This document shows, piece by piece, positions 1 to 64,000 of a stretch of 64,000 nucleotides of DNA. The notes beneath the pieces are model-generated. The model saw only the letters and a program-made list of their open reading frames with translations, searched no databases and was not told the origin of the DNA. A program made the position numbers and the translations under genes. Source of the stretch: Macrostomum hystrix (Eukaryota; Animalia; Platyhelminthes). Each line of letters opens with the position of its first letter. The stretch's first letter is position 1. The stretch lies in the NCBI GenBank assembly GCA_950097015.1, contig CATNEN010000029.1, positions 4,092,001-4,156,000 on the forward strand, given 5' to 3'.

Positions 1-682
1 CTCCCTGATCCTCATGTGGGATTCATGGGATTCAGTCATTCCCTCCCTGATCCTCATGTGGGATTCATGGGATTCAGTCACTACCTCCCTGATCCTCATG
101 TGGGATTCAGTCACTCCCTCCCTGATCCTCATTTGGGATTCAGTCACTCCCTCCCTGATCCTCATTTGGGATTCAGTCACTCCCTCCCTGATCCTCATTT
201 GGGATTCAGTCACTCCCTCCCTAATCCTCATTTGGAATTCATGGGATTCAGTCACTCCCTCCCTGATCTTCATTTGGGATTCAGTCACTCCCTCCCTGAT
301 CCTCATTTGGGATTCACTCCCTCCCTGATCCTCATTTGGGATTCACTCCCTCCCTGATCCTCATTTGGGATTCAGTCACTCCCTCCCTAATCCTCATTTG
401 GAATTCATGGGATTCAGTCACTCCCTCCCTGATCTTCATTTGGGATTCAGTCACTCCCTCCCTGATCTTCATTTGGGATTCACTTCCTCCCTGATCCTCA
501 TTTGGGATTCACTCCCTCCCTGATCCTCATGTGGGATTCAGTCACTCCCTCCCTAATCCTCATTTGGAATTCATGGGATTCAGTCACTCCCTCCCTGATC
601 TTCATTTGGGATTCAGTCACTCCCTCCCTGATCCTCATGTGGGATTCAGTCACTCCCTCCCTGATCCTCATTTGGGATTCAG
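1..682. repeat. 33-bp minisatellite GGGATTCAGTCACTCCCTCCCTGATCCTCATTT
   Basis: Direct reading; it generates ORFs 14..328, 16..357, 502..696 and 531..719. Confidence 0.95.
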
Positions 683-1156
683 TCTTTATGAACTAGCATT
701 TGAAGTTTCTCAGTCTTAATTGCAACAGTAAGTGCTTGAAGTTAGTCAGTATATTCTCTGGAAAATTTTCTAGTCAAATTCTACGAAAGCAAGCGGAGGT
801 GTGTTTTCTTAGAAAAAATCTGTGAACCGGAAGCAAGTGACCAATGGGATTATCCGTGTAACAAGCTTGCAGATTAAGGTGTCCGGTCCGATACCACCGT
901 TAGTTCTTTGCTATCTTTGTGTGCTCTGGAACAACAGAACTGAGTCGTGAGGTGGGTGGAGGCTACGGCATTGTTTGAACCAGCTGTTTGGTCAAAGAAT
1001 TCGTGTAGACGAAAAATTGACTAAGAGGATCGGTAGGGTTTGGCACTTACATTTTTTTGCTTTGAATCCCGAACAAGCGAGAGGGGATTTAGAAATATAG
1101 ATATTTAGAGATAGATAGAGATAGATATTTAGGAATATACGTATCTATGACTCCTA

Positions 1157-2550
1157 GATTGAGTAGAGTGGATAGAATTCTAGTTTGAGTAGAGTTGATA
1201 GACTTCTAGTTTGAGTAGAGTTGATAGACTTCTAGTTTGAGTAGAGTGGATAGACTTCTAGTTTGAGTAGAGTGGATAGACTTCTAGTTTGAGTAGAGTT
1301 GATAGACTTCTAGTTTGAGTAGAGTTGATAGACTTCTAGTTTGAGTAGAGTTGATAGACTTCTAGTTTGAGTAGAGTTGATAGACTTCTAGTTTGAGTAG
1401 AGTGGCAGGCTTCTAGTTTGAGTAGAGTGACAGGCTTCTAGTTTGAGTAGAGTGACAGGCTTCTAGTTTGAGTAGAGTGGATAGACTTCTAGTTTGAGTA
1501 GAGTTGATAGACTTCTAGTTTGAGTAGAGTGGATAGACTTCTAGTTTAAGTAGAGTTGATGGACTTCTAGTTTGAGCAGAGTGACAGGCTTCTAGTTTGA
1601 GTAAAGTGACAGGCTTCTAGTTTGAGTAGAGTGGCAGGCTTCTAGTATGAGTAGAGTGGCAGGCTTCTAGTTTGAGTAGAGTGACAGGCTTCTAGTTTGA
1701 GTAGAGTGACAGGCTTCTAGTTTGAGTAGAGTGGCAGGCTTCTAGTTTGAGTAGAGTGGCAGGCTTCTAGTTTGAGTAGAGTGACAGGCTTCTAGTTTGA
1801 GTAGAGTGGATAGACTTCTAGTTTGAGTAGAGTTGATAGACTTCTAGTTTGAGTAGAGTGGATAGACTTCTAGTTTGAGTAGAGTTGATAGACTTCTAGT
1901 TTGAGTAGAGTTGATAGACTTCTAGTTTGAGTAGAGTGGCAGGCTTCTAGTTTGAGTAGAGTGGCAGGCTTCTAGTTTGAGTAGAGTGACAGGCTTCTAG
2001 TTTGAGTAGAGTGGATAGACTTCTAGTTTGAGTAGAGTGGATAGACTTCTAGTTTGAGTAGAGTTGATAGACTTCTAGTTTGAGTAGAGTGGATAGACTT
2101 CTAGTTTGAGTAGAGTTGATAGACTTCTAGTTTGAGTAGAGTTGATAGACTTCTAGTTTGAGTAGAGTGGCAGGCTTCTAGTTTGAGTAGAGTGACAGGC
2201 TTCTAGTTTGAGTAGAGTGACAGGCTTCTAGTTTGAGTAGAGTGACAGGCTTCTAGTTTGAGTAGAGTTGATAGACTTCTAGTTTGAGTAGAGTGGATAG
2301 ACTTCTAGTTTAAGTAGAGTTGATGGACTTCTAGTTTGAGCAGAGTGACAGGCTTCTAGTTTGAGTAAAGTGACAGGCTTCTAGTTTGAGTAGAGTGGCA
2401 GGCTTCTAGTATGAGTAGAGTGGCAGGCTTCTAGTTTGAGTAGAGTGGCAGGCTTCTAGTTTGAGTAGAGTGACAGGCTTCTAGTTTGAGTAGAGTGGAT
2501 AGACTTCTAGTTTGAGCAGAGTGGATAGACTTCTAGTTTGAGTAGAGTGC
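1157..2550. repeat. 25/26-bp minisatellite TTCTAGTTTGAGTAGAGTGGATAGAC with a higher-order duplication
   Basis: Two unit types (..GATAGAC / ..CAGGC); a diagnostic variant block recurs at 1541 and 2305. Confidence 0.95.
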
Positions 2551-3044
2551 GAAATCTATTCAACAGAGTGTCGGAGGCAATAGCAAAAAATAAACACGGG
2601 AGAAACTTATTTAAGCTATAAAAGTAGCAGCAAGCAAAAAACTTTTCGGTTATGATTTTCTGATTCGGTCACGCCAGGCCTGTTTAATCCCCCTCAGCTC
2701 GCACGGGGAAGAGCGAGGTGCTCAATCACTCTCGCCGGCCCGGTTGCCAAGCGGGAAAGAGGCTTTCTCGCATCACTGATCCCATCTTGGGAGTCGGAGC
2801 AGAGACTCGGGCCCCAGATGCTGAAACTGGGACGCAGATGGTTGTTAAGCAAAGTGGGCGGACACATTTCTAGGAAGAATCGCACGCGGAAACTGCGCCG
2901 AACAGTTTCTATTGGTTTCCTTACAGACAGCTTCATCAAAATATCACGCCTTTCTGAATTTCTCCTGCTTACAGACTTTCCATCTACTAAATCTTGAAAA
3001 TAGTTGGCACAATTTAGAAAATAGGAATTAGAGTTGTGGAGGGA

Positions 3045-3391
3045 GAAGTGGAGGGAAGTAGAGTTATGAAGACAGAAGTAGAGTCATAAAGAGAGAAGTT
3101 GAGTCATAAAGAGAGAAGTAGAGTCATGGAGGGAGAAGTAGAGTCATGAAGTAGAGAGAAGTAGAGTCATGAAGAGAGAAGTAGAGTCATGAAGAGAGAA
3201 GTAGAGTCATGGAGGGAGAAGTAGAGTCATGAAGTAGAGAGAAGTAGAGCCATGGAGAGAGAAGTAGAGTCAAGGAGAGAGAAGTAGAGCCATGGAGAGA
3301 GAAGTAGAGTCAAGGAGAGAGAAGTAGAGCCATGGAGAGAGAAGTAGAGTCAAGGAGAGAGAAGTAGAGTCATGGAGAGAGAAGTAGAGCC
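3045..3391. repeat. ~20-bp purine-rich minisatellite GAGAGAAGTAGAGTCATGGA
   Basis: Direct reading. Confidence 0.9.
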
Positions 3392-4413
3392 AGTGATTCT
3401 CAGATAGCTGTGACAGATAGTCACGCGATGCTTAGGTTGCGAGCGCTAAGTCAGCTAATTTTCCAAGAAGCCTCAAATCTGTCGAGTTGGGATAGAACCG
3501 AGAATTCGCTGAGCAAGAAATTATTGTGGGCAGGAGAAGAAAGAGAAGAAGTGTGAAGAAACTTCACTGTCAGTAGCTACAGCCGCCCCCCCAACCCATC
3601 TCAGCCATGTGGCGAAGCTCTTCGCTTATTAAAGCTGTGAAGATCCGTGATCCCCTTCTGCAGCTAGCCGAATGAGAAATCTAGGAAGGGACGGACAAGG
3701 ATTAACAGCTTATGAATATCGGCCGGCCCTGCAGTCCCAATTTCCATTTAAATTAGTGTTTGGAATGGCCTGGTAGAGGAAATTCATCGAACCGGCGAGC
3801 GAAAGACAACTTGGAGAAGCAGAACAGGGGAAAAGCGTGGAAAGCAGATTTGCTAGCCGTGACAGCTACAAAATACGGGCACTCTACATGCATTCAGGAG
3901 GCTATTCTGACACTTCTAGTCGCATAGTTACAAGAGGCGACAAAAACTTGTCGCTTGTCAGTTGTCAGCATGATCAATCCTGTCACTTTGCCAGCTGCAA
4001 GAATCTGTATAGCTTGCTGAAGTGGCAGTTCCGCCATTGCTGCAGAGCAGAGGAACAAATATTTGTCTATTAGATAGTAGCAATCGGGTAATGTCGAGTG
4101 TCCCCCAAAGTGTTTAAAAGCTAACTTTGATCAAGTGCTGGATAAGTGAGGAATAACAGTTGTGTAGCTCCACCACTTACAGCCTATGCGCATGGATTAC
4201 AGATTGACTTGTAATTCTAGAATACTAGGCCCATGCTGTGCGATCTAGCAAAATTTTTTTATAAACACACCTGCAATGTCCGATGGAAGAATTTTAAGGA
4301 TGCTGTACCGAGATATGGGCCTGTCTAGATGTATCTACATTTCAGAAAATATAGTCTGTCTGTTTATTTTCTTGTCTTATTCAGATTCCTGTGCCGTACC
4401 TATTGTTTTAGAT

Positions 4414-6590
4414 TGTCCTATTCATACTGTGTTCTATTCTACTCCATCCTGTCCCATTCATACTGTGTTCTATTCTACTCCATCCTGTCCCATTCATACT
4501 GTGTTCTATTCTACTCCATCCTGTCTTATTCATACTGTGTTCTATTCTACTCCATCCTGTCCTATTCCTAATGTGTTCTATTCTACTCCATCCTGTCCCA
4601 TTCATACTGTGTTCTATTCTACTCCATCCTGTCTTATTCCTACTGTGTTCTATTCTACTCCATCCTGTCCTATTCATACTGTGTTCTATTCTACTCCATC
4701 CTGTCCTATTCCTAATGTGTTCTATTCTACTCCATCCTGTCCCATTCATACTGTGTTCTATTCTACTCCATCCTGTCTTATTCCTACTGTGTTCTATTCT
4801 ACTCCATCCTGTCCTATTCCTAATGTGTTCTATTCTACTCCATCCTGTCCCATTCATACTGTGTTCTATTCTACTCCATCCTGTCTTATTCCTACTGTGT
4901 TCTATTCTACTCCATCCTGTCCTATTCATACTGTGTTCTATTCTACTCCATCCTGTCCTATTCCTAATGTGTTCTATTCTACTCCATCCTGTCCCATTCA
5001 TACTGTGTTCTATTCTACTCCATCCTGTCTTATTCCTACTGTGTTCTATTCTACTCCATCCTGTCCTATTCCTAATGTGTTCTATTCTACTCCATCCTGT
5101 CCCATTCATACTGTGTTCTATTCTACTCCATCCTGTCTTATTCCTACTGTGTTCTATTCTACTCCATCCTGTCCTATTCCTAATGTGTTCTATTCTACTC
5201 CATCCTGTCCTATTCATACTGTGTTCTATTCTACTCCATCCTGTCCCATTCATACTGTGTTCTATTCTACTCCATCCTGTCTTATTCCTACTGTGTTCTA
5301 TTCTACTCCATCCTGTCCTATTCCTAATGTGTTCTATTCTACTCCATCCTGTCCCATTCATACTGTGTTCTATTCTACTCCATCCTGTCTTATTCCTACT
5401 GTGTTCTATTCTACTCCATCCTGTCCTATTCCTACTGTGTTCTATTCTACTCCATCCTGTCCTTTTCCTAATGTGTTATATTCTACTCCATCCTGTCCTA
5501 TTCCTAATGTGTTCTATTCTACTCCATCCTGTCCTTTTCCTAATGTGTTCTATTCTACTCCATCCTGTCCTATTCCTAATGTGTTCTATTCTACTCCATC
5601 CTGTCCTTTTCCTAATGTGTTCTATTCTACTCCATCCTGTCCTATTCCTAATGTGTTCTATTCTACTCCATCCTGTCCTATTCATACTGTGTTATATTCT
5701 ACTCCATCCTGTCCTATTCCTACTGTGTTATATTCTACTCCATCCTGTCCTATTCCTACTGTGTTATATTCTACTCCATCCTGTCCTATTCATACTGTGT
5801 TCTATTCTACTCCATCCTGTCCTATTCATACTGTGTTCTATTCTACTCCATCCTGTCCTATTCATACTGTGTTCTATTCTACTCCATCCTGTCCCATTCA
5901 TACTGTGTTCTATTCTACTCCATCCTGTCCTATTCATACTGTGTTATATTCTATTCCATCCTGTCCTATTCATACTGTGTTCTATTCTACTCCATCCTGT
6001 CCTATTCCTAATGTGTTCTATTCTACTCCATCCTGTCCTATTCCTACTGTGTTCTATTCTACTCCATCCTGTCCTATTCCTACTGTGTTCTATTCTACTC
6101 CATCCTGTCCTATTCATACTGTGTTATATTCTACTCCATCCTGTCCCATTCATACTGTGTTCTATTCTACTCCATCCTGTCCTTTTCATACTGTGTTCTA
6201 TTCTACTCCATCCTGTCCTATTCCTACTGTGTTCTATTCTACTCCATCCTGTCCTATTCCTACTGTGTTCTATTCTACTCCATCCTGTCCTATTCATACT
6301 GTGTTCTATTCTACTCCATCCTGTCCTATTCATACTGTGTTCTATTCTACTCCATCCTGTCCTATTCCTACTGTGTTCTATTCTACTCCATCCTGTCCTA
6401 TTCATACTGTGTTCTATTCTACTCCATCCTGTCCTATTCATACTGTGTTCTATTCTACTCCATCCTGTCCTATTCCTACTGTGTTCTATTCTACTCCATC
6501 CTGTCCTATTCATACTGTGTTCTATTCTACTCCATCCTGTCCTATTCCTACTGTGTTCTATTCTACTCCATCCTGACCTATTACTACTGT
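4414..6590. repeat. 36-bp minisatellite CCTATTCATACTGTGTTCTATTCTACTCCATCCTGT (~60 copies)
   Basis: Direct reading; open in several frames on both strands. Confidence 0.97.
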
Positions 6591-7070
6591 TCTATTGTGC
6601 AAACAAGAGTTTTTTCAACTCAGTAAAATGCAAGAAGTAATTTATTCATATACTAAACTTTTAACATGAGCCGTATGATGTTTTCTCCTATCACTAAGTC
6701 TCTTATATGCTATAACGAATGGGTCATTCTTCTGTTTTAAAATCTCTGCTAACCAAGTAGCTCTGGCTATCGGTTCCTGAACTAACTTTCTCAGCATGCG
6801 GTCGGTACTAACCCACATTAACTAGCTCGTAACATCCATCTGTCCGTGATATTATATAGCAATTCTATATTGGACTATATATTGGCTTTGGATTGACAAG
6901 TCAAAACTGCAGGCAGTGAGTTTAGAGTGATCAGCTGCAGTTCGCATTATGGGGCACACACTGATATTGTAACAGTTGCACCGGCCATCGGTCTTAAGTG
7001 CCCCAGAGTCAGCAGGGGGTGCCGCACTGACGAATGTCCAATAAATAGCTATCAGGAGCGCGGATTTAAG

Positions 7071-7209
7071 ATGCCAGTCACTACGGGGAGTCGTCAGGAA
7101 TGGCGGGTCAGGGATTGGAAGAAGTATTTGGCACAGCGGGAAGCGGCGGCGGTCGCGGCGGCGGCGGTGGCGGCGGCGGCGGAGGAGGATGCGGCCGCGG
7201 CTGCTGAAG
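7071..7209 (+). CDS. Pitx: Putative alternative first coding exon of Pitx (MPVTTGSRQEWRVRDWKKYLAQREAAAVAAAAVAAAAEEDAAAAAE)
   Basis: ATG at 7071 after an ATAAATA element (7041); 139 nt ending GAA G|gtattt. Phase 1, the same phase as the homeobox-exon acceptor at 10514. The poly-Ala composition is like the rest of the protein. The link to Pitx is inferred. Confidence 0.5.
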
Positions 7210-7386
7210 GTATTTTTTGTCCAAAGAATCACTCGATACGTCGCACAGATTGCCTAGCTTTCTTTAACTGCTTCTGACGTTTTGACCTATGGAAAACTTA
7301 TGCAAATATTTAAAATGGATATTGTGCCTCAAACTGCATCATCCTCAGAATAAGTTTGTAAGTTAAGACATGTTTGATTAATATTT

Positions 7387-7795
7387 GCAGGAGGGCTGCA
7401 GGCAATGGCGCATCTTTTGGTGACACTAGACCCGCAGCCAGTGAGGAGGCAATTCTGCCCATTTCGCTGACTCATGAGCACGCACGCACACAGATACCGT
7501 ACACAGGTACACGCTCACACAGGTGTGTACGAGCATACATCTGCCCTGACTTTCTCATCGTCAGGCAGTGTACACTCTCACTGTGCCTTGGAGGTTGGCC
7601 CTCAAGGGCGTAAATTGCACGACAAGCCCCTAACCCTTCTTTCCGCGGCGAGGCCACATTTATTTGAATGGCCTCCTCCTCCGACGCCGCCGCCGCCGCC
7701 GCCGCCGCGACCGCCGCCGCGACTAAGTTCGGAGTCGAACTTAGGAACCTTGGCGCGAGAAGCAAACGCGTTAACCGCTCTGCCACCGACCCCCC
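7387..7795 (-). mobile_element. tRNA-derived SINE, family B (internally rearranged copy)
   Basis: Head GGTGGCAGAGCGGTTAACGCG..GTTCGACTCC on the minus strand; body shared with 44398-44747 and 53632-53930. Confidence 0.8.
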
Positions 7796-7929
7796 TAGTT
7801 ACTTGTAAAACGTTTAGTTACAACTTTCTCCTTAAAAATGACCCATAATTCGTATGTTAATTTAAGTTTAAATTTTTAATTTCTAAAGAGGGAATTAAAA
7901 ATTCGAAAATGACTGAAGCAATCCAAGCA

Positions 7930-8335
7930 GCTAAAAATATCCCAGAAAGTATAAGTATCCCAGAAGCTAGAAATATCCCAGAAGCTACAAATATCCCAGA
8001 AGCTACAAATATGCCAGAAGCTAGCAATATCCCAGAAGCTAGAAATATCCACAAAGCGAGGAATATCCACAAAGCTAGAAATATTCCAGAAGCTAGAAAT
8101 ATCCTAGAAGCTACAAATATCTCAGAAGCTACAAATATCCCAGAAGCTACAAATATCCCAGAAGCTACAAATATTCCAGAAGCTAGAAATATTCCAGAAG
8201 CTAGAAATATCCCAGAAGCTAGCAATATCCCAGAAGCTAGCAATATCCCAGAAGCTAGAAATATCCCAGAAGCTAGAAATATACCAGAAGCTAGAAATAT
8301 CCCAGAAGCTAGAAGTATTCCAGAAGCTAGGAATT
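7930..8335. repeat. 18-bp minisatellite AATATCCCAGAAGCTAGA
   Basis: Direct reading (NIPEAR translation). Confidence 0.92.
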
Positions 8336-8539
8336 CAAATTACAGGAAATCCGAAAGGTCAGAAATAACCCAAAAGCTTTTGAAACTTCGGAAGAGAAGA
8401 CAATCTGTGTTCCGCACTGAAACTAGATCGAATTTTGTTTTCGAAGTAAGAAAATTGTCTTCAGAAAATCGCTTTTGCAGACAGTTGGTGGATAGGAACT
8501 TGGGAAAGGATTTCCCAGCCGATCTGATCTCGGGAGATC

Positions 8540-8700
8540 TTCCCCAGCGGCTCAGCCAATGGGGAGCGGCTTCCACAAGCAATTGGGCCGCGGCGGGCTC
8601 GAAGGAGGAGGCGGGGCGGGAGGCGGCAGAGCGGGGCCTCCCCTCCATTGTCCATCTTAAGCCCCGGCAAAATCTGGCCTTACCGGATTAAATAACTCGA
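8540..8700 (+). promoter_or_regulatory. Probable proximal promoter of Pitx exon 1 (CpG-rich)
   Basis: AGCCAAT at 8554-8560, GC box GGGGCGGG at 8613-8620 and K50 site GGATTA at 8685-8690, ~300-450 nt upstream of ATG 9004. Motif evidence only. Confidence 0.35.
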
Positions 8701-9003
8701 CTGGCGAAATACCGCCAAATCCCACCCCTCTGCTCGCCGCTCCCGCTCCTCTTGCCCAGTCTTAAGATTTCTTATAGCGCGCGGAATTAGCTTAAGCAGT
8801 TCTGCTTTTGTCGAAATCCGCCAGAATCCTCACCACCCCAGCTCCGTTCAGTCAGCCCTGTCTGTCTGTCTGTCTCTGCGCCACGCGTGTCTGCTCGAAG
8901 GAGAAATTTGTGTCCCCCCTCAGACAGGATCGAATTATTGGGATCAGGGCTTAACGCGCCGTCTTAATCGCAAGGTCTAATAGGGGATTGTCTTCAACCC
9001 GTT

Positions 9004-9415
9004 ATGAACGGCCTGCTAGGACAGGGTCAGCACGACCTGCAGCAGCAGCTGCAGCAGCATCACCAACAGCAGCAACAGCAGCAGCAGCAGTTGCAGCATC
9101 ATCATCAGCACCAGCAGCAGCTGCAGCATCACCAGCAGCAGCAGTACCAGCTGCACCAGCAGTTGCATCAGCAGCATCATCATCAGCACCAGCCGCCCGC
9201 GCCATTCTTTCTAGTCGACGGCGGAGTCTTCGGCGCTCGAGATGCCTCGACTGCGGCCGCGTTCGACTGCGGCGGCGGAGGCGGCGGCGGCTTCGGGAGC
9301 AGCGGCCGGAAGTTGATGATGCTCCCAGCAGGTGGTGCACAGGGGGCGCCGCCCCCGCCGCCGCCAGGTCTTCACGGCATCAAGTCGGAGAAGTCGACAG
9401 ATTTCAAACTGACAG
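9004..9415 (+). CDS. Pitx: Pitx homeobox protein, coding exon 1 (poly-Gln/His N-terminus)
   Basis: ATG at 9004; 412 nt ending ACA G|gtgag (phase 1). Joins 10514 in frame. Full model 9004-9415, 10514-10863, 12904-13440 = 432 aa. Confidence 0.8.
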
Positions 9416-10473
9416 GTGAGATTCTGAATCACGGGAATCATAATTAATTAGCCCAAAATTAGCTTTGCTTTGCTTTGCCCAAATATCTGACCCAGATTCT
9501 GACTTCCATATCTTACTGTTTCGTGGTTTTTTGGCTTTGACTCCATCAGGTCATTCGTCTTCCTTCATCTGGACATGCTTCTTAGAATAGATTAGATAGT
9601 CGGGGGTTAAATTTCATAAAAAATACGCATCACAGAGAGCGAACAAAAACTATATATAAAACGATTCCCATAAAAATTAGGCGTACAAATTCTAAAATTT
9701 GACACGCGGACTATATCGCATATTTATATACAGAAAGGGGCAACCATTTAGCATGCAAATTTATTCAGCGCACCCTGTCTAGTGTTGTGATGGGACACGG
9801 GACATGACTTGAGGTGCCAAAAATCTGGCCTGACCTGTTGAATATATAATGATTTAGCCTGTGGGGTGAACGCGCTGCAGCTGTTATTACTGATCGAGTT
9901 TTTGGACTTCGCTTCCCCACTAGCTCGTTCTACTTGCCTCGCCTATCCCCTATTGCGGGCAATCGGGCAAAAAAAGATGGATTTAACAGCGAGTGAGTAT
10001 ATACTGCGTGAGTTGAAGGAACCCCCCCCGATAGTTCATTTCTACAAAAGATTGCGTTAAATAGATAGTTTTAGAGAATCTACGCAGCGGATGCAGAACG
10101 AAAAAATGTATATTTAGCTAATTTTGAATCAGCAATCACCCGCTGTGAAAGTTAAATAAGCCTTTATAATTGACCTGATAACTGATTGGATCAGATAAGG
10201 CCCGATAATTTGAATTCCTTAGGCAAGCAGGTAGATTGTTAGTTCAGCCACCAATTATCCGGAACCAATGGCTAGCCTGAATAAATTCTCTCGATTTTTA
10301 CTGAATCTTGTGTGTCAACCTGTTTTAGCTAGTGAGCTAGCTGTGCTTAAATGAAGTTAAAGAATTTTTTTGTCATAATTTTCGCATTTTTTGAAAAGTT
10401 CCTGATTTTATTCGGCAGGTATTGATTTTTTCTACAATTTAAGCTACTTAAATCTGGTGATTAATACGAGTAA

Positions 10474-10869
<396 letters not shown>

Positions 10870-11775
10870 TGAGATTGAGCAGGGATTGAGCTGGGATTGA
10901 GCTGGGATTGAGCTGGGATTGAGCTGGGGATTGAGCTGGGGATTGAGCTGGGTATCGAGCTGAGGATTGAGATATATTTAGCTGGGATTAAACTGGGATT
11001 GAGCAGGGGATTGAGCTGGAATTGAGCAGGGGATTGAGCTGGGGATTGAGCACGGGATTGAGCTGGGATTGAGCAGGGGATTGAGATAGATTTAGCTAAG
11101 GATTGAGCTGGGATTGAGCTGGGATTGAGCTGGAATTGAGCTGGGATTGAGCTGGGATTGAGCCGGGGATTGAGCTGGAATTGAGCACGGGATTGAGATA
11201 GATTTAGCTGGGATTGAGCTGGGATTGAGCAGGGGATTGAGCTGGGGATTGAGATAGATTGAGCTGGGGATTGAGCTGGGATTTAGCTGGGATTGAGCTA
11301 GGATTGAGCTGGGATTGAGCAGGGGATTGAGATAGATTTAGCTGGGATTGAGCTGGGATTGAGCTGGGATTGATCTGGGGATTGAGCTTGGAATCGAGCT
11401 AGGGATTGGGCTGGGTATCGAGCTGGGGATTGAGATAGATTTAGCTGGGATTAAGCTGGGATTGAGCAGGGGATTGAGATAGATTTAGCTGGGATTGAGC
11501 TGGGATTGAGTAGGGGATTGAGCTGGGGATTGAGATAGATTGAGCTGGGGATTGAGCTGGGATTTAGCTGGGATTTAGCTGGGATTGAGCTGGGATTGAG
11601 CTGGGGATTCAGCTGAGGATTGAGCTGGGTATCGAGCTAGGGATTGGGCTGGGATTGAGCAGGGGATTGAGCTGGGGATTGAGCTGGGATTGAGCTGGGG
11701 ATTGAGCTGGGGATGAGCTGGGATTGAGCTGGGTTTGAGCAGGGGATTGAGATAGATTTCGCTGGGATTGAGCTG
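10870..11775. repeat. 11-12-bp minisatellite GGGATTGAGCT in Pitx intron 2
   Basis: Starts immediately after the donor at 10864. Confidence 0.95.
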
Positions 11776-12595
11776 GTGAGGATAGTGTTAAGAAAGATTG
11801 AAAATTGCAATCCCAAAGAAAATAGATTTCTTAAAGATGAGAGATGTATTCGAGTAAAACTGTACATGTTAATTTGTCGGTTCATTACAATGCATCCCAT
11901 AATTCAAAGATTTGATCTACAGTCTAACATCAGACAGGCTTAAATGCTAATCCAGGATTTAAACTGGCCACTAACTAGCAGTTAATCTGTTGCTATATGA
12001 TCCCCCTTGTAGGATGAAGTTCCTTTAGTTTTATCCTATTCTCTACATGGTCATGGAATCGAACAGCGAGGCGAGTTGATATTTAGTAGATTAATTGGTT
12101 AATTATGACGGGCCAGTATGGCGCGAATTACACGAGCAAATGTACAAGTCCAGGCTTATAGTTGACTTGCGGCTATAAGTATAGCAGAAGGAGGCAGTCC
12201 GTATGGCAGAAAATTTCTTCTCAGGAATCTCAGGAGAGAGAGAGAGAAAAACAGATCAATCTGGGATTCCGACCCCATGCAGCTAGGCACTAGCGCATTG
12301 TGGGTGGGGCTTAATGGTTTGCGATTTTTCACGCTAGATTTGTCCTATCCGGCCCAGGGTCCCAGGAGGGAGGGTGGGAGGCGCGGCGGCTTCTGGGAGA
12401 TTTATAGCAAATCTAGCGGCAGCAATACAGGGAGGGGTGTTAAAGAAACTGAACAAGCGGTCACATCCACCACCAGCTCGCTGCGATAGTCTTGTGATTG
12501 CTCACAAAGCGTGTTAATGGTAGTTTCACTCAACTAAATCGTATCATGAACACTTTGAGATGCGATATGCAATTTGTTGAACAGAGTTAAAGCCA

Positions 12596-12845
12596 GGAAG
12601 GAGGGGAGGAATGATGGAAGGGATAGAAGGGAGACAGGAAGGGAGATAGGAAGGGAGATAGGAAGGGAGATAGGAAGGGAGATAAGAAGGGAGATAGGAA
12701 GGGGATAGGAAGGGGGATAGGAAGGGGATAGGAAGGGAGATAGGAAGGGAGATAGGAAGGGAGATAAGAAGGGAGATAGGAAGGGAGATAAGAAGGGAGA
12801 TAGGAAGAGAGGAAGGGAGATTAAGGAGGTAGGAAGGCGGGAGGC
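12596..12845. repeat. 12-bp polypurine repeat GGAAGGGAGATA in Pitx intron 2
   Basis: Direct reading; ends ~60 nt before the exon 3 acceptor. Confidence 0.9.
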
Positions 12846-12903
12846 AGTATGGCGATGCGACAGAAAGCCATCAAATCCGTTGCGGCCCCTCGCCTGCCCG
12901 CAG

Positions 12904-13440
12904 GTGTGGTTCAAAAATCGTCGAGCCAAGTGGCGCAAGCGCGAGCGCCACCTGGAGGCGCTGAAGGGCACCTTCACCGGCCAGTTCGGCAGCTTCATGC
13001 AGCCGTTCGAAGACTCCTTCTATTCGTCCTACGGCGCTGCCGCCGCCGCGGGCTACGGCGCCACCGGCTGGGCTGCCGCCAAGAGCTTCCCCTGGACGCC
13101 GGCGGGTCATCCGGCGGGTCATGGTGGCCCGGCAGCGCCCGCCTGCCCCTACGGCGGACCATCGCCATATTCGCCGCTCTACTCCCAGCCACCGGCCGCG
13201 GCGGCAGCGGTGGCGGCTGCGGCGGCCGTGGCCGGACCGTCGTCGTCTTCAATGGCCGCTGGCGAGTCGTCGCCCCTGGCCAACAGTCTGCGGCTGCGGG
13301 CGGCCGCCAAACAGCACGCAGTCGCCCACGCGGCGTTCGCCTATCCGGCCGCAGCCGCAGCCGCCGGCTTGTCGAGGCAGCCGCAGCCGCCGCCGTCCAC
13401 AGCGGCGCTCAGTCAGTACACCGGAGCTCCGGCAATGTGA
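12904..13440 (+). CDS. Pitx: Pitx exon 3, recognition helix with K50 and C-terminal OAR-like motif
   Basis: cccgcag|GTG TGG TTC; VWFKNRRAKWRKRER (Lys50, Pitx signature), FSYSSY..WAAAKSFPW and LANSLRLRAAAKQH; stop TGA ending at 13440. Confidence 0.96.
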   Translation: MWFKNRRAKWRKRERHLEALKGTFTGQFGSFMQPFEDSFYSSYGAAAAAGYGATGWAAAKSFPWTPAGHPAGHGGPAAPACPYGGPSPYSPLYSQPPAAAAAVAAAAAVAGPSSSSMAAGESSPLANSLRLRAAAKQHAVAHAAFAYPAAAAAAGLSRQPQPPPSTAALSQYTGAPAM

Positions 13441-13759
13441 AGCCCGGGCGCTGTTGCTGATTTGAGTGTGTACTTTTATTTTGTGAACTTTCCTCGTGAA
13501 TTGTAATTGTTTTGTCTCATTCTGAAAGTACTTTTCATGCTTTGCATTGCGATCGACACCCCACTTATCGCGTGTTTAGCAGTAGCTTTTTAGCATTAAT
13601 GCAACTTTATATCTAGTCAGCTGCATGCATGGCTCAGAATGATGCCTAGCTATGAACATGGCTGTACATTGTACATGCACTCTGTACTTCTGGGACATAC
13701 TTGATCTATCTAAGACAAAATAGCCGTATGAATATTATGGAGGACAGACTTAATATATC

Positions 13760-14852
13760 TATGACTAAATGACGGTATGACCATATAGAGGACAGACTGT
13801 TCATCCATCTATGACCATATGACCGTATGACCATATAGAGGACAGACTGTTCATCCATCTATGACCATATGACCTTATGACCATATAGAGGACAGACTGT
13901 TCATCCATCTATGACCATATAGAGGACAGACTGTTCATCCATCTATGACCATATAGAGGACAGACTGTTCATCCATCTATGACCATATAGAGGACAGACT
14001 GTTCATCCATCTATGACCATATAGAGGACAGACTGTTCATCCATCTATGACCATATAGAGGACAGACTGTTCATCCATCTATGACCATATGACCGTATGA
14101 CCATATAGAGGACAGACTGTTCATCCATCTATGACCATATAGAGGACAGACTGCTCATCCATCTATGACCATATAGAGGACAGACTGCTCATCCATCTAT
14201 GACCATATAGAGGACAGACTGCTCATCCATCTATGACCATATAGAGGACAGACTGCTCATCCATCTATGACCATATAGAGGACAGACTGCTCATCCATCT
14301 ATGACCATATAGAGGACAGACTGCTCATCCATCTATGACCATATAGAGGACAGACTGCTCATCCATCTATGACCATATAGAGGACAGACTGCTCATCCAT
14401 CTATGACCATATAGAGGACAGACTGCTCATCCATCTATGACCATATAGAGGACAGACTGCTCATCCATCTATGACCATATAGAGGACAGACTGCTCATCC
14501 ATCTATGACCATATAGAGGACAGACTGCTCATCCATCTATGACCATATAGAGGACAGACTGCTCATCCATCTATGACCATATAGAGGACAGACTGCTCAT
14601 CCATCTATGACCATATAGAGGACAGACTGCTCATCCATCTATGACCATATAGAGGACAGACTGCTCATCCATCTATGACCATATAGAGGACAGACTGCTC
14701 ATCCATCTATGACCATATAGAGGACAGTCTGCTCATCCATCTATGACCATATAGAGGACAGACTGCTCATCCATCTATGACCATATAGAGGACAGACTGC
14801 TCATCCATCTATGACCATATAGAGGACAGACTGCTCATCCATCTATGACCAT
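13760..14852. repeat. 34-bp minisatellite ATGACCATATAGAGGACAGACTG(T/C)TCATCCATCT
   Basis: Direct reading; T-type units 5-prime and C-type units 3-prime. Confidence 0.96.
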
Positions 14853-15397
14853 GTTACAAAGTCGACAGGCATTAAATCTAGTTTTCCTGTACATGCGTTG
14901 CACCAAAAAATTCGATGCAATGACAATACAGAATTTGTTCTGTTTGCGCAACCTGTAAAAAATATTTAAAGCAGTTTTATCAAACAGTTTAGTTTTTTTA
15001 CATATTCTCAAAGTGAAAAACCTCAAACCAATTTAACAAAGATTGTTTACAATGTACCTATTTGTGCAATTTGCAACTAACCCAACCCATGTATAATTGT
15101 CAAAAATTGTAGTCAAAATTGACAGCTTTATGCGCGCACAAATATACATATATATAATTAACATTGAGCTGCGAAATGAAATAAAATATAAATCAAATCG
15201 ACATTTTACAGTTTTTTAATCACGAACGCTAAGCATGTGTACATATACACTGTATATTTATATGATTTAATGAAAGTGAAATAAGTCAATTCACCAAGTC
15301 AATCGTCACCTTCATTATCTGAATAACAAGCGAATTATTTATTTAACGAGATTATAACTGCAACAAGAACTTCAAACAGATAGTGGAACAACGGTTG

Positions 15398-16395
15398 AAA
15401 AATCTCAACACTGTTTTTCAAAGTCAGTCTCAAAATCTCAAGACTGTTTTCAAAGTCAGTGTCAAAATCTCAACACTGTTTTCAAAGTCACTGTCAAAAT
15501 CTCAACACTGTTTTTCAAAGTCAGTCTCAAAATCTCAACACTGTTTTCAAAGTCAGTCTCAAAATCTCAACACTGTTTTCAAAGTCAGTCTCAAAATCTC
15601 AACACTGTTTTCAAAGTCAGTGTCAAAATCTCAACACTGTTTTCAAAGTCACTGTCAAAATCTCAACACTGTTTTCAAAGTCAGTGTCAAAATCTCAACA
15701 CTGTTTTCAAAGTCAGTGTCAAAATCTCAACACTGTTTTCAAAGTCACTGTCAAAATCTCAACACTGTTTTCAAAGTCAGTCTCAAAATCTCAACACTGT
15801 TTTCAAAGTCAGTGTCAAAATCTCAACACTGTTTTCAAAGTCAGTGTCAAAATCTCAACACTGTTTTCAAAGTCACTGTCAAAATCTCAACACTGTTTTC
15901 AAAGTCAGTCTCAAAATCTCAACACTGTTTTCAAAGTCAGTGTCAAAATCTCAACACTGTTTTCAAAGTCAGTCTCAAAATCTCAACACTGTTTTCAAAG
16001 TCACTGTCAAAATCTCAACACTGTTTTCAAAGTCACTGTCAAAATCTCAACACTGTTTTCAAAGTCAGTGTCAAAATCTCAACACTGTTTTCAAAGTCAC
16101 TGTCAAAATCTCAACACTGTTTTCAAAGTCACTGTCAAAATCTCAACACTGTTTTCAAAGTCACTGTCAAAATCTCAACACTGTTTTCAAAGTCAGTGTC
16201 AAAATCTCAACACTGTTTTCAAAGTCACTGTCAAAATCTCAACACTGTTTTCAAAGTCAGTGTCAAAATCTCAACACTGTTTTCAAAGTCAGTGTCAAAA
16301 TCTCAACACTGTTTTCAAAGTCAGTCTCAAAATCTCAACACTGTTTTCATTGGCAGTCTTAAAATCTCAACACTGTTTTCATAGGCAGTCTTAAA
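15398..16395. repeat. 32-bp minisatellite AAAATCTCAACACTGTTTTCAAAGTCAGTGTC
   Basis: Direct reading; all three + frames are open. Confidence 0.96.
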
Positions 16396-17054
16396 ACCTT
16401 TTAAACAAAGTTTCTAAACTTCAAAACAATTTTGAAGACAGCCGCAAAGCCTTAATCTTGCTTTTGAATTCTGCAAAAAAACTGCGAAAAAAAGAAGTGA
16501 AATGATTTTAAGATAGAGACGCAATGATGTTCCAAAACAATGGTGCTAACAATTTTCCAAAGAAGCATATATAAAAAATATAATCGAACAAAAAAGCACC
16601 GAGTGTTAAAGAGAAAGTAGCATAAGGATTATTTTGCAGACAAGCGAAGGATGTTTTAGACGAAGGAAAAATATCTAGTCATGTCCGTAACACCCTACTG
16701 CCATGTAGAGAGTAAGTATTAGCTGTCGAACACGAAAAAGATGTTATAATTATAATTAAGGCGCGCATGAACATCAAATTAGGAAAGACCAGACCCCACT
16801 TTTCAATTCAGAAGAAAAAGAATTAGAGAACTTAGTATTAAGGCTTCTAGATGGTTGATTGTTTAGATTACGCGACGAACAAGGCGTATATAGCAGCTGC
16901 TTGAATCTCAAAGATAAGCTTGCGTATAGGTGTAGAAGATATAGGCGCATTTTTTGCGAGGTGATTGTCTTCTATAACAATAGCAGTAGTTGTGAGCATC
17001 TACGGGCTTGCTTTAGGAATCGGGAGAATTAGAAATCAGAAATGAGATAAAACC

Positions 17055-18177
17055 TTCAGGGATGGGATAAAATCCCTTCTTCAGGGATGGGATAAAATCC
17101 CTTCTTCAGGGATGGGAAAGAATCTTCAGAGATGGGATTGATTTTTTATGGATGGGGTGAAATCATATCTTTAGGGGCGGGATAAAATCTTTAGGAATGG
17201 GATAGAATCTTCAGGGATGGGATAGAATCTTCAGGAATGCGATAGAATCTTCAGGGATGGGATAGAATCTTCAGGGTGGGATAGAATCTTCAGGGATTGG
17301 ATAGAATCTTCAGGGATGGGATAGAATCTTCAGGGTGGGATAGAATCTTCAGGGATGGAATAGAATCTTCAGGGTGGGATAGAATCTTCAGGGATTGGAT
17401 AGAATCTTCAGGGATGGGATAGAATCTTCAGGGTGGGATAGAATCTTCAGGGATAGGATAGAATCTTCAGGGATGGGATAGAATCTTCAGGGTGGGATAG
17501 AATCTTCAGGGTGGGATAGAATCTTCAGGGGTGGGATAAAATCTTCTGGGAAGGGATAGAATCTTCAGGAATATGATAGATACTTTAAGTAAGGAACAGA
17601 ATCTTCAGGAATGCGATAAAATCTTCAGGAATGCGATAAAATCTTCAGGGATTGGATAGAATCTTCAGGGATGGGATAGAATCTTCAGGGTGGGATAGAA
17701 TCTTCAGGGATTGGATAGAATCTTCAGGGATGGGATAGAATCTTCAGGGTGGGATAGAATCTTCAGGGGTGGGATAAAATCTTCTGGGAAGGGATAGAAT
17801 CTTCAGGAATATGATAGATACTTTAAGTAAGGAATAGAATCTTCAGGAATGCGATAAAATCTTCAGGAATGGGATAGAATCTTCAGAGATGGGATAGAAT
17901 CTTCAGAGATGGGATGAAATCATATCTTGGGATAAAATCTTCAGAGATGGGATGAAATCATATCTTGGGATAAAATCTTCAGGGATGGGATGAAATCATA
18001 TCTTGGGATAAAATCTTCAGAGATGGGATAGAATCTTCAGGGATGGGATGAAATCATATCTTGGGATAAAATCTTCAGGGATGGGATGAAATCATATCTT
18101 GGGATAAAATCTTCAGGGATGGGATGAAATCATATCTTGGGATAAAATCTTCAGGGATGGGATGGAATCTTCAGGGA
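17055..18177. repeat. 19-20-bp minisatellite GGGATAGAATCTTCAGGGAT
   Basis: Direct reading; lies downstream of the UBE2O stop. Confidence 0.94.
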
Positions 18178-18309
18178 AAAAACTTGATCTTCACGTTAAG
18201 TATGTCATTCATTTGTGAAAATTTTTTAGGTCTAAACTTCAGAAAAAATATAAATTTCCTAGAAAAGCTTTCACAACATGTCGTACACATAGCGAGCCTA
18301 CAGTTGTAA

Positions 18310-18678
18310 CTATCTTTCTCGCTTCCTATCCAACCGGTCCGCAATATCGTTCAAACGTTTCACAGCCGCTGCTAGGGATAATTTCGCGCCGGCGGACAGC
18401 GGCAGCAGTGGAAAGCCAGGACGGCCGCAGTCGGCCAGCCACTCCGAGAGCTGATTGGCGTAGCTTCTCAGCCGGGTCTCGGCGTACTGGCCAACCTCAG
18501 CGGCGAAAGTGTCCGGCGGAGAGGAGACCAGATTGGCCATAGACTGGGCGGTGCGAACCACGGCCAGCTCGTTGTACTCGCGACTCTTCACCGCAGCGGC
18601 CTGTGTGCCTTTCTCGTAGCCCGGCTCGTTGAATAGCGGCTCCTCCACTAGGATTAGGCCCTGCACGGATACTAGCAC
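18310..18678 (-). CDS. UBE2O: UBE2O exon 10 (end of UBC domain, C-terminal FPLLPLS motif)
   Basis: aacgcag|GTG; VLVSVQGLILVEEPLFNEPGYE..SREYNE..PGFPLLPLSAG typical of UBE2O; stop TAG at 18310-18312. Confidence 0.96.
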   Translation of the reverse strand: MLVSVQGLILVEEPLFNEPGYEKGTQAAAVKSREYNELAVVRTAQSMANLVSSPPDTFAAEVGQYAETRLRSYANQLSEWLADCGRPGFPLLPLSAGAKLSLAAAVKRLNDIADRLDRKRER

Positions 18679-18749
18679 CTGCGTTGGCGGGTCCAGGTGG
18701 TTAGGGATGAAGATACAGCCGTTGATGAACCTTGGGGACCAGGCATCTT

Positions 18750-19272
18750 AATGGCCTAATCCTTTGGATCTAGGATGTCAATGGCCTAATCCTTTGGATC
18801 TAGGATGTCAATGGCCTAATCCTTTGGATTTGGGATGTCAATGGCCTAATCCTTTGGATTTGGGATGTCAATGGCCTAATCCTCTGGATTTGGGATGTCA
18901 ATGGCCTAATCCTTTGGATTTGGGATGTCAATGGCCTAATCCTTTGGATTTGGGATGTCAATGGCCTAATCCTTTGGATTTGGGATGTCAATGGCCTAAT
19001 CCTTTGGATTTGGGATGTCAATGGGCTAACTCGGGATTGTTTACGTAAATGGCCAATCCTGGGGATTTGGGATCTTAATGGCTGACCCAGCGGATTTGGG
19101 ATCTAAATGGCCAATCCTGGGATTGGGGATCTAAATCGCCCATCCTGGGGATTAGGGATCTTAATGGCTAATCCTGTGGATTTGGGATCTTAATTGCCAA
19201 TCCTAGGATTTGGGATCTAAATGGCCAATCCTGGGGATTATGGATTTTAATGGCCAATCCTGGGGATTAGGG
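18750..19272. repeat. 30-bp minisatellite AATGGCCTAATCCTTTGGATTTGGGATGTC in UBE2O intron 9
   Basis: Direct reading. Confidence 0.93.
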
Positions 19273-19333
19273 ACGTAAGTGAGCCAAAAAAGGGATCAAG
19301 GGCCCAAACCGCTAGCATTTTGAGTAATCTCAC

Positions 19334-19870
19334 CTGTAACAGATTGGACTCGCCAGGCGCCCACCTCTCTGTGCCCTGACCGTCCCAGGTGCCTAGCAGT
19401 GAGACGCACACCTTGCCGCACTCGTACAGATTCGGATTCAGCCGGCCGGAGCACATTGACCGGTAGAGCAGGCGTGGCGGCTGGGCCGGATAGGCGGGCG
19501 GCAGATGCAGATCGAACAGGAACAGTGCGCCAGAGTATGGCGTACCTGCTGGGCCTTCAACCAGCACGGCCATGAGGTCCATGCGATCCTCGTAGGCTTT
19601 GACGGTGACGCCGAGCGGCAAATGATCGCCTAGGAGGGCCAGCTCGCGCCGCCAGGCTGTCACGAAAGGCTTGGGCGGCAGGCCGGTGCCAGTAGAGAAG
19701 GCCGACTCTGTATAGTGCAAGTGCGTTGCCGGGGCGCTCTCCACCAATAGGAAGATGCCGCCGCCTTCGACTGCCGCAGCGGAGGCGCCTTTCGGCTTAT
19801 CGACAACAGATGCCGGAGCTGTTGAAGAGGCCGGCAGCGACGAGGAAACCGGGCAATCTGATGATGAGGC
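19334..19870 (-). CDS. UBE2O: UBE2O exon 9, UBC catalytic domain
   Basis: RELALLGDHLPLGVTVKAYEDRMDLMAVLVEGPAGTPY..FLFDLHLPPAYP..GRLNPNLYECGKVCVSLLGTW with the catalytic Cys in KVCVSLL; CAG|gtgaga donor. Confidence 0.96.
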
Positions 19871-20049
19871 CTTTTGGTGACATTAATGAAGGTTTGATCA
19901 GGATAATGGCATTCGATTTGAGGATAAATTCCTATATGACTTGAGGATAAATTCATACGATTTGAGGATAATTTCATATACCATTTGAGGATTTAAAAAC
20001 CATTCCTTGTCGGACTGCAATTTAGAGAATTCTAATTAAATAGACAAAC

Positions 20050-20235
20050 CTGGCCGGCAGTATCCGGTCCGCCAGTTGACGGCAGTGTCACCTCGGCGAT
20101 GCTAACCTGCATCACCCGACAGATGGTGCAGCGAAAGAACTCCAAATTATGCCGGGTATTGTCGCCAAGATGGTTGCCAAGGCGCAGTCTAACCTGGCCG
20201 TAGAGTAGTTGCATCATCTCCTGCATCGCGTTGAA
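20050..20235 (-). CDS. UBE2O: UBE2O exon 8
   Basis: ccgcag|TTC AAC; FNAMQEMMQLLYGQ..EFFRCTICRVMQV; CAG|gtttgt; phase 0/0. Confidence 0.72.
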
Positions 20236-20411
20236 CTGCGGCGGAGATTAAAAATGATTGCTTCATATTATATTTCATAACTGCCAATATGCTATAACTA
20301 CCATTTCAGTAGTCAAAGGAGCACAGATAATCATAATGAAATGTATATTATAAGTTTAATAGTAACTTTCTACTACTACCACTTTTAGTAGCGTGGTTAG
20401 AAGGAGAGCAT

Positions 20412-20700
20412 CATTGATTGATGCCTAAAATGGCCCAGATGTGCAGCCGACAGCACAGCCGCAGCTATTGCGCGGCAAATCTGAGGGCTGCGAACGGCTG
20501 TTCAGTCCATGGACTGGGGGAACGCCACTCCCACCCTCAATTACCCTAGCTGATGCTGGTACCCATTTAACAGCTGGGTGAACTGAAGCAATGCAGAGTT
20601 AAGTGTCTTGCTAAAGGACAAAAATTGTTTCAGTAGAGCCGGGAATCGAACCCCGACCTTTAATCCGTGATTCCTACGCTCTAATCACTAGGCTACAACC
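20412..20700 (-). mobile_element. SINE family A copy
   Basis: Reverse complement closely matches 25490-25790, including a ~70-nt identical core; tRNA-like head ends at 20700. Confidence 0.85.
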
Positions 20701-22037
20701 TCCTCAAACCTCCTCATCCTGCACTTAGTTTTCTAGGAGTTTTCTAGTTTTTGTTTTCTAGGAGAAAACAAAAAAGAACAGTAGTCAACGTCCTAAAACT
20801 ATCGATCTTATGATTACTTTCCAGTCTGAGTTTGCTAAAAGACACAAACACCCACCGGAGCACTTACACTTTTATACCTGAATGCCTGAGGACTTGTAAG
20901 ATTAGAGTCAAGCATAAGAAAGATAATTTTGTGAAGACTAGTCTAAAAAAGAAAAAAATACTTAAAAACAAAGGGCTTAGATAACTGCGCTATGTGATCA
21001 GTCATATATTGCTACTCTTAAAAGGCAAATCTATCTGATAGTCTCAAGTGGTGGTGATTTTGAGTAGGACTTAAAGAGGATTGTCTTCTAAGTGAGACAG
21101 AAGGAGATGGTTACCCTTGCAGAATTAAAAATAGCAATTGTCCAGTTAACTTTTTCCAGTACCAGTTATCTTTTAAGTGCAATGATTTAAGAGTAAAAGT
21201 CAAATTGGGATCCACAATGAAGCTAGGTGCAGCAAAACACCAGGTTTACACTTTTAACTCCATATTGATTGACACGCTGTCAACTAAAGTGCAAAGAAAA
21301 TATCTCTGTTGCCCATCGCGTGTAAAATTATAGATCTGAACGAATTTAAGCCGTCCGTCGCGCTAAACATTTTATTGAATGCTAACTATAACTGGGCTTG
21401 AAGAATGCATTGATTTTTCTTTCCCCTAAGAAAGAGTCGGGGCATCGATTTTCAGAGGAGCCGCCATAAGAAAAGCGAAGGAAAGACTTTTGACTTCGCT
21501 TTTCCGCTGCTTCGTTCTAGTGCAATCTATTATCTTCTAGGAGGAGCTGACAAAAAAGAAGAATACAGTCCTGTAGCTTCGATTTCTTTTGTGCCGCAGC
21601 AAGCCGGGATGAAACCATCCGACATACGAGACCAGCATTGACTGGATAGCAGCCGTCGCAATATTAGTAGCTTAATTATGGAAAAGTCACATAACGGATA
21701 ACAAGAGTATAAATCGATGGTAAACTGCAGAGGCATCCGAGCATTTTCCAATCAATAATTTCGATCCTCTTATTACTAAAGATTAATTTCATTTTCATTC
21801 CGACTAACGTTTTAATTCAGTGGTGGCGTTTAGTTTATTTCAATGCAGAAGGTCAAAATTACTGGACATTTTAAACGTCACTCCTCATTCCTCAACCAGG
21901 TGTGACCAGTTTAAGCTGCAAAGGCCAACAAGATGTTCCCTTTCCAGTTCAAGAAAGAAACTAATTATCTGAAAAGCAAGCTGAAACGTTTCCCCACGAG
22001 TTAGTCTGCATCAAACGCGGTAATAAGGGAAGGCTAA

Positions 22038-22267
22038 TGACGTCAGAGACACAAAAGAGTCAATATCTCTTACATAAGATCATAGAGCAAGGCTAGTGAA
22101 TAGAACTTTCAGAGAAAAATGCGTTCCACCAAGCATGCCTGATGGGATTGGATGGGCGAAAACCAATGGACCACTGACTAAGAAGACGCCCATCCCGAAT
22201 TGGAAACGCCCGCATACGAGTCCTGACTAGAGCTCCAATCGCGTCTTGCTATGTGAAGAATAAATAG
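22038..22267 (+). promoter_or_regulatory. Probable promoter of the neuropeptide gene (CRE, CCAAT, TATA-like)
   Basis: Perfect CRE TGACGTCA at 22038-22045, CCAAT boxes near 22163 and 22235, and AATAAATAG near 22259, 170-400 nt upstream of the ATG. Confidence 0.45.
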
Positions 22268-22435
22268 AGGCTGAAAGTCGACGCGACAAAGGCCCCACTG
22301 AAGCGGCGACATTATTCTCTTTTCGGCCTACATTGCTTTGGCACAGCAAAACAGGCGCACGGCGGTAAAAGCTAAGTCTTTGCCAACAGCGTATCAGGAT
22401 TAGAGAAATACCTACAACTATTCTGTGCGTGAGTT

Positions 22436-23263
22436 ATGAAACACCTAAACAGGCGCACTAACTACGTTACGCTGCTAGTGGCTTTGGTCCTTGCTTCGAC
22501 CACCACTGCGTTGCCATCGGAGGAGCACAAACTGGGACGGCAAGAGAATCGAGAGTCGGAGAAAGAAAGTGATGGACTTTCAGAGCTGGAGGTGCGCTAT
22601 CTGATGCAGGCGTTGGGAAGCATTGATAGCCCAACAGTGAACGGTCGTGATATTAACTACGACAAGGAAGACGGCGATGATGACCTAGAAGTGGACGCTG
22701 ACGATCTCAAGACTAACGAAGACAAGCGGGCTTTCCATGCTCTTCGTGGCAAGAAGTTTACTCCGCTTCGTGGCAAGAAGTTTACTCCGCTTCGTGGCAA
22801 GAAGTTTACTCCACTCCGTGGCAAGAGGTTCAGCCCGCTTCGTGGCAAGAGGTTCAGCCCGCTTCGTGGCAAGAGGTTCAGCCCGCTTCGTGGCAAGAGG
22901 TTCAGCCCGCTTCGTGGCAAGAGGTTCAGCCCGCTTCGTGGCAAGAGGTTCAGCCCGCTTCGTGGCAAGAGGTTCAGCCCGCTTCGTGGCAAGAGGTTCA
23001 GCCCGCTTCGTGGCAAGAGGTTCAGCCCGCTTCGTGGCAAGAGGTTCAGCCCGCTTCGTGGCAAGAGGTTCAGCCCGCTTCGTGGCAAGAGGTTCAGCCC
23101 GCTCCGTGGAAAGAGGTTCAGCCCGCTCCGTGGAAAGAGGTTCAGCCCGCTCCGTGGAAAGAGGTTCATCCCGCTCCGTGGAAAGAAATTTAACTCTAGC
23201 CCGGTCAGTGACGATGAGTTTACACAGCTCTTTGGCAAGAGGTTCAATCCACTCAGCGATTAA
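22436..23263 (+). CDS. Secreted neuropeptide prohormone (FSPLRamide/FTPLRamide repeats), intronless, nested antisense in UBE2O intron 7
   Basis: Basic N-terminus plus hydrophobic signal peptide (VTLLVALVLASTTTA-LP), acidic spacer, then KR. 19 amidated short peptides each followed by G-K-K/R: AFHALR, 3x FTPLR, 14x FSPLR, FIPLR. Then FNSSPVSDDEFTQLF-GKR and FNPLSD. Repeat variation includes synonymous third-position changes. Confidence 0.93.
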   Translation: MKHLNRRTNYVTLLVALVLASTTTALPSEEHKLGRQENRESEKESDGLSELEVRYLMQALGSIDSPTVNGRDINYDKEDGDDDLEVDADDLKTNEDKRAFHALRGKKFTPLRGKKFTPLRGKKFTPLRGKRFSPLRGKRFSPLRGKRFSPLRGKRFSPLRGKRFSPLRGKRFSPLRGKRFSPLRGKRFSPLRGKRFSPLRGKRFSPLRGKRFSPLRGKRFSPLRGKRFSPLRGKRFSPLRGKRFIPLRGKKFNSSPVSDDEFTQLFGKRFNPLSD

Positions 23264-23876
23264 ACCCGCTCTCTGATTAAGGCAACACTGAAAGAATCGG
23301 AAGTATGAAGGCATGCGAGGCCTTTCTTGTTCGTAAATGTTAAACCGTTTGTAAGCAGTTTATAAGAGACAGACAGTTGACAAGCAAAGGTGTTCTTAAC
23401 AACTTGAATATTCCCTCCCACGAGCATAACACATTTTAACTCTATACCTCTTTTATCTCACACCGTCGCGAAAAAATAATTTTCTCCATCAGAAGAGAAA
23501 TCTAAGCAAGCAATTCGCACCAGGCAAATAATGCAATATAAAAACTTAAGCATACGCGCCCAGATCATTTTGTTGCGTATGCGATTTATTGAGGTTTTCT
23601 TGTCTAAATATATTGAGAAAAACTATATCACTGACAGGATTCTCAGCAAATGAAAGCCTTTATTTTATGAAGTAACCGAACTAATCGCATTAAGAATTAT
23701 TAGATTTAACACTAGGTTAGGTCGAATTTTACATCACCCAATTTAATGCTGAAGTCAACAGGCCTTCAATCGATTCTTGCGATTGTTTATTGGATTTGTT
23801 TCTCTGCTCTCAAAGTAGCGAACTAGTCTACGCTTGTAGAAAGGGGCAACATCGTGTGGCTGGGTACGCTTAATAA

Positions 23877-24356
23877 GCAGCACAAGAGCGTACTGGCAGA
23901 CGCGCGCACTGGCAGAGGCGCGCACCGGCACAAAAGCGCAGCAGCACAAGAGCGCACTGGCAGAGGCGCGCACCGGCACAAAAGCGCAGCAGCACAAGAG
24001 CGCACTGGCAGAGGCGCGCACCGGCACAAAAGCGCAGCAGCACAAGAGCGCACTGGCAGAGGCGCGCACCGGCACAAAAGCGCAGCAGCACAGGCGCGCA
24101 CTAGCAGAGGCGCGCACCGGCACAAAAGCGCAGCAGCACAAGAGCGCACTGGCAGAGGCGCGCACCGGCACAAAAGCGCAGCAGCACAAGAGCGCACTGG
24201 CAGAGGCGCGCACCGGCACAAAAGCGCAGCAGCACAAGAGCGCACTGGCAGAGGCGCGCACCGGCACAAAAGCGCAGCAGCACAAGAGCGCACTGGCAGA
24301 GGCGCGCACCGGCACAAAAGCGCAGCAGCACAAGAGCGCACTGGCAGAGGCGCGCT
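23877..24356. repeat. 48-bp GC-rich minisatellite CACAAGAGCGCACTGGCAGAGGCGCGCACCGGCACAAAAGCGCAGCAG (~10 copies)
   Basis: Direct reading; ~600 nt downstream of the neuropeptide stop. Confidence 0.95.
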
Positions 24357-25464
24357 GTCAGACTTATGCGCAAGAGCGCATTATTTACTCGCTAAGGCAC
24401 AAGCGCGCACTTCATTTAATGGAATTTAAATGAAAAAGAAAAGTTGTAATCAAAGCTGTAGTGCACAAGGGGTGGTGGGTTAGGGTGTAAACAGAGGTAC
24501 TTTAGGTACTCTGCGCATTGGTCGCATCGACGAGTTAGCATTTCTCACTTTGACGTCGCACATTGTTGATGGATTGCTGGATCATCATCAGCAGCCAGAC
24601 CAAGACTTGCAGCCAGACATGCCGGGACACGGCCTGCCCAGTCAGCCGCAACCGGGATTTCTGCAGCTGCTCTTTTTCTTCGTGTTACATCTTTGTTCTA
24701 ACATACATGTAAAGCACTGGTCGAAAGGATTTTAATTCGATTTCCTTCGTACAAATACAATCGACTACTTTGTGACAGACGATGGAGCAACTTGACTGCT
24801 TTTATTTATTGCCTATCGCGCTTGTGCCAGACTTTGACATAAAATCCACAGGCGCGCTTATGATGGCAACCCGTGTGGCTCTACGGGAGACCAAAAATCG
24901 ATTGAAAGAAGCGAGTCCATTAAACAGGTTAATAAAGTATTTAGAAGTGCTGTCTGGTTACTTTTAGATGTGAAAATCTTCTTTTCACAAGCCAATTCCA
25001 TTTGGCCAGGTCATAAGCTCCAAGGAGTTAAGCTGCCATCATCTTTGACATCGCTGTCAGCATATACTTAGGCATGAGTAGATTCATGGATCGGGTGGGA
25101 GAAGGAGAGAGTAGGCCTGAAAGATGATCAGGGCTTAAGCCACAGAGCAGCAGATCCTTGAGAGTGGTCCGTAAGCGTGTTCACAATCATTGGGAAATAA
25201 ATTAACTGCAGGCTTATAATCCAGAAGCCAGTCAGACTATCTCTAAAAGCTAAAGATTAGTGCTATTAAAATCAAAGCTTTGAAGTGCGATATATAGTGC
25301 AACCCATTAAAATCTGTGAAAAATTCTACCTAAATTACAGGTAAAATGTTTGTAATTAGGAAAATTAGCAGCTCTGGAAGAGCTACTCGTAGTTAAGACC
25401 CAACTCAAGCCAACAACCCGCAGTAATTTAGCGGGACTTTACTTTAGCTATATACTTTGCTAAG

Positions 25465-25793
25465 GTTGGTTGCCTAGTGGTTGCCTAGAGGTTGTAGCCT
25501 AGTGGTTAGGGCGTCGGACTAACGACTTGAAGGTCGGGGGTTCGATTCCCGACTCCACTGAAACAATCTGTCCTTTAGCAAGACACTTAACTCTGCATTG
25601 CTTCAGTTCACCCAGCTGTTAAATGGGTACCAGCATCAGCTGGGATAATTGAAGGTGGGTGTGGCGTCCCCCCAGTCCATGGACTGAACAGCTGTACGCA
25701 GCCTTCAGATGCGCCGCGCAATAGCTGCGGCTGTGCTGTCGGCTGCACATCTGGCCCGATTGGGGCAGGTGTAATCAATTATTATTATTATTA
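25465..25793 (+). mobile_element. tRNA-derived SINE, family A, full length with target-site duplication
   Basis: A box TAGCCTAGTGG, B box GGTTCGATTCC, central GCAAGACACTTAAC..CAGTTCACCCAGCTGTTAAATGGG domain and (ATT)n tail; TTTGCTAAG duplicated at 25456-25464 and 25794-25802. Confidence 0.88.
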
Positions 25794-28269
25794 TTTGCTA
25801 AGAATTTTATGCGCGCTGTTTAAATACTTTTTATGCTTGTTGTGTGCATCAGCCCTCAACTTATCGGCTCACAATCAGCTTGTCTCCTTCTGCAGCTCTT
25901 GAGTTTTGCTTGAGTACAATAGGACTGGAGCTGACTCGAGTGTCCTACTAAAAGGATGAATGAACTGAAGTTATGTAAAAACTTCCTCACGAGCACTTAA
26001 TTGGCATATTCGAATATTTATCGACTTGATACCAGGAATTGCAGGTACTTGATTATTTTCAAATTGTTATGAAACACACTTCATCGTGTTTTGCGCAGAT
26101 ATTTCACCTAATCCAAATAGAACGGCAGAGGGGCGAAGGGTGCGTGCGCCATACATTTGCTCTCCTATTTCATGACAGAGAGAGGCAAACAATCACCAAA
26201 AAGTGGAGAGGCCGGAGTGATTGAGAGTGAGAAATCGGATGGGGGAAGGCCGAGTAACAGCAACAGAGTAACTTCAATCTTGCTGATTGACGGATAGGGC
26301 CAGAGTGACATTGAGTTGGATATTAGCATTCTGCCAACAAATCTAACAGCAGCACTCAGTGTGGCACAATGAGCTCTTCACTACGCCAGCTCTTCGATTC
26401 AATTATATTATGTTGGCAATAAAGCAACACCTGCAGTGACTCGTCACTGCACGTCCACTCACTTATATAGGATTACGTGCGGCGAGATCGCATCACAAAA
26501 TACGCTCGAATATTGTTTGGAATCGAATGAAAATCGACCAAAACTTTCCGGCAAATGCCAACATACCGCATTATATCTCTGTAGTAAGATACCAGTCGAG
26601 GAATCTGACTAAAAAACAGATTCCGTATCAGTGGCACAAACCGTCAGCTACTCAAAGACGCTTCAAAAGGCTGTGTACAGAACTGTTCAGTCCTTGGACT
26701 GGGGAACTGGGGACCGCAACTTTCAATTTGAATGAATGAATTGAAGCTATGGTGAATTGAACTCCTGACCTCTCGAACAAGCTGCCTGAAGGACTGCTGT
26801 GATATAAATGCCCGGTTTAAGTACACAATGAGTTGCTTACGATTGAGTAATAATCAGCAAAAATGTGACAACTCACAAGAGTTTTAGGTTTGCTCTACTC
26901 AATTAATTACGTATTATTATCATTCTGGGACTCCTATGGGGGTAGGGGAAGTGAGATAAAACTCAATTCGTGCGAAAATTGATAAAGATATTCCTTCAGA
27001 ATGAGATTGAAGAAGGCCCTGCTGGATAGACGGATAAGTGGTCCATTGGGAAGGGAGAGGATATTAGGAGATCACCGTGGGAACATTGCCGCATGGGAAT
27101 CGCTTCTAGCGGGATTGTACTGGGAGAGAATCCCATAATAAAAGACAGAATTTACACACACACAGGCATGCTGGATGGCGTGGCAGCCTTTACTAGAATG
27201 AAATCTGGCATCTAAAGAATTCAAATCACGCAACTGTAGTAGGAAGACACCAGTTAGCACAGTTGAGCAAAATGAATTAGCACTTCCGTATCCTCGGAAA
27301 GAAATAATGTGAGCTGATATGGAAGTAGATATATTTAAATTCTATGCAACTTGTCCTTTCTGAGGCATGCAGTTAAGACAAATCCCTGCAGAACCCCATG
27401 AGGGATAGAGGAAGATAAGAGATAAGAGATGAGAGAAGAGATATAATAATTAATAGAGGAGAGACATGAGATATGTGAGTAAAGAAAATGGATGAGAGAG
27501 GAGAGATAAGAGATGATGAAGAGGCGGGCACAAACACAGGGATAAGGATGAAAGAGAATCGAATGCAGTAGTAGGTGAAGCACAGAATCCTTACACATTG
27601 TAATTGTGAACATTAAAACAATAGCTCAAAAAGCGGAATCTACATGGGATTAATTAGCGCTTCAAAAAAAGAACAACCAGCTCATTAGGCTTGAGCTACA
27701 CAAGGTAGAAAAAAACAATGCATTGAATTTGGCTAACAGTGGAAACAACATACTGAATATATATTTGGAATGATGGCTACACGGTGCCAAATTATGCCTC
27801 TCTTGAGGCGAAGGTATGAAGTGTTGCCCCCCCAGGATACTAGGCAGTACAGAATCTTATCCTATTATGGTGTTCTAGTATGAAGAGCGATCCCCTTGTC
27901 GCTCGTAACTCAATTACGTAGGGTTCGGAAGGTTTGGTGGAATGGCCCTTTTAAAATGTGAGCAAGAACGAGAGGGCCTGTCTCTCATGGGCCAGATATT
28001 CGAAGTGAAAGTTTAGTGACACGTCGAGGTGTCCCTGATCTGTGCCGTTTTCTTAATGCGATACGACAGGCCTGCGAGTATAAGTTGTAGAGCATACTCG
28101 TCCAGAAAGTGAGGATTCCATTTGTCTATACGAGTAATTTTTGTTTTTAGATTGTAATTTTTTTTAATATACATTTTGCGTACAAATCTCGATTGTCTTG
28201 AACATATAAGCAGCATTACAAAACTCACGAAACTCAGTTGGAATATTTATAACTGAACTTCTTAATCTT

Positions 28270-28615
28270 TAGTAGGGATTTTAGTTGGGATTTCGGCGAG
28301 TTGGGATTTTTTAAGATGAATGATTTTGAAGTCTGGGATTTCAGCGAGTTGGGATCTTTGGAGAGATTTTTGTTTCGGAAATTTGGGATTTCGGGATTTG
28401 GAGTTTCGGTGATTTGGGATTTTGGAGATCCTAAAATAATTTGGGATTTTGGAGAGTTGGGATTTCTTAAGATTTGGGATTTTGGAGTTAGGGATTTCGC
28501 GAGTAAGGATTGGTTAGATTAGAGATTTCGGAGCATTCGGATCTCCGATAGGTGGGATTTCGGCGAGTTAGAGTTTTAGATATTCGAAATTTCAGAGATT
28601 TGGTATTTTTACAAA
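28270..28615. repeat. Degenerate GGGATTT(T/C) repeat in UBE2O intron 7
   Basis: Direct reading. Confidence 0.75.
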
Positions 28616-28672
28616 TCGATATCAAACCTGCGAGCTCGATGTACTACTGAAAAATAAATACAGGGCACTCAC

Positions 28673-29218
28673 CTCAGGCACATCGAGCTGTTGAGCAGAC
28701 AAATCAGTTTCAGACGCAGCAGACGCAGTTGCTAGGGGCCCGGATTGAGCCAAACTGGTAGCCGACTGCCACAGGCTCCTAATAGAAGTTGGCAAAGGAT
28801 TGGACACTCTCGGCACAAATGTTGGCACAACTCGCTGATCGATCCCGCCGCCCTCTCCGAAATCGTTTCGCCGCAGCATGAGGGCGTGCCGCAACGGCGC
28901 CAGCTTGTCAGGCATAGATTCAGGATCTGTGAAGGCCTCCAGGCAGTGAGCATCGGCTGTGAGTAGGCGCAGATTTTTTGAGAACTGCAGCAACGCGGCC
29001 CGCTGGCTAGTGGTGGCGCAACGGCGAAGGCAGGTGGGTCGGGAGCGCAGGTCGTGCAGCAGGGTGCGCAGGCTGTGTGTTGTTAATAGAATAGTCTCCA
29101 AAGCCTGGTGTACGCTGTGAACAACTGTGGGCGTGACAATGCGGCAGGCGTTGGCTGTGAGGGCTTCGCGCACACAGTCGGAGATGAGGCGCAGCGGCTC
29201 CTGCAGTTGCGCACCGAC
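28673..29218 (-). CDS. UBE2O: UBE2O exon 7
   Basis: ctactcag|GTC; 546 nt open, phase 0/0; GAG|gtgagt donor. Poorly conserved linker or coiled-coil region. Confidence 0.75.
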
Positions 29219-29279
29219 CTGAGTAGCGCCGTAAGAGAAATAAAGAGATTAATGAAATCTTTAGGATTTATTGCTTATT

Positions 29280-29512
29280 AATCCAGATTCCATATCACTG
29301 AATCCAGACTCCATATCACAGAATCCTGATCCCATATCAGAGAATCCTGATCCCATATCACAAAATCCAATAGCACAGAATCCAGATCGAATATCACAGA
29401 ATCCAGACCCCGGACCATAGAATCCAGACCCCGGACCATAGAATCCAGATCCCAGACCATAGAATCCAGACCCCGGACCATAGAATCCAGACCCCGGACC
29501 ATAGAATCCAGA
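29280..29512. repeat. 21-bp minisatellite GAATCCAGACCCCGGACCATA in UBE2O intron 6
   Basis: Begins within ~10 nt of the exon 6 donor. Confidence 0.88.
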
Positions 29513-29519
29513 TGCTGAC

Positions 29520-29894
29520 CTTTCTAACGCACTCCCATTCGTCTGAGCAGGACGCATGATGCGGCAGCCAGCAATTTAAACCGGCGCCGGAAGTTTCATT
29601 GCCAGCCCCATCCTCTGTCGACATCAGAACAACGTCTCCGTCGGCCGTGACCTGGACGGCAACGCCGGCTCGGCCAGCGTCCTCCTCTAGATCGGCGGTC
29701 TCCACGCTTTCCGTCTCCCAGGACGCCGTGTCTTCGTCGTCGTCGTCAGCGGCGTCGTAGTCGTTGAAGAAGTCGGACGACTCGCTAGCAGTGCGATGCT
29801 CCGGCCCGCCGCCAAGCAGGCCTTCAAGGCTGAACAGATCGCAGGGCCACACATCAGCCTCTTCACCGTCTGACCAGACAACGCGAACGCGACC
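29520..29894 (-). CDS. UBE2O: UBE2O exon 6
   Basis: cgcctag|GGT; GRVRVVWSDGEEADVWPCDLFSLE..DDDDEDTASWETES (cf. KVEVVWADNS..DSWETD); AAG|gtcagc donor. Confidence 0.88.
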
Positions 29895-30039
29895 CTAGGC
29901 GAGGATGGAAAATTTTATTCGATTAAGTGACCTGTCCCAACAATTATTCTAGAAATTTCAGTTGGCTGCTTGCTGTCTTGTTCGAATCCTTTAGAGCACT
30001 ATTTCTAATCATTCAGAAAGGCATATCCATCCCCAATCC

Positions 30040-30772
30040 ATAGTTACTCCTTCAGTCATCCATTGCTAATATATTTTAAAATCCATGGCTAATCCTCCAT
30101 TTGGTAATCCATTAGTAATCCTTCAGTAAATCATTGCTAATCCTTTATTTTGTTATCCATTGCTAATCCTTCATTTAGTAATCCATTTCTAATTCTTCTT
30201 CAATTAGTAACTAGTTGAAGTAAACTAATTAGTAGCTAATCCTTTAATCAGTAACCTTTGCTAATCATTCAGTAATCCATTGCTAATCCTTCATTTAGTA
30301 ATCCATTGCTAATCCTTCATTTAGTAATCCATTGCTAATCCTTCATTTAGCAATCTATTGCTAATCCTTCATTTAGTTATCCATTGCTAACCCTTCATTT
30401 AGCAATCTATTGCTAATCCTTCATTTAGTTATCCATCGCTAATCCTTCATTTAGTAATCCATTGCTAATACTTCATTTAGTAATCTATTGCTAATCCTTC
30501 ATTTAGTTATCCATTGCTAACCCTTCATTTAGTAATCTATTGCTAATCCTTCATTTAGTTATCCATCGCTAATCCTTCATTTAGTTATCCATTGCTAATA
30601 CTTCATTTAGTAATCCATTGCTAATCCTTCATTTAGTAATCCATTGCTAATCCTTCATTTAGTTATCCATTGCTAATCCTTCATTTAGTTATCCATTGCT
30701 AATCCTTCAATAAATCATTGCTAATCCTTCAGTAATCCATTGGTAATCCTTCAGTAATCCATTGGTAATCCT
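30040..30772. repeat. 26-bp minisatellite CCATTGCTAATCCTTCATTTAGTAAT in UBE2O intron 5
   Basis: Direct reading. Confidence 0.92.
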
Positions 30773-31409
30773 TAACACATCAGTGAGTGAGCCATCATCG
30801 CATAAACAAAAAAAATTGTCGATTAAAACACAGCTAATCCAATTCTAATCCACCAATGACACATTAGCAACCTTTCAGTAAGAGCAGCTTCATCAGCGAC
30901 TGAGGTTTGCCCTTGGGGAGATTGCGCAAATAATCAAGAGTTACACTATTGCCGGATCAATAATCAATGCCGGAAGTGCATTTGGAGAAAAAAAAGTGAA
31001 TGCTAAAAATTTAAGGATTACATTTGCTTATGGGATCAGAAACGGCGCAGAGTGGGTAGAAAATCCCCAAATGTCAATGTGACGCATTGTGCAAACAAAA
31101 TGAGCAGCCTGATGAGGCTGAGAATAGGCGAAAGATGATCCGACAGGCAGGTGATTGGGTGACAGAAAGTCAAACTGACACCTAAACCAGCCTGTCGATA
31201 CTCGTACAATAAACCACCGCTGCTAGTATAATGCGGTTGTACTAGGATCCACAGCGGAACAGGAAACGATACTTTTTTGTTGTGCAGCAACAAGATACAA
31301 CTAGTATTCCGCTACTACAGGTAGGAATCTTTTTTGCTCGAAAAAGTACTAAGTTCATTTAGTCAATTCCAAGATAATCCTTATCACTTTGCATTACCAA
31401 AATACCCCC

Positions 31410-32130
31410 TTATCCAATACAATCCAGAACCATCCAATCCAATCCAGAACCACCCCATCCAATCCAATCCAATCCAGAACCACCCCATCCAATCCAATCC
31501 AATCCAGAACCACCCCATCCAATCCAATCCAATCCAATCCAGAACCATTCTATCCAATCCAACCAATCCATAACCATCTTTATCCAATCCAATCCATAGC
31601 TATACTTATCCAATCCAATTCATAACTATCCTTATCCAATTCAATCCATAGCTATCCTTATCCAATCCAATCCATAACTATCCTTATCCAATTCAATCCA
31701 TAACTTTCCTTATCCAATTCAATCCATAGCTATACTTATCCAATTCAATCCATAGCTATACTTATCCAATCCAATCCATAGCTATCCTTATCCAATTCAA
31801 TCCATAGCTATACTTATCCAATCCAATCCATAGCTATCCTTATCCAATTCAATCCATAGCTATACTTATCCAATCCAATCCATAGCTATCCTTATCCAAT
31901 TCAATCCATAGCTATACTTATCCAATTCAATCCATAGCTATACTTATCCAATTCAATCCATAGCTATACTTATCCAATCCAATCCATAGCTATACTTATC
32001 CAATTCAATCCATAGCTATCCTTATCCAATCCAATCCATAGCTATACTTATCCAATCCAATCCATACCCAACCCTATCCAGAATAAATACTTATCTAACA
32101 CAGAACCATCCTTATCCTTATCCATCCAAT
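31410..32130. repeat. (ATCCA)n-derived array grading into 26-bp CCATAGCTATACTTATCCAATTCAAT
   Basis: Direct reading; UBE2O intron 5. Confidence 0.92.
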
Positions 32131-32177
32131 GCGTACAGTAGCATCCATATCTATCTTTTAAAATATTGATAACTTAC

Positions 32178-32664
32178 AGTTTCCAGCACTACTCGAACAA
32201 CTTCGCCCAGTCGAATTGTCGAAGCAGACGATGACTCGGCGCTGGAGTTCGTTGCGGCAGCGGCGGAAGCGAATTCTCCTCCGATGTCCATAGCTGCCGA
32301 GCTGTTTGATTCGGCAGCTTCCGAGCCCAATTGATGTTGCTGCAACTTCAGCATCACAATTGTCCTAGGCCTGTACTCGTAGATTGAGAACTCTTTCAAA
32401 TCGATGGTGCTAACCAGTTCGGCCGGTCCGCACTGCTCAACTGTGAGGCCGGGAGATTCACGATACCACTGCAGGCGGGCCAGCTTCTGGTGAACATCAT
32501 TTTCTAACACCAGGGCGTAGCGATCCGGCGGGCTCGACGACTGGAATTCGGAATTCTCTCCGGTCCCAGCTCCGTCAGACAACAGTTTTTCCTGCTGGCT
32601 ACTGAGCACAAAGTCTCCAGGAAAGAACTGGTTCTCCATGAAGTCATCGAACGGTACCAGATCG
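32178..32664 (-). CDS. UBE2O: UBE2O exon 5
   Basis: caacag|C GAT; DLVPFDDFMENQFFPGDFVLS..YALVLENDVHQKLARLQW..IYEYRPRTIVM; ACT|gtaagt donor, phase 0. Confidence 0.92.
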
Positions 32665-32709
32665 CTGTTGATTGTTGGCGGCGGGGTAAAGCATGGGATT
32701 TATAATTCC

Positions 32710-33250
32710 TGATGATCTTGATTCGGGGAGATTTTGAGTCATAGAATCAATCTTAATTCAATGAGATTTTGAGTCACAGAATCAACCTTGATCCTGGGAG
32801 ACTTTGAGTCATAGAATCGATCTTGATCCTGGGAGACTTTGAGTCATAGAACCTATCTTGATTCGGGGAGATTTTGAGTCATAGAACCTATCTTGATTCG
32901 GGGAGATTTTGAGTCGTAGAATCGATCTTGATTCGGGGAGATTTTGAGTCATAGAATCAATCTTGATTCGGGGAGATTTTGAGTCATAGAATCAATCTTG
33001 ATTCGGGGAGATTTTGAGTCATAGAATCAATCTTGATTCGGGGAGATTTTGAGTCGTAGAATCGATCTTGATTCGGGGAGATTTTGAGTCATAGAATCAA
33101 TCTTGATTCGGGGAGATTTTGAGTCATAGAATCAATCTTGATTCGGGGAGATTTTGAGTCATAGAATCAATCTTGATTCGGGGAGATTTTGAGTCATAGA
33201 ATCAATCTTGATTCGGGGAGATTTTGAGTCATAGAACCTATTTTGATCCG
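32710..33250. repeat. 35-bp minisatellite TCTTGATTCGGGGAGATTTTGAGTCATAGAATCAA filling UBE2O intron 4
   Basis: Direct reading. Confidence 0.94.
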
Positions 33251-33303
33251 ATCCTGAAGCCCGGTCTAGGCATATTTAAATAAAAAATCAGCGACTATTT
33301 TAC

Positions 33304-33909
33304 CAAGCGGGAATGCCGGACTGCAGCCTGCCGTCCTGCCAGCGAACGTCGACCCGGGAGCTGCTACAGACAACCCGCGCCGCTATCAGCTGACCTGCCC
33401 GCAGCGGCCGGCGCTGCAGCTCCCGCAGTACAGCATCCGCAGCCGACCCTCCGCGTCCAGTGCCGCCGTCACTGTCGCCTCCTCTTCCGTCCGAGGCTTT
33501 CCGATCGCGACCGAAGCGTCCAGTGGATGATCGGGAGCCGCCGCCGCCCACGCCTCCGCCGCCTCCGCGTCGCCTGCGACCGCTGGCAGAAAATCTGGAA
33601 GCTCCGCGACCGGCTCCGCCGCCTCCGCCGCCAATGGCACCGGCGCCGCTACTAGCCGTGTCGGCATCGGCTGCGCCATCGTCTTCCAAGACGACGTCAT
33701 TGGCTTGAATGACGCCGTCTGGCGCATCGCCAGCCCCGCCGGCCCCGCCGCCACCGGCTGTCTCTCCCTGATCAGCTGGTAGAATTGCGCAGACAGGCAG
33801 CGGCGGCCGACCTTCGGCTGGTCCGCGCAACAGCTCGTAGAGAGCGCTGCCCAGGCTAATATGCGGCTCCACCTGGATGGCCCTGTCATCTTCGCGCAAC
33901 ACTATGTAT
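33304..33909 (-). CDS. UBE2O: UBE2O exon 4 (contains Gly/Arg-rich insert)
   Basis: ctcacag|A TAC; 606 nt; ends SSRVDVRWQDGRLQSGIPA (cf. SADVMWQDGSVE in vertebrate UBE2O); TG|gtaaaa donor. Confidence 0.88.
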
Positions 33910-34048
33910 CTGTGAGAATTTGTATTTTGTAATAATTTACAAATAGTGTTTTTTCTTGTTTCCCAGCAGACTATCAATGGTCAATGGTACGCGTATAAAC
34001 AATACGCGTACAACTGCAACCATTAGGGCATCTTGTTTTAGCCATAAA

Positions 34049-34116
34049 GGGAGCTTCTAGCCCACTGGTTAGAGCTTTGGACTTCTAACCAAACGGTCGA
34101 GAGTTCGAATCTGTGC
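34049..34116 (+). pseudogene. Degenerate tRNA-Arg(TCT)-like sequence or SINE head
   Basis: TGGTTAGAGC D-arm motif, GGACTTCTAA anticodon loop and GTTCGAATC T-loop. The anticodon stem has a deletion and no acceptor stem can be formed. Confidence 0.4.
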
Positions 34117-35004
34117 TTAAGGGAAGCAATTTTCAATGCATCTCCGTTCGACGGCAACTGAGCAGCACACGGCATTTGGTTGTACATCTGTCCCAACTGG
34201 GTTTAGGTGTCAATAAATGGCCACTGTTTGTATCGGCTATTGTGCATCACCTTTTTTTTCATTGTCATCGTGTCTTCAAATTTTTAAATCATCAAACTAA
34301 TTTGGCTAGAAACGTAAAAAATCTTAAATTGTCGTGCTTAATCACATTATTGCTCAAGCTAGTTGAGACGGCGATAATAAGTGCGAACACTACTAATCAA
34401 ACGCATGGGCGGGCACTGTATACTAGTTTAAACAGAAACTTAATCAATGAAGGAATACTGGTTAGGAAAACACTATAATAGTAGTATAGAATTTCTTGCT
34501 AGAGGACTGAATAAGACATCAAGAATCTGCAGGGACAATGAAGCAGGGCTAGGCCGGGCACGGCTGTGTCATGGGCTATTTTATTTCCCAGTGTTGGCAA
34601 ATGTTTTGAATCAAAACAAGCCAAAAGAGCGACGGTAAAGAGTGTGAGAGATGGAGAGATGGCTTGCGAGTAAAGTAGCTTGGTCGATAGACCTAGCGCG
34701 AAGGTAAACAATGGTCGGAGGACGAACTATATACAATTAACTCGTAGATGAAAGAAAAATGTCTAGCACGATGATCTTCATTCATTGATTTTAATTCGAC
34801 AGCTAACATAGACGAGCTACGAGGAGGTTCACAGTCAAAAGATCAAAAATACATTTTTAAATATTGCCTTGCAGAGGAGTATGGCGAGGATCAACTACTA
34901 TGAAAAATAATAACATTCTTTTTATCGAAGTATGAGCACAAGATTAAATATTCACTGAATCTGATAGAAATATATTCGTTGATAAGTGTTATTCTAGTTT
35001 ATAT

Positions 35005-36180
35005 CGTGCGACTCTCGACTGCGACTAGTTGGCGACTGTTCTCTCAAATGTCTCAGACGTGACAGTCGATTGTGACTAGTTGGCGACTGTTCTCTCAAAT
35101 GTCTCAGACGTGACAGTCGATTGTGACTAGTTGGCGACTGTTCTCTCAAATGTCTCAGACGTGACAGTCGATTGTGACTAGTTGGTGACTGTTCTCTCAA
35201 ATGTCTCAGACGTGACAGTCGATTGCGACTAGTTGGTGACTGTTCTCTCAAATGTCTCAGACGTGACAGTCGATTGCGACTAGTTGGTGACTGTTCTCTC
35301 AAATGTCTCAGACGTGACAGTCGACTGCGACTAGTTGGTGACTGTTCTCTCAAATGTCTCAGACGTGACAGTCGATTGTGACTAGTTGGTGACTGTTCTC
35401 TCAAATGTCTCAGACGTGACAGTCGATTGTGACTAGTTGGTGACTGTTCTCTCAAATGTCTCAGACGTGACAGTCGATTGTGACTAGTTGGCGACTGTTC
35501 TCTCAAATGTATCAGACGTGACAGTCGATTGTGACTAGTTGGCGACTGTTCTCTGAAATGTCTCAGACGTGACAGTCGACTGCGACTAGTTGGTGACTGT
35601 TCTCTCAAATGTCTCAGACGTGACAGTCGATTGTGACTAGTTGGTGACTGTTCTCACAAATTTCTCAGACGTGACAGTCGATTGTGACTAGTTGGTGACT
35701 GTTCTCACAAATTTCTCAGATGTGACTGTCGATTGTGACTAGTTGGTGACTGTTCTCTCAAATTTCTCAGACGTGACTGTCGATTGTGACTAGTTGGTGA
35801 CTGTTCTCTCAAATTTCTCAGACGTGACTGTCGATTGTGACTAGTTGGTGACTGTTCTCACAAATTTCTCAGATGTGACTGTCGATTGTGACTAGTTGGT
35901 GACTGTTCTCACTAATTTCTCAGATGTGACTGTCGATTGTGACTAGTTGGTGACTGTTCTCACAAATTTCTCAGACGTGACTGTCGATTGTGACTAGTTG
36001 GTGACTGTTCTCTCAAATTTCTCAGACGTGACTGTCGATTGTGACTAGTTGGTGACTGTTCTCACAAATTTCTCAGATGTGACTGTCGATTGTGACTAGT
36101 TGGTGACTGTTCTCTCAAATGTCTCAGACGTGACAGTCGATTGTGACTAGTTGGTGACTGTTCTCTCAAATGTGATAGTC
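35005..36180. repeat. 51-bp minisatellite GTGACTAGTTGGTGACTGTTCTCTCAAATGTCTCAGACGTGACAGTCGATT in UBE2O intron 3
   Basis: Direct reading (~23 copies). Confidence 0.96.
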
Positions 36181-37019
36181 GGCATGGTCGATTTTCTTAA
36201 TTAGACATGCAGATTAGCCATGCTTAATTGCGATATTTTTATAGCAAAAAGTGCTAGGCCATAAAATGCCAAGCGAACTTGCATCACTTCTATGACTGCA
36301 TCAATGGGGGCTTCAAAATTTGAATTGCAAAGTGCAAAACTAGAACTAAACTTGATAGACATAGAGATACACACACACAAGCGGATAAATTACAGGGTAG
36401 CTGATAAGGATGAGAGCGATATACACAGAGTTATTAGATGACGAGGCACTTGAATACGAAAATTCAAGATAGTTACTCCTATTATTTACCAGTTGTGCTA
36501 ACATTTCTTATCTCTAGTTGCAAAACAGGGAAAAATGATGTACAGAAAACTCTATTTTCACACCTTTTTCTAGCCATCCTAAAATCCTGAATAAATTATT
36601 TTTTCTCTTCATCCTTTTTTAAGGAAAAATGAAAATAAACTGCAGAGAGAGAAAGAGAAAATTGGAAATAAAAATTTTATTAGCCACTTGTGGCCCGCGA
36701 GGCAAGTGTGGCATCCAGAATGGAAATTATTAATTCTTTATGTAGAGACGGGGTGAATGGAAAATGTTTTGACAAAAAAACTAATAATTTATGGCGTAAG
36801 TTTTGGCCCACGACAACTAAGTACCACAAATTTGTGCAGTAACTGCATTTACTTCAGCAAGACACTTTCTTCTAGAGCCTCTGTTTAGATTTTTAAACAC
36901 TTCTGTCATTTTTATAGACAACATGGTGGAAATTGGAGTTGGTAAGAAAAGGAAATTCTGACGCAGTCTGTTTAACCAATTCTGGAGCATTCAAATCCCA
37001 TATACACAATATTTGATCC

Positions 37020-37360
37020 TCAGTGTCCATTAAATCTAATCCTCACAATGTCTAATATCCCCAATTCTCACAATGTCCATAACACAACACCTAATCCTCA
37101 CAATGTCCGCGATCCCTAATCCTTACAATTTCCATAAATTACTAATCCTCCCAATGTCTATAATCCCTAATCCTCACAATCTCTGTAACTTACGAATCCT
37201 CAAAATGTCCATAACCCCTAATCCTCACAATGTCCATAACCCCTAATCCTCACAATGTCATAACCCCTAATCCTCACAATGTCATAACCCCTAATCCTCA
37301 CAATGTCATAACCCCTAATCCTTACAATGTCCATAACTGCTAATCCTCACAATATCCATA
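37020..37360. repeat. ~24-bp minisatellite CCCTAATCCTCACAATGTCCATAA in UBE2O intron 3
   Basis: Direct reading. Confidence 0.88.
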
Positions 37361-37460
37361 ATAATAAACTTTACGATTTCAAAAAGATTAGGTTTTCAAA
37401 ATCTCAATCACTAGGCAATCACTAGGCAACCCAGCACACCCTAATCAGCCGTGAGCTTAC

Positions 37461-37868
37461 ACAATGCTGCCCAGTCCAAGCCTGTCCACCAGAGCAGATT
37501 TCTGTCCGCAGAGTCCCGGATTGCAGGCGAGAAGCTTGTCGGCCTCCAATTCCGCGGGCAGTTCGCCCAAAGGTCGGACCGTCAGGCAGGGAAAGCAGAA
37601 GTGCCAATCGACAAGGAAGCTGGCCGGCTCGATGCTGACAATCTGGGCCACGACCCGGCAGCGACCGGCGGTGCGCCGCAGCGCGCCGGGATTCGAGCCG
37701 AACCGAAGCCACTGCACCTCGGATTGGCGACTGCGCAGCAGGGCCGGGTGAAACTCGATGAAAGCGCCCCGGTAGAGCCGGTCGCAGGCGAACGGATGCG
37801 AGTCGCCGGGAAAGTCACCTATTATGTTCACATCGTCGTCTTCCAGGATTTGAGACGAGACGCGAACT
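37461..37868 (-). CDS. UBE2O: UBE2O exon 3
   Basis: caacag|A GTT; 408 nt; LYRGAFI..VQWL..RCRVVAQIVSIEPASFLVDW; GT|gtaagc donor. Confidence 0.82.
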
Positions 37869-37984
37869 CTGTTGCGTTGGTTGATTTTGGGATAATCAGT
37901 CAGGTTATAGGTGGAATCGAACGTTGGGCACACACTACAGAATCCGACAATTCAATGTCCTTGCATCCCATATCTCAAAACGAA

Positions 37985-38620
37985 TGGGAGGTGTGGGATA
38001 ACTGGGATTATAGGTGTAGGATATCTGGGATTATAGGTGTAGGATAACTGGGGTTATAGGTGTGGGATAACTGGGGTTATAGGTGTGGGATAACTGGGGT
38101 TATAGGTGTAGGATAACTGGATTATAGGTGTGGGATAACTGGATTATAGGTGTAGGATAACTGGATTATAGGTGTGGCATAACTGGATTATAGGTGTGGG
38201 ATAACTGGATTATAGGTGTGGGATAACTGGATTATAGGTGTGGGATAACTGGATTATAGGTGTGGGATAACTGGATTATAGGTGTGGCATAACTGGATTA
38301 TAGGTGTGGGATAACTGGATTATAGGTGTGGGATAACTGGATTATAGGTGTGGGATAACTGGATTATAGGTGTGGGATAACTGGATTATAGGTGTGGGAT
38401 AACTGGATTATAGGTGTGGGATAACTGGATTATAGGTGTGGCATAACTGGATTATAGGTGTGGGATAATTGGATTATAGGTGTGGGATAACTGGATTATA
38501 GGTGTGGGATAACTGGATTATAGGTGTGGCATAACTGGATTATAGGTGTGGGATAACTGGGATTATAGTTGTGGGATAAATAGGATTATAGGTGTGGGAT
38601 AAATGGGAAATAATGCGTGG
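37985..38620. repeat. 22-bp minisatellite GGGATAACTGGATTATAGGTGT in UBE2O intron 2
   Basis: Direct reading. Confidence 0.95.
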
Positions 38621-39210
38621 AAGATCAGGGATTTTACAAGCGGAATGTGGCAAGTTTTTGTGAAAATGGAAATGGAAGCCAGAGTGCAAGAACTCTATAT
38701 TTAAAGAGTCAATATAAAACACCGAAATCCACAGTGTTAAAACAGTTATGAAAATCGCTAGGCTAAGCCATGTAGGAGCGAATTTGTTTTAAAGCATCTT
38801 TGTTTGGTTCGTCCGGAAATTGTTTTAAATAAGGAGGCAAATAAAATTTTATTTTGTTTTCGTTTTTAATGAAAAAACGGGTGTGTCTGATAACTGGTAA
38901 ATAAAAAAACTCATTTAACCTTGGATACTACGTGACAGTCGAGGACTATAGTCTGATAAATTTTATTAGCTTTGAATAATTAAATAGATTGTAATGCTTT
39001 TCAAAGCCAAAAAAACTGGATATTTCGCAGCGCTACTAAAGGGCTGTGTACAGCGGTTCAGTCCGTGGACACCAGACCAGAATTTCTACCCCTTCTGATG
39101 CTGATAGAACACATTTATTACTTTAGCTGAAGTTAAAACTCTCAAAAAAATCACTAGGCTAGATACCACTGAGACTGATACTACTAACAAGTAGATAGGC
39201 AAGCACTTAC

Positions 39211-39317
39211 ACTGTACCGTCCACAAACTTTAATTCGACAGTTTCTCGCTCGATAGTATGCATAGTGCCGTACCAGCCATCGTATTGAACTGACTGACGG
39301 CCTAGGTCGTCGATAAA
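39211..39317 (-). CDS. UBE2O: UBE2O exon 2
   Basis: ggattttcag|TTT ATC; FIDDLGRQSVQYDGWYGTMHTIERETVELKFVDGT matches the GDYIAYDCWLGKV..LKLSNG block; GT|gtaagt donor, phase 2. Confidence 0.85.
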
Positions 39318-39439
39318 CTGAAAATCCGTAACATCGATCACATCATCCAGATAAGAACTGGATAAATAAGGATTTCCCATTGCCGAATTATGACAGATAA
39401 GACAGGGACAGATGATACTGGGATAGTTTAGACGGTAGA

Positions 39440-40685
39440 GAAATGAGACAGGAGATATATAAAGCAAGGAGAGATGAGACTAGCCGTGGGGAGATAAGAC
39501 ACTAAAGACGGGAGAGATGAGACATATGGGAGATGAGGCAGGGGAGATGAGACAGGGGGGAGATGAGTTATGGGAAATATGAGACAGGGGGAGGTGAGAC
39601 AGGGAGAGGTGAGACAGGGGAGAGATGAGACAGGGGAGAGATAAGACATGGCAGAGATGAGACGGGGGGAGACGAGACAGGGGGAGATAAGACACTGAAG
39701 AGATAAGACGGGAGAGATGAGACGGGAGATAAGTTATGGGTAGATGAGTTAAGGGAAAATATGAGACAGGGGAGAGATGAGACGGGAGAGATGAGACATG
39801 GGAAGAGATGAGACAGGGGAGAGATGAGACAGGAGATATATAAAGCAAGGAGAGATGAGACAGGGGAGATGAGACATGGGAGAGATGAGTTATGGGAAAA
39901 TATGAGACAGGGGAGAGATGAGACGGGAGAGATGAGACATGGGAAGAGATAAGACAGGAGAGAGATGAGACAGGAGAGAGATGAGACATGGGAAGAGATG
40001 AGACAGGGGAGAGATGGGACAGGGGTAGAGATGAGACAGGAGAGAGATGAGACATGGGAAGAGATGAGACATGGGAGAGATGAGACAGGGGAGATATGAG
40101 ACAGGAGAGAGATGAGACATGGGAAGAGATGAGACAGGAGAGAGATGAGACATGGAAGAGATGAGACAGGGGAGAGATGAGACAGGGGAGAGATGAGACA
40201 GGGGAGAGATGAGACAGGGGAGAGATGAGACATGGGAGAGATGAGACACGGGAGAGATGAGACACGGGAGAGATGAGACATGGGAGAGATGAGACACGGG
40301 ATAGATGAGACACGGGAGAGATGACACACAGGAGAGATGAGACACGGGAGAGATGAGACACGGGAGAGATGAGACAGGGGAGAGATGGGACAGGGGTAGA
40401 GATGAGACAGGAGAGAGATGAGACATGGGAAGAGATGAGACATGGGAGAGATGAGACAGGGGAGATATGAGACAGGAGAGAGATGAGACATGGGAAGAGA
40501 TGAGACAGGAGAGAGATGAGACATGGAAGAGATGAGACAGGGGAGAGATGAGACAGGGGAGAGATGAGACAGGGGAGAGATGAGACAGGGGAGAGATGAG
40601 ACATGGGAAGAGATGAGACATGGTAGAGATGAGACAGGAGAGAGATGAGACAGGGGTAGAGATCAGGCATGGGAGAGATGTGACA
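39440..40685. repeat. Purine-rich ~18-bp minisatellite GAGATGAGACAGGGGAGA filling UBE2O intron 1
   Basis: Direct reading; the same family occurs in the opposite orientation at 63150-63470. Confidence 0.93.
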
Positions 40686-40748
40686 GGTAGACGTGCTTCA
40701 AGTTCAAGTCACAATACTAAAAAGCGAGAATCAGCAATAGCTACTCAC

Positions 40749-41258
40749 ATTGCCGCAGAGCAGTCGATCAGCGCAAATGTCCACAATTAGCTTGCTATAT
40801 CCGGGCACGTACAGGTGGCACTGGCGCCGAATGGCTTCAATAGTGCCAGCCTGGCCGCCTTCGTCACTAGCCAATCGGACAGCGTCGCCGGCCGAGAAGG
40901 CCCGATCGATAATGTAGACATTCGGGCCATCAGTTGGCAATGAATTGTTATAGATACTAAATTCCGCTGCAGCCATATGATTAGCGCCAGTGCTGGCAAC
41001 AGCGGCTAAGACCTGGGCGGAGTCCAGCTCGCCCGATGTGCCGCTACACAGCCAGTCGACAGCCGGATTTAGGCGCGACTCCTCCGGCTGTAAATCTTCA
41101 TAATCCTCAACTTCGACTACGCCAATGTCGGCGTAGCGTCGATCGTGGTCCAATTGGAGCACGAGGTCGTCCAGGAACAGACGATTGCCGATATGGCCAT
41201 CCGCCTGGCTGTCTGTTCCATCAGCTGTTGCCGCTTCAGCTAGGCCGGGTTCATTCAT
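40749..41258 (-). CDS. UBE2O: UBE2O (E2/E3 hybrid ubiquitin-protein ligase), exon 1 of 10
   Basis: ATG at 41258; YIIDRAFSAGDAVR..GQAGTIEAI resembles the UBE2O N-terminal DRS-x-x-PGDVV..GTVID block; AAT|gtgagt donor, phase 0. The ten exons total 4131 nt = 1376 aa with consistent phases. Confidence 0.88.
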
Positions 41259-42379
41259 CTCTCCCAGGGGAGGCACTAAATGAGGACTTAAAAGTTTGTC
41301 TATGGCGCTGAAATACGTACGCGATAAGTTTAAAGAAGAATATTTAAGAAATGATGTTATTGAACAACAGGAATGACAGTAAAATTGTCATTTTCACACG
41401 ATAGAAATGGTAGTTTGGGCCACGTGGCAGCGTTTGGGCCATAGACATTTCTAAGAAGCAGTATACAGTGAGCTAGTGTCAAAATGTGGTCATTCAATTT
41501 CTAATAACTTTTGGTTATGGCCATAGACAACACTTCAGACAAAACACTAAAGAGGTCATTCAATCTCAAGAATGACACTGAAATGGTCATTGAATCTCAA
41601 GAATGACACTGAAATGATCATCGAATGACAAGAATGACACTGAAATGATCATCGAATGACAATAATGACACTGAAACGATAATTTATGACAAGAATGCCA
41701 CAAATAATCCTTTTTTCAACATAAACCCTACCAATACTGAAAACTCAGCTACTTTTTATTGGGTCAACACAATATGATGTAACTGAGACAAACAAAAATA
41801 TAAACTACAAGTTTTGTACAGGACAGTGCACAATAATTATACAATACATTTAATGTATTGATATACTTGTGTATATTTGACAGTTACTTTCATATGTTGT
41901 CAAGATAGAGAGGAAAGAATCAGAACAATGTAAAAGAAACACTACGACAGAATACAGATACAATACAGATTGTACAATAGAGTATATGCATGTACAAATA
42001 GCCTACACCAAGTCAGGCAGATAAATAATGCTTAACCATTCGTCAGATACTAGATGGAATCGACTGAGGAATCGAACGAAGCTAGATCTTGGCTGATAAC
42101 TCTCTGGATAGTGTCCAGAAGCAGCAACAGAACAAGAAATAAGTGAACACTGACTTAAGGAATAGCGTAGAAGCGTTAAAAAACATAATTAAAGTACATA
42201 GCACACAGCCACGGTAAAAGAGATGACGCAATGACGAGGAAAATATAACTAATTTATTTTTTAAACTGGAACACGACATTAAACAAAGAAATTAATTACT
42301 TTTCAAAGAGAGCCATTACTTTTCATGCCACGAAAAATTGATTCCTATAATAATTTTGTGTAATAAAAGCTTAATTGTC

Positions 42380-43730
42380 TTGCTTCGATACCAGTTTTGA
42401 GTCTAGCTACGATTCAAGTTATAATTCTTGCTTCGATTCCAATTTATGATTCTTGCTTCGATTCCAGATTAGAGTTTTGCTACGATTGCAGTTTTGAGTT
42501 TTGCTTTGATTCTAGTTGAGTCATGCTACAATTCCCGCTGACACTCTTGCTTCGATTCCAGATTAGAGTTTTGTTACGATTCCAGTTATGACTCTTGCTT
42601 CGATTCCAGTTTAGAGTTTTACTACGATTCCAGTTTAGAGTTTTGCTTCAATTCCAGATTAGAGTTTTGCTTCGATTCCAGCTGACACACTTGCTTCGAT
42701 TCCAGTTTTGAGTCTAGCTACGATTACAGTTTTGATTCTAGCTACGATTCCAGTTTTGATTCTAGCTACGATTCCAGTTTTGATTCTAGCTACGATTCCA
42801 GTTTTGATTCTAGCTTCGATTCCAGTTTTGATTCTAGCTTCGATTCCAGTTTTGATTCTAGCTTCGATTCCAGTTTTGATTCTAGCTTCGATTCCAGTTT
42901 TGAGTCTAGTTTCAATTACAGTTTTGATTCTAGCTTCGATTACAGTTTTGATTCTAGCTTCGATTCCAGTTTTGATTCTAGCTACGATTCCAGTTTTGAG
43001 TCTAGTTTCAATTACAGTTTTGATTCTAGCTTCGATTACAGTTTTGATTCTAGCTACGATTCCAGTTTTGAGTCTAGTTTCGATTCCAGTTTTGAGTCTA
43101 GCTTCGATTCCAGTTTTGAGTCTAGCTACGATTCCAGTTTTGAGTCTAGTTTCGATTCCAGTTTTGAGTCTAGCTACGATTCCAGTTTTGAGTCTAGCTA
43201 CGATTCCAGTTTTGAGTCTAGCTACGATTCCAGTTTTGAGTCTAGCTACGAATCCAGTATTGTTTCTAGCTACGATTCCAGTTTTGAGTCTAGCTACGAT
43301 TCCAGTTTTGAGTCTAGCTACGATTCCAGTTGCGATTTTAGCTACGATTCCAGTTTTGAGTCTAGCTACGATTCCAGTTTTGATTCTAGCTACGATTTCA
43401 GTTTTGAGTCTAGCTACGATTTCAGTTTTGATTCTAGCTACGATTTCAGTTTTGATTCTAGCTACGATTCCAGTTTTGATTCTAGCTACGATTCCAGTTT
43501 TGAGTCTAGCTACGATTCCAGTTTTGATTCTAGCTACGATTCCAGTTTTGAGTCTAGCTACAATTCCAGTTTTGATTTTAGCTACGATTCCAGTTTTGAG
43601 TCTAGCGACAATTCCAGTTGCGATTTTAGCTACGATTCCAGTTTTGAGTCTAGCGACAATTCCAGTTGCGATTTTAGCTACGATTCCAGTTTTGAGTCTA
43701 GCTACAATTCCAGTTGCGATTTTAGCTACA
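42380..43730. repeat. 24-bp minisatellite TAGCTACGATTCCAGTTTTGA(T/G)TC
   Basis: Direct reading (LATIPVLI translation). Confidence 0.95.
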
Positions 43731-44397
43731 TATCTAAAAAATTAGCAAGATCGTGTAAAATTGTTATTAACATAGTTTTAAAAGAAAGTTTATAAAAAGG
43801 AAAATTACGATTGCACATAAAGAGTATCAAAGACATCAAAAGATAGCAAGAGACGACACCCTGGATAGTCAAAGAACAAGGAAAACGGTAAGGTGTAAGA
43901 AGTAAGAGTGAACCAGAAATGCAAAAAAATATCTTCATTATTTTACGACTAAATTGCAAACAGCAGGTTATTCGACTAACGGTACCTCGACTGGAGGCAA
44001 AGCATTGGCCAGAAACAATCAAAGAGTACACGCATAATTTTGTTTTAGAAAGGAAAGCAAAAAACACAACTTTCATAGAGCACTACTGTGAGTAATGGTC
44101 CATGGTTAAAAATGTTGTTCAGACATCGGTATTTAAAAATACAGCGCACAAGACCAGAAGAGACGACAGAAATGCAAGCTTTCAAAAAAGGACGCACAGA
44201 GAGGTGAAGCTATGTAGCGTAAATCTAAGAAAAAAATGAGATTGTCACATTTCTCACTACGCTACTATTCTAAAACAAGTAGTATAAATGGCTTTTTATA
44301 AAATTATAAAAATTAGAACACACGCGTAACAGTTACAATCAAAGTGTAGTTTGATTAAATCGAAATTCATCAGCGAAAACGATCTACTGATGTCGGG

Positions 44398-44747
44398 TCG
44401 GGGGTGAGTGGCAGAGCGATATAACGCGTTTGCCTCTCGCACCAAGGTCCCCGAGCTCGATTCCGCAGCGAGGCCACATTCATTTGAAGCGCAGCCGCGG
44501 AGAGAAGGCTTGGAAGATTTACGACCATGAGCAATGAGGCCCAACCTCCAAGGCACAGTAAAAGTGTACACTGCCTGACGATGAGAAAGTCAGGGCAGAT
44601 GTACACACCTGTGTGAGAGTGTGCCTGCGTACGGTATCCGTGTTAGTGTGTGCTCAGGAGTCAGCGAAATGGGCAGAACTGTATCCTCAATGGCTGTCAG
44701 TTCTAGAAGTTACACTAAAGGATGTGGCATTGCCGGCAGCCCTGCTG
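44398..44747 (+). mobile_element. SINE family B copy
   Basis: gtggcagagcgatataacgcgtttg..gctcgattcc head; gggcagatgtacacacctgtgtgag..caggagtcagcgaaatgggcagaa body. Confidence 0.8.
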
Positions 44748-45032
44748 TTGTAGAACAGTTGTCAATCTGGCACAGCTGATTAAAATTGTAATATGTTTTT
44801 TCAAATCAACTATAATTGACACAATGGACATTCAGAAACAAAGGTAAGTGTACAAAGAATGTATTTTTGCGTTTAACAGAAAAAATCTGAGGCTGCCCCC
44901 ATCACAAGCCAAGCGTGCCGATGCCATTTAACAGCTCGGAGTTTTTGAACTCGGCCGCAAACGCTGCGGTATCTTCGCCGGCTCCAGCAGCATCCGGCAG
45001 AACAAAAACAATGCCTTCCTCAGCTCGATCGT

Positions 45033-46049
45033 CTAATTGATGATCGACTCCGTCATTGGTAGAGTTGCGGCGAGTTTAGTAGCGTCTGGCGATTTCGACT
45101 GCGCCACAATGGATAGTCGTAATCGTTTATTATTGCTGTTACTCACATTACTATTATTATTATTATTGTTGCTGTTGTTATTCACAACAGTCGATCCGGC
45201 TGCGGCAGACGGCCGTCGGGCGTTGAAGCGCGACTTCTCTTCGTCGGTGAAGCCGACGCCGCGTTTTCGACAATTGCGAAATTTCTGACTTAAACGATTC
45301 TTCCACAGGGCTAGAGCTTCTTCGCGCTGAAGGCCTTCGTCTAGCTGGGGATAAAGTGACAGTAGGGCTTCGGCCACCTCAGCGTACTGACTAGTCTTTG
45401 GATAGAATGTGTACTGACGAATCTGTTGGAACATGATGTCCAACAGGCGGGTTAGTTCGTCTCTACTTAGGGCGCCGCCGGATGCGTTCAGAATGGCGGC
45501 AGACAGGGATTGGTCGAATCGGTCAACTGGAATGACAAATGGACTGGGCCAATATTGCTCCGTAATGGCGGTGGCTGCAGTTGGTGCGTCGATGCAAACT
45601 GAAGGAGCAGGAGACAGAGCAGGTGTCGGCATTGTACGTGGCGGCGGCGGCTGCTGAAGCGGCAGCGGCATCGGCAACAATGTTAGGGATAATTGTGGGG
45701 GCGGTGGGGCGAAAGCAGCCGATGCGGTGTCGCTAGGCGAAGACTCGCTTGGATAAGCGGCACCGTTGGCGCAGTCGAACGAAGCCTCGTCAACAATGTT
45801 ACAAGCGGCAGCGGGAGCAGCCAAAACAGTTGGTGGTGTGGACAGCGGCATCGCTAGTAAACGCGAATTCGGCTGCAACTGATCGTCGGGTAGTTCAACG
45901 TCTAGCCAATCAGCGTAGCCATCGTGCCAGCGCTGCAGCAGCAGCGGCGGCTGGACATCAAATCGATGACAGATGGCGCCTTCTAGGCTGCTAAGAGTGG
46001 CCACAGTGACTAGCTTCTTGTGACGACCACAAGTAACATGGAACTCCAT
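45033..46049 (-). CDS. SAMD3-like / transposon-associated uncharacterised protein (338 aa, probably C-terminally truncated)
   Basis: Single exon from ATG 46049. N-terminal small domain (LLLQRWHDGYADWLDV), Pro-rich linker, then WPSPFVIP..YTFYPKTSQYAEVAEALLSLYPQL..WKNRLSQKFRNCRKR, resembling the recalled SAMD3-like block WP..F.IP..YPT..Q..EVA.AL...HPCL..WK..LK.KM.NYR. Confidence 0.6.
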   Translation of the reverse strand: MEFHVTCGRHKKLVTVATLSSLEGAICHRFDVQPPLLLQRWHDGYADWLDVELPDDQLQPNSRLLAMPLSTPPTVLAAPAAACNIVDEASFDCANGAAYPSESSPSDTASAAFAPPPPQLSLTLLPMPLPLQQPPPPRTMPTPALSPAPSVCIDAPTAATAITEQYWPSPFVIPVDRFDQSLSAAILNASGGALSRDELTRLLDIMFQQIRQYTFYPKTSQYAEVAEALLSLYPQLDEGLQREEALALWKNRLSQKFRNCRKRGVGFTDEEKSRFNARRPSAAAGSTVVNNNSNNNNNNSNVSNSNNKRLRLSIVAQSKSPDATKLAATLPMTESIIN

Positions 46050-46893
46050 TAGAGTTTGTAGGCTATATAAGTACTCTGTTTGGCTTTCCAAAGATGCTAC
46101 ACCACTCCAACAAATGGAGATGGCGGCTGAAATAGTGACAAGTAAGGTCATGTAATATAATTCCAAGAAACTAATATAACATTGGGTATGCTGTTTTTTA
46201 TAGAAAAGAAAAATTAAAAAATGTATCCAATACTCGTATGTCACTTTTCACTAAATGCACAAAAACAGAATGTCAAAATGTATAAGTAGGCCTAGTAGCA
46301 GGTGCTATAATTTTTTATGAAAATGTTCCTAACTATATAGGTTATAGAAATCTAGGAAATGCCTATATTATCTGAATCTGTTACATCTTCGAAGCAATAC
46401 ACAGCCTGCTATACACAGCCTAGGCTAAATTTTATTTGAAGGCCCAAGATTGCCAAGCAAACTGCCTTATAACAAATAAGAAATTAAGAAAGACAAGGTT
46501 GTCCCCTGTAGCTATCATCTCTACTAGAGTACAGTGTGAACTTTTCTCACAATATATTGTTTAGTTAAGCCCCTTGTGCTAAGACTAAAAGTAAGAGCTA
46601 ATTTGGTGGCAATATTTTATTCTTTAAAGATAAACAAGTAAAAAATACAATAGTAAAAAATATAATATTGCTTTATGAATATAAATATAATCTTTAAACT
46701 TGGGAAAAGACCTACATGAACTTCAAAGGGGCCTTAAAAAAGTCTGAGTTTAGTCTATAGCAATAAGCAAGAAATCTAAATATACAGCCTAGAAACTTTA
46801 GTCTTTAGAAATGTAGAAAGTTTCTTAGCTATCTAATATTAACATTTTATTAGTTTCTTAACTAGGAAACACAAGAAACATTTTGATTAGGCC

Positions 46894-47067
46894 CCATAGT
46901 GCAAAAGGATTTTTGTGTACAACGGAAGATAAATTTCAATTTTGGCCTGTCATACAACAGTGCGACAGAGATTGAAAAATGGTGCTAGTGTTGTACAACA
47001 GTGTACGACAGATGATCCATGTGTACGACGGAAATTTCTGGCGTACACCCATCCTTTTGCACTATGG
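46894..47067. mobile_element. 174-bp MITE
   Basis: Perfect 17-bp TIRs CCATAGTGCAAAAGGAT (46894-46910) / ATCCTTTTGCACTATGG (47051-47067); flanks ATTAGGCC / ATTAAGCC form an 8-bp TSD with one mismatch; internal GTGTAC/GTACGACAG subrepeats. Confidence 0.75.
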
Positions 47068-49769
47068 ATTAAGCCTAGCTGCTGGAATATGAATTACATT
47101 CCTCACTTCTAATAACAGATAAGCTGTAGCAACAACATGCAGCAACATGAAAAAAACACTAATAGCAAAATGTTTCTAAACTTTTCTAAACAAAAGCTAC
47201 TAATTTGTTGACTTTTATCTTGAAGTTTGTAAAGATCCCTTCATAAGGTCTAAGGTTAATATGGATAAATTATAGGTCTAGGCTAACAAATAAAATATTA
47301 TCCTAACTGTGAATACATTGATTATAATAAAAACAATATATATTGTTGTACACACTTTACACTAGCTAACCAAAATGCAAAAATTACCATTTAGAATATG
47401 CACCAGAAATTTCTGGGAGTCTAGGACCATCTAGGTTCTGGTCTTTTTATCTGCCACCATTTTGTCTGCCAGTAGACAAGTTGACTTATTTGTTGGCAAG
47501 TGAAATTTATGAGCAGGCAAGTTGGCAAACTTGATCTTAACTTGAATAAGAATAAATTAATCACCTTGCTTTCATGCCACTGCCAGTGTAATCCCAGTGT
47601 GTGATAGTGACTTAAGGATCAACAGATTTTTTAGTTATTTGACTAAATTGACCAGATTTGTAGGCCTAGGCCCTATATACTTTTTGTTTTGTGTGAATGA
47701 AAGGAAAGGTCAACTTGCTGCTCACCTATACCATACTATTAATTGGTTGTATATATAACAGGCTGTGCCTGTGTGGTGTCTGTGATATCTTAAAATAGCT
47801 TTTAGCCACTACAATAAGTATGTACTTTTATTTTAAGGCAATAAAAGTCATGGCAGCCAACTTAGCTTTAATTGTCCTTATGGCAGACTTGTTTGTACAA
47901 TGCTTTTTTTAAAGATAAGTTAATAACAGACAAGAATGCATCATGGCCATGTGGAAAGCACACAACAGAGACCTATATCCCAATCCTGAATGATACGTCC
48001 TATTTTCCAGTACCAGTAACAGTACCAGTACCGGAAAAAAATAATAGTTAAAACAAAGGGTCGTAACATAGAAAAAAATTAATTGCCATGGCTGTAGATG
48101 AAGCACGTTCTATTTCAGCTTCCTACAGCATCCAGCGCCGGAGCAGTGGACCCTTAAAGTGCGTCTCCCCACCCCAGCCATATGGCCTTTTGGCAACTTC
48201 AGATATGCGCGAATTAGCCAATTTTATATAGTTTCTTTGGCGGCATATCTTAATTGAACAGTGAACATGCATACTTTTTTAAGCCTTCACGTTGCTTACT
48301 CCTCGTCAATTGTTGTGCAGGATTTGCTTTTAATAGTTAGGTTTAGTCTCTTTAAACTCAACTGGCGCTGTAATCCCAGCGTATTACGAGCGTGCCTTCC
48401 TAATGCTATTGTTAAGTCTTAGATGGTTTTAATTTTCTGACAGCTTACTGTACCTGACCTTCGTGATTTACTCGCTTTTAATTTGATGATTGCTGGCCTT
48501 CAATTTCACTGGCTAGGTGAGGAGTGGGGTTGGAACGCCATGCTTCGATTTTTTGTTTTATCGCTTCTCTTTACCTCCTGCATTGCTTTTAAACGAGGAA
48601 AACTTAGCACTGTACATCTATCACCGCTTATTTTTGGTGAATATGAAGAATGAGAGCTTTGCTTCTCTCCTTCCTACCACGATCCTAAATCCATATGGGG
48701 TCAGATCGTTCTGAAACTTGATTTCAAAAACTCCCTTTTGAATCGCAAGACTGTCTAAGAATACTATCGGCGTCACGCTAGAGGTAAGTTTGGCTTTGCT
48801 GCGCTGATTTGCCTTTCATGTACGTGCATGCACATGTACTGCTTGTGAATGACGGTCACATCCAGGGGAGTCTATAAGACTTAGACCCAAAGATTCGCCC
48901 CGAGTTCACTTATTCATTTCAGAGCAAACCCGGTCCGGCATGGCCGCAGCTGTGCTGACGTGGAGCCGCCTGAAATCGACATGCAGCTGTGCTGAAGTGG
49001 AGCCGCCTGAAATCGACCCGCAGCTGTGCTGACGTGGAGCTGCTGGACTCGACCCGGCCCGGCCTGTCCCGACCCGCAGCTGCCTGCATCGACCCAGCCC
49101 TGCCTGAAATCGGAGCAGCCCGGACCCGATCTGGAACGAGATCTGGAGGAGGCCGGGACCGCACAAGAAGACTGGATCGATGAAGGGAAGGGGATAATGA
49201 ACAGTAGGAAAGAGGCCTGTAGGAATGAACGGTAGAAGCGGGAACACTAACTTCCTAACTCAAATCAGGCGTTTTCAGGACTTTCCCCCCATAGAAAAGG
49301 GGTCGGTGCAGTGCCTGCCAATTAACTAGTCTAATGATAATGACTGTACTAGACTCAAGGCTGCGACCTCACTCACCCCGAATTCTCATGAGTACTGTTG
49401 CTACGGTATTGTCTCCTCCTCGGAACGAGGGGTTTCGAGGACATTATATAAGTCGGAGCGGAGCGCGGAAAAAAGAACCGCCGAGATTTTGATAGAGTTT
49501 TATCTTTGAGCCCCGTTAAGTTAGCCAATTAGAAAACTAACTGTGTTTGTGTTCTTTCTTGATCTGATCCCGAGGTAAGGATTCGGACGAGGATTGCTAC
49601 CGACAGCCAGGATTCTGGGACTCGATAGTCGTTAGTAGTTATAGCCTTCAAGCCATATAGACTGCCACAAACCGCTAGACTACATAAAGGAAAGTACCAA
49701 AACAGAGACGGAACTTGAAGCGCTATAGAGTCAAAACACATGTACGTGCCCTAAATGAAAAGAACGACT

Positions 49770-49995
49770 CAAGATTGTTGCGATCCCAGAGAATGTGTCA
49801 CTAACTCCTCATTGCTTCAGTACAATCAGCTGTAAAATGAGTACGAGTATGAAGGGTTGCGACCCACAAATCTTCGGACTGAACAACAGTCATCAGATGC
49901 GTCGCGTAATCTGCAGCTGTGCTGTCGGTTGCAAATCTCGCATAGGGGCCAGGTGTAGAACATTATCGTAATCAATATTATTATTATTAATATTA
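49770..49995 (+). mobile_element. Diverged SINE family A copy
   Basis: cattgcttcagt..cagctgtaaaatg core, ggactgaac..cagatgcg..gctgtgctgtcgg body and ATT-rich tail. Confidence 0.6.
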
Positions 49996-50468
49996 GTCGA
50001 ACAGGCTATCGATAGTAAAATTTTCTCTTTAACTGTAATGGGTTGGGATCACTAATTTCTACTAAAAAATACTGTAGAATGGCACCAATGTCAGACAAAG
50101 TGAACTGACGTGAACACCCCGAGAAAACTACAAGTTTGCTATCAGCTCATCAGAACATAAATTTATCTGAATACATTGCTGCTTAAATTATCACATGATT
50201 TTGGGGCTCTAAGCCTACTTTATTATTTTGCACTATAAGGATCCAATTATTTCCAAAATGTTCCTTCCAGAGCAGCAGCGCTCGGCAGGAGCTCCACCTC
50301 CAGCGGCGGCTGAGCGCACGGATGGAGCGCCAACTCCAGCGGCAGCGGAGCAGCTCGCGGCAGCAGCTTCACCTCCAGCGGCAGCTGGGCGCACGGATGG
50401 AGCGCCAACTCCAAAATTGATACTCTCTGATGGTTATTAGTTGCCCCCGACCAGTCATGCTGGCGCAA

Positions 50469-50623
50469 TTTGTTTAAATACACTCTAAGACAGTCATTCC
50501 GACTCGAAATTAACTGTCGGATGTTAAGCTATTAAGCTACGAGTAGTTAAGAAACTAATAAAATGTTAATTCCGACAGTTAATTTCGAGTCGGAATAACT
50601 GTCTGAGCGTGTATTTAAACAAA
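50469..50623. repeat. Fold-back inverted repeat (53-bp arms, 49-nt spacer) followed by GTCGGAATA subrepeats to ~50730
   Basis: Arms 50469-50521 and 50571-50623 are reverse complements with 3 mismatches. Confidence 0.8.
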
Positions 50624-53406
50624 CTGACTTTCGAGTCGGAATAACTGTCAGAATAACTGTCGGAATATGCCGACAGGTAATATATAACACATTAACTGTC
50701 GGAATAAGTGTCGGAATATTCCGAGTCGGACAAAGTTTCTAAGCTGATACAATGGTGCGTTCGAGTAGCTTATGACTTAAACTGATCTTAAACTGCAGTT
50801 CTAATCGGTTCTAAAATTCCGGGAAAGAAAACAGTATAACTTAGCAGCGCCTTAAAACGAGAGAAACGCGAATAAAAGATAGAAGTTATTAAGAATGAAT
50901 GTTGGAAGGTTGGCAGAAAATTAAGGTAAGGATTTTTATCATATGCTACGGGATATGCTACGAGTTTTACTGCTTCATGTCCTGGAAATTCAGAACGTAT
51001 TATGTTTTTGCTACCAGTGGAAGCCCGCATATTTTTCTGCTAGCCTGGTAATATCTAGTATATAAATAGTATTGTACCATGACCTTTTTGCCCGGCGGGC
51101 AGAAAGTCTTGCCCGTTAATGGCCTTAGATGAATTAATGCTCGGTAATTTTCTTGTGGGCAGTTAATTACCATTAACCGCCCGCAAAAAGACATCGACCA
51201 ATAGGAATGGCTTACTGAGGCTAAAATGTCTATGGCACCCCGAAGTGGGGGCTCTGCCCCACACCCCCGTCTCTGAATCTGAAAGTATAGCTTGGGCAAA
51301 AACGTCTATGGTACAATAAAATTGATAGGGGCCTACCCAAGCTTTGTGGGCGTCACTTAAGGACAACTAAATAACTTATTATTAGTTGATTAGACAGAGA
51401 CAGTCGCCAAGCCTCTCGTTCAGTTGCATGTTTAGGAAACGAAAATACTGTAATATTCCGATCACGGTTACTATTATAGTTTGAACAACAGAAAATGATG
51501 CTGCATTTTCTCGGCATGATATTTTGTTTCAGCTAGCAAGAATAAAAGTTCTCTCTCTCAATTGCAAGTGCATGTGAAGAACTCAATTTTCAGCTCAGAT
51601 TTCTTTGCTTTCGTAGCTTTGGATGGGCCATAGAACAATGCTTTTAAACAAGCCTCGTACTTTTTTTTGCCATGAATTGGCTCGTTTCCAGTCCTGAGTT
51701 ATTAAGTTGTCCTTGGGGCGTCATTGAAAAATCCTCGGGGGGCCTAATGGCACCCTCTGATTTTCCATTAACACCCTTAAAGCATGGGTATTAATATTTA
51801 AACTAGTCAGTCCTCTAAAATAGTTTACTTCAACTTATCTTCATTTTAATTGTTTATTTCTTGTCAGTCATATATAACATCTTTCAGCTAGTAACCAGCT
51901 GGCTGGATGCTTATCCTAATAAGCAATCCATACTGTGATTTACTTCTTCAGCTATCCTGCCCAATTTTGTTTACAATTTTTGGCTTATTTGTTAAATTGG
52001 AACTAATTTAACTGTAGCTATTGTAATTTGTTGTACTGTGCATTCGTACCATGAATTAATGATATAGTATTAGGCATGAGCATGAGCCTAGAGATTTTCC
52101 ATTTATTATAATTATAGCATTCAATTTGTAGTATATATATATTCTATAGCATACATGTGCAACCTCCCAAATCTTAGCCGGCCATGTGACTTAGTTTTTG
52201 CTCTATTTATGACTTAGTTTGCTCTCATTTTCTCTCCCCTTTTTTCCATTTCTTCATGCCTTCCTATTTGTCCCTTGGCCCCCCCCATTGATTTTTTTGC
52301 ACTTGGTTGATTGGTTTTTGCGACTTACCTTGCTTGGCCCTCATTTCACCCAGCCGGTTTGGCCGGGTTGGCCGGGTGTTGCGCATGTATGTTCTATAGG
52401 GTATAGTTGTAGTATATAGTATATTTATATATATATATACATCAAGCTTTAAAGCTACCATATTCCTAAGTTAAACAAGGTTCTAGTTGAGGTACTGCTA
52501 AAAAGCCATTAGCATTGTATCATGAGCAACATGCTTGTCATTTTTGTTGACTTTTGCAAGGCTTTAAATCTGTTTTAAGAGCCACACTCTTATTCATTTT
52601 CCATGCCAACTGGTACCAGATTACTTGTTGCAGCAGCCTATATCAAAACATCTATATTGCTGTTTGGATGGCCTATCTGAGCCTTTTGCCATCCTCTTCA
52701 TTCTTCTCCTGGACTGGGTTGCTTTAGACTATGCTGCTGTCAGTGGAAGACAGCTCAGACTTTATATGAGAGAGCCTATCAACCATCCTGCAGCAGTGGC
52801 AACTTTGACTAAGAGGCCATGTGATTCAGGCTTAGAAATACTGTCCACAACCTGTCCAAGACAGCCAAGCAAGCCTATTGCTCATTGTAGGGATAGTAGG
52901 GACTGTTTAGGCATAGCCTGGGTCAAACACTCTGCTAGATTGACTGTTGTTTTTGTTACAAATTGTACAACTTAACTATAGTTTAATATAGGCTAAGGCT
53001 TTTCTGGCTTTTATTGTCAGTAGTACATCATGTTTAAGTTAGATTTGATGTTGAAATCCATATGTGAAATAGTTTTTAGTTGCTACAACACAGCTCTTGT
53101 TGTAAACGTGCATCAAAGATGTCTATTACTACTGCTCACATTTCTTATCTATTTATAGATAAACTCTCTAGTAAGTTTGTCACTTTTATCTTATTTAGAG
53201 CCTTTTAATAGCCCTTTTTCTAGCTAGCAATATAATTTTAGTACAGTTTTTAGAGAATAATCAGGATATTATATTGCTGCAGTCATAAGATAGGCTAGCT
53301 CTAATTTCAGAACTTTAGTAGTTAAACTTCTATGAACTTATCATTTCCAGCAGTTGCAACAAAGAAGAGCTGTCCAGCCTGAATTCAACAAAGGGTTAGT
53401 TTTGTA

Positions 53407-53597
53407 ATGTCCAACACTGATGACAGCCAGGAGGACTCGCGCGCTGTGCTGGTTCAGTTTGTCAGCGAATCAGGCGAAGAGGCTGGTCCACCACTGCAGG
53501 CACTGCTGAGCTCCTCTGTGACAGATTTGAAAGCTACTCTTGATGCGCAACTGCTAGCGCAAACCGGTGGCGACTATGATGATCAAGTTGTCTATAA
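53407..53597 (+). CDS. NLE1: Notchless homolog (Rsa4), exon 1, NLE/UBL domain
   Basis: ATG at 53407; VLVQFVSESGEEAGPP is the NLE-domain signature; AA|gtgagt donor, phase 2. Confidence 0.9.
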
Positions 53598-53631
53598 GTG
53601 AGTATTTATAATTGACTTGGGTGAGAGATTT

Positions 53632-53930
53632 TGGGGGGGGGTGAGTCGCATTCGCCTCTTTCATGAAGGTCCCTGAGCTCGATTCCTTGGCGAGGCCATA
53701 TTTATTTTGGGCGTAGCCGCGGGGAGAAAGCTTGGGGGCTTGTCGTGCAATTTACGTTCCCGAGGGCTAACGATGAGTTAGTTAAGGGCAGATGTACACA
53801 CCTGTGTGAGTGTGTGCTCAGGAGTCAGCGGAATGTGCAGAATTGCCTCCTCGCTGGCTGCAGATCTTGTGTCACCAAATGATGTGCCATTGTCAGCAGC
53901 CCTCCAGCAATTCCTGCTGCTGCTGCTGCT
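53632..53930 (+). mobile_element. SINE family B copy in NLE1 intron 1
   Basis: gagctcgattcc..gaggccata..gggcagatgtacacacctgtgtgag..gcagccctccagc with (CTG)n tail. Confidence 0.75.
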
Positions 53931-53993
53931 AGTTGAGAAATAAGATATTTTTATGTTTGTAGACTGTTACAAGCCACTCCGATATTTTCGCAG

Positions 53994-54561
53994 ATTCTTT
54001 GTTGACGATGCCGAAGTGGCCGCCAGTCTGTCCGACTCCGTCGACTGCGGCCGGGTTAGCGAGCGCCTGCTGCGCATCGTCTACCAACCCCAGGCTCTGT
54101 TCCGCGTCCGGCCCGTCACCCGATGCACCTCCAGTCTGCCCGGCCACGCCGAAGCCGTTTTATCAGCGGCCTTCTCGCCGGACAGTCGCCATCTAGCTAG
54201 CGGCTCCGGCGACGCCACCGTTCGCTTCTGGGATCTGGCCACCGAGACGCCGTTGCACGCCTGCCTCGGTCACAAGCACTGGGTGCTGTGCATCGCCTGG
54301 TCTCCGGACGGGCGCCGATTGGCCAGCGCCTGTAAGCGCGGCCAGATCTGTCTCTGGTGCCCGGACACCGGCAAACAGATTGGCAAGCCGCTGGCTAGGC
54401 ACAGCCAGTGGGTTACTAGTCTGGCCTGGCGGCCGCTGCATCTAGACGCCGAGTGCCGCCTATTAGCATCGGCTTCTAAAGATTGCACTGTGATATTGTG
54501 GGACACCATTGTTGGTCAGGTTAGCCGGGTCATCAGCGGTCACGAACAGGCTGTGACACAG
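53994..54561 (+). CDS. NLE1: NLE1 exon 2, WD40 repeats
   Basis: ttcgcag|A TTC; IVYQPQALFRVRPVTRCTSSLPGHAEAVLSAAFSPDSRHLASGSGDATVRFWD..GHKHWVLCIAWSPDG; CAG|gtttgt donor. Confidence 0.97.
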
Positions 54562-54600
54562 GTTTGTTCTCTCATTTATCTTATTTTTATTCTACTGTTA

Positions 54601-54724
54601 AGCCCCCAAGTCTTCTCCCTGCGGCTGCGCCTCAAATGAATGTGGCCTCACTGCGGAATCGAGCTCAGGAACCTTGGTGCGAGAGACAAACGCGTTGACC
54701 GCTCTTGCACTCACCCACACCCCA
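54601..54724 (-). mobile_element. SINE family B 5-prime fragment in NLE1 intron 2
   Basis: Reverse complement matches the first ~120 nt of 44398-44520. Confidence 0.75.
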
Positions 54725-54880
54725 CTGATACGTATACATTACCACACTTACATACATAAGTGTGTACATATGCCCTGAGTTTTTCATCCTTTGCACGCTC
54801 TGTGCTTTGGGGTGAGGGATTGGGCCTCGTAAGCATCGAGCTCAAGCAATTACTCATATTTAAACTCCGCTGACTCGCAG

Positions 54881-55129
54881 GTACGCTGGGGCGGCACAGA
54901 TCTGTTGTACACAGGCAGCCGCGATCGCACAGTGCGAGTTTGGCGCACAGATGACGGAATACTCTGTCGCACTACTGCAGCAGCACGCTCATTGGGTGAA
55001 CACCCTGGCGTTAAGCACGGACTACGCTATGCGAGTTGGCGCTAATGAGCCCGGACAGCCGGTACCAGCCGTTGATACTCTGCGGGCGGAGCTGTGCGAA
55101 CGCGCCAAACGAGTCTACGAAGCGGCCAG
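54881..55129 (+). CDS. NLE1: NLE1 exon 3 (contains a +1 frameshift at ~54974)
   Basis: VRWGGTDLLYTGSRDRTVRVWRTDDGILCRT in one frame; LQQHAHWVNTLALSTDYAMRVGA in the +1 frame; AG|gtttgt donor. Confidence 0.9.
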
Positions 55130-55339
55130 GTTTGTTACCGTCTGTATACTAAAAACATTGGATTGTAAAAACGTTCCATTCTCATTGTTAGGAATCAACG
55201 GGCTTGTGAATGGGTAATTGTTCATCTTAAAACAGGGGATGTTTAGAATTTATATTCGTAGGTAAGCAATCGTTCATGAAATGGTCATTAAGGAGTCGGA
55301 GTAAAGTTGGTCATAAAGAGTTCTGAAATAGTTATTCAT

Positions 55340-56292
55340 AAACAGATCTGAGAGGAGTTGGTCATACAGAGATCTGAGAGGAGTTGGTCATTAAGATTAA
55401 GGTATCTGAGATGAGTTGGTCATTGAGGTATCTGAGATGAGTGGTCATTGAGGTATCTGAGAGGAGTTGGTCATTGAGGTATCCGAGAGGAGTTGGTCAT
55501 TGAGGTATCTGAGAGGAGTTGGTCATTGAGGTATCTGAGAGGAGTTGGTCATTGAGGTATCTGAGAGGAGTTGGTCATTGATGTATCTGAGAGGAGTTGG
55601 TCATTGAGGTATCTGAGAGGAGTTGGTCATTGATGAATCTGAGAGGAGTTGGTCATTGAGGTATCTGAGAGGAGTTGGTCATTGAGGTATCTGAGAGGAG
55701 TTGGTCATTGAGGTATCTGAGAGGAGTTGGTCATTGAGGTATCTGAGAGGAGTTGGTCATTGAGGTATCTGAGAGGAGTCGGTCATTGAGGTATCTGAGA
55801 GGAGTTGGTCATTGAGGTATCTGATAGGAGTTGGTCATTGAGGTATCTGAGATGAGTTGGTCATTGAGGTATCTGAGAGGAGTTGGTCATTGAGGTATCT
55901 GAGAGGAGTTGGTCATTGAGGTATCTGAGAGGAGTTGGTCATTAAGGGATCGGTGGAGTTGGTCATTGAGGGATCGGTGGAGTTGGTCATTGAGGTATCT
56001 GAGAGGAGTTGGTCATTGAGGTATCTGAGAGGAGTTGGTCATTGAGGTATCTGAGAGGAGTTGGTCATTGAGGTATCTGAGAGGAGTTGGTCATTGAGGT
56101 ATCTGAGAGGAGTCGGTCATTGAGGTATCTGAGAGGAGTTGGTCATTGAGGTATCTGATAGGAGTTGGTCATTGAGGTATCTGAGATGAGTTGGTCATTG
56201 AGGTATCTGAGAGGAGTTGGTCATTGAGGTATCTGAGAGGAGTTGGTCATTGAGGTATCTGAGAGGAGTTGGTCATTAAGGGATCGGTGGAG
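55340..56292. repeat. 26-bp minisatellite GAGGTATCTGAGAGGAGTTGGTCATT filling NLE1 intron 3
   Basis: Direct reading. Confidence 0.95.
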
Positions 56293-56340
56293 TTAGGAGC
56301 CTGGGTATTGACTCACCTGCACTCACCTGGCACACCGCAG

Positions 56341-56806
56341 ACGCGGACAGCCCGAACGCCTAGTGTCCGGCAGTGACGACTTCACCCTGACGCTCTGGAC
56401 ACCCGAAACTGACAAGCGGCCAGTGGCTCGCCTGACCGGTCACCTCCAGCTTGTGAACGATGTCCGATTCAGTCCAGACGGCCGGCTGTTAGCTAGCGCC
56501 AGTTTCGACAAATCTGTCCGCCTCTGGGACGGCCGGACCGGCCGCTTCCTGGCCACCCTGCTTGGCCACGTTGGCCGAGTCTACCAGGTTGCTTGGTCCG
56601 CGGACAGCCGCCTACTGGTGTCCTCCAGTGCTGATAGTACACTGAAACTGTGGGACATTGGTGCGGCCGGCAGTAAGAACCGGTTAAAACCGGTCAACGA
56701 TCTGCCCGGACACGCTGACGAAGTCTACGCTGTTGATTGGTCGCCAGATGGACAGAAAGTGGCCAGCGGTGGCAAAGATCGGGAATTGAAGCTTTGGCGG
56801 AACTGA
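56341..56806 (+). CDS. NLE1: NLE1 exon 4, WD40 repeats to stop
   Basis: ccgcag|A CGC; PERLVSGSDDFTLTLW..GHLQLVNDVRFSPDGRLLASASFDKSVRLWDG..LPGHADEVYAVDWSPDGQKVASGGKDRELKLWRN*. Confidence 0.97.
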
Positions 56807-57004
56807 ATTCCTTGATATTTTTTATGGGCTTGTGATGCTCTTCAGTGCCTATCTATGATTTGTTTATAGAAGGAGTGCCATCTTACTGAAACACTAAACT
56901 CGATGTAGTCAATTCTCATTAAAATTAGAACATTAACAGCATTTGGCTAGAATAATATACATTTTTTAGCAAAAATGGCGGCCGGAACCGTGCATAAAAC
57001 GACA

Positions 57005-57445
57005 GCAGAAACCGTACCTAGAATCGCAAGAGGAACCGTACCTAGAATCGCAAGAGGAACCGTACCTAGAATCGCAGGAGGAACCATACCTAGAATCGCA
57101 GGAGTAACCATACCTAGAATCGTAGCAGGAACCGTACCTAGAATCGCAGGAGGAACCGTACCTAGAATCGCAAGAGGAACCGTACCTAGAATCGCAGGAG
57201 GAACCATACCTAGAATCGCAGGAGGAACCATACCTAGAATCGCAGGAGGAACCGTACCTAGAATCGCAGGAGGAACCGTACCTAGAATCGCAGCAGGAAC
57301 CGTACCTAGAATCGCAGGAGGAACCGTACCTAGAATCGCAGGAGGAACCATACCTAGAATCGCAGGAGGAACTGTACCTAGAATCGCAGGAGGAACCATC
57401 CATAGAATCGAAGGAGGAACCGTACTTAGAATCGCAGCAGGAACC
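57005..57445. repeat. 24-bp minisatellite GGAACCGTACCTAGAATCGCAGGA between NLE1 and JIP
   Basis: Direct reading. Confidence 0.94.
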
Positions 57446-57894
57446 AATTCTTGTTAACTCAATCAGAATCGTAGATAAAAGTGCATTTTTGTGAGTTTTC
57501 AAACGGGTATTCAAAAGTTAAGCGTGTTGGCATTTCAAGGCAATGTTATTGTCAAAAGTTGCGGTTAAGTAGTTTTTTTGCAGCTTAAACTAATTTTATT
57601 GTAAATTCAAATTACACTTGAGTTTATGTATAACAGCGACCTCTCAGCAAATTCTTCCTATGCGTTTCCTACCTGTTTTCAACTGTGTAAGGCATTGCAT
57701 TTTCTATCTCGTTGGATTAAAGTTTATTGACGCAATGGCTTAATTTTTTCTTTCTTTTTTAATAAAAATTTAAACAGTGCGGTAGTCAGTTATTAGAGAA
57801 AGTTTAAATTCAAGACTACATTTCTAGTATGCCTATAGATAGTTCTAGTCTACTATGAGTAGACACGCTAGGTAATTCCTATTTTGTTGTTAAG

Positions 57895-58250
57895 AAGGCA
57901 CAATATTCAATCACTTCAGCAGCAGGCGAACAGTCAAACTAACGGCTCTGTCCGCACCTGCAGCGGCTGCCAGCGTCAATTTTATCAGCTAACGGAGCTC
58001 AACGTCGATCTCGACTCCAATCGACCCTGTCGGCACTGCTTGGACGAGATGGAGCACGAGGTTTCGTCTAAAGTTGTCGACTCCGTGCTGTTGCGTCACA
58101 CCAGCATTAGCCAATCGCTGCGCAGCTTCATGAGCAGTACACCATCCCGCCCGGTCAGCATGCCCGTTGTATCTGGCCGTTGCGATGACCTGACTACTAC
58201 TGCTGTTGCTGCTGCCGCTGCTGCTGATTCTGGACTAAAGTCGCCGGAAA
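57895..58250 (+). CDS. MAPK8IP1: JIP1-like scaffold, 5-prime exon (start uncertain)
   Basis: Open frame with CxxC..CxxC and RPVSMPV; GAA A|gtaagc donor (phase 1) matches the acceptor at 58759. No ATG in frame before 58049. Confidence 0.6.
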
Positions 58251-58330
58251 GTAAGCTAATTTCAGTTTCGAAACCCGTGTTACAACAAGCGGTTTGATTT
58301 GCTTACTGGAATAATAGCGTCTCCCAGTAT

Positions 58331-58680
58331 CCAATCAGCGACTAGCAGACCAAACTGTTTAAAATCAGAAGTAACCAATCAGCGATCAGCTCACAAAATT
58401 GTGTAGAATCCAAAGAAGCCAATCAGCGATCAGCTCACCAAATTTAGTAGAATCCAAAGGAGCCAATCAGCGATCAGCTCACCAAATTTAGTAGAATCCA
58501 AAGTAGCCAATCAGCGATCAGCTCACCAAATTTAGTAGAATCCAAAGGAGCCAATCAGCGATCAGCTCACCAAATTTAGTAGAATCCAAAGGAGCCAATC
58601 AGCAATCAGCTAACCAAATTTAGTAGAATCCGAAGGAGCCAATCAGCGATCAGCTCACCAAATTGTGTAGAATCCGTAAT
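58331..58680. repeat. 44-bp CCAAT-box minisatellite in a JIP intron
   Basis: CCAATCAGC at 58331, 58375, 58419, 58463, 58507, 58551, 58595 and 58639. Confidence 0.92.
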
Positions 58681-58758
58681 AGCCAACCGTGTTTGTTTAA
58701 TCCCTAGACTATTCAATATGATTTGTATCATAGACATCATTCTTTCCCACCCAATCAG

Positions 58759-59231
58759 CGACCCGGTCCTACTATCAGTCCGCCGAATGGGAGGCTCTCT
58801 GGTCTGTCGGCGACTCCCAGACGCAGCCGTCGCCGTTGCCGACTCCGTCGCATCGAGCCGCCCACCGGTTCTGTCCGCGTCATCCGGACCAGCTGTCACT
58901 GGCCGAAGGCGATCCAGTCGCTGTCCTCCGCGTCGACTCTGATGGCTGGGCTGCTGGCGTTAATCTGCGCACTAAGGAGCGCGGCGTGTTCCCATTGGCT
59001 ATGACCGTTGCTAGCGGCCGACGCGGCGACGGAGCCGGCTCCGAACTGCACCCGCCACCACCCGCTGCTTTGTCAACATTGTCCTCGGCGGATGCGACGT
59101 CGACAGCTGGCGGAGGCAGCGACGCTAGCAACGGGACAACAAATTTTGTTGCTACCGGTTTGAATTTTATTGGCGCCGTGGAAGTTGCTACAGGTGTGGA
59201 TAGGACCAGACTGGCCAAGGCTATGGACCGG
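58759..59231 (+). CDS. MAPK8IP1: JIP1-like scaffold, SH3 domain and start of PTB domain
   Basis: SHRAAHRFCPRHPDQLSLAEGDPVAV..GWAAGVNLRTKERGVFP is the JIP-type SH3 (THRAVFRFVPRHEDEL..NMRTGARGVFP); LNFIGAVEV begins the PTB; CGG|gtgagt donor. Confidence 0.9.
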
Positions 59232-59344
59232 GTGAGTATGCGGAACAACCCTTGCTATTCATACTCGTACTACTCACAGTAGCAGTGGTATGGAAATGTT
59301 TTAAGAAGTTGATCACATAAAGGAAGGTGACCCTCTACAACTTT

Positions 59345-59520
59345 TGGCCACATTTGCAGCCGACAGCACAGCCGCAGCTGTTGCGCGGCGCATCTGAAGG
59401 CTGCGTACGGCTGTTCAGTCCATGGACTGGGGCGGACGCCACACCATCCCTCAATTACCCCAATTTAACAGCTGGGTGAACTGAAGCAATGCAGAGTTAA
59501 ATGTCTTGCTGCAGGACGCA
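59345..59520 (-). mobile_element. SINE family A fragment (3-prime part and core) in a JIP intron
   Basis: gcagccgacagcacagccgcagct..gttcagtccatggactgg..cagctgggtgaactgaagcaatgcagagttaa, as in 20440-20610. Confidence 0.75.
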
Positions 59521-59575
59521 GATTCCAGAATTTTGTTGTTGAACGCCTCCTCAATCTCCTCTAAAAATGCGGCAG

Positions 59576-59671
59576 GTATTGAGCAGTCAGTCATCCAACA
59601 GTGGCGCCAGTTGCAGCATAGTGGTCACCACCTATGGCATCAGGATGACTAGCAGCAGTCTAACTGGAGAG
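59576..59671 (+). CDS. MAPK8IP1: JIP1-like scaffold, PTB exon
   Basis: ggcag|GTA; SCSIVVTTYGIRM (cf. SCVLEISVRGVKI); GAG|gtgaga; 96 nt, phase 0/0. Confidence 0.8.
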
Positions 59672-59839
59672 GTGAGACTTGATGAATTACTGCGTGTTAC
59701 ACTGTGTGTTCTTATTGAAATTTGTATTGCATGGCATGTTTATTTTATTATTTGTTGTTGCTTCATGCTTTTCTAAATAGATAAAATAAAAATGACACAG
59801 CCGAATAGAGCCCGATGTTTTTTCAAGCCTTTGTAGCCC

Positions 59840-60025
59840 GGTTGTTCAGTCCATGGACTGGGGGGACGCCTCACCCACCCTTAATTACCCATTTAACAAC
59901 TGGGTGAATTGAAGCAATCCAGAGTTCACTGTCTTGTTAAAGGACACAAATTGTTTCAGTGGAATCAGGAATCGAACCCCCGACCTTCAAGTCGTGAGTC
60001 CGACGCTCTAACCACTAGGCTACAA
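59840..60025 (-). mobile_element. SINE family A fragment (tRNA head and core) in a JIP intron
   Basis: gaatcgaacccccgaccttcaagtcgtgagtccgacgctctaaccactaggctacaa is the reverse complement of the family A head. Confidence 0.75.
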
Positions 60026-60170
60026 GCCCTCTACATGAGAGGGAGTTTTTTTAAGCAACCCCTTGGGCTAAACACCTACCTCTAAATCGTATTCATGTTT
60101 TATTTCTAACATTTAGTTTATTAAGTCATTAGTAATCTACAACTAGCAACTATACTTACTACGAGTATAG

Positions 60171-60386
60171 CATCATCAGCAGCAGCAGTCGGAGCGGCGT
60201 CACGCACATAATAAAACACCGACGGCGGCTAAGAGACGCGCTCCCCTGCTCAAGCTGCTGCTACGCAGGCTATCATCGCCCTGCCTAGCGGACTCAACAG
60301 ACGATGCCAGCAACAAAACTGCGATTGATAAAATAGTTGTAGAAGAGGCTATTGTACGACGGCGAGGTAGTTGCCAGCTTTTACAG
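60171..60386 (+). CDS. MAPK8IP1: Possible cassette exon inserting 72 aa into the JIP PTB loop
   Basis: tatag|CAT CAT CAG ... TTA CAG|gtagct; 216 nt, stop-free, phase 0/0, GC-richer than its flanks. Confidence 0.5.
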
Positions 60387-60838
60387 GTAGCTAGACAGAA
60401 TGCAGGTAGACTAGTTAATAAATTTATTTGTTAGATTAAAAGTACAAATATATTTACGATTTTATATACCGTTCATTTTTATCTGGTTATTATTATTTTA
60501 GCCTTTGTAGACAAAAAATTTTTAATTCCCATTTAGATAATAATAAATCATATCAATAATATGAAATAAAAATTTATTCTGCGTTTTTTACCGACGTCAT
60601 AATTAAAAGAAATTGTTTCATGGCTTATTATCAATTTAATAAATATGAATTTCCCTTTAATATCCCTTTATCTAAAAGGAAATGGATGACTCATTTCCCG
60701 CATTGTCCGACTCTCAACCTAATGTCGTGCATGAGGATGAGAAAGTCAGTTGGGCAGATGTATTGCACACAGCTGTGTACAGCTCTCTTGCAAATATTGT
60801 TACAAAAGATCATCTTTCTGCTATCCATTCCCGTCCAG

Positions 60839-61099
60839 CCCTCGGCCGAGCAGTTCAGTTACTACTTTAGCATGCGCAACGTGTCCCTCTGCTGCGTGCA
60901 TCCGTCCAGGCCGACCGTCGGCGCGTTTGTCACCAGGCATCCGCGACTGGAGCGGCGCCTGGCTGCTGCTCACGTTTTCACTGGCAGCTGCCAACAGCTG
61001 GCCAGCCTGGTGACCGCAGTTCAGACTGCCTACGGTAGATTCTACAACGAATACATGGCCTTCTGTCATCCCACCGAGGACTTGTTCATCGACGAATAA
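60839..61099 (+). CDS. MAPK8IP1: JIP1-like scaffold, last exon (PTB C-half and kinesin-light-chain-binding tail)
   Basis: YYFSMRNVSLCCVHP..AFVTRHPRLERRLAAAHVF..FYNEYMAFCHPTEDLFIDE* (cf. JIP1 HFFQLKNISFCGYHP..CPTEDIYLE). Confidence 0.92.
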   Translation, partial: PSAEQFSYYFSMRNVSLCCVHPSRPTVGAFVTRHPRLERRLAAAHVFTGSCQQLASLVTAVQTAYGRFYNEYMAFCHPTEDLFIDE

Positions 61100-62663
61100 C
61101 TAGCCCTGGTGACGATTGCATCCCTCGTCTTCCCTATGCAGAGCCTATCGTTTTAATTTCACTTTATTTCCGTGTCGACCACTACTGAGCTTTCCGTGTC
61201 TGCGGATCGAAATGGACACTAATTTTGTCGTCATTTAATTAAACTTTTAAAACTAGTATCTCTCAATCAATGGTACTTTAAATCTTAATGTAGCTTATGT
61301 AGTGATCTTTATAACTTCAAAATGTTTAATCCACTGTAAGTTCTGGTCATTCGTTTTCAGCCTTTAGCAACTGTTGTTTTAAAGATAAAGCTTGCTATTG
61401 TTTAAATTCATGCGCTTTCATTTTAATTGTGCTCTTTTTAGCCACCAATGCTACTCACTCAAAGCAGTATTATATATGGCGCATTCTCGCGCTAATTCGT
61501 AATTATATTACAAATTTTAGTCAACCGCTTGCTCGCTTCTTCTTGGCTTTTTACGTTTACTGAATTTACTGCCTTTATCTCCCTGGAATTTTAGTACATC
61601 TGTTTTATTATGACACAATTAATACAGGTTTAAACCGATGCTAATAAAATTGTAAAAAAATTGCTAGAAAAATAAACTGCGCTTTCATCATTAATGAGTG
61701 TCGTGAGAATTTTTTTAGTTTCTGCTGAACTTAAACTCCTGTGTGTGTGCACTTCTGTATTTTTTACTCTCTTTATAAAAACAACTAAAGTAGAGATTTT
61801 GGGTTTCGGGATAGTTTATAATTGTTTTCATTGCTTGTAATTCGACTCAAAAAGTCTTAACTAATATGACTTCGGTGGTAAGAATCGTAATCTGGTTAGA
61901 TGTGCCATCACATCCTGTGGTGCTCTGAAGGCCTGGCAGCTTTACTTTCCACTAGCAGGATCAGGCACGCCGAATTGGAATGAATTTTCGAATTATTGAT
62001 TCTAGTCAGTGATTTTTATCAGTAGTAAACTAAAATAAAAATAAATACATAATTTATGTATTTATTTTATTTTAATTATCTTAAAAAATATCAGCAATTA
62101 AATTGACTGTTTTCTCGGAAAAAATATATAATTTGTGTTTCATGATGAGAGAAATCCAGCTGCCGGCTTTGTTAATAAAAAAGTATATTATAACACATGA
62201 TAATAAAAAGAGGCTTGCTTCAATAGTGCATTAATGGCAACAGTCAACTGCATCTGGTCCCGACTTATACGACGCAAAAAATGAAGGCTTACTGGATTCA
62301 CTCTGGTTCCACTTTACTTGGGTGTATGCATTGTTTCTGCGCGTTTTCGGCGCACACCATATGTATTCTCAATCATTAAGTTATTTGGTATCAGCTGTAT
62401 GTATTTGTAGACAAATATTTAGCAAGAAAGTGTAGGCCGCTATATAAAAGTTTTGCTTACAGTGTAGCTTATATTTTGTTATATTGCAACAACAAGAACG
62501 ATAAAGATTTGCAAATGTAAAACTTTCTAAGAACAGACTACAGTGTCAGCCCGTGTGTTTGTTAATTATACTGTCAAGTAAGCCGAAAACGCGTTTATCA
62601 TCGCGACAGAACATTCGTTTCATATTTTAGCACATTCTTTTTAATTAAGTGTTTATTTTAAAT

Positions 62664-62714
62664 ATGAGACCAAGAAAACTTTCGTTGTTAGATGCAATTC
62701 ATGACAGTCCTAAA
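62664..62714 (+). CDS. APPL: APPL (BAR-PH-PTB endosomal adaptor), exon 1
   Basis: MRPRKLSLLDAIHDSPK|gtaagt, cf. APPL1 MPGIDKLPIEETLEDSPQ with the same intron position. Too short to appear in the ORF track. Confidence 0.8.
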
Positions 62715-63149
62715 GTAAGTCATTATTTATACTTTTGTGCCATTTAATTGCGATTGTACTTGTTTCAGATTAAAAAAATAAATAACATTTTAAAAATTTG
62801 AATGACTTAGATATAACAGTGTAATAAGTGAACTTTAATAATATTGATAATTTTTAACAGCTAATTAGATGTTGCTAAGCCTGAAATATGCCAACATGTT
62901 ATTTTTGTCCTGTACAATCTATTTTAAATGATACTGCAATTATATATTTTTTATTTTAATTCTTTACTTCACATTACTTGCAACATTTTTATTTAAGTAA
63001 AAAAAATATATTTTTGCTAAAATGGTTGCTGCCAAAGTGACTGAGTTGGTTTTAAAGTTAAACCAATAACTTTATTGGTCTACCCATGTGCCAGATGCGG
63101 CCCTCAAAGCTCTTAAATTTGGCCTATTGCCCCTTCAAACAACTACAAT

Positions 63150-63470
63150 ATCCTGTCTCATCTTTCTCATGCCTAGAGGATGAAGATCTCATCCTCTCCT
63201 TGGTTTCTTCCCTACCATGTCTCATTTCTCTTTTACCATGTCTTTCTTCCCTACTGTCTTGTCTCTCCCCTGTCTCATCTCTCCCATCAAGCACCCTGTT
63301 TCATCCCTCCCTGTCTCATCTATATATGTCTCATCTCTCCCTGGCTCATGTCTCCCATGTCTCATATTTCCGATGTCTCATCTCTCCCCTTTCTCATCCC
63401 TTCTATGTCTAATATATTCTCTGTCTAATCTCATCTATTCCTTTGTCTCATCTCTCCCTTTCTCATATTG
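63150..63470. repeat. Degenerate TCTCATCTCTCCCCTG repeat in APPL intron 1
   Basis: Reverse complement of the 39440-40685 family. Confidence 0.75.
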
Positions 63471-63722
63471 CTACAGTTAATGTGGTCCACTGTCTTATTT
63501 TACATTCTGTCTGTGGCCGGCATGCTAATAAGTTTGCTTGATTTAGGCAATGTTTTAATTTGAAGTATAATTTAGCAAAATGAAATCCTTTGTTTTAAGA
63601 TAAGGCACTCCTAGTTTTCCAAAATTTTCCTACATTATAGGCATTCTAGCACCTAGCACTTTCTAGCTAGTTAAAGTCTAACAATAATACTATATTAAAT
63701 GGTCAAACACCCCAACTTTTAG

Positions 63723-63881
63723 ACCCATGCAGTTCTATCAGTGTTTGAGGAAGATGCCCGGATGCTGAAGAAATTCGCCACCGAGTTCCTTGCCTTCTGT
63801 GAGAAAATCCACGCCGCCCAGCAGGCCATGGCGTCGGCCACCCAGGGACTGGCGGAGCTAATAAAAAACTATGGCGGAATG
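63723..63881 (+). CDS. APPL: APPL exon 2 (BAR helix 1); gene continues beyond the window
   Basis: ttttag|ACC; THAVLSVFEEDARMLKKFATEFLAFCEKIHAAQQAMASATQGLAELIKNY, cf. TRSLLGVFEEDATAISNYMNQLYQAMHRIYDAQNELSAATHLTSKLLKEY; ATG|gtaagg donor. Confidence 0.88.
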
Positions 63882-64000
63882 GTAAGGCCCAGTTTGAACT
63901 ACTTATAGTAGTCTGTATATGATAGTCTGGACCAATTTTAGAAGGAGGGAAGAAAAACAAGTGGAGTGAGGACGAGTGGGGAGAGGAAAGAGGAGAAAGG

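Follow-up and report, generated by a model that had tools for sequence, protein, structure and literature searches.

The open reading frame at positions 22436 to 23263 of the 64,000-nucleotide stretch of Macrostomum hystrix DNA analysed here (the window) raises the question of whether it represents a functional neuropeptide gene and, if so, to which peptide family its products belong. An initial annotation had proposed a new family of amidated peptides with a residue-swapped pyrokinin core and a C-terminus of the tachykinin/natalisin type. Re-translation of the ORF and cutting at dibasic sites released 14 FSPLRG, three FTPLRG, one FIPLRG, one AFHALRG and one FNSSPVSDDEFTQLFG from the 275-residue product, with all predicted Gly-extended peptides bounded by KR or KK. 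ORF and peptide counts exactly matched those given earlier, and all peptides listed at that time were recovered; the C-terminal FNPLSD had been left out of that list. The coding region is organised as follows.

22436 to 23263, plus strand: coding sequence of the prepropeptide, 275 amino acids, stop codon included (ORF translation)
22436 to 22510, plus strand: signal peptide as predicted for residues 1-25, with cleavage behind TTA (hydropathy, -3/-1 rule)
22511 to 22723, plus strand: acidic spacer (residues 26-96); the next two codons, 22724-22729, encode Lys-Arg
22730 to 22750, plus strand: AFHALR-Gly, the first and, by core comparison, the most tachykinin-like peptide
22757 to 22828, plus strand: three FTPLR-Gly units with KK or KR (ORF translation)
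22829 to 23164, plus strand: 14 FSPLR-Gly-Lys-Arg units, 11 identical in DNA and three with two synonymous changes
23165 to 23188, plus strand: FIPLR-Gly-Lys-Lys unit; FIPLR has four of five residues in common with FIPSRa of Octopus and Sepia
23189 to 23236, plus strand: FNSSPVSDDEFTQLF-Gly, predicted amidated 15-mer, unrelated (ORF translation)
23243 to 23260, plus strand: C-terminal FNPLSD, lacking Arg-Gly and resembling a last unit that has probably decayed

The predicted signal peptide has a basic n-region (K2, R6, R7) and a hydrophobic core extending from V11 to A20, which reaches a Kyte-Doolittle maximum of 3.2 for a window of nine residues, and small residues precede the predicted cut between TTA and LP. 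Within the spacer, 22 Asp or Glu stand against 8 Lys or Arg among the 70 residues scored (26-95). The features of a secretory multi-copy precursor, such as dibasic sites and Gly amide donors, are all present, and the previous description as a canonical prohormone with signal peptide, acidic spacer, KR/KK sites and Gly donors could be reproduced. Precursors of this kind are expected to be disordered. The accompanying description of the products as bare pentapeptides is correct for 18 of the 19 Arg-amide peptides, the remaining one, AFHALR-amide, being a hexapeptide. At 15 junctions, R-x-K-R, a furin-type consensus, can also be read. Based on the general prohormone pathway, the signal peptide would mediate entry into the secretory pathway, prohormone convertases would cut after each KR or KK, a carboxypeptidase would strip the basic residues, and an amidating enzyme would convert the C-terminal Gly to the amide. 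The predicted output would be one AFHALR-amide, three FTPLR-amide, 14 FSPLR-amide, one FIPLR-amide and one FNSSPVSDDEFTQLF-amide together with free FNPLSD.

The locus is situated within a larger gene, and the following features surround the coding region.

19247 to 19747, minus strand: UBE2O exon encoding the UBC catalytic domain (Pfam UQ_con, E=6e-17)
20422 to 20620, strand not applicable: left arm of an inverted repeat, 199 nt, 92% complementary to 25569-25767
22260 to 22266, plus strand: TATA-like ATAAATA (pattern search), about 50 bp 5' of the first RNA contig base, a putative promoter element
22316 to 23594, plus strand: transcript, minimum extent, from Logan contigs of four runs that are confined to this interval
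25569 to 25767, strand not applicable: right arm of the inverted repeat; the two arms bracket the peptide gene
32154 to 32699, minus strand: UBE2O exon encoding the N-terminal SH3-B domain (Pfam PF23043 SH3-B_UBE2O, E=4.2e-7, 30.7 bits at a cut-off of 22)

Based on the UBC exon (19247-19747) and the SH3-B exon (32154-32699), the peptide gene is located antisense between exons of UBE2O. The former also matches the UBE2O chains in the PDB with E=3e-43, corresponding to chain residues 951-1079 of 1292. Three large minus-strand ORFs adjoining the gene, 23755-24333, 28622-29173 and 29394-29852, were not recognisable as UBE2O exons. Depth was zero in all four runs at bins 21000-22205 and 23680-24617 and ranged from 100 to 340 on the gene in runs X5 and X6, which derive from the same species as the genome DNA. 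As a 1.3-kb island is covered while the flanks are empty, the runs represent RNA and not DNA. Wherever unique sequence permits checking, the RNA contigs run colinear to the genomic sequence and show no splicing. As far as visible, the peptide gene is therefore a single exon that gives rise to an mRNA of about 1.3 kb from the plus strand. A pattern search at the 3' end identified no canonical AATAAA; the sequence AATATA occurs at 23535. The original proposal of a gene at this position is thus borne out at the level of transcription by RNA contigs with silent flanks.

A further question is whether the array itself might be an intronic minisatellite that is open in one frame by accident, so that no functional gene exists. 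In favour of this view, Tandem Repeats Finder detects 18.5 copies of a 24-bp unit, with 97% matches and no indels, and both strands of this tandem repeat contain several open frames. The copy number is known from the genome assembly alone, as the short-read contigs collapse the array to pieces of 36-54 nt. The other long ORFs that cross the array on either strand are by-products of the repeat. The minisatellite explanation is close to refuted: a discrete transcript exists with silent flanks within the same UBE2O intron, the array is preceded in frame by the signal peptide and the acidic spacer, and the units vary in a synonymous manner and retain a complete processing grammar. Among the 19 units, the codon changes at F (TTC/TTT), P (CCG/CCA), L (CTT/CTC) and G (GGC/GGA) are exclusively synonymous, the Arg and the first Lys are invariant, and the eighth codon encodes either Lys or Arg. 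Amino-acid variation is limited to position 2 (His, Thr, Ser or Ile) and to the exchange of Pro to Ala in unit 1. This is the pattern predicted by selection on a processed F-x-P-L-R-Gly-basic-basic unit. When the window was translated in six frames, the motif F-x-x-[LM]-R-G-basic-basic had 19 matches, each of which falls within the ORF at 22436-23263; the expected count is 0.02, as determined from shuffles of the window outside this ORF. As 11 units are identical in DNA, the expansion of the array is either recent or under homogenisation. Taken together, the locus very probably harbours a real and expressed precursor of amidated peptides.

To which family do these peptides belong? In word-indexed searches, neither the whole protein nor its 104-aa N-terminal part nor a 65-aa piece of the array retrieved an orthologue, and public assemblies contained no record of the exact protein. 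Absence from protein sets is weak evidence in this case, as the array disrupts short-read assemblies and the gene itself sits antisense within an intron. The sole named match in the word-indexed search was P0002, a scorpion protein named tachykinins-like. It has ten copies of AFYAMR-Gly-Lys-Lys and a single SFMPLR-Gly-Lys-Lys, and the context of AFHALR-Gly, NEDKRAFHALRGKK, aligns with its segment DEDKRAFYAMRGKK. An exhaustive HMMER search yielded 538 matches, nearly all of which were due to the 8-residue periodicity. When the best 150 of the 538 were screened for motifs, the real precursors among them were P0062, P0002, P0054 and P0076 only. P0062, an unnamed protein from the Logan sample SRR31186252 with 14 D-D-P-F-x-P-M-R-Gly-Arg-Arg units, was the top-scoring genuine neuropeptide precursor within this set of 150, and P0054 and P0076 from the same set are leucokinin-like precursors. 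Beyond the peptides, nothing was alignable to any tachykinin precursor in the word-indexed or the exhaustive HMMER searches. Language-model features group the protein with multi-copy neuropeptide precursors, and its neighbours in the ESM Atlas are generic neuropeptide precursors only, all below 0.9.

The only Pfam match, to Bradykinin (PF06753), lay exactly at the cut-off (20.7 bits) over a stretch of seven residues, and we rejected it as a coincidence. Bradykinins are nonapeptides derived from kininogen or skin secretions and have a free C-terminal Arg; every Arg here precedes a Gly donor and a dibasic site, and the RPPG part is absent. The match reflects frog peptides ending in ...GFSPLR or ...GFTPLR, to which the likeness is coincidental.

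At the level of the processed peptides, a comparison with published sequences was more informative. Phe at position -5 and Arg at position -1 are present in 19 of 19 Arg-Gly units, and the F-x-x-x-R-amide ending of the tachykinin/natalisin type noted before accordingly occurs in every Arg-amide unit. Position -3 is occupied by Pro in 18 units and by Ala in one, the canonical central Gly being found in none; 18 units thus have the form F-x-P-x-R-amide, which is the natalisin motif. A C-terminal Arg-amide is a strictly conserved feature of tachykinins and natalisins in protostomes (PMC9521575). The core of AFHALR-amide, FHALR, is identical at five of five positions to that of Patinopecten TK-1/2 (YGFHALRa, NYGFHALRa), and AFHALR matches Ixodes TKRP-1 (AFHAMRa, present twice) at five of six positions with a single conservative Leu/Met difference; closely related are the chemically isolated tachykinin of Anodonta (pEYGFHAVRa) and the FHAVRa ending of Lottia TK-4 and Platynereis TK2-2 (all PMC6880623, Table S1). 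The same table lists FGFAPMRa (Cragi-TK1), ARFFGLRa and FRFTALRa (Cragi-TK3) from Crassostrea, Oct-TKRP-IV (SDALAFVPTRa) and Oct-TKRP-VII (ending in FIPSRa) from Octopus, and TK-4 and TK-6 from Sepia with the endings FIPSRa and FAPSRa (PMC6880623, Table S1). FTPLR and FTALR agree at four of five positions, as do FIPLR and FIPSR. For two of the oyster tachykinins masses are given in a peptidomic survey (PMC4200219), and a receptor answering endogenous oyster tachykinins has been characterised (PMC6880623). Among the 26 spiralian cores in the curated Table S1, position -3 is Ala in five and Pro in four. A central Gly is therefore typical and not universal, because accepted members include Ala and Pro cores. 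The notion of a new family finds no support, as AFHALR-amide has a published tachykinin core, known from scallop, tick and Anodonta, and the F-x-P-x-R-amide form already occurs in mollusc sets (Oct-TKRP-IV/-VII, Sepia TK-4/TK-6, Cragi-TK1). Assuming ordinary residue frequencies, an exact match between any of the four distinct pentapeptides and any of 33 published cores would arise by chance with a probability of about 5e-5 unconditionally and of 0.025 given F at -5 and R at -1.

The pyrokinin core that had been proposed for these peptides has to be weighed against this comparison. The gene might be a derived pyrokinin/sCAP-type (PRX-amide) precursor, the counterpart of planarian ppl-1, in which Pro-Arg-Leu was changed to Pro-Leu-Arg and the altered unit was propagated along the array. 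Smed-ppl-1 (pyrokinin prohormone-like-1) has a similar build with a signal peptide, a spacer and C-terminal tandem units, which read (Y)FSPRM-Gly-Lys-Arg and YFSPRL-Gly-Lys (PMC2953531, supplementary file 6); moreover, FSPLR and FSPRL have three of five positions in common and are identical in composition. However, Pro-Arg-X-Gly occurs in none of the units, every Arg-amide unit ending in L-R-Gly, and the idea of a residue-swapped pyrokinin core finds no support, as the defining Pro-Arg-X-amide is found in no copy. Pro is missing from the least homogenised unit, AFHALR-Gly, which agrees with FSPRL at one of five positions, compared to five of five for tachykinin cores. A swap would probably also require two coordinated codon changes by way of a Pro-Arg-Arg or Pro-Leu-Leu intermediate, and the C-terminal residue, by which the class of receptor is defined, is the Arg-amide of the tachykinins. 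Pfam PBAN produced no match even at E<=10. We thus regard a pyrokinin origin as highly improbable.

A more serious competitor is a lineage-specific macrostomid neuropeptide family that converged on the F-x-x-x-R-amide end and has no tachykinin ancestry and another receptor. This would agree with the lack of an orthologue or alignable homologue in word-indexed and exhaustive HMMER searches, with the missing central Gly and the pentapeptide length, and with the numerous flatworm neuropeptides that are unmatched in other phyla (PMC3261222; bioRxiv 10.64898/2026.10.10.758126). An exact FHALR-amide core together with a near-identical tick hexapeptide is, in turn, improbable by chance, and Ala as well as Pro variants at position 3 are documented in accepted spiralian tachykinin sets. 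To our knowledge, tachykinin precursors generally have only the peptides in common, and the absence of alignable flanks is therefore to be expected. On balance, such a convergent origin appears unlikely.

Thus, we consider it reasonably probable that the gene is a Macrostomum TKRP-type precursor, whose array has been expanded in a shortened F-x-P-L-R-amide form, and not a brand-new family. Several points stand against this assignment, which is based on motifs of 5-6 residues. In an Aplysia structure-activity study, substitution of the central Gly strongly raised the EC50, and abalone peptides of shorter length had lower activity (PMC9521575). The listed TKRPs comprise 6 to 12 or more residues (PMC6880623, Table S1); AFHALR-amide, at six residues, equals the tick peptide in length, and the other 18 Arg-amides, at five residues, are below any member of that table. 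With regard to possible receptors, phylogenetic analysis has assigned receptors of a monogenean flatworm to the tachykinin type (PMC9645230), and weak BLAST-level hints exist for those of planarians and schistosomes (PMC3261222).

If the assignment to the TKRPs is correct, the first copy would retain the spiralian tachykinin core F-H-A-L-R-amide, and the later copies would represent a derived form, with exchange of Ala to Pro at position 3 and of His to Thr, Ser or Ile at position 2. The derived copies would then have shed any N-terminal extension and would have been amplified by recent unequal crossing-over. As in other members of the family, the peptides would be expected to activate a rhodopsin-class GPCR of the tachykinin-receptor type on neurons or muscle. 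The receptor may have co-evolved with the peptides, or the Pro copies may have moved to another receptor. In a more specific, and decidedly unlikely, version one gene would encode two classes of ligands, where AFHALR-amide keeps the ancestral activity on the tachykinin receptor and the 18 Pro pentapeptides have moved on to a second receptor that arose by duplication. If true, this would be an independent flatworm replay, within a single precursor, of the arthropod split into tachykinins and natalisins.

The very high copy number and the high RNA depth would also suit a secreted exocrine product, released for example from gland cells and acting outside the animal or on mate or prey in the manner of the tachykinins known from saliva and venom in octopus, mosquito and wasp. 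Exocrine tachykinin-type peptides are known (PMC9521575; PMC6880623), and expression in adhesive glands has been described for some prohormone genes of planarians (PMC2953531). However, the exocrine tachykinins covered in PMC9521575 end in FXGLM-amide or FXGMR-amide, and none of the peptides described here has the central Gly. In addition, the first peptide shares its core with endogenous peptides of scallop and tick, and the architecture is that of an ordinary neuropeptide precursor, which makes an exocrine role very unlikely.

Neuropeptides of Macrostomum have been addressed before, as McVeigh reportedly screened Macrostomum ESTs in 2009. According to a review from 2019, no tachykinin had been discovered in flatworms (PMC6880623); we found no later report, and tachykinins are absent from the later flatworm neuropeptide surveys that were consulted. 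FSPLR-, FTPLR-, PLR- or LR-amide had no use as a neuropeptide in the searchable literature, in line with the initial annotation, in which no named precursor with the FSPLRamide/FTPLRamide motif was recognised; the gene may have received an 'npp' name before. Judged by its sequence, the gene would therefore be the first credible tachykinin-type precursor in the Platyhelminthes, with a peptide that is unusually trimmed and amplified. As such, it would close a gap in the known occurrence of a peptide system that ranks among the oldest of the Bilateria. As candidate flatworm ligands, its products provide defined and cheap synthetic peptides for orphan flatworm GPCRs, including those of parasitic flatworms, where such receptors are drug targets. 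The extreme form, pentapeptides without Gly in 18 copies, also probes the extent to which the pharmacophore of tachykinins can be reduced.

Compared to known systems, the Macrostomum precursor has the build of Smed-ppl-1, which is likewise from a flatworm, and of mollusc sCAP (..FPRM-amide). In contrast, ppl-1 peptides end in Pro-Arg-Met/Leu-amide and come as 9-residue units with a leading Tyr, whereas Leu-Arg-amide is present here in every copy. With spiralian TKRPs it has in common the F-x-(A/P)-x-R-amide end and a multi-copy precursor with signal peptide, KR/KK sites and Gly donors. The mollusc peptides differ in being longer (7-13 residues, with N-terminal extensions) and in fewer copies (2-9), and F-x-G-x-R-amide is included in most of their sets, whereas the Macrostomum array consists of 18 bare pentapeptides and one hexapeptide, has no Gly copy, and its units abut without spacers. 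The TKRPs of Ixodes and Centruroides resemble AFHALR-amide in hexapeptide length, N-terminal Ala and the flanks D-K-R ... G-K-K, and the Centruroides tachykinins-like protein XP_067133141, in addition to ten AFYAMR-Gly-Lys-Lys units, contains an F-x-P-L-R-Gly unit (SFMPLR-Gly-Lys-Lys). In arthropod TKRPs, however, acidic spacers separate the copies and Pro copies are in the minority, and for the chelicerate proteins the similarity across phyla is confined to the processed peptide. The natalisins, finally, exhibit the literal F-x-P-x-R-amide form, many paracopies and a strictly conserved Arg-amide, but comprise 15-24 residues in Drosophila and have their own receptor, NTLR, which arose within the panarthropod lineage. 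They are the panarthropod sister group of the tachykinins and have been reported from arthropods and tardigrades only (PMC6880623). Membership in this group was rejected, as the host is a flatworm and lies outside the panarthropod lineage with NTLR. Since natalisins are confined to panarthropods, the Pro form of the Macrostomum peptides is parallel, and not orthologous, to that of the natalisins.

The peptide gene, which encodes the 275-aa prohormone with the predicted FSPLR-amide and FTPLR-amide array, lies antisense between exons of UBE2O, a minus-strand gene with an extent of at least 13 kb in the window. The features on both sides are as follows.

19247-19747, minus strand: UBC exon of UBE2O, on one side of the peptide gene
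20422-20620: first arm of an inverted repeat (199 nt)
25569-25767: second arm of the inverted repeat (199 nt)
32154-32699, minus strand: SH3-B exon of UBE2O, on the opposite side

The arms of the repeat, which are 92% complementary and located 4.9 kb apart, enclose the peptide gene within the UBE2O intron. Three large minus-strand ORFs between the UBC and SH3-B exons (23755-24333, 28622-29173 and 29394-29852) had no match in Pfam or PDB.

Further ORFs were identified in the window:

4276-6640, plus strand: a pair of long ORFs that overlap each other, one of 766 aa and one of 689 aa
15383-16384, plus strand: 333-aa ORF
53953-54639, plus strand: ORF with WD40 repeats (Pfam)

For the last of these, the top-scoring Pfam model was the THOC3 beta-propeller (E=4.6e-39), yet the score remained under the model's own cut-off; based on this best model and the WD40 repeats, the ORF probably represents a WD40-protein exon. 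The 333-aa ORF gave a marginal Pfam match to AMP-binding_C_2 (E=1.1e-5, 26.1 bits versus a cut-off of 25). Both GC skew and AT skew are strongly negative in the 4276-6640 stretch, which may represent a repeat or low-complexity coding region, and its 766-aa ORF had no Pfam match.

The FSPLR-amide precursor also encodes a second peptide:

23189-23236, plus strand: predicted amidated 15-mer, FNSSPVSDDEFTQLF-amide

This predicted peptide bears no relation to the main peptide of the precursor. In RNA contigs from runs whose label names a different organism, position 23200 shows a C>G exchange, which would make residue 4 of the 15-mer Arg instead of Ser.

Another precursor gene is present on a Logan contig of run SRR31186252 (L001):

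592-1971 of L001: 459-aa precursor

It comprises 14 units of D-D-P-F-x-P-M-R-Gly-Arg/Lys-Arg and is of the natalisin or tachykinin type.

A Bradykinin identity (PF06753) was rejected for the peptide precursor (22436-23263, plus strand); the borderline Pfam match was judged coincidental and arises because bradykinin-related peptides from frog skin likewise end in FSPLR and FTPLR.
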